DNA of 64,000 nt from an uncultured Acidobacteriota bacterium (GTDB taxonomy: Bacteria; Acidobacteriota; Thermoanaerobaculia; UBA5066), in contig CAWCSP010000004.1 of NCBI GenBank assembly GCA_963798215.1, positions 702,159 to 766,158 on the forward strand. The letters run 5' to 3'. The position numbers and the translations under genes are program-made. Below the pieces are notes generated by a model, which made no database searches, had not been told where the DNA came from, and saw only the letters and a program-made list of their open reading frames with translations. Positions 1 to 64,000 of the stretch are shown in pieces. Numbering within the stretch: position 1 is the first letter of the stretch; each line of letters starts with the position of its first letter.

Positions 1-1118
1 CGGACGAGATCGTCGGAGATCCCGGCGGCCTCGCGCTCCGCTCTCGACATGCCGGCGTGCGTCATGGACGCGGGGTGCTCGATGAGCGTCTCGACGCCTC
101 CGAGGCTCACGGCGAGCGTCGCGAGGCGCACGGAGTCGATCAGCGCCTTGCCCGCCTCGAGACCGCCCTTCACGCCGAACGAGAACACGGCGCCGGGACC
201 GGACATCTGCTTCAGCATGAGCGCGTGCTGCGGGTGGCTCGGAAGGCCGGCGTGCCGCACCCACGCGACGCCGGGGTGCGCCTCGAGGAAGCGGGCGACC
301 TCGAGCGCGTTCGCCTGCGCGCGCTCCATCCTCAGGCCCAGCGTCTTGACGCCCCGGAGGATGAGCCACGCCTGGTGCGGGTCCATCGTCCCGCCGAAGG
401 CCGTGTGGACCTTGCGGAGCCTCTCGAGGAGCGCGGGCGCGCCCGCGACGATCGCGCCGCCGACGACGTCCGTGTGCCCGTTGAGGTACTTCGTGAGGCT
501 GTGGACGACGACATCGGCCCCGAGCGCGAGCGGCTGCTGGAGGACGGGCGACGCGAACGTGTTGTCGACGACGAGGAGCGCGCCGTGCGCATGGGCGATG
601 TCGGCGCAGGCGGCGATGTCCGTGAGCTTCATCGTCGGGTTCGCGGGCGACTCGACGTAGACCATCTTCGTCGACGGCCGGATCGCGGCGGCGACGTTCT
701 CCGGGTTCGACGAGTCGACCCACGTCGAGGCGACGCCGAAGCGCGTGTACTCGTTCTCGAGGACGAGACGCGACGGCCCGTAGACGGAGTCCGTCCCGAC
801 GACGTGCGCGCCCTCGCCGAGGAACGTGACGTAGACCGTGTTGATCGCGGCCATTCCCGTCGCGGCGCCGAGCGCGCCGCAGCCGCCCTCGAGCGTCGCG
901 AGGCACTCCTCGAGAGCCGCGACGGTCGGGTTGCCGAGACGCGTGTACTTGTAGCCTGGGTCTTTCCCCTGGAAGCGCGCCGCGCCCTCGTCCGCGTTCT
1001 TGAACGCGAACGTGGAGGTCTGGTAGATCGGCGTCGAGACGGCGCCGGTCGCCGGGTCGGGGTGCTGGCCCGCGTGAATGATCCGGGTGGCGGGATGCAT
1101 CTTTCGGAGGTCGGTCAT
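1..1118 (-). CDS. Cys/Met-metabolism PLP enzyme (methionine gamma-lyase / cystathionine gamma-synthase family); partial, 3' end runs off the window
   Basis: Reverse-strand translation gives MTDLRKMHPATRIIHAGQ...SLTKYLNGHTDVVGG, containing the PLP-lysine motif. Start ATG at 1116-1118. No stop in window, so absent from the ORF track. Confidence 0.8.
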   Translation of the reverse strand, partial: MTDLRKMHPATRIIHAGQHPDPATGAVSTPIYQTSTFAFKNADEGAARFQGKDPGYKYTRLGNPTVAALEECLATLEGGCGALGAATGMAAINTVYVTFLGEGAHVVGTDSVYGPSRLVLENEYTRFGVASTWVDSSNPENVAAAIRPSTKMVYVESPANPTMKLTDIAACADIAHAHGALLVVDNTFASPVLQQPLALGADVVVHSLTKYLNGHTDVVGGAIVAGAPALLERLRKVHTAFGGTMDPHQAWLILRGVKTLGLRMERAQANALEVARFLEAHPGVAWVRHAGLPSHPQHALMLKQMSGPGAVFSFGVKGGLEAGKALIDSVRLATLAVSLGGVETLIEHPASMTHAGMSRAEREAAGISDDLV

Positions 1119-2539
1119 TTCGGTCCCCTTCTCTGCACGGCGGCGGCCGTGCGCCGGGCCCACTCGCCGGTCTCGTCGTTCTGGGAGTAATCCTTTCCGA
1201 TCTCGTGGCCGCGGCGCGCGACGCAGTCCACGCCCTCGAGGAGCGCCTGGAACTCGTCCTCGCTCACGGTCGGCGACAGGCTGATGCGGACCCAGCCCGG
1301 CTTCTCGCCGAGGTGACCCTCGTCGAGCCTGTGGCGGATCGTCTTCGAGCGCTCCTCGTCGATGTGGAGAAGGAGGTGGCCGTACGGGCCCGCGCACATG
1401 CAGCCGGAGCGGACCTGGATTCCGAAGAGGTCGTTCAGGAGCCGTGCCGCGAGGTTGTGGTGGACGCGGCGGAAGATCACGGAGAGGACGCCGAGGCGGC
1501 GCGTCTCGAGGTTGCCGAGGACCGCGAGGTCGTCGCGCCCGCGCCATTCGCGGATGGCGCGCGCGAGGTAGTCCTGCTCGACCCGTTCGGTGCGCGCGGC
1601 CCCGACGGCCGCCTTGAGGTCGAACGCGAGGCCGGCCTGGATCGTCTGGACGATCGGCGGCGTCCCGCCCGTTTCGCGCGACTCGATCGCACCGAGAAAG
1701 CGGTGGTCCCACGGCGACGTGTAGAGGACGGTCCCGCCGCCCGGTTCGCCGGGCACGCGGTTCGTGAAGAGGCGCCGGTGCGCGACGAGGAGACCCGGCG
1801 TTCGCGGCCCGCCGAGGAACTTGTGGACGGAGAAGAAGACGGCGTCGAGGGCGGCTGCGGGGTCGCCCGCGGGGTGCATCTCGACGTCCACGTACGGGCC
1901 CGCCGCCGCGAAGTCGAAGAACGCGAGCGCCCCGTGCCGGTGGAGAACGCGCGCGAGGCCGTGGACGTCGTTCAGGATCCCGGTGACGTTCGACGCGGCG
2001 CTGAACGTCCCGATCTTCCAGGGTCGCCCCGCGTGAGCGGCGAGCTTCCGGTCGAGGTCCTCGAGGCTGATCCTGCCAGCCCCGTCAAACTCGACGTAGA
2101 CGGAATCCCCGATCGTCTCGCGCCACGCGATGTCGTTCGAATGGTGCTCCATGAGCGACCGGAAGACGACGGGCCGGCCCTCGGGCGGGATGCGGGCCGC
2201 GAGGCCGAACCGCTCGTCGAGCTGGTCGGGAAGTCTCAGGCCGAGGACGTGGATGAGGCGGTTGATGGCGCCCGTCGAGCCGGAGCCGACGGGGATCACG
2301 GCGTCGTCCTTCGTCGCGCCCACGTACGCACCGATCTTTCGCAGGGCTCCTTCGTATCGTTCCGTCATGAAGTGGCCCGTGAAGCTGCTCTCCGTGTGCG
2401 TGTTCGCCATGAACGGGAGGACGCGCTCGTTCAGCTCGTCCTCGACGTCGCGGTGGAAGCGCCCCGAGGCGATGAAATCGAAATAGCGGAGGGGGAGGTC
2501 GCCGTCGGGGCCCGGCAACACGGCGCCGGCGCCGATCAC
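1115..2539 (-). CDS. class-V aminotransferase-fold PLP enzyme (cysteine desulfurase-like)
   Basis: ORF 1115..2980(-) trimmed to an in-frame GTG at 2539, because its upstream part overlaps ArsR. Motifs SVHKFLGGP (PLP lysine) and SGCMCAGPYG. The stop TGA overlaps the downstream MGL ATG (ATGA). Start codon is uncertain. Confidence 0.7.
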   Translation of the reverse strand: MIGAGAVLPGPDGDLPLRYFDFIASGRFHRDVEDELNERVLPFMANTHTESSFTGHFMTERYEGALRKIGAYVGATKDDAVIPVGSGSTGAINRLIHVLGLRLPDQLDERFGLAARIPPEGRPVVFRSLMEHHSNDIAWRETIGDSVYVEFDGAGRISLEDLDRKLAAHAGRPWKIGTFSAASNVTGILNDVHGLARVLHRHGALAFFDFAAAGPYVDVEMHPAGDPAAALDAVFFSVHKFLGGPRTPGLLVAHRRLFTNRVPGEPGGGTVLYTSPWDHRFLGAIESRETGGTPPIVQTIQAGLAFDLKAAVGAARTERVEQDYLARAIREWRGRDDLAVLGNLETRRLGVLSVIFRRVHHNLAARLLNDLFGIQVRSGCMCAGPYGHLLLHIDEERSKTIRHRLDEGHLGEKPGWVRISLSPTVSEDEFQALLEGVDCVARRGHEIGKDYSQNDETGEWARRTAAAVQRRGPK

Positions 2540-2658
2540 GCGGCTGCGCAGATGCGCAAGGAATGCCGCTTCCTCGGCGGGCGAGCCCGTGACGACGGGG
2601 CCGCGCGGCGCGGCGGAGGCCGCGTCGACGAGACGGGGCGGCCCGGATGCGGCGGGGC

Positions 2659-3018
2659 TCAGCGGGAACCTCGGCGGGGGCGCCCGAGGATCGCGTCGGC
2701 CTTCTCGCGGGCGCCGCGTTCGACGCCCTCGCAGACGATCGAGCAGATCTTCAGGAGGGTCGGGTCCGCGATCCGGTAGACCGTCCGCGTGCCGTCCTTG
2801 CGGCGCTCCACGAGCGCGGAGCCATGCAGAACGGCGAGGTGTTTGCTGACGTTCGCCTGCGTTCCGCCGACGTCGTCGAGGATCTCGCCGACGGAGGCCT
2901 CGCTCCGGAACAGGCGGCGCAGGATCTTGAGGCGCATGGGCTCGGAGAGCGCCCGGAATCGCAGGGCCACCGCGTCGCACCCGGCGTCCGTGAGCGGCAG
3001 GTGCCCGTGCATCGCCAT
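2659..3018 (-). CDS. ArsR/SmtB family transcriptional regulator (paralog 1)
   Basis: 119 aa with HTH ...MRLKILRRL...ANVSKHLAVLH; Cys in DAGC and ICSIVCEG. About 80% identical to the second copy at 7479..7841. Confidence 0.85.
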   Translation of the reverse strand: MAMHGHLPLTDAGCDAVALRFRALSEPMRLKILRRLFRSEASVGEILDDVGGTQANVSKHLAVLHGSALVERRKDGTRTVYRIADPTLLKICSIVCEGVERGAREKADAILGRPRRGSR

Positions 3019-3026
3019 ATGGCGAT
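3011..3026. promoter_or_regulatory. 16-bp perfect palindrome ATCGCCATATGGCGAT overlapping the ArsR start codon; candidate ArsR operator
   Basis: Read directly from the sequence. One perfect 16-bp palindrome is about the chance expectation for 64 kb, so the support is positional only. Confidence 0.3.
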
Positions 3027-3082
3027 CATAGGGCGCCCGCCTCCGCCCGGGTCAATGATGCTTGTGGAGGGGCCGGGCCGGC

Positions 3083-3607
3083 CTACGTGCGGACGCGCCG
3101 GCGCCGTCCGGAGGTCGACTCGTCGAGCAGGGCGGCGGCGACGGCCGCGAGGAGATCGGCCGCCGGCCGGAGCCGGGGCTCGGGGATCCCGGCGAGGACC
3201 TGCGCGACGACGGCCTCGACGGTGCCGGGGGAGTACGTGTCGAACCTCCGGCCCCGTGACGTGAGCCTGAGAAGCGTCCGGCGCCGGTCCGCGGCATCGG
3301 GAGCCCTTCGGACGAGCCCCTTGACCTCGAGGCGGTGCAGGACGCCCGTCAGGGTGCTCGGATGGACCCGGAGGACGTTCGCGAGGGCGCCCGCCGAGAT
3401 CCCCGGCCTCCGCCCGAGGACCCGGAGCGCGACTCGCTGCGGACCCGTGAGGCCGAGGGTCGCGTGCATTTTTTTGGAGAGGGACTGCAGGCCGTGGTCG
3501 AGAGCCCAGATCAGTCGCATGAAATCGAGGACCTTGCCGAGGTGAACCACCTCTCCGCCCGTCGCCTTCATGCGGGCGATGTTCTCACGCCATTGATTTG
3601 ACCTCAA
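3083..3607 (-). CDS. MarR family transcriptional regulator
   Basis: 174 aa with a winged-helix MarR signature ...LTGPQRVALRVLGRRPGISAGALANVLRVHPSTLTGVLHRLEVKGLV... Confidence 0.8.
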   Translation of the reverse strand: MRSNQWRENIARMKATGGEVVHLGKVLDFMRLIWALDHGLQSLSKKMHATLGLTGPQRVALRVLGRRPGISAGALANVLRVHPSTLTGVLHRLEVKGLVRRAPDAADRRRTLLRLTSRGRRFDTYSPGTVEAVVAQVLAGIPEPRLRPAADLLAAVAAALLDESTSGRRRRVRT

Positions 3608-3648
3608 ACTAAAAAAGGAAGAGACTCCGGCTCCGAAAGGAGCTCCCG

Positions 3649-4203
3649 ATGTCTTTGCGTTTCCGTCTTCTCTCCGCCGGCGCGCTCGCCGCCGCCGGGA
3701 TCCTGGCCGTGTCCTGCTCGACGAAGCCGCCCGCGCAGGTCGCGGCCCCCGCGCCGACTCCCACGCCGACCGTGGTGCGGCTCGAGCCCACGCCCGCCCC
3801 GACGCCGGTGCCGCCGCGCGTCGCCGAGGACACGCTCCCGACGTCGGTGGACGAGATCAACCGCCGCGGCTACCTCAAGGACGCTTTCTTCGAGTTCGAC
3901 AAGTACGACCTCCAGCCCGCCCAGCGGGACGCTCTGGCCGGCGACGCGACGTGGCTGAAGGCCCACCCGACCGTGCGCGCGACGATCGAGGGCCACTGCG
4001 ACGAGCGCGGGACCGCCGCGTACAACATGGCGCTCGGAGAGCGCCGCGCGTCCGCCGCGAAGGAATATCTCGCGAGTCTCGGCGTCGACGGGTCGCATCT
4101 GCGGACGATTTCCTACGGCAAGGAGCGCCCGTTCGCGACGGGGCACGATGAGGCCTCCTGGGCCCAGAACCGCCGTGCACACTTCGTCGTGACGGCCCGC
4201 TGA
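3649..4203 (+). CDS. pal: peptidoglycan-associated lipoprotein Pal (OmpA C-terminal domain)
   Basis: Lipoprotein signal with LAVSCS lipobox; OmpA-like C-terminal domain ...NMALGERRASAAKEYL...; good SD (aaaggag) upstream. Confidence 0.85.
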   Translation: MSLRFRLLSAGALAAAGILAVSCSTKPPAQVAAPAPTPTPTVVRLEPTPAPTPVPPRVAEDTLPTSVDEINRRGYLKDAFFEFDKYDLQPAQRDALAGDATWLKAHPTVRATIEGHCDERGTAAYNMALGERRASAAKEYLASLGVDGSHLRTISYGKERPFATGHDEASWAQNRRAHFVVTAR

Positions 4204-4205
4204 TC

Positions 4206-5657
4206 GTGGAGCCGGAGGAGCAGCCGCCGCCGAGGCTCGCCGACGAGACGCGCTGGTACACCGAGCACGCTGCTCTCGTCATCAGCACGCTCAAGTGGGC
4301 GGTCCTCGGCGCGGCGGCCGGCCTCTGCGTCGGCTTCGGGACGCGCGCGTTCCTGTGGGCGCTCACGGCGTCCGGCCTGTGGGTGAGGCGCGTGACGCCG
4401 GGCGGCGTCCATCCGGTCTGGCTCCTCCCTCTCGCTCTGCCGGTGTGCGTGTTTCTCATCCGGGTGTTCGCGCCGACGGCGCGCGGCCACGGGACCGAGG
4501 CCGTCATCGCGGCGATCCACCGCGAGTCCGGCCGGATTCCGTGGAAGGTCGCGCCGATCAAGCTCCTCGCCACCGTCGTCACACTCGCGTTCGGCGGCTC
4601 GGTCGGGAAGGAGGGCCCCTGCGCCCAGATCGGGGCGGCGATCGCGAGCCTCTTCGCCGACATCCTCCGGCTGAACGACAGCGACCGCCGCCGTCTCGTG
4701 ATCTGCGGGATCGGCGGCGGCTTCGCGGCCGTCTTCGGCACGCCGATCTCCGGGGCCATCTTCGGGATCGAGGTGCTCTACCTCGGCCGGATCGAGTACG
4801 CCGTTCTCTTCCCGTGCCTCGTCTCGGGCATCGTCGCCCACCTCGTCTGCGGCGTCCAGGCGCCGGTACCGGCCCTCCACGAGGGGCTCGGCGGTCTGGG
4901 GAAGTCCGAGCTCGTCGGCCTTTCGATCGTGTTCGGAGCCGTCTTCGGCCTCGTCGCGCTCCTCCTGATCGAGGCGATGCGCGGGGTCGAGCGCGGGCTC
5001 CGCCGCTTCGAGCACCACCCGTACCTCGTGGCCGCGGGCGGCGGCGTCTTCCTCGCGGCCTTCTACTCCCTCGTCGGCGACGCGTATGCGGGGCTCGGCG
5101 TCGCGACGATCGAGAGCGCGCTCGCGGCGACGGGCACGATCGCCGTCCTCGCGTTTCTCTGGAAGATCGTCGCGACGGCCGTCACGCTCGAGACCGGCGG
5201 GAGCGGCGGGATCGTGACGCCGCTCTTTTTCATCGGCGCGACGAGCGGCGCGGCGCTCGCGCACCTCCTGCACCTCCCGACCGGACTCTTCGCGGCCTTC
5301 GGCTTCGTGAGCGTCGTCGCGGCCGCTGCGAACACGCCGATCGCGGCGGCCATCATGGGCATCGAGCTCCTGCCTCGGGACGTCGGCGTCTACGCGGCGC
5401 TCGCCGCGGGGACGGCGTTCCTCCTCGTCGGGCATCGGAGCGTCTACGCGAGCCAGAAGATCGGCCTGTCGAAGTCCGCGGGTCTCGACGTCAGGATGGA
5501 TGTTGCGATCGGCGACCTCACGCGGTCGCAGGTGCAGGTCCGGCCGGGGAGCCTCGTCGACAGGGCCCAGCGCGCCGGGAGCCGGATCATCTCGCGCCGG
5601 CCGGGCGAGCCTCCGTCCGAGAGCGGCTCCGGCGGGGGAACCGGGACGCCTCCGTAA
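4206..5657 (+). CDS. ClC family voltage-gated chloride channel (EriC)
   Basis: GTG start; motifs GSVGKEGP, GIGGGFAAVFGTPI, GGIVTPLFFIGA; multi-TM protein of 483 aa. Confidence 0.85.
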   Translation: MEPEEQPPPRLADETRWYTEHAALVISTLKWAVLGAAAGLCVGFGTRAFLWALTASGLWVRRVTPGGVHPVWLLPLALPVCVFLIRVFAPTARGHGTEAVIAAIHRESGRIPWKVAPIKLLATVVTLAFGGSVGKEGPCAQIGAAIASLFADILRLNDSDRRRLVICGIGGGFAAVFGTPISGAIFGIEVLYLGRIEYAVLFPCLVSGIVAHLVCGVQAPVPALHEGLGGLGKSELVGLSIVFGAVFGLVALLLIEAMRGVERGLRRFEHHPYLVAAGGGVFLAAFYSLVGDAYAGLGVATIESALAATGTIAVLAFLWKIVATAVTLETGGSGGIVTPLFFIGATSGAALAHLLHLPTGLFAAFGFVSVVAAAANTPIAAAIMGIELLPRDVGVYAALAAGTAFLLVGHRSVYASQKIGLSKSAGLDVRMDVAIGDLTRSQVQVRPGSLVDRAQRAGSRIISRRPGEPPSESGSGGGTGTPP

Positions 5658-5725
5658 GGGGCGTGATGGGAAAACCCGCTGGCCGGACGGGTGGGCGCGC
5701 TCTATGTTTGTGATGGAGGCGGACG

Positions 5726-6163
5726 ATGCCGAGGAGCAGGACACTCGCGCTACTGGCTTTTGCCGCAGGGCTCGCTCTTCCGACGCGTCTCGGTGCGGAA
5801 GAAAGGGGCGGCACCTACTTCAAGGTCGCGGTGATGACGGCCGACAAGTACTCGCAGGACGCGAAAACCGTCTTTGCGCCCGATGCTCCGGCGATCTACG
5901 CGGTCTACCGAGTCGTCGCGGCCGGACCCGTGAAGGTCAAGGCCATTTTCTGGGCCGACAGCGTCGAAGGCCTCGACCCCAGGACGAAGCTTCTCGAGAA
6001 GACCGTCTCGATCTCCGAGAAGGGCGAGTTCATGGGGGCCATCCCGGCGCTGAAACCGGCAAACGGATGGCCCGTGGGAGCGTATCGCGTGGAGCTCTTC
6101 ATCGGCGATGCGGTGTCGAAGACGCTTTCCTTCAAGGTCGTGAAAGGCGCCGGCGTTCCATGA
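5726..6163 (+). CDS. hypothetical secreted protein (signal peptide)
   Basis: 145 aa ORF with an N-terminal signal peptide and GC-rich third codon positions. No recognisable family. Confidence 0.5.
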   Translation: MPRSRTLALLAFAAGLALPTRLGAEERGGTYFKVAVMTADKYSQDAKTVFAPDAPAIYAVYRVVAAGPVKVKAIFWADSVEGLDPRTKLLEKTVSISEKGEFMGAIPALKPANGWPVGAYRVELFIGDAVSKTLSFKVVKGAGVP

Positions 6164-6219
6164 GGGACGCATAAGATCTGACGTTCACCGCGAGGTGCGA
6201 ACGTCCGGTGTCAATCGCC

Positions 6220-6582
6220 TCAGGCGGACACCCATGCCTTCGCCGCCGCGAGGTCGGAATTTCGGAAGACCTTCACCGGGCAGGCAACGGGAATCCCGAA
6301 GACCTTCACGGCGTTGGCGACCCAGGAGAAATCCGTGACGACCGCGATCCGCTCGACGGACTTGCGGTTCCTCAGACCGACCGTTGCGTCGTCCCAGAGG
6401 GCCGCGGCCGTGAAGCCGACGAACCCGGTGCCGACCCGATAGAGGAAACGGATCCGCTCGTTTCGCGCGCGCGCCCTCTCGACGGCCGGGAGCAACACGG
6501 ATTCGTAATCGTCTCCCGTGACCCGTCCGCTCGCCGAGACCGCGACGACGTTCTCCGGGAGTCCCTCCATCTGCTGCAGCAT
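6220..6582 (-). CDS. STAS/SpoIIAA-like (DUF3478-type) domain protein
   Basis: 120-aa C-terminal part of ORF 6220..7365(-), starting at ATG 6582 (MLQQMEGLPENVVAVSASGRVTGDDYESVLLPAVERA...). The upstream part of that ORF is in a different frame from the real Hsp20-like gene. Confidence 0.6.
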   Translation of the reverse strand: MLQQMEGLPENVVAVSASGRVTGDDYESVLLPAVERARARNERIRFLYRVGTGFVGFTAAALWDDATVGLRNRKSVERIAVVTDFSWVANAVKVFGIPVACPVKVFRNSDLAAAKAWVSA

Positions 6583-6635
6583 GGGTCCTGCTCCTTTCCC
6601 GGCGTCCGTCGCGGTGGGTCGGGCACGGACGAGCG

Positions 6636-7286
6636 TTACGCGCCGTGCTCGAGCTTGTGGAACACGAGGGTGATCTCGTCCTTGCCCTTGCGGACCTCGA
6701 ACCCGTTCGGATCGGCGCCTCGCGGAAGGGGAAGGATCTTCTCGACGTTTTCGGACGTCGCGACGTCGCTGCCGCCCTTCTTCACGTCCTTGGTCGCGTC
6801 GTAATGGAAGCGGATGCGGTTCGCGTTGACGTCGAACTTGACGGAGTCCTCGTTGAGCCCGGGGATCCCGAACGTCACGGCGACGTTCTTGCCCTCGTCC
6901 GCGACCTTCGTCGTGATCCCGGCGAGGTCCATCCGCTTCGAGAACCAGTCGTGGAACGAGCTGCCGAAAAGAGCGCGCTCGGGAGCGCCGAGCCCGTCCT
7001 CGAGCTGCCTGCGGACCCGGTCGACCTCCTCGAAGGGGTCGAAACGGCGGCGGAAGAAGTCGTCCCCGAACAGCTCGTCGAAGTCCTGCTCGCCGAGCTT
7101 GCCCGTCCGCGCGATCTCCTCGTGCAGGCGCTGCTCCCATCGGTCGAGATCCTGCACCGGCGGGGTCGTCGCGTCGGCTGCCGGCGGGGTTGCAGCGGCG
7201 GCACGGTGCGCGACGATGTAGCCCGCCTCGCCGAGACACGCGACCCCGAGAAGCGCGGCAATCCCCCACGAAGCCCTGATTCCCAT
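6636..7286 (-). CDS. secreted Hsp20/alpha-crystallin-like domain protein
   Basis: 216 aa with a signal peptide; ACD-like C-terminus ...NVAVTFGIPGLNEDSVKFDVNANRIRFHYD...KILPLPRGADPNGFEVRKGKDEITLVFHK. Confidence 0.45.
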   Translation of the reverse strand: MGIRASWGIAALLGVACLGEAGYIVAHRAAAATPPAADATTPPVQDLDRWEQRLHEEIARTGKLGEQDFDELFGDDFFRRRFDPFEEVDRVRRQLEDGLGAPERALFGSSFHDWFSKRMDLAGITTKVADEGKNVAVTFGIPGLNEDSVKFDVNANRIRFHYDATKDVKKGGSDVATSENVEKILPLPRGADPNGFEVRKGKDEITLVFHKLEHGA

Positions 7287-7478
7287 CGGACCCTCCTTCC
7301 GGCGGCCGGGAAGATCGGGCCTCTGCGGCCCGCGTCCGGCCGTCGCAACGTCCCCGGCCCTGCAACGCGCGTACCGGCAGGAATGGCGCGGCGACTCGTT
7401 CTCAAAGGGCGACGGCGACGCGCCGGGTGCCTCGTCCGGCAGCCAGATTGGCGCGCCGGTTTCGCGGCGGAAGAACTC

Positions 7479-7841
7479 CTACGGCTCGACGGCCGGGTGC
7501 CCGAGGATCGCGTCCGCCCGCTCGCGCGCGCCGCGCTCGACGCCCTCGCAGACGATCGAACAGATCCTGAGGAGCTTCAGGTCCGCGAGCCGGTAGACCA
7601 TCCGCGTGCCGTCCCGGCGGCGGTCCACGAGGGCCGAGTCGTGCAGGACGGCGAGGTGCTTGCTGACGTTCGCCTGCGTGCCGCCGACCTCGTCCACGAT
7701 CCGGCCGACCGAGGCCTCTCCGCGCGCGAGACAGCGCAGAATCTTGAGACGCGTCGGTTCGGACAGCGCGCGAAAACGGGCCGCGACCTCCTCGCAGCCC
7801 GCGTCCGTCGCCGGGAAGTGGGGGTCAGCCGCCGGCGGCAT
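7479..7841 (-). CDS. ArsR/SmtB family transcriptional regulator (paralog 2)
   Basis: 120 aa, about 80% identical in protein and about 80% in nucleotides to the 2659..3018 gene, with the same Cys pattern. Its 3' end overlaps the start of the DUF302 gene. Confidence 0.85.
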   Translation of the reverse strand: MPPAADPHFPATDAGCEEVAARFRALSEPTRLKILRCLARGEASVGRIVDEVGGTQANVSKHLAVLHDSALVDRRRDGTRMVYRLADLKLLRICSIVCEGVERGARERADAILGHPAVEP

Positions 7842-8235
7842 GCGCGATCACCCGCTGGAGGCTGGCGGCGACCTCGAGGCCGACGGGCACGAGCTCCGGG
7901 TCGCCGAGGAGCCCGAGAACGGAGCGAGGGTCCATCGCGCGGATCACGGTCTTCCCGCCCTCGACCGACACGGTCACGTTGCACGGCAGGAGAACGCCGG
8001 CCTCCGGGGCCGCGGAGAGCGCCTTGAACGCGGACGGCGCGTGACAGGCCCCGAGAATGAGGTACGGCGGCAGGTCCGCGCCGAGCTTCTTCTTCATCGT
8101 CGCCGCCACGTCGATTTCCGTGAGGACGCCGAAGCCCTCGGCTTCGAGCGCCTTTCGCGCGCGGGCGACCGCGTCGTCGAAGGGAAGGGCCGTCTCGGCC
8201 ACGAGAGCGACGGACGTCTTCGAGGGCTGGGTCAT
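7825..8235 (-). CDS. DUF302 domain protein
   Basis: ORF 7825..8415(-) trimmed to ATG 8235, which has a strong SD (AAGGAGG 5 nt upstream). Protein MTQPSKTSVALVAETALPFDDAVARARKALEAEGFGVLTEIDV... Confidence 0.7.
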   Translation of the reverse strand: MTQPSKTSVALVAETALPFDDAVARARKALEAEGFGVLTEIDVAATMKKKLGADLPPYLILGACHAPSAFKALSAAPEAGVLLPCNVTVSVEGGKTVIRAMDPRSVLGLLGDPELVPVGLEVAASLQRVIAHAAGG

Positions 8236-8291
8236 GGAGTCCTCCTTGTGGGCGACGACCGAGAGGGGCCCGACGGGCCCCCGGGTCACCC

Positions 8292-8501
8292 TCACGTGAA
8301 TCGGCCGGAGCCCGGCCCGCAGGAGCCGCCGCCGTCCGTGCCGCCGGAGCCGCCGGAGCCGGACGCGAAGCGGGACACGAGCTTCTCGATCTTCTCGCTC
8401 CCGCATTCGGGGCACGTCACGCCGAGCGTGTCGAAGGTGACGGAGACGAGCTCCTCGAAGGTCGCGCCGCAGTCGGCGCAGGTGAACTCGTAGAGAGGCA
8501 C
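8292..8501 (-). CDS. FmdB-family zinc-ribbon protein
   Basis: Core (M)PLYEFTCADCGATFEEL...VTCPECGS, two CxxC pairs. GTG at 8501 chosen because GGAGG sits 5 nt upstream. An ATG at 8549 is the alternative start. Confidence 0.6.
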   Translation of the reverse strand: MPLYEFTCADCGATFEELVSVTFDTLGVTCPECGSEKIEKLVSRFASGSGGSGGTDGGGSCGPGSGRFT

Positions 8502-8511
8502 GACAACCTCC

Positions 8512-8787
8512 TCAGGCGTCCGGAGAATCCAGGGACCAGGTGACGACATGCGGACACGGGCCCGTGCCCTGCAGCGCGCGCAGGGCCGCGCGCAGCTTCG
8601 GCATCTCCTCGTCCGCGACGAAGGACATGATGATCGTCGACGTCTTCGGGAACGCGGCCGAGCCGAAGTGGCGGCCCGTGGTGCCGAAGCCGCGCGCGTC
8701 GACTTCCGTGTATCCGGAGACGCCGGCGCGCTCGAAGGCGATCTCGACGTCCTCGCGGCAGGCGGTGCCGGCGAGGACCATCAGCAT
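8512..8787 (-). CDS. P-II-like (GlnB-fold, DUF3240-like) small protein downstream of the RND pump
   Basis: 91 aa: MLMVLAGTACREDVEIAFERAGVSGYTEVDARGFGTTGRH... resembles the GlnB beta-alpha-beta pattern. Its ATG is 2 nt after the RND stop; this is the C-terminal tail of ORF 8512..12237(-). Confidence 0.55.
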   Translation of the reverse strand: MLMVLAGTACREDVEIAFERAGVSGYTEVDARGFGTTGRHFGSAAFPKTSTIIMSFVADEEMPKLRAALRALQGTGPCPHVVTWSLDSPDA

Positions 8788-8789
8788 CT

Positions 8790-11700
8790 TCACGCTTCTT
8801 CCTCCTCCGCGGGCGGGGTGCCCGCGGCCTTGACGTACATGTAGTAGAGCAGCGGGATCACGACGAGGGTCAGGGCGGTCGCGACGACGACGCCCGAGAT
8901 GAGCGCTACCGCGAGGCCCTGGAAGATCGGGTCGAGGAGGATGACGGCGCCGCCCGCGACGAGGGCCAGGGCGGTCAGGACGATGGGACGGAACCGAACG
9001 GCTCCCGCCTTCACGACGGCCTCCTCGAGCGGCTCGCCCGCGGCGAGCTCGAGGTTGATGAAGTCCACGAGCAGGATCGAGTTTCTCACGATGATGCCGG
9101 CGAGCGCGATGAACCCGATCATCGAGGTCGCCGTGAAGAAGACGCCGAACGCCGCGTGCGCCGGCAGGATGCCGATCAGCGTGAGCGGAATCGGCGCCAT
9201 GATGATGAGGGGCGTGACGAACGACCGGAACCACCCCACGACGAGGACGTAGATCAGGACGAGGACGGCCCCGAAGGCGATCCCCATGTCCCGGAAGACC
9301 TCGACCGTGACGTGCCACTCGCCGTCCCACTTCAGGGCGTAGCGGTTCGAGTCGGTCGGGAGCGACGTGTTGAAGATCTCGAGCGGCCGGCCGTCGGGCC
9401 CGCGGAGGGCCGCGATGCGGCTCTTCATGTCGAGGATGCCGTAGATCGGGGCCTCGGCGACGCCCGCCATCTCGGCGAGGACGTACGTCACCGGCTGCAG
9501 GTTCTTGTGGTAGATGAACGGCGCCCGCGTCCCGTCGGTCACGGTCACGAGCTCGCGGATCGGGATGAGCTTCCCGGTCATGGAGGGCACGGTCGTCGCC
9601 AGGAGTCCCTCGAGACTGGAGCGCTGGGAGCGGTCGAGCCTGAGGACGATGGGAACGGCCTCGCGGGCGGCGTCCACGTGGAGGAGGCCCGCGTCCATCC
9701 CGTCGAGCGCGATCCGGAGCGTCTTGACGACGACCTCGGGCGTCACGCCGCTTCGCATGGCCTTCTCGCGGTCGATCGAGACCTCGATCTTCGGAGAGGC
9801 GGCCTCGACGAGCCAATCCGTGTCGACGACGCCAGGGGTCGACTCGAAGATTCCGCGGACTTCCTTCGCGAGCGCGATCCGGCGGCCCGCGTCGGGGCCG
9901 TAGACCTCGGCGACCATGGTCGAGAGGACCGGCGGGCCCGGAGGCACTTCGGTGACCTTCACGTTCGCGCCGAGGCGCCTGGCCGCGGGAGCGATCAGGT
10001 TGCGGATCTCCTTTGCCGTCGTGTGGCTGTCCTTCGACCGCTCGTGCTTGGACGCGAGGTTGACCTGCAGGTCCGCGACGAGAGGCCCCGACCTCAGGAA
10101 GTAGTGCCGCACGAGGCCGTTGAAGTTGAAGGGGGCGGACGTGCCGGCGTAGACCTCGACGTCGGCGACCTCGGGCTGCGTCTTGACGAGGACGGCGAGC
10201 TCGCGCGCGGCCGCGGCGGTCGCCTCGAGCGTCGTGCCCTCGGGCATGTCGATGATGACCTGCAGCTCGCTCTTGTTGTCGTAAGGGAGCATCTTGACCT
10301 TGACGCCCCGGACGACGAAGAGACTGCAGGACAGGAGGAGCAGGACGACGACGCCTCCGAGGAGGGCCCAACGGCGCGCCGGGCGCGTGAGGAGCGGCGT
10401 GAAGAGCTTCCGGTAGAACCGCAGGAGGCGGTCCTCGGCCGGAGCCTCGGCGCCCGCCTGGAAGTGAGCCTCGCCCTTGAGGTGCGCCTCGGCGAACTTG
10501 CGGAAGAGGCGGAACGTGAGCCACGGCGAGACGACGAACGCCACGAGGAGCGAGAAGACCATCGCGGCCGAGGCGTTCACGGGAATCGGGCGCATGTACG
10601 GGCCCATGAGTCCCGACACGAACGCGAGCGGGAGGAGGGCGGCGACGACCGCGAACGTCGCGAGGATCGTCGGGTTGCCGACCTCGTCGACCGCGTAGAC
10701 GGTCGCGAGGCGCGGGTCGCCCCAGCCGAGCTCGTAGTGGCGGTGGACGTTCTCGACCACGACGATCGCGTCGTCCACGAGGATGCCGATCGCGAAGATG
10801 AGGGCGAAGAGCGTGACGCGGTTCAGCGTGTACCCGAAGAGGTACGACGCGAAGAGCGTCAGCGCGAGCGTCGCGGGGACGGCGACGAGGACGACGACGG
10901 CCTCCCGGCGGCCCAGGAACAGCGCCATGAGGACGACGACGGAAAGCGTCGCGAGGCCTACGTGGAAGATGAGCTCGGACGACTTTTCGTCGGCCGTCTT
11001 GCCGTAGTCGCGCGTCTTCGTCACGGTGACGTTCGACGGGACGACGGGGCCCTTGAGGCGCTCGAGGCGCGCGTCCAGGTCCTTGACGAGCTCGACGGCG
11101 TTCGTGCCCGGCTTCTTTGCGACGGCGAGCGTCACGGCGGGCGCATCGTCGCCGGCCTTCGTGAGCATCCACGCGTACTGGGAAGGCTCCTCGGGGCCGT
11201 CCGAGACGGTCGCGACGTCCTTGAGCCAGACGGGCTTGCCGTTCACGACGCCGATCACGGCCGAGCCGACGTCCTCGGCGCGGCGGAAGAGCGAGCCCAC
11301 CTCGACGGGGACCTCGGCGTTGCCCGAGGCGAAGCTGCCCGCCGGGAGGCGCCAGTTGAGGCCCGACAGCGCGCCGTACGCCTGGACGAGCGACACGCCG
11401 TACGAGGCGAGCCGGTCGCGGTCGAACGTCACGTTCACCGCGCGGCGCGCGCCGCCGAGGACGGTGACCTGCGCGACGCGCGGGTGCCGCGTGAAGTCGG
11501 CCTTCACCTCGTCGGCGATCTGCCGGAGCTGCATTGCGCTCGCGTCCTTCGACCAGAGCGTGTAGGCCGCGACGGGCACGTCGTCGATCCCGCGCGGGGC
11601 CACGACGGGCGGCAGGGCGCCCGGCGGAAGGTTCGGCTGGAGCTCGGCGAGCTTCGCGTGGACGCGGACGACGGCCTGGTCGGGGTCCGTCCCGACGAGG

Positions 11701-12062
11701 AACCGCACGATCACGATGCCACCCGAGGGTTGCGACGTGGAGTAGATGTAGTCGACGTTCGGGATCTGGTAGAGCGCCTTCTCCACGGGGGAGACGACGC
11801 GCTGCTCGACCTCCTCGGCCGTCGCGCCCGGAAGCGCGACGAAGACGTCGATCATCGGGACCTTGATCTGGGGCTCCTCCTCGCGCGGTGTGATGAGGAG
11901 CGCGAACGCCCCGAGCAGGAGCGACGCGACGACGAGGAGCGGCGTCAGCTTGGACTCGAGGAACGCCTTCGCGATCCGGCCCGAGGCGCCGAGCGGCCGG
12001 CGCGTCATCTTCCGGTGGAGGATCTCGCGGGCGCTCGGCCCTTGGGGGGTGGGCTCGGTCAC
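8790..12062 (-). CDS. efflux RND transporter permease subunit (AcrB/CzcA superfamily)
   Basis: 1090 aa with 12 TM helices, two large periplasmic loops and a VDDAIVVVENV motif. Confidence 0.9.
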   Translation of the reverse strand: MTEPTPQGPSAREILHRKMTRRPLGASGRIAKAFLESKLTPLLVVASLLLGAFALLITPREEEPQIKVPMIDVFVALPGATAEEVEQRVVSPVEKALYQIPNVDYIYSTSQPSGGIVIVRFLVGTDPDQAVVRVHAKLAELQPNLPPGALPPVVAPRGIDDVPVAAYTLWSKDASAMQLRQIADEVKADFTRHPRVAQVTVLGGARRAVNVTFDRDRLASYGVSLVQAYGALSGLNWRLPAGSFASGNAEVPVEVGSLFRRAEDVGSAVIGVVNGKPVWLKDVATVSDGPEEPSQYAWMLTKAGDDAPAVTLAVAKKPGTNAVELVKDLDARLERLKGPVVPSNVTVTKTRDYGKTADEKSSELIFHVGLATLSVVVLMALFLGRREAVVVLVAVPATLALTLFASYLFGYTLNRVTLFALIFAIGILVDDAIVVVENVHRHYELGWGDPRLATVYAVDEVGNPTILATFAVVAALLPLAFVSGLMGPYMRPIPVNASAAMVFSLLVAFVVSPWLTFRLFRKFAEAHLKGEAHFQAGAEAPAEDRLLRFYRKLFTPLLTRPARRWALLGGVVVLLLLSCSLFVVRGVKVKMLPYDNKSELQVIIDMPEGTTLEATAAAARELAVLVKTQPEVADVEVYAGTSAPFNFNGLVRHYFLRSGPLVADLQVNLASKHERSKDSHTTAKEIRNLIAPAARRLGANVKVTEVPPGPPVLSTMVAEVYGPDAGRRIALAKEVRGIFESTPGVVDTDWLVEAASPKIEVSIDREKAMRSGVTPEVVVKTLRIALDGMDAGLLHVDAAREAVPIVLRLDRSQRSSLEGLLATTVPSMTGKLIPIRELVTVTDGTRAPFIYHKNLQPVTYVLAEMAGVAEAPIYGILDMKSRIAALRGPDGRPLEIFNTSLPTDSNRYALKWDGEWHVTVEVFRDMGIAFGAVLVLIYVLVVGWFRSFVTPLIIMAPIPLTLIGILPAHAAFGVFFTATSMIGFIALAGIIVRNSILLVDFINLELAAGEPLEEAVVKAGAVRFRPIVLTALALVAGGAVILLDPIFQGLAVALISGVVVATALTLVVIPLLYYMYVKAAGTPPAEEEEA

Positions 12063-13210
12063 CGGGCGCTTCCTTTCGCGGCGGCGTCCTTCGGATCGGA
12101 AACGGGCGCGCCGTCGGCGGGCGGAGCCGAGAGGCCGACGAGGACCGTCTCGCCGCCCGAGAGTCCGGACAGGATCTCGACCTTTCCTCCCGAGACGGCG
12201 CCGGTCGTGACGGCGCGAGTGCGCGCCTTGCCCGCATCGTCCTTGACGGCGACGAGGCTGACGCCGCCGCTCGCGAGGACGGCGCTCTCCGGGACGAGGA
12301 TCGAAGGCCGGGGCGCGCCGTCGAGGAAGGCGCGGCCGGTGAGGCCGGTCGCCAGCGGACCGCCGGGCAGCTCGAGAGTCGCGGTGTACGTGTGGCTGCC
12401 CGGGTCGGCGCCGGGCGACATCTCGACGACGGTGCCCGTCATGTCGGCGGCGACGCCGTCGATCCGGACGGAGAGCTTCTGGCCGGTCTTGAGGCCCGAC
12501 GCGGCGACGGTGCCCGCCGGGACCTGGACGACGAGCCGGCGGCCCGTGGCGGACTCGACGACGACGAGCGGGCGGCCCGGGGCCGCGAGGTCGCCGGCCT
12601 CGACGAGGCGGGCGGAGACACGGCCTGCGAAGGGCGCCGTCACGCGGGACTCGCGTGCGACGGAGGAGGCTGCTTCCACCGCGCCTTCGCCCTGCTCGAC
12701 GGCGCCCTTCGCCTGCTCGTACTGCATCCGGGTCATGTCGAGCTCGAGCGCGGACGCCGAGCCGGAGGCCGCGAGGCCCTTGTAGCGCTCGTAGTTGCGC
12801 TCGGCGAGGGAGAGCGCGGCACGGGCCTGCGCGAGAGCGCCCTTGGCCTGAGCGACCTGTCCGCTCGCGGTCGCGGCGTCGATCTCGACGAGGACGTCGC
12901 CCGCGGCCACGGACTGGCCGACGCGGGCGGGGACGGCGACGACGTTCGCCATCACGCGCGAGGACACGGCGGCCGACCGGTCGGCGGTCACGGTGCCGTA
13001 TAAAGTCAGACGGTCGGGCAGCGAGGCCCGCTCGACCAGCGCTGTGGCTGCCGCAACGGCGGGAATTTCTTTCTTAGAAGGTGAATGAGTGCCTCCGCAG
13101 CCGAGAAGGGTCCCGGCAGCGACGAGACCTCCCACCACCTTCGAAGAAAATCCGAATCCGGTCTTCTTCCGATCTTTCTCCCTCAAAGAAAATCCGAATC
13201 CTTCTTTCAT
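12059..13210 (-). CDS. efflux RND periplasmic adaptor (membrane fusion protein), lipoprotein
   Basis: 383-aa C-terminal part of ORF 12059..14395(-) from ATG 13210. LLGCGG lipobox; HlyD-like body. The N-terminal 28 aa (MKEGFGFSLREKDRKKTGFGFSSK) are encoded by AT-rich repeat DNA, and a GTG at 13138 is an alternative start. The 4-nt overlap with the RND gene suggests translational coupling. Confidence 0.8.
   Translation of the reverse strand: MKEGFGFSLREKDRKKTGFGFSSKVVGGLVAAGTLLGCGGTHSPSKKEIPAVAAATALVERASLPDRLTLYGTVTADRSAAVSSRVMANVVAVPARVGQSVAAGDVLVEIDAATASGQVAQAKGALAQARAALSLAERNYERYKGLAASGSASALELDMTRMQYEQAKGAVEQGEGAVEAASSVARESRVTAPFAGRVSARLVEAGDLAAPGRPLVVVESATGRRLVVQVPAGTVAASGLKTGQKLSVRIDGVAADMTGTVVEMSPGADPGSHTYTATLELPGGPLATGLTGRAFLDGAPRPSILVPESAVLASGGVSLVAVKDDAGKARTRAVTTGAVSGGKVEILSGLSGGETVLVGLSAPPADGAPVSDPKDAAAKGSAR
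13064..13148. repeat. inverted pair of the AT-rich motif TTTCTTAGAAGGTGAA (13071-13085, forward) and CACCTTCGAAGAA (13136-13148, reverse) inside the adaptor gene 5' region
   Basis: Read by eye from the sequence. The same 15-mer, ttcttagaaggtgaa, recurs at 62818-62832. Confidence 0.5.
13144..13201. repeat. 16-nt direct repeat aagaaaatccgaatcc x2 (13144-13159 and 13186-13201, period 42)
   Basis: Exact copies read from the sequence. They encode the GFGFS...GFGFS repeats in the N-terminal extension of the adaptor protein. Confidence 0.6.
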
Positions 13211-13230
13211 TTCTTCCTTCCTGGTCCTTC

Positions 13231-14613
13231 TCACTTCGTGTCTCCGTTCAATGCCGTTTCGGGGCGGCGCCCCGCCTTGACGGCGAGCGTCAGCGCCGCC
13301 GTGTGCGCGTCGGCCCGGGCGACCAGCTCGCGCGTCTCCGCCTCGCGGCGGGCCGTGGTGGCGTCCAGGAGATCGAGCGTCTTCACGACGCCCGCCCGGA
13401 ACCTCTCTTCGGTGATGCGCTCGGCCTCGCGGGCCGAATCGAGCGCTTTCTTCGCGGTCTCGTGCCGGGCCTGGGCCGTCCGGGCCTCCTCCCAGGCCTG
13501 CCGGACCTCGAGGCGGACGCCGTCGGCGAACCGGGCGACGTCCTCGCGGCCCGCACGGGCCTCCTCGCGCGCCGCGATGGCGGCGGCGCGGTCGCTGCCG
13601 CCCGCGAACACGTTCCACGTCGCGACGGCCGTGATCGAGCCCGACGTGCCCGTCGACCCGAACGGCGTGTCGCCATAGAGCTCGCCCTTGGCGACGAGCG
13701 CCAGCTTCGGCCAGATCGGGGCCTTCTTCACCTGTTCCTCGAGCTCTCCGGCCGCGAGGAGCTTCTTCGCCGAGCCGAGGTCCGCGCGCGTGGCGGCCGT
13801 CGCGAGCCAGCCGTCGACGGGCGAGGCGACGGGACGCGGGTCGGGCAGGGGCGAGAGCGCCCAGGACGTCTCGCCGGGGGCGCCGAGGCGGAACGCGAGG
13901 TTCGCGTTCGCGATCCTCACGCGGCCGTCCGCCTCCGTCACGAGGTCGTCCATCCGGGCGAGCTCGACCTCGGCCCTCAGGAGCTCCGAGCGCACGAGCA
14001 TGCCCTGCGCGACGTAGTCGCCGGCCAGCTTGACGTGCGCGGCGACCGTGTCGCGCGACTTGTGGAGCAGCGACGCGTACTCCTCGGCCTGGGCGACCAT
14101 GACGTAAGCCTCGGCGGCCGCGAGGGCCGCGTTGTCGGCGACCCACGAGGTCGTCTCCGACGCCGACGCGGCGGCGAGCTTCGCCTGGTCGATCCGGCCC
14201 GAGAGCTCTCCGCCCGTGAAAAGGGGGAGGACGACCTCGGCGCGCGTGATCCCGGTATTCAGGGGCGAGGCGTCGTTCGGGTTCGAGGCGACGAACTCCG
14301 GGAACGAGAAGACGCCCTGGTTGAGCTTCAGGGCGAAGACCTCGGCGGGATTGTTCGTGCGCATCCAGAGGGCGGTCAGGTTCACGGACGGCCACCGGAA
14401 GCCCTTCGCCTGCGAGGCGCGGGCCTCGGCCGCGCCCTGGCGGGCCTGCGCCGCCGTGACCTCGCGGGCATTTTCCCGGGCTTTCTGCATCGCGTCCGCG
14501 AGCGTCAGGGTCGGGTCCGGTCCGGTTCCGGACCCGGCCCGGGCGAAGGAGGGTGCCGCGAGGGCGGCCGCCACGAGGACGATCCGGGCGGCTGCACGGG
14601 TCTTGTCATTCAT
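13231..14613 (-). CDS. TolC-family outer membrane efflux protein
   Basis: 460 aa with a signal peptide and two OEP repeats; sits in an operon with the adaptor and RND genes. Confidence 0.8.
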   Translation of the reverse strand: MNDKTRAAARIVLVAAALAAPSFARAGSGTGPDPTLTLADAMQKARENAREVTAAQARQGAAEARASQAKGFRWPSVNLTALWMRTNNPAEVFALKLNQGVFSFPEFVASNPNDASPLNTGITRAEVVLPLFTGGELSGRIDQAKLAAASASETTSWVADNAALAAAEAYVMVAQAEEYASLLHKSRDTVAAHVKLAGDYVAQGMLVRSELLRAEVELARMDDLVTEADGRVRIANANLAFRLGAPGETSWALSPLPDPRPVASPVDGWLATAATRADLGSAKKLLAAGELEEQVKKAPIWPKLALVAKGELYGDTPFGSTGTSGSITAVATWNVFAGGSDRAAAIAAREEARAGREDVARFADGVRLEVRQAWEEARTAQARHETAKKALDSAREAERITEERFRAGVVKTLDLLDATTARREAETRELVARADAHTAALTLAVKAGRRPETALNGDTK

Positions 14614-14684
14614 AGATTTCTCTTATATAACTATATATCGATTGAAGTCAACCGGCTTGAACGCCGGACGACAAGGAGAAAACG
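14614..14684. promoter_or_regulatory. AT-rich divergent promoter region with tandem TATATA hexamers (ttatataactatatat)
   Basis: A 71-nt AT-rich island in 70% GC DNA, lying between the tolC-like gene and the DUF2892 gene; SD aaggag precedes the DUF2892 ATG. Confidence 0.3.
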
Positions 14685-14915
14685 ATGACTCTCAACGACG
14701 CCCTCCGCGGACTCGGCGGCTTCTTCACCCTGGTCTCCGTCGCCCTCGGCTACTGGGTCCACCCCGCGTTCTTCCTCTTCACCGCCTTCGTCGGCGCGAA
14801 CCTGCTCCAGAGCGCCTTCACGAAGACGTGTCCGATGGTCCCGATCCTGAGAAAGGCGGGCCTGACGGACACGCTGCCTGCGGCGAAGGCGCCCGGTTAC
14901 GGCGACGCCGGATGA
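14685..14915 (+). CDS. DUF2892 (YgaP-like) small inner-membrane protein
   Basis: 76 aa with two TM segments and a conserved CP motif (TKTCPMVPILRKAGL); good SD upstream. Confidence 0.6.
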   Translation: MTLNDALRGLGGFFTLVSVALGYWVHPAFFLFTAFVGANLLQSAFTKTCPMVPILRKAGLTDTLPAAKAPGYGDAG

Positions 14916-15367
14916 AATACGACGTCTCGTTTCCCGGCGGCGTCGCGGTCGAGGCGACTGCGAAGGGCCACATCGTGAGGACGGACCAGCCGGCGCCGCT
15001 CGGCGCGGATTCCGCCCCGGCCCCGTTCGACGTCTTCATCGCCTCGATCGCGACGTGCATGGGCTTCTACGCCCTGCGCTTCTGTCAGGAGCGCGGGATC
15101 CCGACCGAGCGGCTCGGCCTCTCCCTCGAGACCGTTCGCGACGAGGAGAGAAAGCGCCTGTCCTCGATCGACGTCTCGATGACGCTCCCCCCGGACTTTC
15201 CCGAGAAGTACCGGCAGGCGATCGCCCGGGCCGTCGACCAGTGCGCGGTCAAGAAGCACATGCTCGAAGCGCCGGCGTTTTCGCTGAAGATCGAGCCGTG
15301 GCGTCAGACGGGCCCGAACAGCCCCCAGGCGAGCGCGGCGAGGACCGCGAGCGTGATGCCGACGTAG
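14912..15367 (+). CDS. OsmC/Ohr family peroxiredoxin-like protein
   Basis: C-terminal part of ORF 14132..15367 from ATG 14912 (ATGA overlap with the DUF2892 stop). Contains ...PFDVFIASIATCMGFYALRFCQERGI... with the two OsmC cysteines. Confidence 0.7.
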   Translation: MKYDVSFPGGVAVEATAKGHIVRTDQPAPLGADSAPAPFDVFIASIATCMGFYALRFCQERGIPTERLGLSLETVRDEERKRLSSIDVSMTLPPDFPEKYRQAIARAVDQCAVKKHMLEAPAFSLKIEPWRQTGPNSPQASAARTASVMPT

Positions 15368-15681
15368 AGCCGGTCCTTCTCGCGGGTGAACTCGACGAGG
15401 CAGAGCGCCACGCGCGCGACGGGAGTCGCGAGGAGGAGAAGGACGCCGATCTGCATGATGCCGCGCGGATCGCCGCGCGCCGCGTCGCCGATCGCGCCCG
15501 TGATCGTCCGGAACGCCGCGGGCTCGCCCCGGAACACGTGGAAATCGGCGTGCCGCCCGCCCTCCCGCAGGAGGAACGGGATGAGGCCGAGAGCGATCAC
15601 GGCGCTCGCGACGATCATGCCGAGACGCAGGATCCCGCCGACCTCGAGCGCGAGGCGGCGCTCGCTGCGCCCGACCGTCAC
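15304..15681 (-). CDS. DUF1634 membrane protein
   Basis: 125 aa from GTG 15681 overlapping the TauE stop (GTGA). Hydrophobic segments. The DUF1634 family assignment rests on DUF1634/TauE gene adjacency recalled from memory, not on a recognised motif. Confidence 0.55.
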   Translation of the reverse strand: MTVGRSERRLALEVGGILRLGMIVASAVIALGLIPFLLREGGRHADFHVFRGEPAAFRTITGAIGDAARGDPRGIMQIGVLLLLATPVARVALCLVEFTREKDRLYVGITLAVLAALAWGLFGPV

Positions 15682-16514
15682 ACGGCCCCCCGCAGCCCCT
15701 GGGTGATCATCTGGATTCCCATCACGAGGACGACGGCCGTGAAGACGATCCTCAGAATCGTCGAGCGCGTCCTCGTGAGGATGCGCGCGCCAAGCGCCGA
15801 GCCCGCGACGACGCCGAGGACGACGGGTGCGGCGAGCACCGGATCGATGTACCCCCGGCCGAAGTAAACGCCCGCGCTTGCCGCGGCCGTCACGCCGATC
15901 ATGAAGTTGCTCGTCGTCGTCGAGACCTTGTAGGGGAGACCGAGGACGTTGTCCATCGAGAGGACCTTGAGCGCCCCCGAACCGATCCCGAGGAGGCCCG
16001 ACACCGCGCCCGCCACGATCATCAGGAGCCATGCGTACGGCACGTGGCGCGGGAAGTAGGTCTGCTCGCCGGTGAGCGAGGGAAAGGAGCCGTTCAGCTT
16101 GAGGCGCGTCGCGATGGGGTCGGGGGAGCGGTTTCCCGGCCCCGCGACGTGCCCGTGCCACGAGAACGCGGTCGAGCCGAGGAGGACGACGCCGAAGATC
16201 ACGGCGATCGCGGACGTCGGCGTCCACGCCGCGAGGTACGCGCCGAGGAGCGCGCCGAGCGTCGTCGCGATCTCGAAGAAGAGGCCGATTCTCACGTTCG
16301 AGAAGCCCTCGCGCACGTACGCGGCGGCCGCGCCGCTCGACGTCGCGATCACGGCGACGAGAGCCGTCCCGATCGCGTACTTGATGTCGACGCCGAGGCC
16401 GAGGGTCAGGAGCGGAACGAGAACGACGCCGCCGCCGAGGCCCGTGAGCGCGCCTACGAAACCCGCGGCCGCCGCGCCGCCGAAGAGAAGCGCCGTGAAG
16501 CCGAGGACGTTCAC
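15678..16514 (-). CDS. sulfite exporter TauE/SafE family permease (DUF81)
   Basis: 278 aa from GTG 16514; duplicated 4-TM halves with Gly-rich motifs GALTGLGGGVVLVP and GLLGIGSGALKV. Confidence 0.75.
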   Translation of the reverse strand: MNVLGFTALLFGGAAAAGFVGALTGLGGGVVLVPLLTLGLGVDIKYAIGTALVAVIATSSGAAAAYVREGFSNVRIGLFFEIATTLGALLGAYLAAWTPTSAIAVIFGVVLLGSTAFSWHGHVAGPGNRSPDPIATRLKLNGSFPSLTGEQTYFPRHVPYAWLLMIVAGAVSGLLGIGSGALKVLSMDNVLGLPYKVSTTTSNFMIGVTAAASAGVYFGRGYIDPVLAAPVVLGVVAGSALGARILTRTRSTILRIVFTAVVLVMGIQMITQGLRGAV

Positions 16515-17233
16515 GCGGCGGGCTCCGGGGACGGGTCGGCGAGGATCCCCGAGAGTCTCGCGACGACTTCCGCGCCCGCGTGCCTGTCGTACGGCGCGGC
16601 GTAGAAGGCGTCGAGGTCCATCGGGGGATGGAGCGTCAGGTGGCACTTCCGGAGGACCTTGCCCGGGATCTGCCGGTAGAGGAGCAGCCGGCGGAACCCG
16701 TCCACGCGCACGGGGACCGCGGTCGCCTTCGTCCGGTGGAGGAGCTGGGCGACGCCGGGCCTGAGCGGAGCGCCCTTCTGCGTCGTCCCGGCGGGGAAAT
16801 GGAGCAGCCAGCCGTTCGCGATCGCTTCCTCGACCTTCGCGACGCCCTCGAGGTCCACGGAGCGCTTCACGTCGCGCCCGCCTTCGCGGAAGCTGCGCCT
16901 GAAGGTGACGGCGCCCGCCTTCGTGAAGAGCCGCATCGCGAGGTTCTTCTGCATCGTCTCCGTCGCCGCCGAGAAACGCGTGAAGGGGTTTTCGAGCGGC
17001 AGCGCGTGCTTGACGTAGACGAGGTCGAAGAACGCGATCGCCTCCATGAAGTACGTCTGGTGGTTGGACAGGAAGACGACGTTCTTCCGCGGAAGCGTGT
17101 CCAGAATCGCGTCGCCCGTCGCGTGGACGCGGTTCAGGAGGCGGAAGTACGGCAGCGTGAACCCGAACGCGAAGCCCGAGATGAGTCCGCGGCGGATCCA
17201 TCGGTCGAAGAACGACTGTTCCAGCGAGGCCAT
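16511..17233 (-). CDS. lysophospholipid acyltransferase (PlsC-like) family protein
   Basis: 240 aa with an NHQTYFMEA motif near the N-terminus. This is an imperfect match to the PlsC HX4D motif. Confidence 0.55.
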   Translation of the reverse strand: MASLEQSFFDRWIRRGLISGFAFGFTLPYFRLLNRVHATGDAILDTLPRKNVVFLSNHQTYFMEAIAFFDLVYVKHALPLENPFTRFSAATETMQKNLAMRLFTKAGAVTFRRSFREGGRDVKRSVDLEGVAKVEEAIANGWLLHFPAGTTQKGAPLRPGVAQLLHRTKATAVPVRVDGFRRLLLYRQIPGKVLRKCHLTLHPPMDLDAFYAAPYDRHAGAEVVARLSGILADPSPEPAA

Positions 17234-17261
17234 GTTTACGCGATTGTAAGGGGACCCCGGC

Positions 17262-17771
17262 TCAGGCGCCGGAGGCCCTCTCGATGCCCCAGACGACGAG
17301 GTCCGTCGCCTTCGGCGCGTGCCCGAGGCGGCGCAGCATCGAGGAGATCTGCCCGCGGTGATACGTCTGGTGGTTCACGACGTGCCACACGACGACGCCG
17401 AAATTCGCAGTCTTGAGCTCACCTTTGAGGTTCTTCCACGAGAAGGGCCCCGCGAGGCGCGCCGCGTCGTACGTCGGGAGAAGGGCCGCGTGCTTCTCCT
17501 GCGCCGCGAGCAGGACGCGGACGGCGTCGTCGAGAGTGGGCAGGTCGTGGATGGTCGGGAGGCGCGTCGCGTCTTTCCCGGCGAAGCGCTCGGCCCATGC
17601 GTCCGTCGCGCCCGCGATGTGGACGAACGTGGCCCTCAGCGACGGCCAGCCCCCGCCCTGCTCTTTCTCGTAGTCGTGCTCCGGGATGGTCCGGAGGGCC
17701 TCGACGACGCGCGCGTTCGCCCAGACGTTGAAGGCGTAAAGGGACGCGAGGTCGTCCGGAGGAAACGTCAT
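17262..17771 (-). CDS. DinB/YfiT-like family protein
   Basis: 169 aa from ATG 17771 (ATGA overlap with the FAH gene); HVVNHQTYHRGQI metal-binding triad motif. Confidence 0.65.
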   Translation of the reverse strand: MTFPPDDLASLYAFNVWANARVVEALRTIPEHDYEKEQGGGWPSLRATFVHIAGATDAWAERFAGKDATRLPTIHDLPTLDDAVRVLLAAQEKHAALLPTYDAARLAGPFSWKNLKGELKTANFGVVVWHVVNHQTYHRGQISSMLRRLGHAPKATDLVVWGIERASGA

Positions 17772-18757
17772 CGGGCGGCGTCCTCGACGATCGTGTTCGT
17801 GAGCGTCCCGAGCCCGTCGATCGTCAGGCTCACGAGGTCGCCCGGCTTGAGCCACTGGTCCTGCGTGACCTTCGAGCCGTTCAGCTCGAGGAAGCAGCCG
17901 GTTCCGACGGTGCCCGAGCCGATGACCTCGCCGGGTTCGAGCGTGACGCCGTCGGCCGCGCGGCGGACGAGCTCCGCGAAGGTCCAGTGCATCTGAGAGA
18001 CGTCTCCGTGGGAGACGGGGACGTGGTTCACGGTCGCCGACATCGCCGCGTGGAGGACGTTGCCTTTCGGCGACGGGCGAAGGCGGTCCGTGAGCTCGTC
18101 CTTCGTGACGAGCCAGGGCCCGAGGCCGGTCGCGAAGTCCTTCCCCTTGGCCGGCCCGAGGTTGAGCTTCATCTCCTCCATCTGGAGGCCCCGCGCCGAG
18201 AAGTCGTTCAGGACGCCGTAGCCGAAGATCGCGTCGTCCGCCTCCGCGAGCGTCGGGTTGATGACGTGCCGGCCGATCACGCAGAAGCACTCGAGCTCGA
18301 AGTCGAGCTTCTCGAGGCGCCGCCTGCCGACACGCAGCTCGCCGGGGCCGATGACCGCGAGGGCGTTCGTGAAGTAGAAGACGGGGAAGTCGTCGAACTC
18401 CGGGATCATCGGGAGGCCGCGGTTCCGCCGGGCCGTCTCGACGTGCTGGCGGAACGCGTAGCCGTCGCGGATGGAGACGGGCCGCGGGAGCGGTGCGAGG
18501 AGCGTCACCGTCGCCTCGGACAGGAAGGCTTCGCGGGGCAGCTCGGACGCCATCCCGACGAGGGCGCGCGCCTCCGGGAGCAGCTCTCCGGAGCGCCTCA
18601 CGAGGTCGAGCATCGTCACGTTCGCGAAGCGCGGGTGGGCGCGCGCGAAGTCGAGGATCCGGTCCTCGCCGATGATCGCCCCGACGCGCGGATGCCGCCG
18701 GAAGACGCCCGACTGCGACGTTTCGCCCTCCGGGGGCATGTACGAGACGAGCTTCAT
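17768..18757 (-). CDS. fumarylacetoacetate hydrolase (FAH) family protein
   Basis: 329 aa from ATG 18757; FAH-fold motifs ...NDFSARGLQ..., ...GTGCFLE..., GDLVSLTIDGLGTL. Confidence 0.8.
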   Translation of the reverse strand: MKLVSYMPPEGETSQSGVFRRHPRVGAIIGEDRILDFARAHPRFANVTMLDLVRRSGELLPEARALVGMASELPREAFLSEATVTLLAPLPRPVSIRDGYAFRQHVETARRNRGLPMIPEFDDFPVFYFTNALAVIGPGELRVGRRRLEKLDFELECFCVIGRHVINPTLAEADDAIFGYGVLNDFSARGLQMEEMKLNLGPAKGKDFATGLGPWLVTKDELTDRLRPSPKGNVLHAAMSATVNHVPVSHGDVSQMHWTFAELVRRAADGVTLEPGEVIGSGTVGTGCFLELNGSKVTQDQWLKPGDLVSLTIDGLGTLTNTIVEDAAR

Positions 18758-18807
18758 CGCGGCCGAGTTTATACGCCCCGCGCTAACATCGGGACGGAGG
18801 GAAACGC

Positions 18808-19860
18808 ATGCCCCGCGCCCTCGGACGCGACCGGCTCGGCGTCGAGACGGGCGGGCGTCTCCTCCTCGACTGCGACGTCCCGAAGGGGTGGCGCGGCCGC
18901 AGCCCGGCAACGCCGACCTCCGCCGAGCACCCGGGCAGCGCCGTGCGCTGGGAGGACGGGTTCTTCGAGGTCCTCGAGGTGCGGCCCCTCGGCGGCGAGG
19001 CCGTCCGGTACGTCCTCGCGCCCTGGGACGAGCGTCACGCGATGCGCGTCGTCGAGACCTACGGCGAAGAGGCGGAGGCCGCCCGCGCCTCCGAGCGCCG
19101 GGACGTCGCGCGGCGGGCGGACCGCCACGTCTACGTCCTCCTCGTCGCGCCGCTCGCCGGCTGCCTCCCGGGCGACGTCCAGGAACGGCTCGAGCACGAA
19201 CTCAACGTTCCCGCCCGCCTCCTGAGCCTCTCGTCGGCGCTCCCGCTGTGGGTGGCAGGTTGGGTCGCCCTCATCCTCCTCCTGGCCTCGTCGATGACCG
19301 GAGACAGCTCCGTCCCGGCGCCGCTCCTCGTGTTCGGCCTCTACCTGCTCGCTGAATCCACGGCCCGCCTCGCCGTGTGTGTCCTGCAGGGCCGGCCGAT
19401 CGGTACGCTCGTCGGAACGCTCGTCTACGAAGGCTGGCGGCGCCTCGGCTGGACGAAGGCGCGGGTGGAGGGGAGGCCGGTCCCGCGCGAGAGGGCCGTG
19501 TGGGAGGTCGAGTCCACGTCGGAGCAGAACGCCCTCGACCGGTACCACGTCCTCGAGCCGGCCGCGGGCCTCCTGCCCGTGGACGACCAGCTCCGTCTCG
19601 CCGAGCGCTACGGGTTCGACGGGATCCGGTGGGGTCGGACGGGCGCGATCTTCCTCCTCGTGATGTTCGGACCGCTCGCGGCGGCGTCCGTCTGGGGAGC
19701 CCTCGCCGTGCCCGAGCTCTCGGACGTCCCGAGAGTCGCCGTCTTCGGCGGCGTCGCCGCCGAGCAGGTCTTCAGGCTCCGGAAGCTCGCAAGCGGGCGC
19801 CTCGCGCCGAGCGTCCTCGGCCTCCTCGTTCGCCCGTTCGCACGGCCGCTTCTCGCCTGA
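18808..19860 (+). CDS. hypothetical membrane protein
   Basis: 350 aa with GC-rich third codon positions and several hydrophobic helices. No recognisable family. Confidence 0.45.
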   Translation: MPRALGRDRLGVETGGRLLLDCDVPKGWRGRSPATPTSAEHPGSAVRWEDGFFEVLEVRPLGGEAVRYVLAPWDERHAMRVVETYGEEAEAARASERRDVARRADRHVYVLLVAPLAGCLPGDVQERLEHELNVPARLLSLSSALPLWVAGWVALILLLASSMTGDSSVPAPLLVFGLYLLAESTARLAVCVLQGRPIGTLVGTLVYEGWRRLGWTKARVEGRPVPRERAVWEVESTSEQNALDRYHVLEPAAGLLPVDDQLRLAERYGFDGIRWGRTGAIFLLVMFGPLAAASVWGALAVPELSDVPRVAVFGGVAAEQVFRLRKLASGRLAPSVLGLLVRPFARPLLA

Positions 19861-19920
19861 GTCAGCCGGCTCAACGGCGATGTCGAGCAGGCGTGCAGCG
19901 CGGGGCCCGACAGGGAACGC

Positions 19921-21876
19921 TCACGTTGAGGGCCCCAACGTCGTGTCCTTGCCGAACGAGGGGGCCTCGATCGGCGTAGAGGACGCCGGTCGCACAGGCT
20001 GCCAGCCCTCCGCCGGCCAGCCGACTCCGGTCACGGACTCGCCAGCCTCGAGGAGGCTGGCAACAGAGACGGCCCAGCTCTCCACGTCGCTCGGGCGCGC
20101 GTCTCGCGCCTTGGCCAGCGCCACGTCGAAGAGCTGATCGACTTCCGGCGCAATCCACGGGAGAAAACGAGAGGGCGGAGGCGGAGGGGCGGAGAGCACA
20201 GTGAACATCACTTCGCCCATGTTCGTCCCCTCCACGAGACGTCTTCCCACCAGCGCCTCCCAGGCGACGGATGCCAGCGAGTAGAGGTCCGATCGGCTGT
20301 CGACGTCTGCGCACTGCAGCTGCTCCGGGGACATGTATGCGGGCGTTCCAACAGCGATGCCGGTCTGGGTCAGGCGCGCGTCGAATCGCGCGGACAGGGC
20401 AAGCCCGAAATCCAGGAGTTTCGCCTGGAAGCCGTCGGATTCGTGGACGAGGAAGATGTTGCCGGGCTTCACGTCCCGATGGATGACCCCTGCGCGGTGC
20501 GCGGCGCTCAATGCCGCTCCCGCCTGGCGGAGAAGGCGGGCGACCTGACGCGGCGTTCCCGCTCCGAACTCGGACAGAAGACCGGAAAGGTCGCGGCCCT
20601 GAAGCAGCTCCATGACGAGAAACGCGGAGCCTCCCTCGAGCTCGCCGGCGTCGAAGACCGCCGTCACCGCCGGGTGGTGGATGCGCGCGACCACCTTGGC
20701 TTCGCGCTGAAGCCGGAATCGCATCGCCGGATCGCCGAGAAACTGCGGCTTGATGATCTTGACGGAGACCTCGCGTTCGAGGGTCTCGTCGTGCGCGGCG
20801 AAGACGGTGCCCATCCCGCCCTCGCCGATCAGACTTGCAAACCGGTAGCGGCCCCCGACCCGGAACGGGAGCACGCGCGACGCGTCGAGCGTTGCGCCGT
20901 CGTCCACGCACTTTGCAGGTCCCGAATCGCCGCGGCCCGCGTCGGGAGTGCAGCGACCGCACTTCGGGCAGATCAGAAGCGTCTCGATGCCCCGCTCGTG
21001 CAGGGCGCGACGCGTCGTGGCCCTTGCCGCCTCGGCATCCGAGAGCTGCCGCTTCAGGGAACGCAGCTCGAAAGCGGTGCCGAGGTGGTGGGCGAGACCC
21101 GAAACGAGGCGCAACTGGGTTTCATCGAGCGGGCCGGCGCTGCCGTCGATGACGAGCGCGCCGCAGGTCTCCCCGGTCATTCCGACGACGGGAACGACCA
21201 TGAGACCCTCGGGCGCTGAAAACGTGACGTCGGACGAAGAGTCTCGCGACCGGAACACGGTTGGCGTCGCGCAGACGCCCGGCGCGATGGGTGAGAGGGC
21301 GTCGCCCTCGAGGGCCCAGACGCCGATTTCCTTCGCGCCGATCGTGCGGGCGACCTCGGACGCCATCGCGCCCGCCCACGCCGTCGTGTTTTCGAGCCGG
21401 CCGGACGAGGGCTCGGCCAGTTTGGCGATCTGCACCTGTGCGGCCCGAATCTGGACGTTTGCGCGTTCGAGGGCCGCATTCTTCGAGTCCGTCTCGCGCT
21501 GGAGACGCGCAACCTTGAGCTGGGTTTCGACGCGAACGACGACCTCTTCGGCCTGGAAGGGTTTCATGACGTAATCGACTCCGCCGGCACGAAAGGCCTT
21601 TACCTTGTCGAGGGGCTCGTCGAGAGCGCTGATGAAGATCACAGGGATGGCGCGGGTCGCCTCATCGGCCTTCAGATCGCGGCAGACCTCGAAGCCGTCC
21701 ATTTCCGGCATCGTGATGTCGAGCATCACGAGCTCGGGCCGCTGGACGCGGATCATCGCGAGGGCCCGTTTGCCCGTGTTCGCGGCGCGAACCCGGAAGC
21801 CGGCGTCCCTCAGGATGCCCGCGAGGAGCGACAGGTTGCTCGAGTTGTCGTCGACGAGAAAGACCTCTCCGGTCAT
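19921..21876 (-). CDS. response-regulator receiver + GAF-like + Ser/Thr protein kinase fusion
   Basis: N-terminal REC domain (FLVDDNSSNL...DITMPEMDGFEV), a CPKCGRC zinc-ribbon-like motif, and a Hanks kinase (HRDVKPGNIFL, DFGLA, GTPAYMSPE). Start ATG overlaps the HK stop (ATGA). Confidence 0.8.
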   Translation of the reverse strand: MTGEVFLVDDNSSNLSLLAGILRDAGFRVRAANTGKRALAMIRVQRPELVMLDITMPEMDGFEVCRDLKADEATRAIPVIFISALDEPLDKVKAFRAGGVDYVMKPFQAEEVVVRVETQLKVARLQRETDSKNAALERANVQIRAAQVQIAKLAEPSSGRLENTTAWAGAMASEVARTIGAKEIGVWALEGDALSPIAPGVCATPTVFRSRDSSSDVTFSAPEGLMVVPVVGMTGETCGALVIDGSAGPLDETQLRLVSGLAHHLGTAFELRSLKRQLSDAEAARATTRRALHERGIETLLICPKCGRCTPDAGRGDSGPAKCVDDGATLDASRVLPFRVGGRYRFASLIGEGGMGTVFAAHDETLEREVSVKIIKPQFLGDPAMRFRLQREAKVVARIHHPAVTAVFDAGELEGGSAFLVMELLQGRDLSGLLSEFGAGTPRQVARLLRQAGAALSAAHRAGVIHRDVKPGNIFLVHESDGFQAKLLDFGLALSARFDARLTQTGIAVGTPAYMSPEQLQCADVDSRSDLYSLASVAWEALVGRRLVEGTNMGEVMFTVLSAPPPPPSRFLPWIAPEVDQLFDVALAKARDARPSDVESWAVSVASLLEAGESVTGVGWPAEGWQPVRPASSTPIEAPSFGKDTTLGPST

Positions 21877-24470
21877 CGGGCGGTCCTCCCAAGTTGTTCG
21901 AAAAGGCTCATGAGCTCGTCGACCTGGAAGCGCGCCACGGCGTCCGCGAGAGCGTCCGCGAGGTGGGGATCCTGCGGACGGATCGACGCCACCGCCCGCG
22001 CCGCGGCTTCGTCATCGCCGATCTCGAGAGCGTCTCGAAGGGGCGCGAGAAGGTGACTCGGGAGCGCCGCGAGGCGCACCGCCGTGAGGACGCCGGAAGG
22101 CAAGGCCTCGGCGGGAGGCACCGCGGACTCGTAGGCGAAGCGGACGCCGAGGTGCACCGTGAGCTTTTCGAAGATGGCGGACTCGCGGAACGGCTTCGCG
22201 AGAAAGTCGTCGCAGCCGGCGGCGATGACGCCGGCGCGCTCGTGTTCGAGGGCGCTTGCGGACAACGCGATGATCTTCACGGGCGACGTTCCCGGCCGGG
22301 CTCGTCGTTCCTCGTCGCGGATGGCCCTCGTCGCCGTGAGTCCGTCCATCACGGGCATCCGCATGTCCATCCAGATCAGACGGGGCGTGAACTCCTTCCA
22401 GAGGGCCATGGCCTCCACGCCGTTCGCGGCCTGGCGAACTTCGAATCCGACGGACTCGAGGAGCTTCCCGAGGAGGATCCGGTTCTCCGAGACGTCGTCG
22501 ACGACGAGGATCCTTCGGTGTTCCTGCCCGGCTTCGAGGCCGACGACCCTTCGCTCCTCGGCGAGTTGCCGGGAGGTTTCTCCCTCCGGTGCAACCGGGA
22601 GATCGAGCGTCACCACGAACGTCGTCCCGCGGCCGCGCACGCTGTCGACGACGATATCTCCCTGCATGAGTCGCGCGAAGTTCCGGCTGATCACGAGGCC
22701 GAGCCCCGTGCCCTCCTTTGCCTTCTCTCCGGTCTCCGTCTGCGTGAATGGCTGGAACAGCGTAGCGACTTCCTCGGGCGTCATCCCGGGGCCGGTGTCC
22801 TCCACCTCGAAGCGGGCGCGGCCGTTCCGCCAGCCGGCCCGGAGCGTGATCCGCCCTTCCCTCGTGAACTTGATCGCGTTGCCGATCAGGTTGATGAGGA
22901 TCTGGCGCAGCTTGCTCTCGTCGCCGTACACGGTGCTCGGCGGTAGGTCGCCGGGCTCGAACGCCATCTCGAGGCCCTTTCCCTCCGCCCGCGTGCGTAA
23001 CATCTCGGACAAGTTCTCGAGGAAGGGCAGAAGGTCGAAGGCGACGGGTGTGAGGATGTCCCGCCCGGCCTCGATCTTGGACAGCGAGAGAACGTCGTTG
23101 ATCAGGCCAAGGAGGTGCTCGCCGCTCCGCACGATGATTCCGAGGTGCTCCCGATGGACGGACGGGAGGGCTCGGTCCCTGTTCATGAGTTGGGCGAACC
23201 CGATCACGGCGTTGAGCGGCGTCCGGAGCTCGTGGCTCATGTTTGCGAGGAACACGCTCTTTGCCTGATTGGCGGCCTCGGCCCGCTTCCGCTCCTCCTC
23301 CGCGAGAAGGCTGTGATCGTCGGCCGCCTTCCTCGCCACCTCCGCCTCGAGGAGCGCCTTGCGGAGCTCGCCTGTGCGCTCTTCGACCTTGCCTTCGAGG
23401 ATGGAGTACGACTCCTTCAGCCGCTGCGCCATGCTGTTGAACTGGCCGGCGAGCGCCTCGAGCTCGTCGCCCGTCTTCACCTCAATCGCCTGATCGAGCG
23501 TGCCGGCGCCGATGCGGGCGGCACCATCCTGAATGGCGCGGATCGGGTCCACCATTCGCCGCACGAGAAGCACGCTGGCCGTCAGGGCGAGGGCGACGCC
23601 GCCGAGGAGCAGGAAGGCCGTTCGCTGGAGCGCGCCGTAGATCGTCGCGAACGCCTCCCCGCTCGGCTGTTCCACGAACACGTACCACCCGAGGGATTCG
23701 ATCGGTGCCCACGCGGTCAGGACGTCAGCCCCCTGGGCGTCCCGCGCGATCAGGGCGGGCAGGCCGTCGACGCTCTCTTTCTTCTCGAGAGCGGCCTTCA
23801 CCTGGAGCAGCGACGAAAGGTCCCGCTTCTGCAACACCTGGCTGATGTCGGGGTGGGCGATCAACCGGCCCCGCGAGTCCACGGCGTAGGCGTGGCCCTT
23901 GCGCCCGATCTTTATCCGCGAGATCACGTCCAGGATGAACTTCAGGTTCACCTCGGCCGACGCGATGCCGGCCGACCCGCTCGCTCCGGCCATCGAGATC
24001 GTGACGTAGGGCTCGGTCTCCTTCCGGAAGTAAACGGGGCTGATGTAGGTCCGCCCCGACTTCGGCACCGTGAACTTCGGATCCTTCGAGTAGTCGTCTC
24101 CGCTCCCGACGACGTTCATGCCCAGCCGAGAAACTCGCAGCTGCTCCTTCCCGTCCAGGTCGAGCTGCGCGAGGTCCGTGATCGCCTGGACCTGGCGCAG
24201 GAGCTTGAGGTAATCGAAGCGGCGCTGCTCGATGGTGTAGGCGCCTTGCTGCGGCAGGAACAGCCAACCGATCTGGTCCTGGATCTCCTTTACGTACGCC
24301 TCGATGCGGTACGCGGCCGTAGACGCCTTCTCCCCCTGGAGACGGAGGAGTGCGAGCTTGTTCTCCTGGTAGTCGAAGTAGAGGCTGATGCCGCCACTCG
24401 CGAGAAGGACCAGCGTCACGAGGCCTGCGAAGTACGCGGCGTACTTGCGGAAGAGGGCGCTGCGGAGCAT
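21873..24470 (-). CDS. hybrid sensor histidine kinase / response regulator (periplasmic Cache-like sensor, HAMP, HisKA, HATPase, REC)
   Basis: 865 aa with 2 TM helices flanking a ~270-aa periplasmic domain; H-box ANMSHELRTPLN; N/G boxes; C-terminal REC (ILVVDDVSENR...MDMRMPVMDG). Confidence 0.85.
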   Translation of the reverse strand: MLRSALFRKYAAYFAGLVTLVLLASGGISLYFDYQENKLALLRLQGEKASTAAYRIEAYVKEIQDQIGWLFLPQQGAYTIEQRRFDYLKLLRQVQAITDLAQLDLDGKEQLRVSRLGMNVVGSGDDYSKDPKFTVPKSGRTYISPVYFRKETEPYVTISMAGASGSAGIASAEVNLKFILDVISRIKIGRKGHAYAVDSRGRLIAHPDISQVLQKRDLSSLLQVKAALEKKESVDGLPALIARDAQGADVLTAWAPIESLGWYVFVEQPSGEAFATIYGALQRTAFLLLGGVALALTASVLLVRRMVDPIRAIQDGAARIGAGTLDQAIEVKTGDELEALAGQFNSMAQRLKESYSILEGKVEERTGELRKALLEAEVARKAADDHSLLAEEERKRAEAANQAKSVFLANMSHELRTPLNAVIGFAQLMNRDRALPSVHREHLGIIVRSGEHLLGLINDVLSLSKIEAGRDILTPVAFDLLPFLENLSEMLRTRAEGKGLEMAFEPGDLPPSTVYGDESKLRQILINLIGNAIKFTREGRITLRAGWRNGRARFEVEDTGPGMTPEEVATLFQPFTQTETGEKAKEGTGLGLVISRNFARLMQGDIVVDSVRGRGTTFVVTLDLPVAPEGETSRQLAEERRVVGLEAGQEHRRILVVDDVSENRILLGKLLESVGFEVRQAANGVEAMALWKEFTPRLIWMDMRMPVMDGLTATRAIRDEERRARPGTSPVKIIALSASALEHERAGVIAAGCDDFLAKPFRESAIFEKLTVHLGVRFAYESAVPPAEALPSGVLTAVRLAALPSHLLAPLRDALEIGDDEAAARAVASIRPQDPHLADALADAVARFQVDELMSLFEQLGRTAR

Positions 24471-24608
24471 TACTCGACCACGTTGTCGGCGAGGAGCGGC
24501 ACCTCAGGCGGGATCGTAAGCCTGGGCGCGTTCGCAGTCTCGCGAACGCGGGGCGTGACCCACCTCGAGGCGTCGAAGGTCGGAGCTATATGGTAGTATG
24601 GCACTCGT

Positions 24609-24905
24609 ATGGCAAAGGTGAAGATGACGTTCACGCTGGACGCCGAAACCGCCGCCAGTCTCCGGCAGGCTTCCGAAAGACTTTCCAGGCCCCAGAGCGC
24701 GGTCGTGAACGAGGCGATCCAGGACTTCAGCGAGCGGGTCGGACGCCTGAGCGAGCGCGAGCGGCTGCGGATGCTGGAGGTCTTCGACGCGGTCGTCGCG
24801 CCCCTGCCTTCAAGGTCGATGGCCCGGGCGAGACGCGAGATCGAGGAGATCCGGCAGGCGCGTCGCAGCGGCGGGCGGAGCGGCCGCTCGGACGCGCCCC
24901 GGTGA
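24609..24905 (+). CDS. vapB: ribbon-helix-helix antitoxin (VapB/CopG-like)
   Basis: 98 aa, MAKVKMTFTLDAETAASLRQASERL...; GTGA overlap with the downstream PIN gene. Confidence 0.6.
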   Translation: MAKVKMTFTLDAETAASLRQASERLSRPQSAVVNEAIQDFSERVGRLSERERLRMLEVFDAVVAPLPSRSMARARREIEEIRQARRSGGRSGRSDAPR

Positions 24906-25294
24906 TCCTGCTCGATACGTCCGTGCTCATCGAGGCCCTCGCGGGTCCCAAGCGGTCCGCGACCGCCCTGCGCGCTGCCATCGAGCGGGGCGAGCGGGTG
25001 CTTGTCCCGGCGCTCGTCCTGTACGAATGGTTGAGGGGCCCGAGAAGGCCCGAGGAGCTGAGAGCTCAGGAGGCGCTCTTCCCGCGAGAGTTCGCCATCC
25101 CGTTCGGCCCGCACGAGGCCGTGCTGGCCGCGAACCTTTACGCCAGAGTGCGAAGGGCGAGAGGCCGGGAGATCGACCTTGCGATCGCCGCGTGCGCGCT
25201 GGCCAGGGGTGCGGATCTCTGGACCCTCAACCTGGAAGACTTCCGGGACATTCCGGATCTGCGAGCCTCGGCGCCGGGCTCCGCTCGGCCCTGA
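24902..25294 (+). CDS. vapC: PIN-domain toxin VapC
   Basis: From GTG 24902: VILLDTSVLIEAL...; conserved acidic residues D5 and E/D ~100 (WTLNLEDF). Confidence 0.7.
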   Translation: MILLDTSVLIEALAGPKRSATALRAAIERGERVLVPALVLYEWLRGPRRPEELRAQEALFPREFAIPFGPHEAVLAANLYARVRRARGREIDLAIAACALARGADLWTLNLEDFRDIPDLRASAPGSARP

Positions 25295-25347
25295 CCCCGA
25301 TACGATCCGGCTCCCTGCGGCCGAGCAGCTCGAGAGAGTGCGGCCCT

Positions 25348-26340
25348 TCACTCGATCACCTTGTCGGCCATCAGCAGCAGTTCCGGCGGAATCGTGAGGC
25401 CGAGCGCCTTCGCCGTTTTGTGGTTGATGACGAGCTCGATCTTCGTCGGCTGCTCGATGGGCAGCTCGCCTGGCTTCGAGCCCTTCAGGATCTTGTCGAC
25501 GAGACCTGCGGCCCGCCGGAACAGATCCACGAGACTCACGCCATAGGAAACGAGTCCGCCGGCCTCGACGCCCTCCGGATACGGGAGCATCACCGGAAGG
25601 CGGCTCTCCACCGAGAGCCTCCCGATCAGGCTCTGGAGGCCGAAAAACGTGCCGTCGTTCAGGACTAGAAGGCCCACAGGGGCCCCATGTGCCAGTCGCT
25701 CAAAGACACGCTCGATCTCTCCGGCGTTCCGCGCCTCAACAGGCATGACGCGCGTTCCGAAAGCCTTGGCGGATTCCCGGCAGCTGGCGAGCATTGCCGC
25801 ATGCGCCGGGGTATCGGGATTGACGAGTACGGCGATCGTGGACAGCCCGGGAGCAAGCGCCTTCAGAAGCTCGACGCGCTTCGGGACGACGTCCATCCCC
25901 ATTGAGGACAGCCCCGTCGTATTTCCGCCCGGCCGCGCGAGGCTTGGCACGACGTGGTTACCCACCGGATCGACCATTGCCGCAAAGACGATCGGAATCG
26001 TGGTCGTGGCTCGCTGGAGCGCAAGCGTCGGGGGCAGCGCGTGCGTGACGAGAACATCGGGCCGTATCGCGGTGAGCTCCGCCGCAAGTTTGGGGAGCCG
26101 CTCGAAGTGATCCTCCGCGAAGCGCGACTCGACGATGAGATTTCGGCCCTCGACGTAGCCGAGGTCACGCATCCCATTCAGCCAGGAGTCGTAGTAGACG
26201 TCGGGGTTCGTCGGCGTCGACCGAAATCGGGCGCCAAGAAACCCTACTCGATACACCTTCTCGGGCTTCTGTGCCGGCGCTGCCGACGCGGCTGAAAACA
26301 GGACGGCCCCCAAAGCCAGGAGGAGCGGCGCCCGCGTCAT
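25348..26340 (-). CDS. ABC transporter substrate-binding protein, ABC_sub_bind (PF04392-like) family, paralog 1
   Basis: 330 aa from ATG 26340; signal peptide; C-terminal motif ...LPIEQPTKIELVINHKTAKALGLTIPPELLLMADKVIE shared by all four copies. Confidence 0.75.
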   Translation of the reverse strand: MTRAPLLLALGAVLFSAASAAPAQKPEKVYRVGFLGARFRSTPTNPDVYYDSWLNGMRDLGYVEGRNLIVESRFAEDHFERLPKLAAELTAIRPDVLVTHALPPTLALQRATTTIPIVFAAMVDPVGNHVVPSLARPGGNTTGLSSMGMDVVPKRVELLKALAPGLSTIAVLVNPDTPAHAAMLASCRESAKAFGTRVMPVEARNAGEIERVFERLAHGAPVGLLVLNDGTFFGLQSLIGRLSVESRLPVMLPYPEGVEAGGLVSYGVSLVDLFRRAAGLVDKILKGSKPGELPIEQPTKIELVINHKTAKALGLTIPPELLLMADKVIE

Positions 26341-27341
26341 TCGATCACCTTGTCGGCGAGGAGCAGCAGCTCGGGCGGGATCGTGAGCCCGAGCACCTTC
26401 GCCGTCTTCCGGTTGATGACGAGCTCGAATGCAATTGGCTGCTCCACGGGCAGAGTCGCCGGCGTGGCACCGCTCAAGATCCGATCGACGAAATGGGCCA
26501 GTCGTTTCCACTGTTCGGGGAGCTTCGCGCCATAGGACATGAGGGCGCCGGCCTCAACGTGCTCCTTGATGGCGGCCAGGGTCGGGATCCGGTGCGCGAG
26601 CGTGAACTCGCCGATCTGCTTCGCGTGAGCCTGGAGCATCGCATCCCAGACGATGTACATGCCGTCGGGCTTGCCGCGGGCCACGCGTTTCAGCGCGGGG
26701 CCGATCTCGCTGCCCGCCTTCGCTTCCGCGACTGGCTGAACCGCCATTCGGGCCGCGGACGCGGCGGTCCGGAACTCGCTGAGCGAGAGCACGTTCGCGG
26801 GGTTCGTCGGATTGAACAGAACACCGACTCTCGAGAGCGCGGGAACGACCTCGCGGAAGAGCTGCAGGCGCTTCGCGATGAGTTCGACGCCGAGCGCGGC
26901 CACGCCGGTGATGTTGCCGCCCGGACGCCCGAGGCTCTGTACGAGCCCAAGGCGCACCGGGTCGAGCCCGACACCGACCATCACGACGGGGATCGTGCTA
27001 GTCGCTTTCTGGGCGGCGCGGACCGATGGTGTGCCGCTGGCGATGATCACGTCGACATTCCGACGGACGAGCTCGGCCGCGCGCCCGGGAAGCTCGTTGA
27101 CATTGGCGTCCGACGCCTGGTACTCGACGACGTAATCTCGCTGCTCGACACGGCCGACTTCGAGCATCCCCTGCCGGAAGGCGCCCAGCAGGCCGGCGTC
27201 GACACCGTAGCCGAGGATGCCAATGCGAGGGATCCCCCTGGAGGGCTGCGCCGTCGTCTCCTGCGCGTCAAGTGTCCGAGAGAGTTGCAGGATCAAGATC
27301 GCGAAGCACAACGCTGGCAGCCAACGGCGGAGTGGCTTCAT
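26337..27341 (-). CDS. ABC transporter substrate-binding protein (same family), paralog 2
   Basis: 334 aa from ATG 27341; ATGA overlaps at both ends; ...LPVEQPIAFELVINRKTAKVLGLTIPPELLLLADKVIE. Confidence 0.75.
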   Translation of the reverse strand: MKPLRRWLPALCFAILILQLSRTLDAQETTAQPSRGIPRIGILGYGVDAGLLGAFRQGMLEVGRVEQRDYVVEYQASDANVNELPGRAAELVRRNVDVIIASGTPSVRAAQKATSTIPVVMVGVGLDPVRLGLVQSLGRPGGNITGVAALGVELIAKRLQLFREVVPALSRVGVLFNPTNPANVLSLSEFRTAASAARMAVQPVAEAKAGSEIGPALKRVARGKPDGMYIVWDAMLQAHAKQIGEFTLAHRIPTLAAIKEHVEAGALMSYGAKLPEQWKRLAHFVDRILSGATPATLPVEQPIAFELVINRKTAKVLGLTIPPELLLLADKVIE

Positions 27342-28333
27342 TCGATAAGCTTGTCCGCGAGGACGACGAGGTCGAACGGGATTGTGAGCCCCAGCGCCCT
27401 CGCGGTCTTCCGGTTGATGAACAGTTCGAACTTCGTGGGCTGCTCCACGGGGAGGTCGCTCGGCTTCGCTCCGCGCAGGATCTTGTCGACGAAGACGGCA
27501 GCACGCCGGTAGTTCTCGGTCCGATTCGGCCCATAGCTCATCAGCCCGCCGGACTCCGCGTACTCTCGCAGGCCTCCGATTGACGGCAAGTGGTTCTTCG
27601 ACGCGAGGTCCGCGATCTCCTGGCGCTGCTGGATGAGGAAGCCGTCCGTGACCCACGAGACCGCCGAGACTCGCTCGCGAGCGAAAACGGCGAACGCGCC
27701 CTCGATCTCCAGCGGAGTGCTGACCGGGACGTCGAGGACTTTCAGGTTTCGCGAGCTGGCGGCCTCCTGCAACTTCTTGATTGCCGGTGCCGAGAAGGGG
27801 TTCGTCGGGTTCCAGATGACGCCGAGCCGTGCGATGTGCGAGACCATCTCGCCGAGCAGCTCCATCTGCTTGAGATTCGTCTCGCTGGCGACGATCGAGA
27901 TCCCGGTGACGTTCCCGCCGGGCTGGGAGAGGCTCGCAACGAGGCCGTTCGTGACCGGATCGCCGGCGGCCCCGAAGACGATCGGGATCGAGTGTGTGGC
28001 CTTCATCGCCGCGAGCACCGAAGGCGTGCCGTCGGCCGTGACGATGACGTCCACGGGCATCGCGACAAGCTCCCGCGCGAGCGCCGCGAGCCGTTCGTAA
28101 TCCCCCTGCGCGTATCGCCATTCGATCTTGAGGTTCCTGCCTTCCACGTAGCCGAGCTCCCGCATGCCCTGAGGGAAGCCCCCGTGGTAGTCGCCTTCCA
28201 GCGTCGCGGGCCTCCGGCGCGCGGACAGGAATCCCACGTGCCAGACCTTGCCGTCCTTCTGGGCGAGAGCGCGGAAGGGGGCTGCCGCCGCCGCGGCGCC
28301 GAGCGCGAGGAGGAGGTCCCGTCGCGTCCTCAC
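27338..28333 (-). CDS. ABC transporter substrate-binding protein (same family), paralog 3
   Basis: 331 aa from GTG start; Tat-like [17 protein letters not shown] signal; ...[38 protein letters not shown]. Confidence 0.75.
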   Translation of the reverse strand: [331 protein letters not shown]

Positions 28334-29322
28334 TCGATCACCTTGTCCGCGAGGACGAGAAGGTCGGGCGGAATCGTGAGGCCGAGGGCTTTAGCCGTTT
28401 TCCGGTTGATGACCAGGAAGATCTTCGTCGGCTGCTGGACTGGAAGATCCGCGGGACTCGCGCCGCGCAGGATCCTGTCGATGTAGTCCACGACGCCTAT
28501 CCAGGTTTCGGCCGGCCTCGAGCCGTAGTTCAGGAGGCCCCCGAACAGGGCGTAGTCCCAGAAGCCCGAGATCGAGGGCAACCGATGCTTCGCGGCGAGT
28601 CCGGCGAACTGTTGCGCCTGCTGGTTCAGGAACGAGTCCACCGTCCACATGAGCGCCTGGGCCTTGGCCTTTTCGGCCGACAAGAAGGCGTTCACGATCT
28701 CAACGGGGGCCAGGGCCCCGAACGGGAGCACCTGGACGCCCATCTTCAGACCTGCTTTTCGTACCTCTTCGACGAGAGACGGGTGCGCCTCGTTCGCCGG
28801 GTTGAAGACGAGGGCGACGCGCGCGAGGCCGGGCGCCATCCGGGTCAGCAGCTCCAATTGCTTTCCCATCGTCTCGCTCAGGAGAAGGGCGACGCCGGTG
28901 ACATTCCCGCCGGGATGGGCCATCGACTTCACCAGCCCTCGCGCCACGAGGTCAGTGCCTCCGACGAACACGATCGGAACCGAGCTCGTCGCGTTCTCAG
29001 CCGCGCGAATCGACTGCGTCCCGTCTGTGACGATGATGTCGACGCGCGCCTTCACGAGGTCCGCAGCCAGCCCGGGGAGTTTGGCGTAGTCCCCTCCGGC
29101 GAAGCGCCACTCGAAAACGACGTTCCGTCCCTCGACGTAACCTCGTTCCCGAAGACCGCGGGAGACGTTGCCGTACGGGTCCGTCTCGAGCGACTCGGGT
29201 CGGCGGCGGGAAACGAGGATGCCGACTCGCCAGACCTTTTCTGGATCCTGGGCCAGCGACTGAAGCGGCCGGGATGCGAGTGCAAGTCCGAGGACCCGGA
29301 AGAGATCCCGCCGCGTCTTCAA
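28330..29322 (-). CDS. ABC transporter substrate-binding protein (same family), paralog 4
   Basis: About 330 aa from TTG 29322 (LKTRRDLFRVLGLALA signal); ...LPVQQPTKIFLVINRKTAKALGLTIPPDLLVLADKVIE. Upstream of the TTG the frame belongs to the porin gene. Confidence 0.7.
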   Translation of the reverse strand: MKTRRDLFRVLGLALASRPLQSLAQDPEKVWRVGILVSRRRPESLETDPYGNVSRGLRERGYVEGRNVVFEWRFAGGDYAKLPGLAADLVKARVDIIVTDGTQSIRAAENATSSVPIVFVGGTDLVARGLVKSMAHPGGNVTGVALLLSETMGKQLELLTRMAPGLARVALVFNPANEAHPSLVEEVRKAGLKMGVQVLPFGALAPVEIVNAFLSAEKAKAQALMWTVDSFLNQQAQQFAGLAAKHRLPSISGFWDYALFGGLLNYGSRPAETWIGVVDYIDRILRGASPADLPVQQPTKIFLVINRKTAKALGLTIPPDLLVLADKVIE

Positions 29323-29350
29323 TTGTGACGTCCTGCGTTCATGCCTTGCC

Positions 29351-30493
29351 TCAGAAGTAGAAGACCTGAAACTGGATCGTGAACTCGTTCGTCGGTGCCG
29401 CCGAATCGAGCTTGGGAACGAGGCGCGTGTAGGCAGCGGTAACCCTGAGATACTGGCGGTGCACGAGGCAATGGAGGCCGGCCTGGTATCGGCGCGAACT
29501 CTTCGAGTCGTTGGCCGCGTCGGAGTACCTCTGGGTATGAAACTGCAGGAACGGCTGCAGCTTGGCCGCCGCGAAGTAATAGCCTGCCTCGACGAGATAG
29601 TCATTCTGCCGCGGCAGCGACGCGAAGCGAGTTTCTCCGTCGTAGTGGAACCAGTTGATGCTGCCGGTTGCCGCGCCACTCCCGCTTACCGGGATGTCGG
29701 CGAATACATCGGCTGCGTAAGCGTGATAGTCGCCCTGGTTGTCCGAGCCGACGCCGATGGCGACGATTTTTCGGTCTCCGTAATTCGACCCCTGGTAGAC
29801 GTAACCCTGGTGGAGGTAGCCGGTCTCGGTGTCGAAGAGCTCGTATTGAACCCGGGCGGCATAGCGGTAGGAGTTCTTGACGCCGGGCAGCCGCTCCCCG
29901 GAGAAGACGCCGGCCCGATACTGCAGATGATCGTTCAGGAAGAAGCCGGTGGCCCCGAACCCGGTATCGCGAAAGGCATTGCTCTGCGTCTGGGCGTTCG
30001 ATTGGAGTGAGGTCGGGCCGGTATCCAGCGTGAGGGTGGTCGATCCCGCCTGCATGACGTTTCGGCCCAGGGGCACGTAGAACATGCCGCCCAGGAGCTG
30101 GAGCTCCGGGGCCACGTGCCACATCCCGAACGCATCGATGATGCTCGGGGTCGTGGAAAGAGCCGCGGACGACGCCTTGTTCTTTCCGAGGTTCGTGTCG
30201 TCCATCTGGTAGAAGAATGTCACGTCTTCGACGACCTGCCCTCCGGCAAGAAAGCGCCAGCGCCGAATGAATAGGTTCTGGGCGTAACCGGCGGTTGTCG
30301 TTCCATCGGCACTTGCCAGCTGCTGCCAATCGGCCCACGCCTGGAGCTGGACGCCGAGCTTGATGAACGTCGTGTCGCTCGCCTTGATGATCGCCTGTGC
30401 ATGCGCCCTGCCGGCAGGGGCTAGAAGACCCGTGGCCGCCAGGAGTGCTCCGAGATACGCAGGAACTCTCCGCGATAGCGCTGCGTTCGTCAC
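29351..30493 (-). CDS. outer-membrane beta-barrel porin
   Basis: 380 aa from GTG start with strong SD (GGAGGAGAGG); signal peptide; alternating amphipathic beta strands; C-terminal ...FTIQFQVFYF with terminal Phe. Confidence 0.6.
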   Translation of the reverse strand: MTNAALSRRVPAYLGALLAATGLLAPAGRAHAQAIIKASDTTFIKLGVQLQAWADWQQLASADGTTTAGYAQNLFIRRWRFLAGGQVVEDVTFFYQMDDTNLGKNKASSAALSTTPSIIDAFGMWHVAPELQLLGGMFYVPLGRNVMQAGSTTLTLDTGPTSLQSNAQTQSNAFRDTGFGATGFFLNDHLQYRAGVFSGERLPGVKNSYRYAARVQYELFDTETGYLHQGYVYQGSNYGDRKIVAIGVGSDNQGDYHAYAADVFADIPVSGSGAATGSINWFHYDGETRFASLPRQNDYLVEAGYYFAAAKLQPFLQFHTQRYSDAANDSKSSRRYQAGLHCLVHRQYLRVTAAYTRLVPKLDSAAPTNEFTIQFQVFYF

Positions 30494-30513
30494 CCTCTCC
30501 TCCAGTCCTTTGA

Positions 30514-31338
30514 TCAGAGGTCGATGCCGAATCGAGCCCCGAACGCGAGGGCGACGAGCCCCGCACGCGTCGATGCGCCCGTCTTCTGAAACGCGGACAT
30601 CAGGTGCTTGTGTACCGTGTCGGCGGAAACCGACAGGCGGGCTGCGATTTCCTTGTTCGTGAGGCCCTGTGCGGCGAGGCCCACGACGCGCCCCTGGGTG
30701 GCGGTCAGGCCGCAGCGTGCCTGCAGGTGCTCGGTGTCGAGCTCGAAGCTCCCGTCCGCGGGCACGAAGAAGAAGATCCGGGAAGAGTCCGGGTCGGGCG
30801 CGCCTCCGGGATGCCGGGGCGCTGCCGAGCCCGGCACGATTCGGACCGTGCGATTCATAACCGGGACCTCGACCGGCTCGTCGGAAGCCGCAGAGCGCGC
30901 CGCAACGTAGAGAACGGCTTGCGGCACTGCCGGGCCCCCGAAGAGCCGTCCGGCTGCGGGGTTTCCCGCGAGGTAACGGCCGTTGCCGTCGACGGCGATC
31001 GCCGGCACCGGGAGGCAGTCGAGCGCCGCTTCGAGGGCGCGCGTGTGGCGCGAGGCTTCTTCGATAGCCAGCCGCGCCGCTTTCAGATCCTCCAGGAGAG
31101 GCAGCACCATGCGCCCGGCCTCGCGCTCGCTGTCGGTGAAGGAAGCGGAATCGTCCAGAGCCTGCGGCCCATGTTCCGCAAGGCGCTCCCAGAGGCGTCG
31201 TACCGCGTCGAGGCGCATGACGTCCAGTTGTCCGAGGGCGTACGGCCGGCCCGTAATCCGTCCCCCATCTGACTTTGTGCGGCTCGCATTGTAGCGCCCT
31301 CGAACCGTCCGACTCGCGCTTCGAACCCGATGCTCCAT
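30514..31338 (-). CDS. LuxR-family transcriptional regulator (N-terminal PAS-like sensor, C-terminal LuxR HTH)
   Basis: C-terminal HTH LTATQGRVVGLAAQGLTNKEIAARLSVSADTVHKHLMSAFQKTG. Start is uncertain (ATG 31338 or ATG 31218). Confidence 0.7.
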   Translation of the reverse strand: MEHRVRSASRTVRGRYNASRTKSDGGRITGRPYALGQLDVMRLDAVRRLWERLAEHGPQALDDSASFTDSEREAGRMVLPLLEDLKAARLAIEEASRHTRALEAALDCLPVPAIAVDGNGRYLAGNPAAGRLFGGPAVPQAVLYVAARSAASDEPVEVPVMNRTVRIVPGSAAPRHPGGAPDPDSSRIFFFVPADGSFELDTEHLQARCGLTATQGRVVGLAAQGLTNKEIAARLSVSADTVHKHLMSAFQKTGASTRAGLVALAFGARFGIDL

Positions 31339-31434
31339 CGCGTCGGCACTGAATCGGACAGCATGGTGACCTCTGAGTGGGAATCTAGCGACGAGGCCCT
31401 GCCGCCGACATTCCCCGTTTGGGGGATGGCGGAC

Positions 31435-32178
31435 TCAGGCCGCGGGCTTCTCGGCCCGGACGATCCGGAGCGGCGGGAAGACGTCGAGGACGTGCGGCCC
31501 GGTGCGCGTCACCGTCAGCCCCGCGGCCTCGAACGAGCGGACGTAGTCGCCCGTCCGGACGAAATCCGAGACGAGCGCGACGCCGCCCTTCCTGAGGACG
31601 CGCGCGATCTCGTGGCACGCGTCGGCCCGTCCGCCGGCGTCGGGAATGTTGTGGAGGCACAGGTTCGAGAGGACGACGTCGAACGACGCGTCCGGGAAGG
31701 GCATCGACCGCGCGTCCGCGCTGCGCACCTCGACGCGCTCGGCGACGCCCTCGGCCTCGGCGTTCGCGAGGAAGGCGTCCGCGGCGTTCCCGGAGAGATC
31801 CTTCGGGCTCCAGACGTCGACCCCGACGGCCGTCCCCGTCGTGAGCCTCTTCGCGGCGCCGAGCGCGAGGAGGCCGCGGCCCGTGCCGACGTCGAGGACG
31901 AACTCGGCGCCCGTCCACGCGATCATCGCGAGCATCCGGTCGCGGTGGCGGAACTTCCCCCACTCGGCGTACAGGAGCATGAGTGCGCCGCCGAGCAGGC
32001 AGCCGACCGCGGGCCCCGCGAACAGTCCGCGCAGCTCGAACAGGACGTCCTGCCCGGCGATCCGGTACGGGCCGGCGTACGGCGGACTGACGACGAGGGC
32101 CGCGAGGAGAAGGCCGGCGACGACGAACAGGTTCCGGACGACGCCCGGGGCGTCCACGCCGTAGTCCGCCTTGCGCAT
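31435..32178 (-). CDS. class I SAM-dependent methyltransferase with N-terminal TM helices
   Basis: 247-aa C-terminal part of ORF 31435..33297(-) from ATG 32178; motif I VLDVGTGRGLLAL; ...DVVLSNLCLHNIPD... Confidence 0.7.
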   Translation of the reverse strand: MRKADYGVDAPGVVRNLFVVAGLLLAALVVSPPYAGPYRIAGQDVLFELRGLFAGPAVGCLLGGALMLLYAEWGKFRHRDRMLAMIAWTGAEFVLDVGTGRGLLALGAAKRLTTGTAVGVDVWSPKDLSGNAADAFLANAEAEGVAERVEVRSADARSMPFPDASFDVVLSNLCLHNIPDAGGRADACHEIARVLRKGGVALVSDFVRTGDYVRSFEAAGLTVTRTGPHVLDVFPPLRIVRAEKPAA

Positions 32179-32196
32179 TGGTGAGATGCTACCCCC

Positions 32197-34506
32197 GTGA
32201 GCAATCGCCTCGCGGGAGAGACGTCGCCGTACCTCCTCCAGCACGCCCGGAATCCAGTCGACTGGTGGCCATGGGGCGAGGCGGCTTTCGCGAAGGCCCG
32301 CCGGGAGGACCGGCCCATCTTCCTCTCGATCGGCTATTCGTCGTGCCACTGGTGTCACGTCATGGAGAAGGAGTCGTTCGAGAACGTTGCTGTCGCCGAC
32401 GTCCTGAACGAGCACTTCGTCGCGATCAAGGTCGACCGCGAGGAGCGCCCCGACGTGGACGACGTCTACATGACGGCCGTCCAGCTCACAACCGGGCGCG
32501 GCGGCTGGCCGCTCTCCGCGTTCCTCCTGCCGGACGGCAAGCCGTTCTTCGCGGGGACGTACTTCCCGCCCGACGACCGCCACGGCCGCGCCGGATTCCG
32601 GACTCTCCTCCTCCGGATCGCGCAGGCCTGGGGCAACGAGCGCGCGGCGCTCGAGGACTCCGCGCGCCAGATCGCCGCCGAGGTCGCGCGCGCCGCCGAC
32701 CCCGCGGGCCGCGGCCCCGCAGAATCCCTCTCGCGCGACGCGCTGCTCCTCCCGGGCGCGGCGCTCGCGCAGGCCTTCGACCCGCGCCACGGCGGCTTCG
32801 GCGGCGCGCCGAAGTTTCCGCCGCACGTCGCGCTGGAGTGGCTCCTCGCGCGCGGCGCCGGAGGCGACGCCGCGGCGCTGGCGCACGCGATCGGAACGCT
32901 CGACGCCATGGCGCTCGGCGGCATCCGTGACCACCTCGGGGGCGGCTTCCACCGCTACTCGACGGACGCCGAATGGCTCCTCCCGCACTTCGAGAAGATG
33001 CTCACGGACAACGCCCAGCTCCTCGGCGTCTACGCGTGCGCGTACGCCGTCACGGGCGACACGCTCTACGCGCAGGTCGCGCGCGAGACGGGCGACTACC
33101 TCCTCCGCGAAATGCGCGGCACCGAGGGCGGCTTCTTCGCCGCGACGGACGCGGACTCGGAGGGGGAAGAAGGAAAATATTTCTGCTGGGACCCCGAGCA
33201 GATCCTCGAATGCCTCGGCGAATCGGACGGGAGTTATTTCTGCGAATGGTATGGGGTGCGGGAGGGCGGCAACTTCGCCGAGGAAGCGACGGGGCATGGC
33301 ACCGGCGCCTCGGTCCTCTTTCTTTCTAAGAAAATCTCCTCTTCACCGGGCGCCGAAGAACGTCTCGCGCCGCTCAGGCACAAACTTCTCGATGCGCGGA
33401 GCAAGAGAATCCCTCCCTCCCTCGACGACAAGCGCGTCTCGGGCTGGAACGCGCTCGCCGTCTCCGGCTTCGCCGTCGCGGCGCGCGCGCTCGCCGAGCC
33501 GCGCTACCTCGAGGCCGCGCGCGTCGGCGCGCGCTTCCTCTTGAACGTCGCGCGCCTCCCGGACGGCGTCCTCGCGCGGACGTGGAAGGACGGCGAGGCG
33601 AAGATCCCCGCGTTCCTCGAGGACGAGGCGTTCCTCGCGCTCGCGCTCCTCGACCTCGCGGACGCCGAGGGCCCCGGCGCCGCCGGGATCTGGCACGAGG
33701 AGGCGAGGGCCGCGGTGGAGTCGCTGCGCGCGCGCTTCCGCCGGAAGGACGGCCCGGGCTTCCGGTTCTCGGGAGAAGGCAACGAGACCCTGCTCTCGAA
33801 CGGCCGCGACCTCTTCGACAAGGCCGTCCCCTCGGCCTCCGGCGGGGCGGCGCGGGCGCTTGCGCGCCTCGCGCTCGCAACGGGCAACCGCGGGCTCGCG
33901 AGGGAGGCGAAGGACGCCGTCGACGAGGTCGGCTGGCTCATGGCGCGCTCGCCGCACGGCACGGAGTCCTGGTTCTTCGCGCTGGAGGCGCTGTTCGAGT
34001 TCGAGGACCGGTACGGTCTGCTCCCTCTCGCGGACACCCTCAGTGACTCGGGACCCACAGCGGGGCTGGGCGCCGGTGATTTTTCTTCGAAGGTGAATGG
34101 AGGAGAGAACGCCTCAGCGCCCACTTCGCCGGTGCGCGTCGAGGGGGTGGCCGTTGAGCCCAAAGTCGTGCGCGGCGGCGAAGGCGCGCTCATCCTCAGG
34201 ATTTCCGTCGCTCCCGGCTGGCATTTGCAGGGCCCCGACGGGCTGCGCATCGAGGCCTGGGGCGGGTCCGAATTCACCTTCGACGAGGTCCCGTTGCCGG
34301 AGCCCCTGAGGTTGACCAGCTCGGCGCACGACGAGGAGACCGGCTGGTACGGGACGTTCGAGGTTGCGCTCTCGTTCTCCGTCGCCCCGAGGGCGGCGAA
34401 AGGGAAGAGAGACGTGAGCGTGCGCGTGGCGTATCGCGCCTGCGGCGAAGGCGCATGCCGCCCGGACGCGGTGGCGTCGCTCTCGATCCCCGTCGAGATC
34501 GTCTGA
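32197..34506 (+). CDS. thioredoxin-domain protein, YyaL/DUF255 (N-acylglucosamine 2-epimerase-like) family
   Basis: 769 aa from GTG start; DUF255 signature [18 protein letters not shown]; (alpha/alpha)6-barrel-like middle region; extra C-terminal domain. Confidence 0.8.
34078..34100. repeat. single copy of the motif variant gatttttcttcgaaggtgaatgg within the yyaL-like gene
   Basis: 17 of 19 identical to 13069-13087. Confidence 0.4.
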
Positions 34507-34510
34507 GCGG

Positions 34511-35287
34511 TCAGCCGGCGGCGCCGAAGTACGCCGCGGCCCCGTTCTTCAGGAGCGCCGTGACGTTGTGGAGGAGGATGCGGTGGCCCTTGGCCATCAG
34601 CTCCTTCGCGCGCGCGCCGGTCGCGGCGACCGTCCCGATGAAGAGCCCGGCGTCGAGAACGGTCTTCGTGATCCGGTCGACCGCGGCTTCGACTTCGGGC
34701 CGGGCGGGGCCGCCGGGATAGCCCATCGCCATCGCGAGGTCGCGCGGGCCGATGATGAAGCCGTCCAGCCCGGGGACCTTCACGAGCTCGGGCAGCCTCG
34801 CGACGGCCTCGAGCGTCTCGATCTGCGGCAGGACGAGCGTCTCGTCGTTCACCCGTGTCACGTAGTCCTCGATCTTCTCGGGGCCGAGCGTCCAGCGGTT
34901 CGCGCGCACGGCCGCGATCCCGCGCAGGCCCTTCGGCGGGTACTTCACGGCCTCGACGAGACGGCGGGCCTCCTCCGTCTCCCGCAGCCCGGGCAGCATG
35001 ATCCCCATCGCGCCCGCGTCGAGATACTGGAGGATCAGCTTCGGGTCGAGGCTGCGCGGCCTCACGAGGAGCGACATCCCCGCGATCTCGCAGGCGCGCG
35101 CGGCGTCCTCGGCCTCGCGCGGCCCGGCGGGGCCGTGTTCCGTGTCGAGGATGTAGAGGGAGAAGCCGACGAGGCCGAGCGTCTCGAGCGTCGTCGCCTC
35201 GACGTTGGGGGAGAGGAGGCCGTGAACGGCCTCGCCGGCCTTCAGCCGGGCCTTGAGCGGAACGGGCATCGGAACCTCGGGTGCCAT
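34511..35287 (-). CDS. HpcH/HpaI aldolase family protein (2-keto-3-deoxy-acid aldolase)
   Basis: 258 aa; TIM-barrel aldolase motifs ...FSLYILDTEHGP..., ...LPQIETLEAV..., DGFIIGPRDLAMAMG. Confidence 0.8.
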   Translation of the reverse strand: MAPEVPMPVPLKARLKAGEAVHGLLSPNVEATTLETLGLVGFSLYILDTEHGPAGPREAEDAARACEIAGMSLLVRPRSLDPKLILQYLDAGAMGIMLPGLRETEEARRLVEAVKYPPKGLRGIAAVRANRWTLGPEKIEDYVTRVNDETLVLPQIETLEAVARLPELVKVPGLDGFIIGPRDLAMAMGYPGGPARPEVEAAVDRITKTVLDAGLFIGTVAATGARAKELMAKGHRILLHNVTALLKNGAAAYFGAAG

Positions 35288-35359
35288 CCTATCCCCCGGA
35301 AAGGGGAACGCCGCCGGGCTGCGGGCCGCGGCGGCGTTCGATCCGGGATCCGGGGCGCG

Positions 35360-36703
<1,344 letters not shown>

Positions 36704-36809
36704 GGAAAACCCTCCTTCGGGGGCCCCTTCGGGACTCCAAGTCAGTAGAGGATGAACAGTGGGGAAGACAGCGGAAATGATGAGGATGCGCTAGTGACAT
36801 TCGACAGCT

Positions 36810-36825
36810 TGTGATAAGTTTCACA
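36810..36825. promoter_or_regulatory. perfect CRP/FNR-superfamily site TGTGA-N6-TCACA (cTTGTGAtaagttTCACAAg)
   Basis: Read directly in the gltA / hypothetical-gene divergent intergenic region. Centre is about 114 nt upstream of the gltA ATG and about 37 nt upstream of the 36854 ATG. Confidence 0.45.
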
Positions 36826-36853
36826 AGCGGTCGGTCCCGGTACGATTTCTCTC

Positions 36854-37681
36854 ATGAAGAGAGCTTTCGTCCTCGTGACCGCCCTCGCGCTGTGCCTGGG
36901 AGCGGGTTCGGCCGCCGGCGAGGGGTGCGCCCGGGAGCGGCGGCTCACGGCCGGCGAGAGGGCCACCGTCGACGGCTGGTCCGCCGCGCTCGATAAGCTC
37001 CTCCCCGCGCCGCCGGCGGGCTGGAAGGTCTACGAAGTGACGAGGACGTCCGCCTCGTCCGGGACCGTCTGCGACGACCCGGGCCAGAACGTGCCCTTCT
37101 GGGCCGGGCTCGTCGCGACGTATCTGCCCGCGGATGCCCCGGAGTTCGGCCGCCGGCAGGCCGAGGGAGACCGGGCCGCGTTCGCGTCGGACGCGCAGGA
37201 GCTCACGAAGAACCTGCAGGACGCCGTCCAGAAGGGCGACACGAAGCGGATCCAGGAGATCTCGGCGCGTCTCGCGCAGGCGGCGCAGTCGCCGCAGGCC
37301 GTCGCCGCGCCCCCGCAGGGGAGCTCGCCGCGCCGCGCCGACGTCCGCCTCGAGGTCAACTTCAACGGCTACGGGCTCTGCGCCGCGGCCCGGCCTGCGT
37401 CGGTGCCGGGCGCCGCGTTCTCGTCCCGCTGGGCGGGCGTGAACTGCATGCTCGGCGTCCCGTCCGACGGCCTTGCGGCCGGATTCGGCGATTTCCGCCC
37501 GCGCACGAACTTCCAGGACCGCCTGACGGGATACGAAGCCGGCTTCACGCTCGACGGGCCGGGCCGGCCCCGGACGAAGGTCTACAACTCGTTCGTCGAG
37601 ATCCACGGCGACGCGGCAGCGGTGGACGCGCTCGCGAAGAGCCTCGACGTGGCAGGGCTGAAGAGGCTGACGGAGAAGTGA
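36854..37681 (+). CDS. hypothetical secreted protein
   Basis: 275 aa with a signal peptide and Cys residues; no recognisable family. Confidence 0.5.
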   Translation: MKRAFVLVTALALCLGAGSAAGEGCARERRLTAGERATVDGWSAALDKLLPAPPAGWKVYEVTRTSASSGTVCDDPGQNVPFWAGLVATYLPADAPEFGRRQAEGDRAAFASDAQELTKNLQDAVQKGDTKRIQEISARLAQAAQSPQAVAAPPQGSSPRRADVRLEVNFNGYGLCAAARPASVPGAAFSSRWAGVNCMLGVPSDGLAAGFGDFRPRTNFQDRLTGYEAGFTLDGPGRPRTKVYNSFVEIHGDAAAVDALAKSLDVAGLKRLTEK

Positions 37682-37682
37682 G

Positions 37683-38153
37683 TCAGGCGCCGAAGAGCCT
37701 TCTCGCCATCAGGAGCTGGCCGACGTGGTACGACGTGTGGTCGATCGCGATGAGCACGGAGCGCAGGATGGATTTTCCGGGCCGGCTCGGGACCGAAGCG
37801 AGGAGATCCGGCGTCGTCTTCACGAGTTCCTGGAACGCTTCGCGGTCGGCGGCGATCGCCTGGAGGCTCGCCTTCCACGCACGGGGCGTCGGCGGCGCCG
37901 GGGTCTTCGGCCAGTACGCGTCCGGCCAGTCGCCCTCCACGTAATCCGGGTCGCGGCTGAAATCGAGGAGGTCGCGCTGTGCGAGGCGGATGTGCTCGAG
38001 GAGCTCCCACGGCGAGTGCGCGGAGCCCTTCGGCCTCTTCCCGCGCAGGCGCGCGGGCAGCCCCTTCACGGCGGATGCGAGGCTCATGTGCGCGCTCTCC
38101 CACGAGAGCGCGAGGGAGAGGTGGTCACGGAGGGCGGCGTCGTTTCGGGCCAT
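37683..38153 (-). CDS. DinB-like family protein
   Basis: 156 aa; ...WELLEHIRLAQRDLL... and IAIDHTSYHVGQL, a DinB-type His triad. Confidence 0.55.
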   Translation of the reverse strand: MARNDAALRDHLSLALSWESAHMSLASAVKGLPARLRGKRPKGSAHSPWELLEHIRLAQRDLLDFSRDPDYVEGDWPDAYWPKTPAPPTPRAWKASLQAIAADREAFQELVKTTPDLLASVPSRPGKSILRSVLIAIDHTSYHVGQLLMARRLFGA

Positions 38154-38222
38154 GGCGGATCCAACGCGTCACGAACCCGGCGCATTCCGGGCGCGGCGAA
38201 GAAAGGCGCCGAGACCGGGAGG

Positions 38223-38660
38223 TCAGCCGGAGACTCCGTCGTAGCCGAGATAGGCCTCGAGAACCTGCACCTCGTGCTCGAGGTCGGCGATCCGCTCTTC
38301 CATGACGCCGCGGAACGAGACGACCCCGACGACTTTCTTCTTCGCGTCGACGATCGGGAGGTGCCGGATGTGGCGCTCCGCCATGGTCTGCGCCGCCTCG
38401 GCGCCGTCGCCGGGCGCCGGGATGAAGAGGACGTCGGCGGTCATGACGTCCGCGACGGGCGTTTTCGCGGGGTCGCGCCGGGCGAGGACCACTTTCTCGA
38501 GGACGTCGCGCTCGGAGAAGATGCCGGTCATCTTCCTGCCTTTCATCACGACGACAGCGCCCACCCGTTCCTTCACCATGGTCTTCACCGCCTCGAGGAC
38601 GGTCGCGGTCCGGGGAACGGTGATCGGGGGACGGGACGAGTTCCGGAGCAGCTTCGCCAT
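38223..38660 (-). CDS. CBS domain-containing protein
   Basis: 145 aa from ATG 38660; tandem CBS motifs; last gene of the TetR-nitrilase-CBS run. Confidence 0.65.
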   Translation of the reverse strand: MAKLLRNSSRPPITVPRTATVLEAVKTMVKERVGAVVVMKGRKMTGIFSERDVLEKVVLARRDPAKTPVADVMTADVLFIPAPGDGAEAAQTMAERHIRHLPIVDAKKKVVGVVSFRGVMEERIADLEHEVQVLEAYLGYDGVSG

Positions 38661-38749
38661 GAGGCACTCCTCTCGCAGGCTCACGCCTGAGGCAAACATG
38701 GGAGCCCGCGCCCGGGCTCTCCATGATGCAGGCGGCTCAGAGGAGCGCT

Positions 38750-39538
38750 TCAGCGCGTGTAGAGGGGCCGCCGGTCCGCGAGCGCGGGGAACTTCGCGCG
38801 GGCGTCGGCGACCACCGCGGGGTCGACGTCGGCGATCAGGACCGTCTCGGTCTCGGCCGCGCTGACGAGCGTCTCGCCCCACGGCGACGTCACGGACGAG
38901 TCGCCCATGTGCCGGTTGCCCTTGCCGTCCTCGCCCACGCGGTTCACGCCTGCGACATAGCAGAGGTTCTCCACGGCCCGGGCCTTGAGGAGGAGCCGCC
39001 AGTGCGCCCGGCGGCGCTCGGGCCAGTTCGCGACGACCGCGAAGAGGTCCGTCCCCTCGGCCGCGAGGCGGAAAGGCTCGGGAAAGCGCAGGTCGTAGCA
39101 GACGAGCGGCGTGACGCGCACGCCCTCGATCGTCCACGTGGCGACCTTCGCGCCCTTCGCGTAGACGGCGTCCTCGCCCGCGAACGAGAACGGGTGGAGC
39201 TTCGTGAAGCGCGAGACGTCGCCCTCGGGCGTGACCCAGAGCGCGTTGTTGCACGGGAGCGCCGACGGAGCGCCGGAGGCGTCGCACGTCTCGGCGAGAC
39301 CCGCGATCAGGTGGAGAGAGAGGCCGCGCGCCATGCCGCGCAGCCACTGTTCGCTCGGCCCGCCCGGCGGCTGGGCGATCTTCGCGCCGTCCATCGAGAA
39401 GCCCGTCGCGAACATCTCGGGCAGCAGCGCGAGCGAGGCGCCGTCGTCGGCCGCGCGCTTCAGGAGCCTGGCCGCGCCGGCGTGGTTCGCCTTCCAGTCT
39501 TCCCAGACGAGGTTCATCTGGAGGAGTGCGACGCGCAT
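38750..39538 (-). CDS. carbon-nitrogen hydrolase (nitrilase/amidase superfamily) protein
   Basis: 262 aa from ATG 39538; catalytic triad context LPEMF (Glu), ...HKLHPF... (Lys), LVCYDLRFPE (Cys). Confidence 0.8.
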   Translation of the reverse strand: MRVALLQMNLVWEDWKANHAGAARLLKRAADDGASLALLPEMFATGFSMDGAKIAQPPGGPSEQWLRGMARGLSLHLIAGLAETCDASGAPSALPCNNALWVTPEGDVSRFTKLHPFSFAGEDAVYAKGAKVATWTIEGVRVTPLVCYDLRFPEPFRLAAEGTDLFAVVANWPERRRAHWRLLLKARAVENLCYVAGVNRVGEDGKGNRHMGDSSVTSPWGETLVSAAETETVLIADVDPAVVADARAKFPALADRRPLYTR

Positions 39539-39546
39539 CGGGTCGA

Positions 39547-40323
39547 TTATGAACGGAGCGTGAGGAGGAGTCCCAGCTCTCTCAGGAACCTCTCCTGTCC
39601 CACGCGAAAGCGCGCATCGGACGGGGAAAGACCGGTTACGAGCTCCGCCATCTGCGGGAGCGCCGCAGGCACGAGCGTGAGCGAAACGAGAGCGAGCTGG
39701 AGATAGCGCGCGTCGAAGTCCGGCCGCAGGCGACCCAGGCGCTGCAGATCCTCGAGCCCTTCGGCCGCGGTGCGCCAGAGGGCGCGCCGCTCGGCGGCGC
39801 CCGGGAGACGGCCCGACGGAGGCTCCAGAGCTTCCCACAGCATCACCCGCATGCCGCCCGGCCGCTCGAGGAGGAAACGCTGCCAGAAGACGAGGGCCTC
39901 GGCGAGGTCGGTCGGCGAGGTGCTCCCGGTCGCCCGCAGGGCCCGGGCGCTCGCGGCGAAGACCTCTCTCACGAGGCCGTCGCGGCTTCCGAATGCGGCG
40001 TGGATCGTCTTCGGGTGCACTCCCGCGAGGCGCGCGATGCGCGCGAGCCGGGCGCCTGTGGGGCCATGGGCGCGCACCTCGCGCACGGCCGCGGCGAGGA
40101 TGCGTCGCCGCGTGCGCCGGGCGTCTCGCACGCGCGACGGATCGGGATCGGGGTCTGCCGTAGCGCCGCCGGCCCATCGCGTCCGGGCGGCGCGCCGCGC
40201 GATCTCGCTCCGTTCGCGCGCCGACAAGCTTGCGGCCCGCGCCTTGCCGCCGCGCAGGCCGCCGCGACGCCCGAGCAGGGCCGCCGCCGCCGAGACCCGA
40301 CCTTTCCATGAGCGGTCAAGCAT
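39547..40323 (-). CDS. TetR family transcriptional regulator (with about 65-aa N-terminal extension)
   Basis: HTH TRRRILAAAVREVRAHGPTGARLARIARLAGVHPKTIHAAFGSRDGL. Start ATG 40323 with GGAGG 11 nt upstream; a shorter start is possible. Confidence 0.65.
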   Translation of the reverse strand: MLDRSWKGRVSAAAALLGRRGGLRGGKARAASLSARERSEIARRAARTRWAGGATADPDPDPSRVRDARRTRRRILAAAVREVRAHGPTGARLARIARLAGVHPKTIHAAFGSRDGLVREVFAASARALRATGSTSPTDLAEALVFWQRFLLERPGGMRVMLWEALEPPSGRLPGAAERRALWRTAAEGLEDLQRLGRLRPDFDARYLQLALVSLTLVPAALPQMAELVTGLSPSDARFRVGQERFLRELGLLLTLRS

Positions 40324-40441
40324 AAGATCCGGGTCCTCCACGCCCTTTACGTTCAACGGTTTGGAGCGTCCCGCCACGGCGTGGCCGCGGCCGATGTGCC
40401 GGACATTGTGCTCCCGTTCGGGCGGCGCCACGTTTGGGTCC

Positions 40442-41140
40442 ATGACGACCAACCCGGCTCCGCCCCGGCCCCTCCTCGCCTCCCGCCGGCACACGCTGGT
40501 CTTCCTCGCGATCCTCGCGGCCATTGCCGCCTGGGGCGCCGCCTCCCAGACGCGCTTCGGGGGCGCCGCGGCGGCGCTCTCACCGGCGCAGAAATGGGCG
40601 GCGTACGCGTCCGTCGTGGTCGTCCAGCTCCTTCTCCTGCGGTACATCGCGGTGGGCATCCGAAAGGACGGACGGAGTCTTCTGGATCTCGTGGGAAACC
40701 TCTCGACGGCGCCACGAACCGTCGCCGCCGACCTCGCCCTCGCGGCGGGGTTCGTCGCCGCGTCTCTCGCCCTCTCGCCGCTCCTCGGCCGCGTGCTCGG
40801 CATCCACGACGACGTCGCAAGGGTCATCGGCCCGTCTGGCCCGGCGCAGACCGGGGCGTGGATTCTCGTCTGCGTCTCCGCGGGCGTCGGCGAGGAAATT
40901 TCGTTCCGGGGCTACCTGCAGGGACAGTTCGCACGGGGGACGTCGGCGACGTCCACGGCCGTCCTCCTGCAAGCCGCGGTGTTCGCGGCCGCCCACGCGT
41001 ACCAAGGCTGGATGCCCGCTCTCTTTGCGGGCCTCTACGGGCTCGGGTTCGGCGCGCTCGCCGCGGCGCGCAAGAGCCTGCGCCCCGGGATTCTCGCGCA
41101 CACGCTCGTGGACATCGTCGGAGGCCTTCTCGCGGGCTGA
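40442..41140 (+). CDS. CPBP-family intramembrane metalloprotease (CAAX protease-like)
   Basis: 232 aa with motifs EEISFRGYLQ (EExxxR) and FAAAHAYQG (FxxxH); divergent from the TetR gene. Confidence 0.75.
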   Translation: MTTNPAPPRPLLASRRHTLVFLAILAAIAAWGAASQTRFGGAAAALSPAQKWAAYASVVVVQLLLLRYIAVGIRKDGRSLLDLVGNLSTAPRTVAADLALAAGFVAASLALSPLLGRVLGIHDDVARVIGPSGPAQTGAWILVCVSAGVGEEISFRGYLQGQFARGTSATSTAVLLQAAVFAAAHAYQGWMPALFAGLYGLGFGALAAARKSLRPGILAHTLVDIVGGLLAG

Positions 41141-41150
41141 GCCGGAAGGG

Positions 41151-44027
41151 TCAGGGGCGCGTCGCGCGCTCGACGAGGTGGACGAAGGACCGGTACCGCT
41201 CGCCCGTCGCGCGCGACAGGCCCGCTTCGCACGTGCGGCTGGACGACCAGTGTCCCGCGCCGCCGCCCGCACCCGCCTCGCGCACCTGCGCAGCCTCGAG
41301 TCGCGTGGCCGAGGCCGTCAGCTCCGGGAAGAGGAAGCCGCGGTCGCCCGCGAAGCCGCAGCAGCCGGCGTCCGGCGGGACCGTCGCGCTCTCGGCGCAC
41401 GCGCGGGCCACGGCTTCGAGCTTCGGGACGAGGCCCATCTTCACGAGCGAGCAGACCGGGTGCAGGACGGCCGCCGGCTGCTTCTTCGTCACGGCGAGCT
41501 TCGGGAGCAGCACGTCGTGGACGAACGCAACGCCGTCGAGGATCGTGAGCGCGTCGAAGCGCGCCTTGTTCTCGTCCGTGAGCGCCTCGCGCGCGTGGAG
41601 GAGCCCGTACGTGCACGGGCTCGTGTCGACGAAGACGGGCAGCTTTCCGCCGTCCGACCAGCGCCAGAAGTTCACGATCGCGCGGTTCGCGGCGATCGCG
41701 TGCGCCTCGGTGTAGCCCTTGGACGAGAACGGGACGCCGCAGCACGTCCCCGCGGCGTCGGGAGGCACGTGGACTCTCACGCCGGCGCGCGCCGCGAGCG
41801 CGACCATCGTGTCGACGAGCGGCGGCGCGTCGCCGTCGCCGGCCTCGGGCCCCATCGTTCGCGAGAGGCATGACGGGAAGTAGATCGCCTGTGCGCCCTC
41901 CCGGGACGTCTTCGTCCGCGGGGTGGCCGCGGCGCGCGGCATCTCCGCGCTCCACTGCGGGAACGGCCCGCCCGAGATCGCCTTCAGCGCCTTCGTCAGG
42001 CCCGTCATCGCGCGCGCCCCGAAGAGCGACTGAACGGCGTGACCCGCGCGTAAACCCGTGCGGAGCGCCGGCTCGACGAGGGCAAACGAGCGTGCGACGA
42101 GCGCGGCGGTCCGGCGCGAGGCGGCCGAGTGGCGGACGGCGCGGAAACGCTTCGTGAGCATCCCCGTGTCGATCTTGACCGGGCAGGCGGTCGCGCAGAG
42201 GCCGTCCACGGCGCACGTGTCGAGCGCCTCGTACGGGAAGTCGGCCTCGAGGCTGGCCCTGAGCACGGCGTCGGCCCGCGTCTCGTCCAGGCGGGCGATC
42301 TCGCGGCGCACGACGATGCGCTGGCGCGGCGTGAGCGTCAGGTCGCGGCTCGGGCACTGCGGCTCGCAGAAGCCGCACTCGATGCAGCGATCGACCTCGT
42401 CCTCGACCGACGGGATCGGCTTGAGGTCCTTCAGGTGCGCGCGCGGGTCGGCGTTCACGAGGACGCCGGGATTCAGGAGGCCGGCGGGGTCGGCCAGCTC
42501 CTTGAGGCGTTTCATGACGGCCCAGGCCTCATGGCCCCACTCCGTTTCCACGAACGGCGCCATGTTCCGGCCCGTGCCGTGCTCGGCCTTCAGCGCCCCG
42601 TCGTAGCGCTCGACGACGAGCTTGACCACGTCGTCGATGAAGCGTGCGTACTGGTCGACGGCGCGGCGGTCGCGGAACGACTGCGAGAGGACGAAGTGGA
42701 GGTTCCCGTCGCGCGCATGGCCGAAGATGATCGCGTCGGCGTAGCCGTGCACGCCGAAGAGCGCGTTGAGGTCGACCGCGGCGTCCGCGAGGCGGTCGAT
42801 CGGGAACGCGACGTCCTCGATGATGACGGTCGTCCCGCTCTTCCTCACGGCGCCGACGGACGGGAACATGCCCTGCCGGACGCGCCAGAGGCTTGCCTGC
42901 TCGGCCGGGTCGTGCGTGAAGCGCGCAGGCTCGACGAGCGTGAGCGCCCCGCTCGCCGTCGCGGCGACGCGCCCGAGCTCCACGCGCTCGTCCTCGCCCG
43001 CGGCCTGGAACTCCGCGAGGAGGCCCGCGGCGCCCGGGGGCAGCGACTTCAGCGCCTCGGGCACGCCCGGCTCGTTCTCGACCGAGCGCAGCGCCGCGCG
43101 GTCCATGACTTCGAGCGCCTTGGCGCCGGCGTCGTTCAGCGGAACGATCGCGGCGCAGGCCGCGTGGAGGTTCGGGAAGAGGAGGAGCCCCGTGACCTTC
43201 ACGGGGAGGTCGGGCACGGTCTTCAGGACGGCCTCCGCGACGAACGCGAGCGTCCCCTCCGACCCGACGAGGAGCTGCCGGAAGAGGTCCACGGGCCGGT
43301 CGTAGTCGAGGAACGCGTTCAGCGAGTAGCCGGTCGTGTTCTTCGTCCGGTACTTCGCCCGGACGCGCGCGGCGAGCGGCGCGTCGGCGCGCACGCGGTC
43401 GCGCAGGTCGAGGAGGCCCTGCCAGAGCGCGGGCTCCTTCGCGCGGAAGAGGTCGTCCGCGTCGGGGCGCGCCGTGTCGATCTCGGTGCCGGAAGGGAGG
43501 AGGAACGTGAGCGATTCGAGCGTGTGGTACGCGTTCTGCGCGACGCCGCAGCACATCCCGCTCGCGTTGTTCGCGACGATTCCGCCCACCGTGCACGTCG
43601 CGATCGACGCGGGGTCCGGCCCGATCTTCCGGCCGTACGGCCGCAGGGCGCGGTTCGCGTGGGCGCCGATCACGCCCGGCTGAACGCGGATCCGCGCGCC
43701 GTTCTCCTCGACGGAAAGGCCGCGAAAGAGGCGCGCCGTCTCGACGAGGACGCCGTCCGTGATGGACTGGCCCGAGAGGCTCGTTCCGGCGGAGCGGAAA
43801 ACGAGCGGGACGCCGTGGGCGCGGGAGACCTCGAAGAGGCGCCGCACCTCGTCCGCGCTCTTCGCGTGGACGACGGCGGCCGGGACGAGGCGGTAGAAGC
43901 TCGCGTCCGACGCCCACGCGACGCGGTCGATCGCGCGCGTGAGGAGGCGGTCTTCGCCGACGACGGCCTCGAGAGCGCCGGCGAGGGATGTCGCGGGACG
44001 TTGGGCGCGGGTGGCGGCCGTCGACAT
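41151..44027 (-). CDS. dld: FAD-binding and Fe-S-binding D-lactate dehydrogenase (Dld-II type; GlcD + 4Fe-4S + CCG fusion)
   Basis: 958 aa; FAD-binding PCMH domain, then two ferredoxin motifs CIECGFCEPQCP / CAVDGLCATACP, then Cys-rich CCG repeats. Divergent from lutABC. Confidence 0.85.
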   Translation of the reverse strand: MSTAATRAQRPATSLAGALEAVVGEDRLLTRAIDRVAWASDASFYRLVPAAVVHAKSADEVRRLFEVSRAHGVPLVFRSAGTSLSGQSITDGVLVETARLFRGLSVEENGARIRVQPGVIGAHANRALRPYGRKIGPDPASIATCTVGGIVANNASGMCCGVAQNAYHTLESLTFLLPSGTEIDTARPDADDLFRAKEPALWQGLLDLRDRVRADAPLAARVRAKYRTKNTTGYSLNAFLDYDRPVDLFRQLLVGSEGTLAFVAEAVLKTVPDLPVKVTGLLLFPNLHAACAAIVPLNDAGAKALEVMDRAALRSVENEPGVPEALKSLPPGAAGLLAEFQAAGEDERVELGRVAATASGALTLVEPARFTHDPAEQASLWRVRQGMFPSVGAVRKSGTTVIIEDVAFPIDRLADAAVDLNALFGVHGYADAIIFGHARDGNLHFVLSQSFRDRRAVDQYARFIDDVVKLVVERYDGALKAEHGTGRNMAPFVETEWGHEAWAVMKRLKELADPAGLLNPGVLVNADPRAHLKDLKPIPSVEDEVDRCIECGFCEPQCPSRDLTLTPRQRIVVRREIARLDETRADAVLRASLEADFPYEALDTCAVDGLCATACPVKIDTGMLTKRFRAVRHSAASRRTAALVARSFALVEPALRTGLRAGHAVQSLFGARAMTGLTKALKAISGGPFPQWSAEMPRAAATPRTKTSREGAQAIYFPSCLSRTMGPEAGDGDAPPLVDTMVALAARAGVRVHVPPDAAGTCCGVPFSSKGYTEAHAIAANRAIVNFWRWSDGGKLPVFVDTSPCTYGLLHAREALTDENKARFDALTILDGVAFVHDVLLPKLAVTKKQPAAVLHPVCSLVKMGLVPKLEAVARACAESATVPPDAGCCGFAGDRGFLFPELTASATRLEAAQVREAGAGGGAGHWSSSRTCEAGLSRATGERYRSFVHLVERATRP

Positions 44028-44153
44028 GGCCGCCCGAGACTACTGGAAAACGGGCAGGCCCCCCCCGCGCGCCGGGTGGTCTTCCTGAATCATTCTCGGA
44101 ACTTCCGCCCGAGGAGTAGATTCCACGGCGTCGCGCCAGGGAGGCGCCTCGCG

Positions 44154-44897
44154 ATGGCGGATCGGCCCAGGGCGGTTTACTTCTTCGGCACCTGCGTCGT
44201 GGATCTCTTCTTCCCCGAGGCGGGCCTCGCGGGGATCGAGCTGCTGCGCCGCGAGGGCCTCGAGGTCGTCTTCCCGCCCGGCCAGACGTGCTGCGCCCAG
44301 CCCGCGTTCAACTGCGGCCATCACGAGGAGGCGCGGGCCGTCGCGCGCGCGCAGATCGCGCTCTTCCCGCGGGACCTGCCCGTCGTGGTGCCGTCGGGCT
44401 CGTGCGCCGGGATGATGAAGCACCACTACCCGGACCTCTTCGCGGGCGAGCCCGACGAGGAGGCCGCCCGCTCGTTCGCGGGGCGCGTCGTCGAGCTGAC
44501 GCAGTTCCTCGTGAACGTCCTCGGCGTGCGCCTGACGGACCGTGGGACGCCCGTGAAGGTCACGTGGCACTCGTCCTGCCACGGCCTCCGTGAAATGGGC
44601 CTCGACGCCGAGCCGAAGGCGCTCCTGTCGCAGCTCGCGAACGTCTCCGTCTCCCCGCTCGAGCGCGAGCGCGAGTGCTGCGGCTTCGGCGGGACGTTCT
44701 CCGTCCGCTACCCCGACATCTCGTCCGCGATGGTCGACGACAAGACGGCCGACGTCGAGAGGACCGGGGCGTCCGTCGTCCTCTCGGCGGACGCGGCGTG
44801 CCTGCTGAACATCGGCGGGGCTCTCGAGAAGAAGGGCGCCTCCGCGCGGCCGATGCACCTCGCCGAGTTCCTCTGGGAGCGGACCCGTGAGCGCTGA
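44154..44897 (+). CDS. lutA: lactate utilization protein A, (Fe-S)-binding CCG-domain protein
   Basis: 247-aa C-terminal part of ORF 42129..44897 from ATG 44154; two CCG motifs (...TCCAQPAFNCG..., ...ECCGFGGTF...). Confidence 0.8.
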   Translation: MADRPRAVYFFGTCVVDLFFPEAGLAGIELLRREGLEVVFPPGQTCCAQPAFNCGHHEEARAVARAQIALFPRDLPVVVPSGSCAGMMKHHYPDLFAGEPDEEAARSFAGRVVELTQFLVNVLGVRLTDRGTPVKVTWHSSCHGLREMGLDAEPKALLSQLANVSVSPLERERECCGFGGTFSVRYPDISSAMVDDKTADVERTGASVVLSADAACLLNIGGALEKKGASARPMHLAEFLWERTRER

Positions 44898-46323
44898 GAC
44901 TCGTCCCGCCGACTTTCACGCCTCGTCCTCGCGTGCGCTCCGCGACCCGAAGCTGCGGGCGAACTTCCGCCGCGCGATGGACGGCCTCATGGCCAAGCGC
45001 GCCGCGCTGTTCGCGGACCCGGCCGAGTGGGAGGCGCTGCGCGCGCTCGCGGCCTCGATCCGGGCGCGGACGCTCGCGAAGCTGCCGGACCTCCTCGAGA
45101 AGCTGGAAGCGAAGTGCGCGGCGAACGGGATCCAGGTCCACTGGGCCGAGACGGCGGACGACGCGAACGCGATCGTCCTCGGGATCCTCCGCGCGCGCGG
45201 CGCGACGCGCCTCGTCAAGGGCAAGTCGATGGTCTCCGAGGAGATGCATCTCAACGACTTCCTCGAGAAGAACGGCGTCGAGAGCCTCGAGAGCGACCTC
45301 GGCGAGTACATCATCCAGCTCGACGGCGAAACGCCCTCGCACATCATCATGCCGGCGATCCACAAGAGCCGACAGCAGATCGCGCGCCAGTTCGCGGAGA
45401 AGATCAAGGGCGCCGTCTACACCGAGGACGTCGACGCGCTCACGGCCACGGCGCGCCGCGTCCTGAGAAAGAAGTTCTTCGAGGCGGACGCGGGCATCTC
45501 GGGCGTCAACTTCGCGGTCGCCGAGACGGGCTCGCTCTTCCTCGTCGAGAACGAGGGCAACGGGAGGATGTCGACGCACGTCCCGCCCGTTCACATCGCG
45601 CTCATGGGCCTCGAGAAGGTCGTCGAGAAGCTGGACGACGTCGCACCGCTCTACACGGTCCTCACCCGCTCGGCGACGGGCCAGTCCGTGTCGACGTACC
45701 TGAACGCGATCTCCGGGCCGCGGGGCGCCGGCGAGAAGGACGGACCGCACGAGGTCCACCTCGTGATCCTCGACGCCGGCCGCTCGAGAATCTTCGCGGA
45801 CGCGGCCATGGCCCCGACGCTCCGCTGCATCCGCTGCGGCGCCTGCATGAACCACTGTCCCGTCTACACGCGCGTGGGCGGCCACGCGTACGAGGCCGTC
45901 TACCCGGGCCCGATCGGCTCGATCCTGACGCCGCAGATGGAGGGCCTCGCCGCGCGGCACGACCTCCCGCACGCCTCGAGCCTCTGCCATGCGTGCGTCG
46001 AGGTCTGCCCCGTGCAGATCCCGATCACGCAGATCCTCGTGACGCTCCGCAAGGAGTCCGCCCGTTCCTCGCCGGACTTCAAGGTGAAGGACGCGGGAGG
46101 CGGCCGCGACCGCCTCGAGGACCTCGCGTGGGCCGGCTGGCGGATGGCGCACGCCTCGCCGCTCCTCTACCGGGCGATGGGCGCCGCGCTGCGCGTCTTC
46201 GGGCCGCTCGTCAAAGGCGGCCCGGGCCCGCTGAAGGCCTGGACGCAGTCGCGGACGCTGCCGCGCCGGGCGTCGCACACGCTGCACGAACTCGCGCGAG
46301 AGAAGGGGCTGCCCGATGCCTGA
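44887..46323 (+). CDS. lutB: lactate utilization protein B (LUD domain + 4Fe-4S)
   Basis: 478 aa; CIRCGACMNHCPV and CHACVEVCPV motifs; GTG start overlapping lutA. Confidence 0.85.
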   Translation: MSAETRPADFHASSSRALRDPKLRANFRRAMDGLMAKRAALFADPAEWEALRALAASIRARTLAKLPDLLEKLEAKCAANGIQVHWAETADDANAIVLGILRARGATRLVKGKSMVSEEMHLNDFLEKNGVESLESDLGEYIIQLDGETPSHIIMPAIHKSRQQIARQFAEKIKGAVYTEDVDALTATARRVLRKKFFEADAGISGVNFAVAETGSLFLVENEGNGRMSTHVPPVHIALMGLEKVVEKLDDVAPLYTVLTRSATGQSVSTYLNAISGPRGAGEKDGPHEVHLVILDAGRSRIFADAAMAPTLRCIRCGACMNHCPVYTRVGGHAYEAVYPGPIGSILTPQMEGLAARHDLPHASSLCHACVEVCPVQIPITQILVTLRKESARSSPDFKVKDAGGGRDRLEDLAWAGWRMAHASPLLYRAMGAALRVFGPLVKGGPGPLKAWTQSRTLPRRASHTLHELAREKGLPDA

Positions 46324-46969
46324 CGCGCGCGCGAACATCCTCGGCCGCCTGCGCGCGGTCGCGCCCTCCGCGCCGCCGGCGTCGGACTTCTCCGTCGTCG
46401 AGAGGAAGACGTGGACGCCGGCCGCGCGCCTCGAGCGCTTGCGCGCCGCGATGGCCGCCGTCCACACGGAGTTCCTCGACGCGACCGCGGACGGATGGCC
46501 GGAAACGGTCCGCGCGTTCCTCGTCGCGCAAGGCGCGAAGAACGTTGCGCTCGGGCCCGCAACCCCGGCCGGCCGCCTCCTCGCCGAAGCCTGCACGCGC
46601 GCGGGCGCGCCGGCCGTCGTCCCGTACGACCGGCCCGTCGAGGAGTGGAAGTCCGAGCTGTTCGACGGGATCGATGCCGGCTTCACGTCCGTGAGGAGCG
46701 CGATCGCCGACACGGGCTCGCTCGTCCTCTGGCCGTCGCCGGAGGAGCCGCGACTCCTGTCGCTCGTGCCGCCGCTCCACGTCGCGCTCCTCTCGGCAAG
46801 GGCGATCCGCGACACGCTCCTCGGGGTCATGCGCGAGGAGGGCTGGGCGAAAAGCCTCCCGCCGAACGCCCTACTCGTGTCGGGGCCGAGCAAGACCGCC
46901 GACATCGAGCAGACGCTCGCCTACGGCGTCCACGGCCCGAAGCGCCTCGTCGTCGTCGTCGTGCCCTGA
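46316..46969 (+). CDS. lutC: lactate utilization protein C (LUD domain)
   Basis: 217 aa; ATG overlaps the lutB stop; LUD/YkgG-like. Confidence 0.75.
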
Positions 46970-46983
46970 TACGCTCGTCCGCG

Positions 46984-48399
46984 ATGGGCCGCTCTCTCCT
47001 CTCGAAGGTCTGGGACCTCCACGCCGTCCGCAAGCTCCCGACGGGGCAGACGCAGCTCTTCGTCGGCCTGCACCTCGTTCACGAGGTCACGAGCCCGCAG
47101 GCTTTCGCGATGCTGAGGGAGAAGGGCTGGAAGGTCGCGTTCCCGTCGCGCACCGTCGCGACCGTCGACCACATCATCCCGACGACCAGCGTCGCGCGCC
47201 CCTTCGCGGACGCTCAGGCCGAGGAGATGCTCGCCTCCCTCCAGCGCAACACGAAGGACTTCGGCGTCCCGCTCCACGACCTCGGCGCGCCGGAGCAGGG
47301 CATCGTGCACGTCATCGGCCCGGAGCTGGGCCTCACGCAGCCCGGGATGACGATCGCGTGCGGCGACAGCCACACGTCCACGCACGGCGCGTTCGGGGCG
47401 CTCGCGTTCGGGATCGGGACGTCGCAGGTGCGCGACGTCCTCGCCTCGCAGTGCCTCGCGATGGACCCCATGAAGCTCCGCCGGATCGACGTGACGGGCC
47501 GCCTCGCCCCCGGCGTCTACGCCAAGGACGTCATCCTCGCGATCATCCGGACGCTCGGCGTCAAGGCGGGCGCCGGCTACGCGTACGAGTACGGCGGCGA
47601 GGCCGTCTCCGCGATGTCGATGGACGAGCGCATGACGCTCTGCAACATGTCGATCGAGGGCGGCGCGCGCGCCGGCTACGTGAACCCCGACGCGACGACG
47701 TTCGCGTACCTGAAGGGCCGCCCCGCCGCGCCGAAGGGCGAGGCGTGGGAGCGGGCCGTCGCGCTGGTGGCGCGTCGATGGCGTCGGACGCGGACGCTGC
47801 CTACGACAGCCGGGCGACGCTGGACGGCGCCGCGCTCGAGCCGCACGTCACGTGGGGGATCAACCCCTGCGCAGAGCGCGAGCGTCTCCGGGCGCGTCCC
47901 GAAGGCGGCCGACGCGGCCGCCGGTGACCGCACGCAGGTCGCCGAAGCGCTCGAGTACATGGGCTTCGCCGGCGGCGAGGCGATCGCGGGGACCAAGATC
48001 GACGTCGCCTTCATCGGCTCGTGCACGAACGGGCGCCTGTCGGACCTGCGCGAAGCCGCGCGCGTCGTGAAGGGCCGGAAGGTCGCGAAGGGCGTCAAGG
48101 CGCTCGCGGTCCCGGGCTCGAACGCGGTCAGGCTGGCTGCTGAAAAAGAGGGAATCGACGTCGTCTTTCGGGAGGCGGGCTTCGAGTGGCGCGGCGCCGG
48201 CTGCTCGATGTGCCTCGCGATGAACCCGGACCGGCTGGAGGGGCGGCAGGTCTGCGCGTCCTCGTCCAACCGCAACTTCAAGGGCCGGCAAGGGAGCCCG
48301 ACCGGCCGGACGCTCCTCATGAGCCCCGCGATGGTCGCGGCGGCCGCCGTCGCGGGCGCGGTGACGGACGTGCGTGCTCTCCTCGGGGGAGCGCGATGA
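46984..48399 (+). CDS. leuC: 3-isopropylmalate dehydratase large subunit; two compensating frameshifts in this sequence
   Basis: From ATG 46984 (the ORF-track N-terminal extension was rejected). The conserved segment ...[31 protein letters not shown] is encoded in a different frame between about 47766 and 47858. Frame returns at a CCCC run 47864-47867. Confidence 0.8.
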
Positions 48400-49002
48400 G
48401 CCTGCCCGCGATCCGCCGTCTGGCCGGAACGGCGCGCCCGCTCGTCGGCGACGACATCGACACGGACCGGATCATCCCGGCGCGTTTCCTCGTCTCCGTC
48501 ACGTTCGACGGCCTCGGCGCGCACGCGTTCGAGGACGACCGGAAAGCCGCGAAAGCCCGCGGCGGGATGCACCCGTTCGACGACCCGCGTTACGCCGGCG
48601 CGAGCGTCCTCCTCGTGAACCGCAATTTCGGCTGCGGGTCCTCGCGCGAACACGCGCCCCAGGCGCTCGCCCGCGGCGGTCTCAAGGCCGTGCTCGGCGA
48701 GTCGTTCTCGGAGATCTTCTTCGGGAACTCCGTCGCGATCGGCCTGCCGTGCGTCACGCTTCCCGCACGAGGCGGTCGCGATGCTTCAGGCGCTCGTCGC
48801 GACGGACGCGTCGGTGCTGTTCGCCCTCGATCTCGAGTCGCTGACGCTCGCGGCCGGGGGAGCGGCGTTTCCGGTGTCGATGCCGGAGAACGCGCGCCAG
48901 GCATTCCTGACGGGGCGCTGGGACGGCACGTCGATGCTCCTCGACCGCTTCGAGGCGGTCGAGGAGCTCGCGAAGCGCCTGCCTTACGTCACCGGGTTCT
49001 AG
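48396..49002 (+). CDS. leuD: 3-isopropylmalate dehydratase small subunit; one frameshift in this sequence
   Basis: ATG overlaps the leuC stop (ATGA). The N-terminal 123 aa are in the frame of ORF 48186..49133. The C-terminal 73 aa (...[24 protein letters not shown]...VTGF) are in ORF 48781..49002. The shift is at CCCG 48762-48765. Confidence 0.75.
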
Positions 49003-49011
49003 TTCAGGAGC

Positions 49012-50118
49012 TCACGGGAAGCGGAAGACGGCCACCACGCCCGAATGGTCGGACGCGAACGTGGGGATGTCCGGGATCGGCGGCATGGCGGCGAAAGCGA
49101 GATCCGAGCCGACGATCTCCATGCCCTTCGTGAAGAAGAGGTCGATTCGCTCGAAGGGGACCGAGGGCGCGAAGAAGGGGGGCGGGAGACCGCCTCCGGG
49201 GAACTGGTCCTCCAGGTAGTACGGCCAGGTGAGCCCCTTGTCGCCGACAGCGTGCGTCGCCGGCCAGACCTCGGTGTAGCCCGCCGCCTCGATGAGGCCG
49301 ACGGTCGGCGTGTCGTCCACGGAGGGGCCGACGTCGCTCGCGTCCGCGTTTAAGTCGCCGCAGATCACGACGGGAATCGTGAGGTTGCGGAGCTCGTGAA
49401 TCAGCTCCAGCGCCTGCGCCTCCTGCACGAGCGCAGCTTCCTCAATGCCTTCGATCGGCGTTTCGAGGTGGGTCGTGACGAAGCGGAACTGCCTGTTGCC
49501 GACGTGGACGTCGGCGGAGATCCAGCCCGCCTTGACCGTCAGCTGCTCGGTGAAGGGGAAGGCCGCGTCGAACGCGCGCGCGTGCACGTTGGAGAGATGG
49601 AACTGCGGGGGGCGAAGGTCGGACCGGATGAGCACGGCGTTCCGGTCGGTGAAGCGCAGGGCCCCGATGAGATTCCCCGGGAGGGCGAGATCGCTCAGGT
49701 GGTTCACCGCGACGACGTCGTACGGGACGCCCGCGGATCGGAGCGCCGAGACGAGCATGGCAAGCAGGTCGAACTCGACCTTCGTCGCGGTCTCCGGGGT
49801 GAGCCCGGATCGCCAGAGCGCCGCCTCCTGGATGGCGACGATTTCAGGGTGTTTCGTGGCGATCACACCGGCCATCTTGGCGGCGCGCAATTCGAACGCG
49901 GAATACTGGAGCTCGAGATACGTCAGATCGACGGCCTGCTCCACGGTCGCGGGGAACTGACCCGTCAGGACGCCGATGATGTACGTCTGGTCCGTCCCGT
50001 CGTCCATGTTCTGGGTCATGATCGTCACGGGCGGGTTGGCGTCGGGTTTAGCGGCGTCGGTTCGGAACGCGAGGATTGCGAAGGCACAAACCACAAGGGC
50101 CGCGAGCTTTCGCAGCAT
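49012..50118 (-). CDS. endonuclease/exonuclease/phosphatase (EEP) family secreted protein
   Basis: Signal peptide [18 protein letters not shown] (ATG 50118; an upstream ATG at 50160 is possible); EEP-like motifs ...VAIQEAAL..., ...ICGDLNAD..., ...FASDHSGV. Confidence 0.6.
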
Positions 50119-50270
50119 GAGTCCTCCTTGCTGGCTCGGGGCTCTCCGGAGGTCAGGCACGTATCCGAACAGGACACCGGAGCCGACCTCGGGTCAGTGC
50201 TCAACACATGGGGGCACGGCCGCCGCCCGGCCCTGATGCACCTGAATCAGGCCCGCCGACGACACCGCAT

Positions 50271-51158
50271 TCATCCCGCGGCCCGCTCTTTCCGCACCAT
50301 CTCCAGGAATGCGTGGGCCGCCGGGCCGAAGTTGCCCGCGGCCCGGTAGACGAGGCGGAGGTCGCGCGGGCGGCGCAGCTCCGGCAGCGTCGAGGCCGCG
50401 AGGCGTCCGGACTCGAGCTCGGAGAGCGCCGTCCGGCGCGGGAGGAGCGCGACGCCCATCCCGCGCTCGACGGCGCGCTTGACGGCGTCGAGGCTCGGGA
50501 GCGAGACCTTGATGTTGAGCGGCGTCCCGCGCTCGGCGTACGTGTTGAGGACGCGCTCGCGCGCGGGCGAGCGGTCGCCGTGCGCGATGACGGTCTCGGC
50601 GCCGAACTCCTGCAGCGTCACGCGGACCCGTTTCGCGAACGGGTGCGAGGGATGGGAGAGGACGACGAGCTCGTCCGACGCGAGGACGACGGTCTTGAGC
50701 CCCTCCTCGGCCGGCACGAAGGCGACGATGCCGAAGTCGAGCGCGACCGCGAGGACCTCGGCTCCGAGAAGGCGCGACGGCGAACGCTTCACCTCGAACT
50801 CGACGCCGGGATGCGTCTCGCGGAAGCGTCCGATCAGCGGGAGGAGGACCTCCAGACCCGCCTCGTTCGCGCCGATCACGACGCGCCCGTGCCGGAGGTC
50901 GCGCAGCTCGCGCACGGCTCGCTCGGCCTCCTCCGTCACGGCGAGGACGCGCCGCGCGTGCTCGAGGAGGGTTTTCCCGGCCTCCGTGAGGCGCACGTCG
51001 TGCGTCGTCCGGTCGAAGAGGTCGGCCTTGAGCTCGTCCTCGAGACGGCGCACCGCCTGGCTCACGGCGGACTGCGTCCGGAACAGGCGCACGGCCGCCT
51101 TCGAGAAGCCGCGCTCCTCGGCGACGGCCAGGAAAACGCGCAGCCCGGCGACGTCCAT
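50271..51158 (-). CDS. LysR-family transcriptional regulator, divergent from the ilv-leu operon
   Basis: 295 aa from ATG 51158: MDVAGLRVFLAVAEERGFSKAAVRLFRTQSAVSQAVRRLE (LysR HTH) plus a LysR substrate-binding domain. Confidence 0.8.
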   Translation of the reverse strand: MDVAGLRVFLAVAEERGFSKAAVRLFRTQSAVSQAVRRLEDELKADLFDRTTHDVRLTEAGKTLLEHARRVLAVTEEAERAVRELRDLRHGRVVIGANEAGLEVLLPLIGRFRETHPGVEFEVKRSPSRLLGAEVLAVALDFGIVAFVPAEEGLKTVVLASDELVVLSHPSHPFAKRVRVTLQEFGAETVIAHGDRSPARERVLNTYAERGTPLNIKVSLPSLDAVKRAVERGMGVALLPRRTALSELESGRLAASTLPELRRPRDLRLVYRAAGNFGPAAHAFLEMVRKERAAG

Positions 51159-51186
51159 AAGTAATGCTAATAATAATAGAAAGACT

Positions 51187-51318
51187 ATGAGTTTGAAGAA
51201 TTCCTTCGAATGCGGTCCAATTCGCGCCGTGATGGTTCTCGCCCGCATCGCCGTTCCCGTCCTTCTGCTTTCGAAGGAAATTTCTCTCGTCCTTACGGAG
51301 AGACAGGCGGCGAGCTGA
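51187..51318 (+). CDS. putative ilv-leu operon leader peptide (43 aa, 15 Ile/Val/Leu)
   Basis: [45 protein letters not shown]-rich, uses rare att/gtt/ctt/ttg codons. Its stop lies 28 nt before a terminator hairpin. Confidence 0.4.
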
Positions 51319-51346
51319 CGGGAAACGAGAAACACATCAGCCAGCC

Positions 51347-51373
51347 GCCCCGCAGACGCGGGGCTTTTTTTTT
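51347..51373 (+). terminator. intrinsic terminator / attenuator hairpin (gccccgc-agac-gcggggc followed by T9) 30 nt upstream of ilvD
   Basis: 7-bp GC stem, 4-nt loop and 9 consecutive T, read directly from the sequence. A possible antiterminator pairing is ggcggc 51306-51311 with gccgcc 51344-51349. Confidence 0.55.
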
Positions 51374-51403
51374 GGACCGGATTTCGAGGAGGTCATCGGG
51401 AGC

Positions 51404-53116
51404 GTGAAGAGCGACGCGATCAAGAAAGGCCCGGCGCGGGCTCCCGCGCGCGCGATGCTGCGCGCGACCGGCCTGACGCCCGCCGATCTGGAGAAGCCGC
51501 TCGTGGCGGTCGTCCACCCGTGGACGGACCTCGGCCCGTGCAACTTCACGCTCCGCGCGCTCGCCGAGGAGGTCAAGGCCGGCGTCCGCGAGGCCGGGGG
51601 CACGCCCTTCGAGTTCGGGACGATCGCGATCTCCGACGGGATCTCGATGGGCACGGACGGGATGCGCGCCTCGCTCGTCTCGCGCGAGGTCATCGCGGAT
51701 TCCATCGAGCTGGCCGTTGCGGGCCACGCGCTCGACGCCGTGGTCGCCCTGTGCGGCTGCGACAAGACGATCCCGGGCGCCGCGATGGCGCTCGCGCGGC
51801 TGGACCTCCCGTCGGTCGCGCTCTACGGCGGCTCGATCGAGCCCGGGAAGGTTGCGGGGAAGGACGTCACGATCCAGGAGGTCTTCGAGGCGGTCGGCGC
51901 GCACGCGGCCGGGACGATCTCCGACGCGATGCTCTGCGACGTCGAGGCGGGCGCGTGCCCCGGCGCGGGAGCGTGCGGCGGGCAGTTCACGGCGAACACG
52001 ATGGCGCTGGCGCTGACGTTTCTCGGGCTCTCGCCGATGGGTGCGAACGACGTCCCGGCGACCGACCCCACGAAGGCGGGCGTGGCCCGCGCGGCGGGCC
52101 GCCTCGTGATGGAGCGTCTGAAGGACGGCCTGACGCCGTCGAAGATCCTGACGCGGGCCGCGTTCGAGAACGCGATCGCGTCCGTCGCCGCGGCAGGCGG
52201 CTCGACGAACGCCGTCCTCCACCTCCTCGCGATCGCGCGGGAAGCGGGCGTCCCGCTCTTCCTCGACGACTTCGACGCGATCTCGGCGCGGACGCCGCTC
52301 TTCGTCGACCTCAAGCCCGGCGGCCGCTTCACGGCGCCGGACCTCGCGCGCGCGGGCGGCTCGCGCCTCGTCGCGCGGCGCCTCGTGGAAGCGGGCCTCG
52401 TGAAGAACGCGAAGACGGTCACGGGCCGGACGCTCTTCGACGAGGCGAAGGACGCCGTCGAGACGCCGGGGCAGGAGGTCGTCCGCCCGGTCGCGAAGGC
52501 GCTCAAGCCGCACGGCGGGCTCGCGATCCTGCGGGGCACGCTCGCGCCCGAGGGCGCGGTCGTGAAGCTCGCGGGCCACGAGCGGATGCGCCACACCGGC
52601 CCCGCGCGCGTCTTCGACGGCGAGATCGCCGCGTTCGCGGCTGTCCAGAAGCGCGAGGTCAGGGCAGGCGACGTCGTCGTGATCCGCAACGAGGGGCCGA
52701 AGGGTGCGCCGGGAATGCCCGAGATGCTCGCCGTGACGGCGGCGCTCGTCGGGCAGGGTCTCGGCGAGTCGGTCGCCCTCGTGACGGACGGCCGCTTCTC
52801 CGGCGCCACGCACGGCTTCATGGTCGGCCACGTCTCGCCCGAGGCGGCGGCGGGCGGGCCGATCGCGTACGTGAAGGACGGCGACCCCGTGACGCTCGAC
52901 GTCGTCGCGCGCCGCCTCGACGTCGAGATCGGCGAGGACGACTTCGCCGCGCGCCGCCGGGCGTACCGCGCCCCGGCGCCGCGCGCGACGTCCGGCGCCC
53001 TCGCGAAGTACGCCCGCCTCGTCTCGTCCGCCTCCGAGGGCGCCGTGACGGGGACGTTCGCGGGGGTCGCGGCGTCCGATGCGGCGGTGACCGTTTCCGC
53101 GGGGAGGACCGCGTGA
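51404..53116 (+). CDS. ilvD: dihydroxy-acid dehydratase
   Basis: 570 aa from GTG start; ...CGCDKTIPG..., ...[19 protein letters not shown]... (Fe-S Cys), ...[22 protein letters not shown]... Confidence 0.95.
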
Positions 53117-54825
53117 CCGCACAGGCGAAGGCCCAGCCGCAGACCCGCACGAGCGCCGCGCGCGCCATGGCGGACGAGCTCGTTGCGCTCGGCGTGACCC
53201 ACATCTTCGGGCACCCGGGCGGCGCGGCCCTGCCGCTCTACGACGCGCTCCACGGATCGCCGATCCGGCACCTCCTCATGCGGCACGAGCAGGGCGCCGC
53301 GCACGCTGCGCAGGGGTACGCGCGCGCGACGGGCCGTCCCGGCGTCTGCCTCGCGACGTCCGGCCCGGGCGCGACGAACCTCGTGACCGGCCTGACGGAC
53401 GCGATGATGGACTCGACGCCCGTCGTCGCCCTGACGGCGCAGGTCGCCACGTCGCTCCTCGGCCGCGACGGCTTCCAGGAAGCCGACATCGTCGGGATGA
53501 CGCAGAACGTCACGAAGCACAACTGGCTCGTCCTCGACCCGGACGAGGTTCCCGGCACGATCCGCCACGCGTTCCGCGTCGCGGTCTCCGGCCGCCCCGG
53601 TCCGGTCCTCGTCGACGTGCCGCGCGACGTCCTGCAGGGCGAGACGTCGTGGGAAGGCCCAGACGCCGAGCCCGCGGAAATCCTGCGCCGCGCGGACGCC
53701 GTGTCGCTCCGCCGCGCCGCGTTCGCGATCTCGAACGCGCGCCGCCCGGTCCTGTACGTGGGCGGTGGCGTGATCTCGTCCGGGGCCTCGGCCGAGGTGC
53801 GGCGCCTCGCGTGCAAGGCGCGCATCCCCGTCACGACGACGCTCATGGGCAAGGGCGCCTTCCCCGAGACGGACGCGCTCTCGCTCGGGATGCTCGGGAT
53901 GCACGGCACCGCCTACGCGAACTGGGCGATGCACGACGCCGACCTCATCATCGCCCTCGGCGCGCGTTTTGACGACCGGATCACGGGCAAGCTCGCCACG
54001 TTCGCGCCACACGCGAAGGTCGTCCACCTCGACGTCGACCCCGTCGAGATCGGGAAAAACCGCAAGGCCGACTTCCCGCTGCACGGCGACGCGAAGACCG
54101 TCCTCCGGCAGCTCCTCCCGCTCGTCGGCGCCCCGCACACGAACGGCTGGCTCGAGAAGATCGCCGCGTGGAAGGCCGAGGCGCCGCTCGCCTACGAGCA
54201 GACGGGCGACGTCATCCTCCCGCAGTTCGCGATCGAGACGCTCTGGAAGATGACGCGGGACCGGCGCCCGATCGTCACGACGGACGTCGGCCAGCACCAG
54301 ATGTGGGCCGCGCAGTTCTGGAAGTGCGACGAGCCGAACACGTTCGTGACGTCCGGCGGCCTCGGGACGATGGGCTTCGGCCTGCCGGCCGCGATCGGCG
54401 TGCAGTGCGGGATGCCGGACCGCCTCGTGATCAACCTGAACGGCGACGGCAGCTTCCAGCAGACGATGCAGGCGATGGCGACGGCCGTCGAGGAGAAGCT
54501 CCCGATCAAGGTCGTCGTCCTCGACAACCAGAACCTCGGGATGGTCCGCCAGTGGCAGGACCTCTTCTACGAGCGCCGCTTCTTCGCGGTCGAGCTCCGG
54601 AACCCCGACTTCGCGAAGCTCGCCGAGGCGTTCGGGGCGGCCGCGTTCCGCGTGAGCCGTCCCGAGGAGCTCGTCCCGGCGTACGAGGCCGCGCTCGCCG
54701 TGAACGACCGCCCCGCGCTCGTCCACGTGCGGACGGACGGCAACGAGAACTGCTACCCCATGTGGCCCGCGGGCCAGTCCATCGATTCGATGGTGGTGTC
54801 GGACCCGCGGAAGAAGAAGAGCTGA
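53113..54825 (+). CDS. ilvB: acetolactate synthase large (catalytic) subunit
   Basis: 570 aa from GTG 53113 (GTGA overlap with ilvD); TPP motif ...[35 protein letters not shown]... Confidence 0.9.
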
Positions 54826-54835
54826 GGAGGCTGAG

Positions 54836-55120
54836 ATGCAAGAGACCTATGAAATCAAGGCGAAGGATGCTCCCGGTCTTCTGGCAAGGGTCGAATCACT
54901 CTTCAGGCGCCAGCGCGCGCCCATCCGGAGCTTTTTCTTCGAAGGGTGTGAAGGCGGTCCGGTCGCGAGGCTCGTTCTCGTCGCGGAAGCCGACGAGGAG
55001 CGCTCGAATCTCCTTCAGAAGCAGCTCTTGCGCCTCGAGGACGTGATCGAGGTCGTCCGGTCGCGCGACGCCGTCGCCTTCGCGCAGCCCGAATTCACCT
55101 TCGAAGAAAGAACAGCCTAG
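54836..55120 (+). CDS. ilvN: acetolactate synthase small regulatory subunit, short ACT-only form
   Basis: 94 aa. The ACT domain aligns with IlvH/IlvN residues 1-80, but the C-terminal domain is missing. The gene ends inside an AT-rich repeat-motif cluster. Confidence 0.55.
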   Translation: MQETYEIKAKDAPGLLARVESLFRRQRAPIRSFFFEGCEGGPVARLVLVAEADEERSNLLQKQLLRLEDVIEVVRSRDAVAFAQPEFTFEERTA

Positions 55121-55185
55121 AAGGTTGAGAGAAGGCCGCTCGCAGCGCGCCGGCGGCGCCCAGCCCCTTTCCACCTTCTAAGAAA
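55094..55185. repeat. cluster of three motif copies at the ilvN 3' end and ilvN-ilvC intergenic region (55094-55108 reverse; 55116-55128 forward, degenerate; 55173-55185 reverse) forming a stem-loop-capable inverted pair
   Basis: ttcaccttcgaagaa / cctagaaggttga / caccttctaagaa, read from the sequence. Confidence 0.5.
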
Positions 55186-55232
55186 AATAGCATCACCTGA
55201 GCCAAACCATCAACACGACGAGGATCGAAGAC

Positions 55233-56247
55233 ATGGCGACAATCTGGTACGACAAGGACGCCGACATCTCCCGCCTCAAGGGGCGGACGGTCGCGATCAT
55301 CGGTTACGGCAGCCAGGGGCACGCGCACGCCCTGAACCTCCGCGACAGCGGGGTCTCGGTCGTCGTGGGCCTCCACGCGACGTCGAAGTCCGCCGCGAAG
55401 GCGAAGGCCGAGGGGCTGACGGTCCTGCCGGTCGACGAGGCCGCGAAGCGCGCGGACGTCGTCATGATCCTGACGCCCGACACGGGCCAGAAGAAGCTCT
55501 GGGACGAGTCGATTGCGCCGCACATGAAGGCCGGCAAGACCGTCATGTTCGCGCACGGCTTCAACATCCGCTTCGGCCAGATCGTGCCCGCCGCACGACG
55601 TGGACGTGTCGATGGTCGCGCCGAAGTCGCCGGGCCACCGCGTCCGCGAGCTGTACGTGGAGGGCGCGGGCACGCCGGCGCTCCTCGCCGTCGAGCAGAA
55701 CGCGACCGGCCACGCGCGCGAGGACGCGCTGGCCTACGCGAAGGCGCTCGGGACGACGCGCGCCGGCGTCCTCGAGACGACGTTCGCCGAGGAGACGGAG
55801 ACGGACCTCTTCGGCGAGCAGGCCGTCCTCTGCGGCGGCACGTCCGCGCTCGTGAAGGCCGCGTTCCAGACGCTCGTCGACGCGGGCTACCAGCCGGAGG
55901 TCGCGTACTTCGAGTGCCTCCACGAGCTGAAGCTCATCGTCGATCTCATGTACCGCGGCGGTCTCAACTACATGCGTTACTCGATCAGCGACACGGCCGA
56001 GCACGGCGACTACACCGCGGGTCCGCGCATCGTGACGGACGCGACCCGGCGCGAGATGAAGAAGATCCTCGAGGAGATCCAGGAGGGCGTCTACGCCGAG
56101 AACTGGATCGCCGAGAACCGAGCGGGCCGCCCGAACTTCGAGGCGACGCGCGAGAAGGAGCGGACCCAGCTCCTCGAGACCGTCGGCGCGGAGCTGCGCG
56201 AGAAGATGCCGTTTCTCCATCCCGTCCGCATCGGGAAGGTGGCCTGA
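55233..56247 (+). CDS. ilvC: ketol-acid reductoisomerase; one frameshift in this sequence
   Basis: The N-terminal 118 aa ([36 protein letters not shown]...[12 protein letters not shown]) are in frame 0. The remainder ([22 protein letters not shown]...) is in ORF 55600..56247. The shift is at CCCG 55587-55590. Confidence 0.85.
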
Positions 56248-56248
56248 C

Positions 56249-57529
56249 ATGAGCGCGGAGGGCGACGTCCGGCACCGCATCGCGATCTTCGACACGACGC
56301 TCCGGGACGGCGAGCAGGCGCCGGGCTTCTCGATGCGCGAGGCCGAGAAGGTGCGTCTCGCCGTCAAGCTCGACGAGCTCGGCGTCGACATCCTCGAAGC
56401 CGGGTTCCCGGTCGCCTCGGAGGACGACTTCTCCGGCGTCCGCGCCGTCGCGAAGGCGGTCCGCCGGCCGGTCGTCGCGGCGCTCGCGCGCGCCGTGGAC
56501 GCGGACGTGGACCGCGCGCTCGAGGCCCTCGACGGGTGCGCCCGTCCGCGCCTCCACACGTTCATCGCGACGTCCGACCTCCACCTTTCGCACAAGCTCC
56601 ACATGTCGCGCGGCCAGGCGCTCGAGGCCGCGGCTCGCGCGGTCGCCCGCGCGCGCCGCCACGTCGACGACGTCGAGTTCTCGGCCGAGGACGCGACGCG
56701 CAGCGACGTCGGATACCTCTCGGCCGTCGTGGGGGCCGTGATCCAGGCGGGCGCGACGACCGTGAACCTGCCGGACACGGTTGGCTACTCGACGCCCGAC
56801 GAGATCTACAGGTTCTTCACCACGATCCGGGCGAGCGTCGCCGGCGCGGACCGCACGGTCTTCTCGGCGCACTGCCACAACGACCTCGGCCTCGCGGTCG
56901 CGAACAGCCTCGCGGCTCTGGAGGCCGGCTGCCGGCAGATCGAGTGCACGGTGAACGGAATCGGCGAGCGCGCGGGCAACGCGTCCCTCGAGGAGATCGT
57001 CATGACGCTCCGTGTGCGGCCCGACAAGCTGCCGTTCACGACCGGGATCGTCCCGGGCGAGATCTACGCGGCGAGCCAGCTCCTCACCGAGCTCACGGGC
57101 GAAGCCGTCCAGGCGAACAAGGCGATCGTCGGCCGCAACGCGTTCGCGCACGAGGCGGGCATCCACCAGGACGGCATCCTTAAGGACCGCCGCACGTACG
57201 AGATCATGCGTCCCGAGGACGTCGGCGTGCCGAGGACGACGATGGTCCTCGGCAAGCACTCCGGCCGCCACGCGCTCAAGGCCCGCTGCGAGGCGCTCGG
57301 GATCATCCCGGCCCGCCACGAGCTCGACGACCTCTACCGCCGGATGATCGCGCTCGCGGACCGGCAGAAGGTCGTGCACGACCGGGACCTCGTCTCGCTC
57401 TGGTCGGCGATGAAGCGCGCGCCCGCGGCGCGTCCCTCGCACCACGTCGTGCCGATCCGGCCGGCGGCGGCGCACCGAAAGGAGGACGCGCCCGCGGCCG
57501 AGGAAGCCGGCTACGGGTACGGAGTCTGA
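56249..57529 (+). CDS. leuA: 2-isopropylmalate synthase / citramalate synthase family, short form without the LeuA regulatory domain
   Basis: 426 aa; HMGL-like TIM barrel with ...[10 protein letters not shown]..., ...[16 protein letters not shown]..., ...HEAGIHQDG... Confidence 0.8.
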
Positions 57530-58654
57530 ATGGGGAAGCGCGCGCGCATCGCGGTCCTGCCGGGCGACGGCATCGGTCCGGAAGTGACGGCGGGAGCCGT
57601 CGCCGTCCTGAAGGCGGTCGAGGCGCGCTTCTCTCACACGTTCGTCCTCTCCGAGTGGCTCGTCGGCGCGCGCGCCCTGCGCGAGAAGGGGACGCCGCTG
57701 CCCGAGGACACGCTCGTCGCGTGCAAGGACGCGGACGCCGTTCTCATGGGCGCCGTCGGCGACCCGGCGTACGACCTGGCTCCCCGGGACCAGCGGCCCG
57801 AGTACGGCCTCCTCCAGTTGCGCAAGGCGCTCGGCGCCTACGCGAACATCCGGCCGGCGCGCCTCTACCGTGCGCTCGCGGACGCGGGCCCGCTCAAGCC
57901 CGAGGTCGCGCGCGGCCTCGACCTCGTCGTCGTGCGCGAGCTGACGGGAGGGCTTTACTTCGGGACGCCGCGGTCCGTCGACCTCGCGGCGGGGACGGCC
58001 GTGAACACGCTGCCGTACACGCGCATGGAGGTCGAACGCATCGCGGAGATGGCGTTCCGGCTCGCGGCGACGCGGCGGAACAAGGTGACGTCGGTCGACA
58101 AGTCGAACGTCCTCGAGACGTCGCAGCTCTGGCGCGCCGTCGTGACGGAGGTGGGAAAACGCCACCCGGACGTCACGCTCGAGCACCAGCTCGTGGACTC
58201 GTGCGCGATGAACCTCGTCCTTTTCCCGTCGGCGTTCGATGTGGTCGTGACCGAGAACCTCTTCGGCGACATCCTGTCCGACGAGTGTGGCGCGCTCGTC
58301 GGCTCGCTCGGGCTCCTGCCCTCGGCGAGCCTCGGCGACGGTCCCGGCCTCTTCGAGCCCGTGCACGGCTCGGCGCCGCAGATCGCGGGCCGCGACCTCG
58401 CGAACCCGATCGGCGCGATCGCGACGGCCGCAATGCTCCTCGGGGACGGGCTCGGCCTGCACGAGGAGGCGGCCGCGGTCCACCGGGCGATCGAGGCCGC
58501 GCTCGAGAAGGGCGCGCGCACGGCCGACCTCGCGCAGAAGAGCACGCGCGCCCTCGGGACGCGCGAGATGACACGGGCGATCGCCGACGAGATCGCCGCC
58601 GCAACGACGTCGATGGCGCCGGGCCGCGAAGCGGCCTCAGGGGCGCCGCAGTGA
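57530..58654 (+). CDS. leuB: 3-isopropylmalate dehydrogenase
   Basis: 374 aa; ...VDKSNVLETSQLWR..., ...NLFGDILSDE..., ...GSAPQIAGRDLANPIGAI...; ATG directly abuts the leuA stop. Confidence 0.9.
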   Translation: MGKRARIAVLPGDGIGPEVTAGAVAVLKAVEARFSHTFVLSEWLVGARALREKGTPLPEDTLVACKDADAVLMGAVGDPAYDLAPRDQRPEYGLLQLRKALGAYANIRPARLYRALADAGPLKPEVARGLDLVVVRELTGGLYFGTPRSVDLAAGTAVNTLPYTRMEVERIAEMAFRLAATRRNKVTSVDKSNVLETSQLWRAVVTEVGKRHPDVTLEHQLVDSCAMNLVLFPSAFDVVVTENLFGDILSDECGALVGSLGLLPSASLGDGPGLFEPVHGSAPQIAGRDLANPIGAIATAAMLLGDGLGLHEEAAAVHRAIEAALEKGARTADLAQKSTRALGTREMTRAIADEIAAATTSMAPGREAASGAPQ

Positions 58655-58658
58655 GGCT

Positions 58659-59633
58659 GTGATGGGAATGGAATCGAAGTGGATCTGGAAAGACGGCGAC
58701 CTCGTGCCTTACGAGGACGCGACGCTGCACTTCCTCACGCCCGGCCTTCACTACGGGATCGGCGTCTTCGAGGGAATCCGGTGCTACGCGACGAAGGCCG
58801 GCCCGGCGATCTTCCGGCTCCCGGAGCACATCCGGCGCCTGAGGCTCTCCGCGAAGGCCCTGGGCTTTGACGCGCTGCCGTTCTCCGAGGAGGAGCTCGT
58901 CGAGGCGACGAAAGAGACGGTCGCGAAGAACGGCTTCTCCGAGTGCTACATCCGCCCGATGATCTGGCTCGACGGCGGCGGCTGGAACCTGAACCTCGAC
59001 GGCGGCAAGCCGGCGATCGGGATCGCGGCGTGGGAGTGGAAGAACTACCTCGGCGAGGCGGCGCTCGAGAAGGGCGTGCGGGCGAACGTCTCGTCGTTCA
59101 CGCGCCACCACCCGAACGTCTCGATGACGAAGGCGAAGATCAGCGGCAACTACGTGAACAGCTTCCTCGCGAAAACGGAGTCCGTTCGGCTCGGCTTCGA
59201 CGAGGCGATCATGCTCGACCCGAACGGGTACGTTGCCGAGTGCACGGGCGCGAACCTCTTCGTCGTCAAGGACGGGCGCATCGTCACGACGCCGTCCGCT
59301 CCGATCCTCGAGGGGATCACGCGCGACACGCTCCTCGCCCTCGCGAAGGAGCTCGGCTACGAGGTCGTCGAGCAGGCGATCGCGCGCGACCAGCTCTACA
59401 TGGCCGACGAGGTCTTCGTCTGCGGGACGGCCGCCGAGTGCGTCGCACTCCGCGAGGTGGACTTCCGGACGATCGGGGCGGGCGTCACCGGACCGGTCAC
59501 GCGGGCGCTCCAGAAGGCGTACCACTCGGCGGTGCGCGGCGCGCATGCGCGCTCGAAGGAATGGTGCTCTCCGGTCCGCGAGGCGCGGCGGTACCCGGCT
59601 CCCGTCCGGCTCGTCCGCGCCCGGCGCCGCTGA
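58659..59633 (+). CDS. ilvE: branched-chain amino acid aminotransferase
   Basis: 324 aa; ...GLHYGIGVFEGIRCY..., ...SMTKAKISGNYVNS... (PLP Lys), ...EVFVCGTAAEC... Confidence 0.85.
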   Translation: MMGMESKWIWKDGDLVPYEDATLHFLTPGLHYGIGVFEGIRCYATKAGPAIFRLPEHIRRLRLSAKALGFDALPFSEEELVEATKETVAKNGFSECYIRPMIWLDGGGWNLNLDGGKPAIGIAAWEWKNYLGEAALEKGVRANVSSFTRHHPNVSMTKAKISGNYVNSFLAKTESVRLGFDEAIMLDPNGYVAECTGANLFVVKDGRIVTTPSAPILEGITRDTLLALAKELGYEVVEQAIARDQLYMADEVFVCGTAAECVALREVDFRTIGAGVTGPVTRALQKAYHSAVRGAHARSKEWCSPVREARRYPAPVRLVRARRR

Positions 59634-59642
59634 CCGGCCGGG

Positions 59643-60104
59643 TCAGTGCATCCGTTTGACCCTGGGCTCCGTGCGCGGCGCGCGGGCCTTCAGAACCCTG
59701 CGGTCCGGATGCGTCGGGCGGTCGATGCCGCGGCCAAGGATCTCGAGAAGGTCGGACGTCGTGACGATGCCGACCAGGCGTGGCGTCCGGCCGGGCTGGA
59801 CGACGGGGAGGCAGCTGATGTTGCGGCCCCGCATGAGGTTCGCGGCCTGGCGGACGGACATCTCGGGGTCGGCGGTCACGACGTGCGGCGACATGACGTC
59901 GGCCACGCGGTGGTTGCGCCGGAACTCGTCCTGGCTCGGGGCCCCGAGATCGTGCGAGGACACGACGCCGACGAGCGCGGCGTCGTCGTCACGGACGACG
60001 AGGTGGCGGACGTTGAGGGCTTTCATGGTCGCGAACGCGGTTTCCGCGGTCTCCCGGGCCGCGATCGTCCTCACGTCCGGAGTCATCACGTCCTGAACGC
60101 GCAT
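59643..60104 (-). CDS. CBS-pair domain protein
   Basis: 153 aa with two CBS motifs (...VRHLVVRDDDAALVGVVSSHDL..., ...ISCLPVVQPGRTPRLVGIVTTSDLL...). Confidence 0.6.
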   Translation of the reverse strand: MRVQDVMTPDVRTIAARETAETAFATMKALNVRHLVVRDDDAALVGVVSSHDLGAPSQDEFRRNHRVADVMSPHVVTADPEMSVRQAANLMRGRNISCLPVVQPGRTPRLVGIVTTSDLLEILGRGIDRPTHPDRRVLKARAPRTEPRVKRMH

Positions 60105-60205
60105 GGACCCTCCTTACCGGCGCACCTGGCGCGCCTGCATCCGTCTGGAAGGTGGGTCCGCGCGCCCTCCCGCGCATGGAGCAGATGAATCAGGGCGCCG
60201 GACGC

Positions 60206-61864
60206 CTAACGGGACGCGGTCTTCACGGCCACCTTGCCGTGGAGGACCTCTCCGGCTTTCACCTGCGCCTGGCGGGACAGGTCGATCGACTCGGCGAGGA
60301 TGCGGGCCATCTCCTGCGGGGCGTGGAAGCCCATGGAGTTCTCGGCCGCCACCATGTCGAGGCGCCACTGCGCCGCGCGCTGCAGCTCGCCCAGCTCCCT
60401 GATGGCCGGATCCTTGTCCACGACCGTGCGCCACGCGGCGAGGAGGTTCGCCTTCGTCTCGGCGGCCAGCTTCTTGTCCTGGTCTTCCTTGGCGAGCTTC
60501 AGGAAGTCAGCGTCCTTTTCGAGCGTGGCCTTCGCCTTCACGGCCGCGGCGGGGCGGTTCTGCTCGTCGTACGGCGCCCGCACGGCCACGATCGCGTCGA
60601 TCATGGCGACAGCCGCCTGGCCCGCGCGCGTCATGAGCGCGAAGTGCCGGTCCTGGATGGCCTCGACGCGGCTCTTGAGCTCCTCGTCGCTGTACGGGTG
60701 GCACGTGGCACACGAGCGGTTCGCCGAGAGGAGCGGGCTTCGCACCCAGTGCTCGGAGATCTTCTGGGCGCCATCGCGGCGGTACGACATGTGGCAGTCG
60801 GCGCAGGCGACGCCGCTCCGGGCATGGATGCCCTGGCTCCACATCTCGAACTCGGGGTGCTGGGCCTTGAGCACCTCCATGCCGGTTTCGGCATGCGTCC
60901 AGTCCTTGAACCGGGCGCCCTTGACCTGCATGCCGTCGTAGACCTTCTCCATGTCCTCGACCTTCAGTCCCTCGCCCCACGGGAAGAAGATCGTCGTGCC
61001 TTTGCCGCAGAAGTACTCGACGTGGCACTGGCCGCAGACGTACGAGCGCTTCTCCTGCCGCGTCGCGTCGATGTTGGGGTCGTACGGGTGGGCGCGGTCG
61101 CCCTTCCGCCAGCGCTCGATGCTCGGCAGATGCGGCACGTCGGCCTTCGAGGCGGCCAGCTTCTGGATGCCGGCGATGAAGGCCGGGCGCGTCACGCGCA
61201 GCTCCATCGACTTCGGGTCGTGGCAGTCCACGCACGAGACCGGGTGGACCTTGCCGCCGGTCACCTGCTCGAGCGCCTTGTGGGCGTCCCAGTAGCCCAT
61301 CTCGCCGACCTTCTCAAGCCCCTTCTGCAACTGCTCGGCCTCGCTCGCCTGCGGCGCCGCTTCCTTCCCGAGCTTCTTGTAGAGCGGGATGATCGACGCG
61401 TGGCAGTGGAGGCAGTTGCCCGACTGCTTGGCTTCGGCCGGCACGTTGCGCTTCGTGTTCTCCTGGTCGGTCAGCATGAACGCGTGGCCCCGGCGGTCGC
61501 GGTAGTCGACCGCGAAGAGGTACCCCGCGAAGATCCGCGTCAGCCACGGGTCGCGCGCGGCCTTCTCGGGCGGCACGAGGCCCTCGGCCCCGCCCCAGCC
61601 TCCGCCGTACTTCGTGTGCGTCGGCTCGGACGTGCGCTTGTACCCGTCGTACTCGCGCGGCCAGTTTGTGCCCCACTTGGCCGGATCGACGTCGTTCTCC
61701 GTCACCTCGGCGAGCTTGACGTAGGAGTTCTTCGCCTCCTGCTTGCGCTCCGTGATGTTGACGAGCAGGGCGGCGGCGACGAGGGCGACGAGGGCGAAGA
61801 CGCCCGCGACGAGGGCGATGAGGAGCCCGCTCTTTTTTTTGGGCCCGGCGTTGTCTGCGGTCAT
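60206..61864 (-). CDS. nrfA: ammonia-forming cytochrome c nitrite reductase, pentaheme NrfA
   Basis: 552 aa with an N-terminal TM anchor and five CxxCH motifs (CLHCH, CVDCH, CGQCH, CADCH, CATCH); Ca-site residues. Confidence 0.9.
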   Translation of the reverse strand: MTADNAGPKKKSGLLIALVAGVFALVALVAAALLVNITERKQEAKNSYVKLAEVTENDVDPAKWGTNWPREYDGYKRTSEPTHTKYGGGWGGAEGLVPPEKAARDPWLTRIFAGYLFAVDYRDRRGHAFMLTDQENTKRNVPAEAKQSGNCLHCHASIIPLYKKLGKEAAPQASEAEQLQKGLEKVGEMGYWDAHKALEQVTGGKVHPVSCVDCHDPKSMELRVTRPAFIAGIQKLAASKADVPHLPSIERWRKGDRAHPYDPNIDATRQEKRSYVCGQCHVEYFCGKGTTIFFPWGEGLKVEDMEKVYDGMQVKGARFKDWTHAETGMEVLKAQHPEFEMWSQGIHARSGVACADCHMSYRRDGAQKISEHWVRSPLLSANRSCATCHPYSDEELKSRVEAIQDRHFALMTRAGQAAVAMIDAIVAVRAPYDEQNRPAAAVKAKATLEKDADFLKLAKEDQDKKLAAETKANLLAAWRTVVDKDPAIRELGELQRAAQWRLDMVAAENSMGFHAPQEMARILAESIDLSRQAQVKAGEVLHGKVAVKTASR

Positions 61865-61894
61865 GACGTGCTCCTATTCGGGTGGTGACGAATC

Positions 61895-62365
61895 TCAGCG
61901 CGGGTGGCCGACCGACGCGTGGCAGCGGACGCACGAGACGTCGCCGCTTTGGGACATCGAGTCGACGAGATCGGCGTGGCAGCGGCGGCAGTTGGCTTCG
62001 ACGACCGCCGTGCTCTCGGGGCGGGCGCGGATCACGTCCGGGTAGCCGCCCATCGTGAAGGCCCACGAGTGGTGCCAGCCGTTGAGAGCCTTGACGGCAT
62101 ATTTCGAGACCGGCCCGGCCGGGGTGTGGCAGTCGTTGCACGTGGCGGCGCCGTGGTGGGGCCCGGTCAGCCAGCCGGCGTAGTGCCCGGCCATCACGTG
62201 GCAGTTGGCGCACGTTGCGGGGTCGTTTCCCATGTAGGACGAGCCCTTGGCGTACCAGAAGGCGTAGCCGCCGACCCCGAGCGCCAGCCCGGCCGCGGCG
62301 GCGGCGAGCGTCAGGGGGACCGGGAGGAGAGAAAACCCGCGGCTCGACCTCATGCGCGCCCGCAC
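61895..62365 (-). CDS. nrfH: NrfH (NapC/NirT family) tetraheme membrane quinol dehydrogenase
   Basis: 156 aa with an N-terminal TM helix and four CxxCH motifs (CANCH, CNDCH, CRRCH, CVRCH). Confidence 0.85.
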   Translation of the reverse strand: MRARMRSSRGFSLLPVPLTLAAAAAGLALGVGGYAFWYAKGSSYMGNDPATCANCHVMAGHYAGWLTGPHHGAATCNDCHTPAGPVSKYAVKALNGWHHSWAFTMGGYPDVIRARPESTAVVEANCRRCHADLVDSMSQSGDVSCVRCHASVGHPR

Positions 62366-62408
62366 AACGTAGGGGCGCCGGCAATTTCCCGTCGATGAGA
62401 CAGGTGAA

Positions 62409-62927
62409 TCACGGCCGGAAGCCGTTCGCGACGAGCGGCTTGGCGTCGGTCTGGGGGACGTGACAGGTGGTGCAGACGAACCGGCTGCCTGCGATCTCGG
62501 CCCGCTTTACGGTCGGGGCGTTCCGGAGGTCGACGTAGTGACTCGCCGGGGCCTGGACGGGTCCGTCGGCATCGGGCTTGTCCATGGCATGACACGTCAG
62601 GCAACCGTTGTCGGCGCGCGTGATCGGGAGCATGCCGTCGACCGTGTGCGGGATGAGCGGCGGCGCGAAGTCGAACGGGCGGGGGAGAACCTTGCCGTCG
62701 CCGGGGTCCTTCGCTGAATACTCGTACGAGCGCGGCGCCGGAACGCCGGTGACGGGCGACTTTTCGAGGCCGAGGCTCGCGTCCGGGATTCCGGAGACGG
62801 AGGAGGGGACCGAAGATTTCTTAGAAGGTGAAGGGGTCGATGCGCAGGCGACGAGAGCCGCGGCTGCGGCGAGGGCAGCGCTCGCTGCGCACGCCAAGGC
62901 AAGTGGAGATCGGGTCGCTGATCGCAT
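62409..62927 (-). CDS. napB: periplasmic nitrate reductase dihaem cytochrome c subunit NapB (lipoprotein-type signal)
   Basis: 172 aa; LVACAS lipobox-like signal; two haem motifs CLTCH and CTTCH with the spacing typical of NapB. Confidence 0.8.
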   Translation of the reverse strand: MRSATRSPLALACAASAALAAAAALVACASTPSPSKKSSVPSSVSGIPDASLGLEKSPVTGVPAPRSYEYSAKDPGDGKVLPRPFDFAPPLIPHTVDGMLPITRADNGCLTCHAMDKPDADGPVQAPASHYVDLRNAPTVKRAEIAGSRFVCTTCHVPQTDAKPLVANGFRP

Positions 62928-62992
62928 CGTGGCCTGCCTTTCTTCTCTCTACCTTCTAAGCTCTTCTCTTTTTCTTCTTCTTTTCTTTCTCA
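62813..62992. repeat. motif copy in napB 5' coding region (62818-62832), inverted partner accttctaag (62951-60), and a 52-nt pyrimidine-only tract (purine-only on the mRNA) between napA and napB
   Basis: tcttctctctaccttctaagctcttctctttttcttcttcttttctttctca at 62941-62992, read from the sequence. Confidence 0.5.
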
Positions 62993-64000
62993 GGCCTTCG
63001 TCACCTTCACGGCGCACTTCTTGAAGTCGATCTGCTTCGAGATCGGGCACGTCGCGTCGAGGGTCACCTTGTTGATGAGGATGGACTCGTCGAACCACGG
63101 GACGTACACGAGGCCGCGCGGCATCCTGTACCGGCCCGCCGTCTCGACGGAGACCTGGATCTTCCCGCGGCGCGACTCGATCCACGCGATGTCGCGGCGC
63201 TTGAGGCCGCGCTGCGCGGCGTCCTTCTCGTGGATGTAGAGGAGCGCGGCCGGCATTGCCGCGTTCAGCTCGGGGACGCGCCGCGTCATGGTCCCCGAGT
63301 GCCAGTGCTCGAGGACGCGGCCCGTGCAGAGCCACAGGTCGTAGACTGCGTCGGGCACCTCGGCCGGAGCCGCGTACGGCCGGAAGAAGATCTTGGCTTT
63401 CCCCGCGAGCGACACCTTCTCGGAGCCGTCCGGTCTCTCGAGGTCCCCCTTCGGGAGCGACTTCATCGCCTTGCCGTAGAAGTCGAAGCCAGCGCCCTTC
63501 CTTGCGTACGGGTCGTACGCCTCGTTGAAGCGCCAGGGTGTCTCCTTGCCGTCGACGACGGGCCACCTCAGGCCGCGCACGTCGTCGGCGAGGTACCGGT
63601 CGAACGGGGCGAGGTCGTGCCCGTGGCCGCGCCCGAAGCCCGCGTACTCCTCGAAGAGCGCCTTCTCGGGGAACCACGTCGCGCCGAGCTGCGCGGCCGT
63701 CGCATTCGCGTGGCCCTTCGCGATCGGATCAGGCCAGAGGAACTTCCTGCTGCCCGCCGTCGCGAAGAGGACGTCGTAGAGCGTGCTGTCGGGCGTGTAG
63801 CCCATCTTGACGGCGTCCTCGAGGACCGAAGGGAGCCTGCCGTCTGCGAAGCCGTCCGCCTTCAGGCCGGGGACCGGCTGCTCGCCCCAGACGTCCCGGA
63901 GCTTGAAGCGCTTGGCGAACTCGAGGATCTGCCAGACGTCGGTCTTCGCGTCGCCGGGCGCGGGCACCTGCTGGCGCCAGAGCTGCGTGCGGCGCTCGGA
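62990..64000 (-). CDS. napA: periplasmic nitrate reductase catalytic subunit NapA; C-terminal ~336 aa only, gene continues beyond the window
   Basis: C-terminus ...[41 protein letters not shown] closely matches the NapA C-terminal signature. The M at 63967 in the ORF track is internal. Confidence 0.9.

Follow-up and report, generated by a model that had tools for sequence, protein, structure and literature searches.

The intergenic region between a LysR-type regulator gene and the divergent ilv-leu operon of an uncultured Thermoanaerobaculia lineage encodes, with a probability that we put at roughly 0.78, a ribosome-mediated leader-peptide transcription attenuator. It would tune the operon to charged Ile, Val and Leu tRNAs and stands behind a promoter that is probably under LysR control. 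The region was analyzed within a stretch of 64,000 nt with a G+C content of 70%, called here the window. The proposed target is the ilvD-ilvB-ilvN-ilvC-leuA-leuB-ilvE operon (51404..59633, plus strand), about 9 kb long, whose products make isoleucine, valine and leucine. Its genes are separated by short gaps or overlap, their order matches in relatives, and NCBIfam assignments confirmed the gene names proposed in a preliminary description of this DNA, all coordinates of which were correct when checked against the sequence. The ilvD gene starts with GTG at 51404 and is preceded, 11 nt upstream of this codon, by a Shine-Dalgarno motif GAGGAGG read from the sequence (51386..51392, plus strand). 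Exact-sequence look-ups of the ilvD of the window and of the 43-aa ORF originally proposed as the leader found neither on record. The core claim of the preliminary description, that the ilv-leu operon is preceded by a leader-peptide attenuator combined with a divergent LysR regulator, is supported by sequence comparison with ten relatives and by RNA folding.

The relatives used for comparison were ten Thermoanaerobaculia whose ilvD is 74-95% identical to that of the window, and the same leader is present in all ten. In nine of them the leader frame consists of 42% Ile, Leu and Val codons and contains no stops, while branched-chain amino acid (BCAA) codons make up 10% and 4% of the other two frames, which contain 10 and 8 stops, respectively; the ORF starts 5-10 nt after the -10 element and stops just upstream of the terminator. 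A separate check of the tenth relative, L175, showed this frame to be open and BCAA-rich there too. The leader peptide varies both in length (24-45 aa) and in sequence, and the frame survives both an insertion of 36 nt in L163 and a difference of 15 nt in length between clades. The comparative alignment thus agrees with the expectation that BCAA content, not a fixed peptide, is what has been kept. This pattern argues against the view that the product of the ORF is itself functional, as a small hydrophobic (membrane) peptide, with the terminator merely ending its short transcript. Such a view might appeal to the hydrophobicity of the peptide, to its length, which is about that of a transmembrane helix, and to the annotation of the L173 and L174 leader ORFs by gene callers as 44-45-aa proteins. 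It is nevertheless very improbable, since the conserved C-terminal residues of the peptide coincide with an RNA antiterminator arm, the rare BCAA codons speak against efficient peptide expression, and ilvD invariably follows the ORF directly on the same strand, the 30-nt gap containing no promoter of its own for ilvD.

The leader peptide had been described as the product of a 43-codon ORF at 51187-51318. This frame is indeed open from ATG 51187 to TGA 51316-18 and holds 15 Ile, Leu and Val codons, but its first 14 codons (42 nt) are most likely not coding and correspond to a conserved -35/-10 promoter. The putative leader/operon promoter is composed of the hexamers TTGAAG (-35, 51193..51198) and TCCAAT (-10, 51216..51221), both conserved, on the plus strand and 17 nt apart. 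Variants of the -35 element (TTGAAG, TTGACG, TTGACT or TTGACA) occur at a fixed distance in all ten relatives, in which the spacer is 16-17 nt long and variable in sequence. The -10 element reads TCCAAT, TGCAAT or TTCAAT in the LysR-linked relatives, and the two relatives devoid of LysR have the consensus TTGACA, then TAGGGT as the -10 motif. The conserved open BCAA-rich frame corresponds to an ORF of 29 codons plus TGA that starts with GTG (51229..51318, plus strand). This start is invariant across the eight LysR-linked relatives; in this LysR-linked set of eight the GTG is found 5-7 nt past the -10, its place being taken in L173 and L174 by an ATG at 10 nt.

One could maintain that the attenuator operates as described but with the whole 43-codon ORF as its leader, translated leaderless from a -10-like TAATAG (51174-79) that ends 7 nt before ATG 51187. 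In the window, L161, L164 and L175 this ATG exists and shares the frame of the downstream ORF. It is replaced by ATT in L165, L168 and L169, lies out of frame in L163 (two indels, with a stop at GTGA) and has no equivalent in L173 and L174; neither TAATAG nor its spacing is conserved. Within the 14 upstream codons of the four sequences that keep the ATG, six nonsynonymous changes stand against one synonymous change, a noncoding-like pattern, and the segment displays the conserved hexamers and variable spacer of a -35/17 nt/-10 promoter. On this evidence the longer leader is unlikely, and the 29-codon ORF is used hereafter.

The GTG of the 29-codon ORF lies just 7 nt past the -10, so the ORF is probably leaderless, with a putative transcription start at about 51228-51229. 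There is no Shine-Dalgarno motif before it in the sequence, hence its putative translation would require leaderless initiation at GUG, which is a prediction only. In Acidobacteriota leaderless initiation itself has only been predicted to be common (PMC3160421).

The encoded peptide starts V/M, and 13 of the 29 codons specify Ile, Leu or Val, a share to be compared with 21.6% in the proteins of the window. Dinucleotide shuffles gave a mean of 5.1 such codons as against 12 of 28 in the leader ORF, a value reached by 0 of 2000 shuffles. Codon usage in ten genes of the window served as the reference: CTT and TTG account for 2.4% and 0.6% of Leu codons, GTT for 4.1% of Val and ATT for 1.7% of Ile codons. 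Half of the 12 internal BCAA codons of the conserved leader ORF (3 CTT, 2 GTT and 1 ATT) belong to those used at less than 5% in the genes of the window. Two small hairpins lie inside the ORF on the plus strand. The first, TCCTTC/GAAGGA (51260..51278), occurs only in the window's own clade. The second, TCTCTC/GAGAGA (51283..51303), encloses the Leu-Val-Leu codons CTCGTCCTT at 51286-51294, which are conserved across alignment A1, with CTCG and CTT invariant and a T at the third Val position in L161. The arms of this second stem differ between clades (TCTCTC/GAGAGA, CTCGTC/GACGAG, CTCG/CGAG) and their pairing is kept; it is possibly a pause hairpin.

The LysR-family transcriptional regulator gene is transcribed divergently from the leader (50271..51158, minus strand, ATG at 51158). 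As the preliminary description stated, it stands beside the leader, and this placement is borne out by generic LTTR matches over residues 1-291 of the protein (NCBIfam) and by synteny, the divergent arrangement being found also in relatives L161-L172 and L175. The protein falls below every equivalog cut-off, scoring 83.5 bits for IlvY where 246 would be required, and an IlvR equivalog score was not reached either. L173 and L174 retain the ORF and the terminator without any LysR gene. The AT-rich spacer noted between the two genes (51159-51186, 28 nt, 21% G+C) was correctly located and its composition correctly described, but it is not a part of the transcript: it belongs to a divergent promoter/operator region (51159..51192) of low G+C content with a promoter-like site, to which a protein would bind. 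A CTAAT core of this region is kept in relatives. For LTTR boxes we took as the expectation a T-N11-A type motif about 55-80 nt upstream of the transcription start of the target. The candidate box CTAATAATAATAG (51167-79), a putative LysR-binding site, has its centre about 56 nt upstream of the predicted transcription start, such a motif being trivial in AT-rich DNA. A scan for promoter-like sites found a -10-like TATTAT for the LysR gene on the minus strand (51175-51170). The -10 TCCAAT of the leader promoter is a weak match to the consensus and has no A at position 2, which is usually essential, and this weakness is consistent with activator dependence. The divergent LysR-type regulator probably controls the leader promoter, although its action, like the regulatory response to BCAA supply, is read here from sequence.

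The intrinsic terminator announced in front of ilvD was recovered by the consensus scan and by folding at exactly the expected coordinates (51347..51373, plus strand). Its 7-bp G+C stem is formed by GCCCCGC (51347-53) and GCGGGGC (51358-64) around the loop AGAC; the hairpin has an energy of -15 kcal/mol, and T9 (51365-73) comes directly after it. The T9 tract is the only T run of at least nine in the 64-kb window, in which only three runs of at least six occur, and this rarity indicates that the terminator is not a chance feature. Both stem arms are invariant in all relatives. The terminator ends 30 nt before the ilvD GTG, with the ORF upstream and ilvD downstream. Ownership by an upstream convergent transcript is ruled out by the gene layout, since the neighbouring upstream gene points away from the terminator and no gene on the plus strand has its end there. 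Use on the minus strand was likewise rejected, as no T run follows the hairpin on that strand.

The competing pairing of GGCGGC (51306-11) with GCCGCC (51344-49) proposed as an antiterminator proved real and extends to arms of 13 nt, 51306-18 with 51337-49, in which 11 of 13 positions are paired. Following the usual numbering, region 1 (51230..51255, plus strand, codons 1-9) is the 5' arm of an anti-antiterminator and pairs with 51306-51339 in the minimum free energy fold. Its conserved core TCGCCGTT (51248-51255) forms a helix that is kept in L161 and L164 and contains one compensatory pair, T51248:A51313 in the window versus C:G. Region 2 (51306..51318, plus strand), the 5' arm of the antiterminator GGCGGCGAGCTGA, is invariant in the window's clade, includes the leader stop TGA (51316-18) and has as alternative partners the upstream ORF segment or the terminator 5' arm. 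Region 3 (51337..51349, plus strand) is the 3' arm TCAGCCAGCCGCC, whose final 3 nt also begin the terminator stem. In the window's clade both antiterminator arms are invariant and the 18-nt loop between them is freely variable. In L175 the two arms are altered together, GGGGCGGGCT with AGCCAGCCCC, so that pairing is kept (GGCGGC:GCCGCC in the window versus GGGGC:GCCCC), the overlap with the terminator is 5 nt, and the antiterminator persists in folding even with the full terminator sequence present.

In the 11-sequence alignment 81% of cells are paired in the antiterminator, against 36-52% in slid controls, with five pairs changed on both sides, and 85% in the terminator, against 40-59%; more distant relatives show compensatory changes in both helices. 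Complementarity between the 3' end of the ORF and the terminator 5' arm, compared with random windows of the same locus, gave p <= 0.007 in L165-L174 and p = 0.011-0.20 in the window's clade, the window-clade value of p = 0.07 not being individually significant. The antiterminator of the window, with its 3-nt overlap, is computed to be weak. The state with the antiterminator and a 4-bp partial terminator (-25.9 kcal/mol) is nearly isoenergetic with that of a shortened antiterminator and the full terminator (-26.3 kcal/mol), and the full terminator forms at equilibrium whenever its 3' arm is present. Read-through would consequently depend on kinetics and could be modest, and regulation in this window may be weaker than in relatives; for L175 and L169 far stronger antiterminators are predicted. 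Two other pairings were set aside. The pairing of 51192-51220 with 51372-51400 over the ilvD ribosome-binding site has its 5' arm upstream of the predicted transcription start, on the promoter hexamers and spacer. As for the inverted repeat 51201-13/51267-79, only its first arm is present in L175, and neither arm in the L165 clade.

Under the attenuation model the mRNA would start at or beside the GTG of the 29-codon ORF, at about 51228-51229. With no ribosome on the leader, region 1 (51230-55) would pair with 51306-39, the terminator (51347-64 plus T9) would form and transcription would stop before ilvD. When BCAAs are scarce, the ribosome would stall on Val, Leu and Ile codons, many of them rare, in the first third to half of the ORF and cover region 1, leaving region 2 (51306-18) free to pair with region 3 (51337-49); this pairing would occupy the base of the terminator stem and allow read-through. 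When BCAAs are plentiful, the ribosome would reach TGA 51316-18 within region 2, the antiterminator would be blocked and the terminator would form.

This scheme was examined by folding transcripts cut before the terminator 3' arm under ribosome masks and scoring the paired fraction of the terminator 5' arm. The score replaced the whole-leader equilibrium probability of the complete terminator, a noisy measure in which A-U pairing to the T tract was a partial confounder. For the window the score was 0.27 on ribosome-free RNA, rose to 0.72-0.85 when the A site lay at codons 7-11 and came back to 0.27-0.34 near the stop; the corresponding values for L175 were 0.37, 0.85 and 0.32-0.44. In L165-L174 it was 0.8-0.95 and dropped to 0.2-0.57 past the last Leu codon. 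In silico, then, ribosome position selects between the alternative folds in the window, L175 and L165-L174; in L163 and L164 the anti-antiterminator was not favoured in equilibrium folds. The mutually exclusive terminator and antiterminator folds foreseen for this leader behave as expected under ribosome masking; they are clear in relatives, and in the window, where the overlap is just 3 nt, exclusivity is predicted less firmly.

It is also conceivable that the ORF is untranslated, that LysR acting at the promoter exerts the control and that the hairpin with T9 terminates part of the transcripts constitutively, or else responds to an RNA-binding protein or belongs to a small-molecule riboswitch. 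The absence of a Shine-Dalgarno motif before the ORF, the weakness of the antiterminator in the window and the stability of the whole leader, which folds more stably than its shuffles (z = -3.2), would fit such a view, and in Streptomyces coelicolor mutation of the regulatory codons of a similar-looking ilvB leader did not have the outcome expected of a classical attenuator (PMC1262725), a precedent for codon mutations without effect. An untranslated RNA, however, does not explain frame-specific Ile/Leu/Val enrichment together with the absence of stops across ten diverged sequences. Control by LysR alone does not account for L173 and L174, which keep the ORF and terminator without the gene. 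A riboswitch is opposed by the poor conservation outside the ORF and the helix arms, with no aptamer-like core. Searches of Rfam at the gathering score for amino-acid leader families, T-box and riboswitches gave no match in the window or in 17 related loci, and a permissive search of 51000-51600 returned only chance-level, terminator-driven matches (E >= 0.77). We consider this explanation improbable and retain the leader-peptide attenuator.

More distant relatives found with ilvD, about 70% identical or less among the matches listed, are of no use for aligning this leader. Attenuator-like BCAA leaders were nonetheless seen before ilvD in about 26 of the 160 distant loci examined, among the matches listed, and two types recur, one with the terminator arm CCCCGCACC and the other with GGCCATCATCC. 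Judged from these sequences, BCAA leader-peptide attenuators before ilvD appear to be widespread in soil lineages and unannotated. A bolder reading, which we hold as tentative and rather doubtful, is that of a two-layer sensor of a type without prior description. In it a weak promoter activated by LysR would respond to a pathway intermediate and fire straight into a leaderless GUG ORF, so that transcription initiation would be linked to ribosome loading from the first nucleotide; the Leu-Val-Leu codons, conserved at the nucleotide level in their covarying hairpin, would be a dedicated pause/stall site read by rare tRNA-Leu(AAG/GAG); and the same design of ORF 3' end and terminator 5' arm before ilvD in Acidobacteriota, 'Obscuribacterales', Vicinamibacterales and others would represent one large uncatalogued family.

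The attenuation mechanism itself is textbook knowledge and the conceptual gain is small, but it is not yet catalogued in this lineage; to our knowledge, regulation in Acidobacteriota is almost uncharted. The analysis maps the predicted regulatory elements of the main BCAA operon in this uncultured lineage of Thermoanaerobaculia, corrects the likely start of the leader ORF and suggests that leaderless leader peptides are not confined to Actinobacteria. If attenuators upstream of ilvD are widespread, covariance models would be justified, so that such regions stop being a 'hypothetical protein' or a blank.

The enterobacterial ilvGMEDA, ilvBN and leu leaders represent the classical four-region attenuator model. 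They comprise a short Ile/Val/Leu-rich ORF, 1:2, 2:3 and 3:4 hairpins and an intrinsic terminator (PMC1183508). The leader described here shares with them the ORF of BCAA codons, the alternative hairpins, the terminator, the sensing of several amino acids and the rare regulatory codons. It differs in having no sequence or Rfam-model similarity to them, in its first gene, ilvD, with ilv and leu genes in one operon, in the GTG start right after the -10 with no Shine-Dalgarno, in the stop codon lying inside region 2 instead of between regions 1 and 2, and in the antiterminator/terminator overlap of only 3 nt. LysR genes divergent from ilv genes are known from the IlvR-PilvD pair of Caulobacter crescentus and the IlvY-PilvC pair of E. 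coli (table in PMC11495319). The divergent gene and the overlapping back-to-back promoters are common to these systems and the present one, and the target is ilvD as in Caulobacter, whereas the LysR protein here scores below the IlvY/IlvR equivalog cut-offs; for neither pair did we find a description of a LysR regulator combined with a leader-peptide attenuator on one promoter.

Further parallels come from Actinobacteria. In the Corynebacterium glutamicum ilvBNC attenuator, whose leader is the ilvB-II motif (PMC10272879), the start codon of IlvL lies 1 nt from the transcription start and there is no ribosome-binding site (Morbach et al. 2000, as reported in PMC11857589). The two systems have in common high G+C, a three-hairpin logic and mixed Ile/Val/Leu codons, the leaderless start here being predicted from promoter spacing. 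The IlvL peptide is given as 15 aa in a 292-nt leader before ilvB, compared with 29 aa here and about 145 nt from transcript start to terminator, before ilvD; C. glutamicum belongs to another phylum, there is no sequence similarity, and its ilvBNC has no divergent LysR regulator. The ilvB1NC attenuator of Mycobacterium tuberculosis gives rise to a short leader transcript that ends by termination and carries a leader peptide ORF with BCAA codons (PMC13236596), and leaderless polycysteine uORFs of mycobacteria act as amino-acid sensors for the downstream operon (bioRxiv 10.1101/834739). The mycobacterial cases have been shown experimentally, whereas the present system is predicted from sequence. 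The cysteine uORFs have no obvious intrinsic terminator, and in this respect the leader before ilvD, with its canonical one, differs from them.

The gap between the LysR-family gene (minus strand, ATG at 51158) and the GTG of ilvD at 51404 spans 245 nt. Its AT-rich stretch (51159-51186), already listed in the preliminary description, has 21% G+C against 70% for the window, and the intrinsic terminator lies where it had been claimed: the hairpin GCCCCGC-AGAC-GCGGGGC (51347-51364), detected by the terminator scan, is followed by a T9 tract, the sole run of at least nine T residues in 64 kb. The competing pairing GGCGGC/GCCGCC exists and its arms can be extended to 13 nt each (51306-51318 with 51337-51349). 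The codons described as unusual are indeed rare, CTT, GTT, ATT and TTG making up 2.4%, 4.1%, 1.7% and 0.6% of their own codon families in ten window genes. NCBIfam models confirmed the operon gene names ilvD, ilvB, short ilvN, ilvC, leuA, leuB and ilvE and assigned the divergent gene to generic LysR-type regulators.

In the window the product of ilvN is short (94 aa, ACT domain only). The ilvC gene (55233-56250) is split by a frameshift with an indel near 55586: because of one extra base (ATCGTGCCCGCC versus ATCGT-CCCGCC in the relative L161) the NCBIfam model positions 1-119 and 123-329 lie in different frames. In the relatives ilvC is intact (337 aa), and the window frameshift is either a sequencing/assembly error or the mark of a pseudogene. 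The leuA gene (56249-57529) encodes only 426 aa; the match to the 2-isopropylmalate synthase model, 516 positions long, covers positions 4-384, and the product seems to lack the C-terminal domain that mediates feedback regulation by leucine.

All matches listed by ilvD scans of genome and metagenome collections were at about 70% identity or less. Closer relatives (ilvD 74-95% identical), some of them named by their source as Thermoanaerobaculia (Acidobacteriota), were found by protein search and their contigs were retrieved. The order LysR, gap of about 240 nt and ilvD-ilvB-ilvN-ilvC is kept in eight distinct sequences; in two more distant ones, L173 and L174, the LysR gene is absent, the leader lies between leuCD and ilvD, and a gap ORF of 44-45 aa has been annotated by the gene caller.

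The 43-codon frame of the preliminary description, from ATG 51187 to TGA 51316-51318 with 15 Ile/Leu/Val codons, is open, but its start is not conserved either in the alignment of the leaders or in the raw sequences of the relatives. The ATG is replaced by ATT in L165, L168 and L169; in L163 an ORF read from this ATG terminates at the GTGA as a result of two indels. The 14 upstream codons show six nonsynonymous and one synonymous differences among the four sequences keeping the ATG in frame. In the window clade the leader peptide may still begin at ATG 51187, a reading to which conservation lends no support. What is conserved in the upstream segment is TTGAAG or TTGACN followed, after 16-17 variable nucleotides, by TCCAAT, TGCAAT or TTCAAT (TAGGGT in L173 and L174). 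Hexamers that are conserved while the spacer between them varies freely mark a promoter, and on this ground a putative -35 is placed at 51193-51198 and a putative -10 at 51216-51221, with transcription predicted to start at about 51228-51229. The leader ORF would then start at GTG 51229, invariant across the LysR-linked sequences; in the window and its relatives the start codon lies 5-10 nt downstream of the conserved -10 hexamer. Since no Shine-Dalgarno sequence precedes the leader ORF in any relative, we infer that its mRNA is probably leaderless or nearly so. There are precedents: in Corynebacterium glutamicum only 1 nt separates the start of the ilvBNC leader peptide from that of transcription (PMC11857589), and about 13% of genes have been predicted to be leaderless in three Acidobacteria genomes (PMC3160421).

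L173 (2735-2773) and L174 (2710-2748), both devoid of the LysR gene, carry a near-consensus promoter TTGACA-17-TAGGGT before the leader ORF. The -10 of the LysR-linked relatives (TCCAAT, TGCAAT or TTCAAT) is poorer and misses the A at position 2, which fits, and does not prove, activator dependence; dual control of the operon seems probable. On the minus strand (51158-51197) a -35-like TTCAAA, overlapping the leader-promoter -35 back to back, and a -10-like TATTAT (51175-51170) are separated from the ATG of the LysR gene by no more than about 11 nt, and this gene itself seems to be nearly leaderless.

Read from the conserved start, the predicted peptides comprise (V/M) plus 28 residues in the window, 28 residues in L161, TLSHRTLVLVVVLAGEIPLLLRRRNGAG in L175, ISRVLVLIGIDLLVLRASGVQAG in L165, NSRVLGLLVINVLVLETSGVQAG in L168 and MLARTLSPASTLLSAVNVRRLVGLLGLLLVVIVDVLVLSGGVRAT in L173. 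In nine sequences, L175 not counted, 122 of 289 codons of the leader frame specify Ile, Leu or Val (42%) and none is a stop; the other two frames of the same sequences have 10% and 4% of such codons with 10 and 8 stops. The L175 frame, looked at separately, is likewise open and rich in these codons. None of 2000 dinucleotide shuffles of the window ORF attained the observed Ile/Leu/Val count, and the frame is kept through indels of 36 nt (L163) and 15 nt (between clades). Thus the richness in branched-chain residues is conserved and not the peptide itself, the pattern for which the preliminary description had proposed to look. An untranslated structured leader, acting as a riboswitch or a protein-binding site, would leave this frame-specific codon bias unexplained, and no Rfam model matched.

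The insertion in L163 (ORF at 2823-2948) lengthens the peptide to 41 aa and seems to have arisen by duplication of part of the ...CCTTCGAAGGA(G/A)AT(C/T)TC... segment. The Leu-Val-Leu codons CTCGTCCTT (51286-51294) are conserved in the Thermoanaerobaculia leaders at the nucleotide level, synonymous positions included, with the single exception of L161 (Val codon GTT), and the hairpin arms around them differ between clades. Selection on the peptide would not explain such conservation; these codons could be a pause site or reflect dependence on a specific tRNA.

Both alternative RNA structures show covariation in an 11-sequence alignment that included analogous leaders from other lineages: 81% of antiterminator cells are paired (36-52% in slid controls), five pairs having changed on both sides, and 85% of terminator cells (40-59% in slid controls). 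In L165-L174 the antiterminator 5' arm is formed by the last approximately six codons (GGGGTGC..., peptide SGVQAG or GGVRAT), complementary to GCACCCC within a longer terminator, and the duplexes between ORF 3' end and terminator arm are better in energy than random same-locus windows (p <= 0.007). The leader stop codon always falls within the antiterminator 5' arm or directly behind it, so a ribosome completing the ORF would block antitermination. A functional hydrophobic micropeptide is unlikely, because conservation is limited to composition and the C-terminal residues that are kept overlie this RNA helix.

Ribosome position was modelled by folding transcripts truncated just before the terminator 3' arm with a 29-nt footprint masked codon by codon, and scored as the paired (sequestered) fraction of the terminator 5' arm. 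For L165-L174 the score was 0.83-0.95 with no ribosome, 0.8-0.95 at the regulatory codons and 0.2-0.57 beyond the last Leu codon; for L175 it was 0.37, 0.85 at codons 1-22 and 0.32-0.44 near the stop. The window gave 0.27 with no ribosome, 0.72-0.85 with the A site at codons 7-11 and 0.27-0.34 from codon 16 onward up to the stop. In its minimum free energy fold 51230-51255 pairs with 51306-51339 and the terminator is formed; both L161 and L164 retain the helix core 51248-51255/51306-51313, in which one pair has changed in a compensatory way. Two further inverted repeats, 51201-51213 in the promoter spacer with the ORF segment TTCGAAGGAA at 51267-51279 (13 nt, 92% complementary) and 51195-51220 with 51372-51397 (26 nt, 73%, which would cover the ilvD Shine-Dalgarno sequence), were rejected: both would need RNA from before the point where transcription is inferred to start, and neither is shared between clades.

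In the window clade the terminator is shorter (7 bp), and its overlap with the antiterminator 3' arm is limited to 3 nt in the window, versus 5 nt in L175. The antiterminator with a 4-bp partial terminator (-25.9 kcal/mol) and the antiterminator lacking 3 bp with the full terminator (-26.3 kcal/mol) are nearly equal in energy and, once the full hairpin sequence is present, the terminator forms in all equilibrium folds, so read-through would rest on kinetic competition for the three base pairs adjoining the T tract and may have a narrow dynamic range. The duplex test on the window clade alone was not significant (p = 0.07). Both L175 arms have changed together (GGGGCGGGCT with AGCCAGCCCC) and its antiterminator persists in folds with the full terminator sequence present, which supports the antiterminator as a selected feature of this clade.

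Among the matches listed, about 26 of 160 distant ilvD loci have a terminator lying 45-150 nt before ilvD and, ahead of this terminator, a BCAA-rich short ORF. Two types recur, neither covered by Rfam. The first shares the CCCCGCACC terminator arm, to which the 3' end of its ORF is complementary. It was seen in L002, L003, L014, L016, L057 and L085 ('Obscuribacterales' MAGs, a Wenzhouxiangella MAG and a metagenome contig), where the last codons of BCAA-rich leader ORFs are complementary to the CCCCGCACC-type arm; in L057 each of the two arms carries one inserted base, and these match each other. By sequence these leaders share the design of the Thermoanaerobaculia family. The second was seen in Vicinamibacterales, Acidoferrum and soil metagenomes (L031, L047, L049, L054, L112, L123, L127 and L140-L151); its GGCCATCATCC...GGATGATGGCC terminator, again 45-150 nt before ilvD, is preceded by ORFs with ends like ...VVIVGIGFVLVGGRTSG.

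These comparisons indicate that the leader is a real, conserved regulatory element and point to a classical multivalent ilv/leu attenuator as its mechanism. Regulatory-codon mutations in the similar-looking ilvB leader of Streptomyces coelicolor gave no response (PMC1262725), and therefore sequence evidence alone is no proof of attenuation. Elements of this kind are well known; in the present one the start of the leader ORF is corrected, the leader peptide is probably leaderless and dual control is probable. With no similarity in sequence or model to any of the following systems, the leader has its nearest described analogue in that of C. glutamicum ilvBNC, leaderless and built of three hairpins. 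Another close case is the attenuator of M. tuberculosis ilvB1NC (PMC13236596), and in Caulobacter the LysR-type regulator IlvR is encoded divergently from ilvD (PMC11495319).

Follow-up and report, generated by a model that had tools for sequence, protein, structure and literature searches.

Periplasmic nitrate reductase and cytochrome c nitrite reductase genes side by side in a soil acidobacterium: probably two respiratory cassettes

How is a periplasmic nitrate reductase supplied with electrons when neither NapC nor NapGH accompanies it? In Escherichia coli (napFDAGHBC), whose NapD, NapA and NapB are homologous to those described here, NapC and NapGH form two dedicated quinol-oxidising modules and NapF is added to them, while none of these is found at the present locus; the Nrf system of E. 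coli differs as well, with NrfBCD in place of NrfH. Campylobacter jejuni (napAGHBLD and nrfHA) has, like this locus, NapAB with NrfHA and no NapC, and an NrfA with five CxxCH motifs (PMC12285233). However, NapG and NapH are encoded in its nap operon whereas napGH is missing here, its nap and nrf operons are separate whereas here nap lies directly upstream of nrfHA, and its Nap requires QcrABC (PMC6195509). In Shewanella oneidensis (napDAGHB, nrfA), CymA, one tetrahaem quinol dehydrogenase of the NapC/NirT family, serves both NapB and NrfA with NapB as the preferred acceptor, and NapB is itself promiscuous, interacting with CymA, the bc1 complex and TorC (PMC5114592). The CymA hub is a working model for an NrfH serving both reductases, but CymA is an all-purpose hub whose gene lies apart from nap and nrf in an organism without NrfH, whereas the curated HMM identifies the present protein as a genuine NrfH, and every relative has it paired with NrfA. 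Wolinella succinogenes and Desulfovibrio vulgaris (nrfHA(IJ)) share with this locus the nrfH-nrfA order and an NrfH with four CxxCH motifs, the methionine of CxxCHxM and a conserved lysine, although the first motif of their NrfA is CxxCK and that here is CLHCH. In Geobacteraceae (Oryzomonas), nitrate ammonifiers with nrfAH also have, as here, a three-gene napDAB without napC or napGH (PMC11633192). There napDAB and nrfAH are treated as separate clusters (PMC11633192), whereas here the two abut on one strand, and, compared with that napDAB, NapB here is a predicted lipoprotein with a 62-nt purine-rich leader.

The present locus belongs to an uncultured soil acidobacterium of the Thermoanaerobaculia (Acidobacteriota) and lies at the end of the analysed stretch of 64,000 nucleotides, called the window below. 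Four co-directional minus-strand ORFs in the ORF list of the window (the 3′ part of napA, napB, nrfH and nrfA) are separated by 62, 43 and 30 nt, in this order, and the spacers have no coding content. These ORFs, their HMM assignments (NCBIfam, Pfam, and TIGR03153 with its curated cutoff) and their haem motifs bear out the original prediction of a contiguous napA-napB-nrfH-nrfA set on one strand. The features are as follows.

62990..64000, minus strand: napA 3′ part, C-terminal 335 codons plus the TGA stop (62990-62992); the gene continues past the window end
62928..62989, minus strand: napA-napB spacer of 62 nt with 87% purine and 42% GC (genome 70% GC)
62409..62927, minus strand: napB, dihaem cytochrome c subunit, 172 aa
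62396..62411, minus strand: conserved 16-nt element TGATTCACCTGTCTCA, 5′ of nrfH, its first three bases being the napB stop codon
62366..62395, minus strand: putative weak nrfHA promoter
61895..62365, minus strand: nrfH, tetrahaem, membrane-anchored quinol dehydrogenase of the NapC/NirT family (TIGR03153)
60206..61864, minus strand: nrfA, encoding a pentahaem cytochrome c nitrite reductase of 552 aa whose N-terminus has a hydrophobic anchor or signal
59643..60104, minus strand: CBS-pair protein (PF00571), 153 aa, which follows nrfA in the lineage

About 95 related loci were compared, among which L001 and L002 represent the genotype of the window. L001, a contig 99.3% identical to the window, covers 7 kb 5′ of napA and serves as a stand-in for the DNA beyond the window; there the order towards napA is a Crp-family regulator, qNor, a CLC channel, MarR, RIC (ScdA/hemerythrin) and, immediately before napA, napD. 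As predicted, napC, napD and napGH are absent between the four genes, napD being placed directly 5′ of napA instead. Two findings had been named in advance as counting against the prediction, napC or napGH just upstream of napA and a different HMM family for NapB or NrfH; a search of L001 revealed neither napC nor napGH there, and both proteins fell into the expected families. Because these tests were run and turned up nothing of the kind, the compact nitrate-to-ammonium gene set is real.

The NapA C-terminus matches positions 541-830 of NCBIfam NF010055 (9e-131) as well as Pfam Molydop_binding, and its noted resemblance to the end of E. coli NapA amounts to 50% identity over 335 aa with the final residues aligned. 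On related contigs the full napA has 919 codons, a twin-arginine signal (TRRELLK) and napD in front. NapB carries two haem motifs (CLTCH and CTTCH) and matches PF03892 with 98.6 bits, which agrees with the dihaem protein expected. Its signal peptide, predicted to be that of a lipoprotein with the lipobox LVAC and Cys28, is followed by a Ser/Pro/Lys-rich linker; Cys28 is invariant (16/16 clade members), and a lipobox occurs in 16 of 18 NapBs of the clade, while among NapBs farther removed the counts are 2/14 and 13/85. Identity to E. coli NapB is 33%, and the named species with the nearest NapB is Campylobacter (P0036), also lipobox-bearing. In several sister genomes, napA and napB form a single continuous reading frame.

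NrfH, of 156 aa from GTG 62365 or 152 aa from ATG 62353 as chosen by the gene callers in public contigs, scores 166.1 bits against TIGR03153 (curated cutoff 134.2) and has four CxxCH motifs, so that its tetrahaem nature holds. It keeps the CxxCHxM methionine and Lys82 of D. vulgaris NrfH, and at the position of Asp89 there is His, both here and in all 88 relatives. NrfA (PF02335, 1e-111) was rightly described as pentahaem with CxxCH throughout and no CxxCK: the motif count is five, beginning with CLHCH, which places it in the all-CxxCH subclade, and the first motif is CxxCH in 87/87 NrfA relatives at ≥49% identity. The RGH, CHVEY and HPEFE active-site stretches align with those of the best solved relatives, Geobacter lovleyi NrfA (6V0A) among them. 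In all 82 NrfA-encoding loci (L001-L082), nrfH is immediately 5′ of nrfA. No nrfI-type lyase gene was seen adjoining nrfA; the CBS gene, directly 3′ of it in L001, L003, L004, L006, L022, L083, L084, L086, L087, L088, L095 and L097, is probably part of the nrf cassette. NrfA, NrfH and NapB are the only proteins in the window with at least two CxxCH motifs.

We read the locus, with a probability of about 0.7, as two self-contained respiratory cassettes placed side by side in a nitrogen-oxide gene island. The first, (RIC-)napD-napA-napB, would provide a molybdenum nitrate reductase exported by the Tat system, NapD as its chaperone, and NapB with two haems and a predicted lipid anchor; the second, nrfH-nrfA(-CBS), would provide a tetrahaem menaquinol dehydrogenase anchored in the membrane and a pentahaem nitrite reductase with CxxCH throughout, and would be driven by an activator-dependent promoter of its own within the 43 nt between napB and nrfH. 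Judging from family membership, both together may convert nitrate via nitrite to ammonium in the periplasm. Do nap and nrf travel together in relatives? They adjoin in only 4 of the 82 NrfA-encoding loci (L001, L002, L004 and L006). L003 and L022 have nrfHA without nap, with an NrfA 94% identical, and L089/L090, L091 and L093 have napDAB without nrfHA, L089/L090 having the same RIC and ilv/leu neighbourhood and yet no nrfHA; in L083, L087, L088 and L097/98 the two units diverge. One genotype, found in identical form in three independent assemblies (L084, L095 and L085), has a deletion of napA and a frameshifted napB beside an intact nrfHA. Within the closest NapB clade, nap adjoins nrfHA in most contexts (the window, L086, L084/95, L004, L083, L087, L088 and L097/98), and this adjacency could reflect functional coupling instead of mere clustering.

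The napB-nrfH gap would hold the promoter of the second cassette. The TGATTCACCTGTCTCA block consists of invariant columns in 8 genomes between poorly conserved flanks, and it is kept with three kinds of upstream neighbour, namely napB, no nap, and a divergent napD; its version in L007 is a perfect palindrome, TGATTC-N4-GAATCA. Such conservation suggests that the block is the operator, or an activator-binding site, of a promoter specific to nrfHA. Downstream of it are a −35-like TCGACG (62390-62395), an 18-nt spacer and a −10-like TACGTT (62366-62371) that ends 12 nt 5′ of ATG 62353, and a TAnnnT hexamer is equidistant from the start codon in L003, L022, L086 and L087. Since these hexamers score below the threshold of a sigma-70 consensus scan, we only infer a weak nrfHA promoter from them. 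Direct reading of the sequence found no Shine-Dalgarno before nrfH, and the scan gave no terminator-like site between napB and nrfH, so read-through co-transcription may occur. A separate palindrome, ATGAC-N4-GTCAT, precedes RIC/napD and further nitrogen-oxide genes.

From where, then, would NapB receive electrons? Neither napC, napG nor napH was found between the genes, elsewhere in the window or in the 7 kb 5′ of napA on L001; tblastn with E. coli NapC, NapG, NapH and NapF gave no match in L001 or 19 related loci, and NapC, NapG and NapH are missing from all of the roughly 15 nap contexts. The only ferredoxin-motif ORFs in the window are LutB and an FAD-linked oxidase with an Fe-S domain. 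No member of the napDAB clade has a dedicated quinol dehydrogenase. As napC and napGH never accompany it, napDAB behaves as a plug-in module, whose NapB would take electrons from an existing quinol-oxidising complex of the host. The one candidate seen in cis is NrfH, and in trans a complex of Rieske protein, cytochrome b and multihaem cytochrome c would be the main one; the latter is at least as likely a donor as NrfH. It is possible, though short of an even chance, that NapAB, like that of Campylobacter and Wolinella, is specifically fed by such a Qcr-like complex, whose multihaem cytochrome c is anchored in the membrane, and that NrfH donates to NrfA only, in which case nitrate reduction would be electrogenic. 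An operon for an Fe-S flavoprotein, a Rieske protein, cytochrome b, a pentahaem cytochrome c and NosZ adjoins RIC-napDAB in L083 and L089/L090 and shares the ATGAC-N4-GTCAT palindrome, its cytochrome b family is abundant in Thermoanaerobaculia, the nearest named NapB is the lipobox-bearing one of Campylobacter, and deletion of qcrABC abolishes nitrate respiration in C. jejuni (PMC6195509). However, the Rieske/cytochrome b operon is absent from the window and 10 kb upstream, that of the sister genomes adjoins nosZ and may serve N2O reduction alone, and Campylobacter still requires NapGH, which is lacking here.

Supply of NapB itself might be tuned, if the napA-napB spacer acted as an unstructured standby or enhancer platform and so adjusted how much NapB is made per NapA. 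The spacer had been described as a 52-nt purine-only tract with a motif copy, but its length is 62 nt and its purine content 87%. From the stop codon to 62937, 51 of 55 nt are purines, broken by CTT and T; the longest unbroken run is 31 nt (62961-62991, including GA of the napA stop codon), and a second run of 14 nt (62937-62950) ends in a likely ribosome-binding site, GAAAGG. No sequence could be recognised as the motif copy; the best candidate, GAGAAGAAAGG, occurs once exactly and four times with one mismatch where 0.95 copies are expected, but its other copies have no consistent position relative to genes. We find such a translational device rather doubtful. In its favour, the 31-nt run is the longest in the 64-kb window of 70% GC (runner-up 19 nt), the spacer is predicted unpaired, and purine richness and the 62-nt length are kept in the sister species L086, where a core GAGCTTAGAAGG...AGAGAAGAAAGGCA is conserved while the internal sequence otherwise differs; moreover, NapB dosage affects electron partition in Shewanella (PMC5114592). 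However, 12-17 nt suffices in most clade members (among them L089, L091 and L093) and several have no spacer at all, their napA and napB being one ORF, the fold is like that of shuffled sequences (z-score +0.93), an Rfam search of the spacer gave no match, and one napA-deletion breakpoint falls inside the tract, suggesting instability rather than function. With its weak tandem repeats (periods 3 and 11), the spacer looks as if a 12-nt purine-rich ribosome-binding region found in relatives had expanded by slippage, which would be its most likely origin, and any effect on napB translation would be secondary. The enhancer idea is neither backed nor refuted: the tract is predicted unpaired but is explained equally well by slippage.

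Could NrfH instead act like CymA, oxidising menaquinol and passing the electrons to NrfA as well as to NapA, the latter by way of lipid-anchored NapB? In that case a single dehydrogenase of the NapC/NirT type would power every step from nitrate to ammonium. The predicted single dehydrogenase of this type stands for the approximately 74 kb covered, where NrfH is the only NapC/NirT-family protein, but not as a claim on the whole genome. In the D. vulgaris NrfHA complex (2J7A), a lysine of NrfA ligates the exit haem of NrfH, which would count against a hub. Transfer from NrfH to NapB is possible: several species of the lineage have nap next to nrfHA, in one orientation or the other, NapB is predicted to be membrane-tethered, CymA serves both acceptors in S. 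oneidensis (PMC5114592), and in a C. jejuni napG mutant NrfH was thought to donate to NapB, as far as the work of Pittman (2007) is conveyed by PMC6195509 and PMC3475470. The shared NrfH survives the upstream and HMM searches, but it is weakened by the comparative loci, because napDAB and nrfHA occur apart or divergently, the element upstream of nrfH is retained whatever its neighbour, and NrfH does not differ in sequence between nap-linked and nap-less genomes. A 2025 review also holds substitution between NapC and NrfH to be unlikely (PMC12285233), and we regard the hub as unlikely here.

Two cassettes remain our reading, and it is very improbable that nap is decaying in this lineage with nrfHA alone at work, for although a sister genotype has lost napA and the frame of napB, napA on L001 is split into two calls by frameshifts and that of L004 has four internal deletions, the 335 napA codons in the window form an open frame that matches NapA along its whole length, the short-read contig L002 shows no difference over this part, napB is intact in the window, the 8 indels over 11.6 kb between L001 and the window fit assembly error, and L086 has an intact napA of 919 codons. 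On L004, a contig with other oddities, the napB-nrfH spacer is seemingly lost and the napB stop overlaps a TTG start of nrfH, an arrangement that would appear to be a truly fused operon.

The 3′ part of napA and the whole of napB, nrfH and nrfA lie in one direction on the minus strand at 60206-64000, as the original prediction had it, and profile searches agree with the four open reading frames, which are followed by a gene for a CBS-pair protein:

62990-64000, minus strand: 3′ part of napA, last 335 codons, matching NapA equivalog positions 541-830 (9e-131)
62409-62927, minus strand: napB (PF03892, 98.6 bits against a cutoff of 25.1; two CxxCH)
61895-62365, minus strand, with a start at ATG 62353 in public gene calls: nrfH (TIGR03153, 166.1 against 134.2 bits)
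60206-61864, minus strand: nrfA (PF02335, 1e-111, 374.4 bits against a cutoff of 24.1)
59643-60104, minus strand: CBS-pair protein of 153 aa, downstream of nrfA

The spacers napA-napB, napB-nrfH and nrfH-nrfA measure 62, 43 and 30 nt, respectively. The C-terminus of NapA aligns with the end of E. coli NapA, NapB (33% identical to that of E. coli) and NrfH fall into the predicted families, and counts of two, four and five CxxCH motifs bear out a dihaem NapB, a tetrahaem NrfH and a pentahaem NrfA; no other protein in the 64-kb window has at least two such motifs.

What stands upstream of napA? The exact NapB sequence is present on an ENA metagenome contig (L001, 99.3% identical to the window), where the order towards napA is a Crp-family regulator, quinol NO reductase (qNor), CLC channel, MarR, RIC (ScdA/hemerythrin) and napD, the last of which overlaps the napA start (PF03927, 62.3 bits). 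Neither napC nor napGH is found there, in keeping, over the roughly 74 kb of the genome covered, with the claim that NrfH is the single quinol dehydrogenase of its type, and E. coli proteins used as probes found no napC, napG, napH or napF in L001 or 19 related loci. A dedicated quinol dehydrogenase (NapC/NapGH) is missing from the window, from the 10 kb upstream and from every related nap context, and all members of this napDAB clade lack one. The two ferredoxin-motif ORFs in the window that were considered as NapG/NapH are LutB and an FAD-linked oxidase with an Fe-S domain. NapA of related contigs has 919 aa with Molybdop_Fe4S4, Molybdopterin and Molydop_binding domains and a twin-arginine signal, TRRELLK. 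On L001 itself napA (7175-9939) is split by frameshifts and the A-run of the purine tract is 1 nt shorter than in the window; the same region is intact at 62990-64000 of the window and in L002, a short-read contig of the window genotype. Since L001 shows 8 gaps in 11.6 kb, these differences are probably indel errors of its assembly.

Gene neighbourhoods of the closest NapB homologues, including five loci returned by a metagenome scan for the NapB clade, fall into the following configurations:

napDAB-nrfHA co-directional: the window with L001 and L002; L086 (a second species in the same sample); L004
napD-napA-napB divergent from nrfHA: L083 (= L006), L087, L088, L097/L098
napDAB without nrfHA: L089/L090 (same RIC and ilv/leu neighbourhood), L091, L093
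nrfHA without nap: L003, L022 (NrfA 94% identical)
napA deleted, napB signal peptide frameshifted, nrfHA intact: L084, L095, L085

From this distribution it follows that napDAB and nrfHA have been gained, lost and inverted independently of each other. Among 82 NrfA-encoding loci nrfH is always immediately 5′ of nrfA (82/82), and nap adjoins nrfHA in L001, L002, L004 and L006 only. Clusters of napDAB alone have been reported in Geobacteraceae (PMC11633192); we found no description in the literature of napDAB abutting nrfHA on one strand. The napA-deletion genotype (L084 7790-7830; L095 9904; L085 1853), in which napD breaks off at about codon 77 and runs directly into the final 14 nt of the purine tract between napA and napB, has the same sequence in three assemblies made independently (ENA, JGI and Logan), and is therefore a real population variant. 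The CBS-pair gene comes directly after nrfA in every Thermoanaerobaculia relative examined, and seems to travel with the nrfHA cassette. In L004 (3113-5166) napA has four internal deletions, all of which keep the frame and leave about 390 codons. Here nrfH starts at a TTG that shares bases with the stop codon of napB (cTTGAcc), and both the usual spacer and its conserved element are gone; the arrangement may be a genuine shortened operon or an error of assembly.

The haem motifs of NrfA are, in order, CLHCH, CVDCH, CGQCH, CADCH and CATCH, so that the CxxCK with lysine ligand at catalytic haem 1 is absent and CLHCH takes its place, as had been noticed from the start. CxxCH is likewise the first motif in each of the 87 relatives that are at least 49% identical, and the protein, judged by its motifs, is a member of a known all-CxxCH subclade, which is large and widespread and already noted for Campylobacter and Anaeromyxobacter (PMC12285233). 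It scores below the cutoffs of narrower NCBIfam equivalogs modelled on enterobacterial and formate-dependent NrfA (243.6 against 595 and 186.9 against 692.5 bits), while on alignment its active-site Arg, Tyr and His stretches, RGH, CHVEY and HPEFE, match G. lovleyi NrfA (6V0A) and the nitrite reductase 8BCX. The closest NrfA genes are from Thermoanaerobaculia (Acidobacteriota) MAGs, then from Anaeromyxobacteraceae. NrfH, also recognized by Pfam Cytochrom_NNT (37.4 bits, cutoff 24.1), starts with a hydrophobic stretch, LLPVPLTLAAAAAGLALGVGGYAFWY, which reads as a membrane helix, and keeps the equivalents of D. vulgaris Met49 (the CxxCHxM methionine) and Lys82. The position of D. vulgaris Asp89, a residue distal to haem 1, is His in the window (motif GWHH) and in 88 of 89 aligned relatives, which suggests a different haem 1 environment across the clade. 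This His is a trait of the whole clade, present in all 88 NrfH proteins whose partner is an all-CxxCH NrfA, and has no link to nap. Specialisation of NrfH in nap-linked genomes was dropped, as their sequences are the same as in nap-less genomes, with no signature of nap linkage.

How are these genes regulated? A 16-nt element, TGATTCACCTGTCTCA, occupies 62396-62411, its first three bases being the napB stop codon, and is found at a constant distance from nrfH in eight genomes, with unconserved flanks and with napB, divergent napD or something unrelated as its upstream neighbour. In L007, a related locus, it is a perfect palindrome, TGATTC-N4-GAATCA. After it come weak -35-like and -10-like hexamers, the latter ending 12 nt before ATG 62353, which has no Shine-Dalgarno sequence ahead of it; they may form a putative promoter, below the threshold of the consensus scan, and indeed no sigma-70 promoter or intrinsic terminator was called in 59500-64000. 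As no terminator was seen, read-through from napB into nrfHA is possible. A second site of the TGATTCA type, at 50249, precedes an unrelated Exo_endo_phos gene. Another palindrome, ATGAC-N4-GTCAT, has no copy within the 64-kb window, and stands in related loci upstream of RIC/napD, in the divergent nrfH/napD region, and upstream of qNor and of a Rieske/cytochrome b/NosZ operon. Its intergenic copies are:

L001: 6119-6132
L083: 4790, 9127
L087: 3561, 4957, 10906
L088: 4941
L089: 5145
L003: 9385
L093: 752

This palindrome may be the operator of a nitrogen-oxide regulon, and a Crp-family regulator encoded beside qNor or nrfH possibly binds it. Within such a regulon nrfHA would be an autonomous, activator-dependent unit. 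The Rieske/cytochrome b/NosZ operon (L083 9177-16120; L089 1-5106) codes, besides the Rieske protein, cytochrome b and NosZ, for an Fe-S flavoprotein and a pentahaem cytochrome c with a membrane anchor, and could act as a quinol:cytochrome c module in N2O reduction.

From where, then, does NapB receive electrons? The likelier of two candidates, to which we give a probability of about 0.35, is a Rieske/cytochrome b-type route, which would feed NapB. The genes for the Rieske protein, cytochrome b and pentahaem cytochrome c adjoin RIC-napDAB in L083 and L089 and share ATGAC-N4-GTCAT, and Nap-dependent nitrate respiration in C. jejuni requires the Qcr complex (PMC6195509). It might be possible that the operon of these sister genomes serves nitrate reduction too. 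That NrfH is the main donor, an idea that goes back to the original prediction that NrfH may serve both reductases, has precedents: Shewanella CymA serves both NapB and NrfA, NapB there being a promiscuous acceptor (PMC5114592), and NrfH has been proposed as donor to NapB in C. jejuni (Pittman 2007, as cited in passages of PMC6195509 and PMC3475470). However, the napDAB and nrfHA cassettes are independent of each other, NrfH does not differ in sequence between nap-linked and nap-less genomes, and a recent review holds such substitution unlikely (PMC12285233), so we consider this donor rather unlikely. What is left after these two goes to other routes.

The shared-NrfH hypothesis, the gene families and the all-CxxCH NrfA are already known. 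Nap electron supply in organisms with NrfH but without NapC/NapGH is called poorly understood in a 2025 review (PMC12285233), and for this question the present lineage has about the smallest set of genes that occurs in nature, napDAB plus nrfHA. Natural controls come from sister genomes that carry nap alone or nrf alone, hold the two in opposite orientation, or have lost napA. Thus, the donor question becomes testable by heterologous reconstitution or metatranscriptomics. A complete predicted periplasmic nitrate-ammonification route is also placed in Thermoanaerobaculia, an abundant uncultured group of soil and wastewater.

NapB of this clade is predicted to be a lipoprotein. When residues 1-40 of the window protein were compared with those of related proteins P0001-P0019, Cys28 was invariant in 16/16 clade NapBs; it belongs to a lipobox (LVAC, LLAC and similar), behind which comes a linker rich in Ser, Pro and Lys. 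A lipobox is present in 16 of 18 clade members, compared with 2/14 and 13/85 of NapBs that are more distant, and also in the nearest homologue from a named species, NapB of Campylobacter upsaliensis (P0036). Tethering of NapB agrees with electron uptake at the membrane, and does not discriminate between donors. We found no description in the literature of a lipoprotein NapB clade without any dedicated dehydrogenase. In several relatives, among them the sister genomes L083/L006, L087 and L097/L098 with the divergent arrangement, napA lacks its stop codon, and its reading frame continues into napB by way of the NapB signal-peptide core and lipobox, which are retained:

L083 (= L006): 5094-8345
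L087: 5250-8507
L097/L098: about 7193-10420
L096 (1.2-kb contig): 59-559
L004: 3113-4726, with a different junction
L088: 7973 onward, differing by one extra G

These ORFs have 1086-1088 codons and the junction KKCAVKV[TS]KV-ATA[LV]LAAVLA...AC. Among L083, L087 and L097 the junction-plus-NapB part has a dN/dS of 0.13-0.19 at dS 0.35-0.41, and it is thus under purifying selection. Public annotation of such records gives a short NapB only and no NapA gene. No natural NapA-NapB fusion is reported in the literature searched, and in a library-wide search for long NapB-containing proteins none of the best 150 representatives was a NapA-NapB or NapB-NrfH fusion of full length; one 326-aa match (P0255) is an error-ridden contig-edge fragment, again stop-less at the napA-napB junction.

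The napA-napB spacer of the window had been described as a 52-nt purine-only tract. It is in fact 62 nt long and 87% purine, and the tract is a real outlier: its longest pure run, counting GA of the stop codon, is 31 nt, whereas no other run in the window exceeds 19 nt, and its GC content is 42% against 70% for the window. In L086 the tract is equal in length and composition, with its 3′ part conserved; in L089, L091 and L093 the spacer has only 12-17 nt, that of L089 being TGA-GAAGGAAACGCC-ATG. The simplest reading is slippage expansion of a purine-rich ribosome-binding region; the tract shows weak period-3 and period-11 repeats. A standby site is possible but unsupported, and we regard it as doubtful. 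We found no purine-rich napB leader described in the literature. The spacer is predicted to be unpaired, and a stable structure around it was rejected, as the fold (z = +0.93) is no different from shuffles. An Rfam scan of 59500-64000 gave only a chance miRNA match elsewhere, mirror symmetry of the run, which triplex DNA requires, holds at 19/31 positions against 17.6 in shuffles (not significant), and the alleged motif copy, GAGAAGAAAGG, is in mild excess (5 against 0.95 expected), its other copies having no consistent placement.

Unlikely, in our view, is a joint reading in which NapAB is tethered to the membrane with its lipoprotein NapB docked on NrfH as a CymA-like hub, one tetrahaem dehydrogenase driving nitrate to ammonium; if so, the lineage would be under selection to keep NapA and NapB closely coupled where their genes meet, by a purine-only standby platform in the window species and, in sister species, by an in-frame fusion of Tat-exported molybdoenzyme and c-type cytochrome across a retained lipoprotein signal peptide. 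One of the napA-deletion breakpoints falls inside the purine tract.
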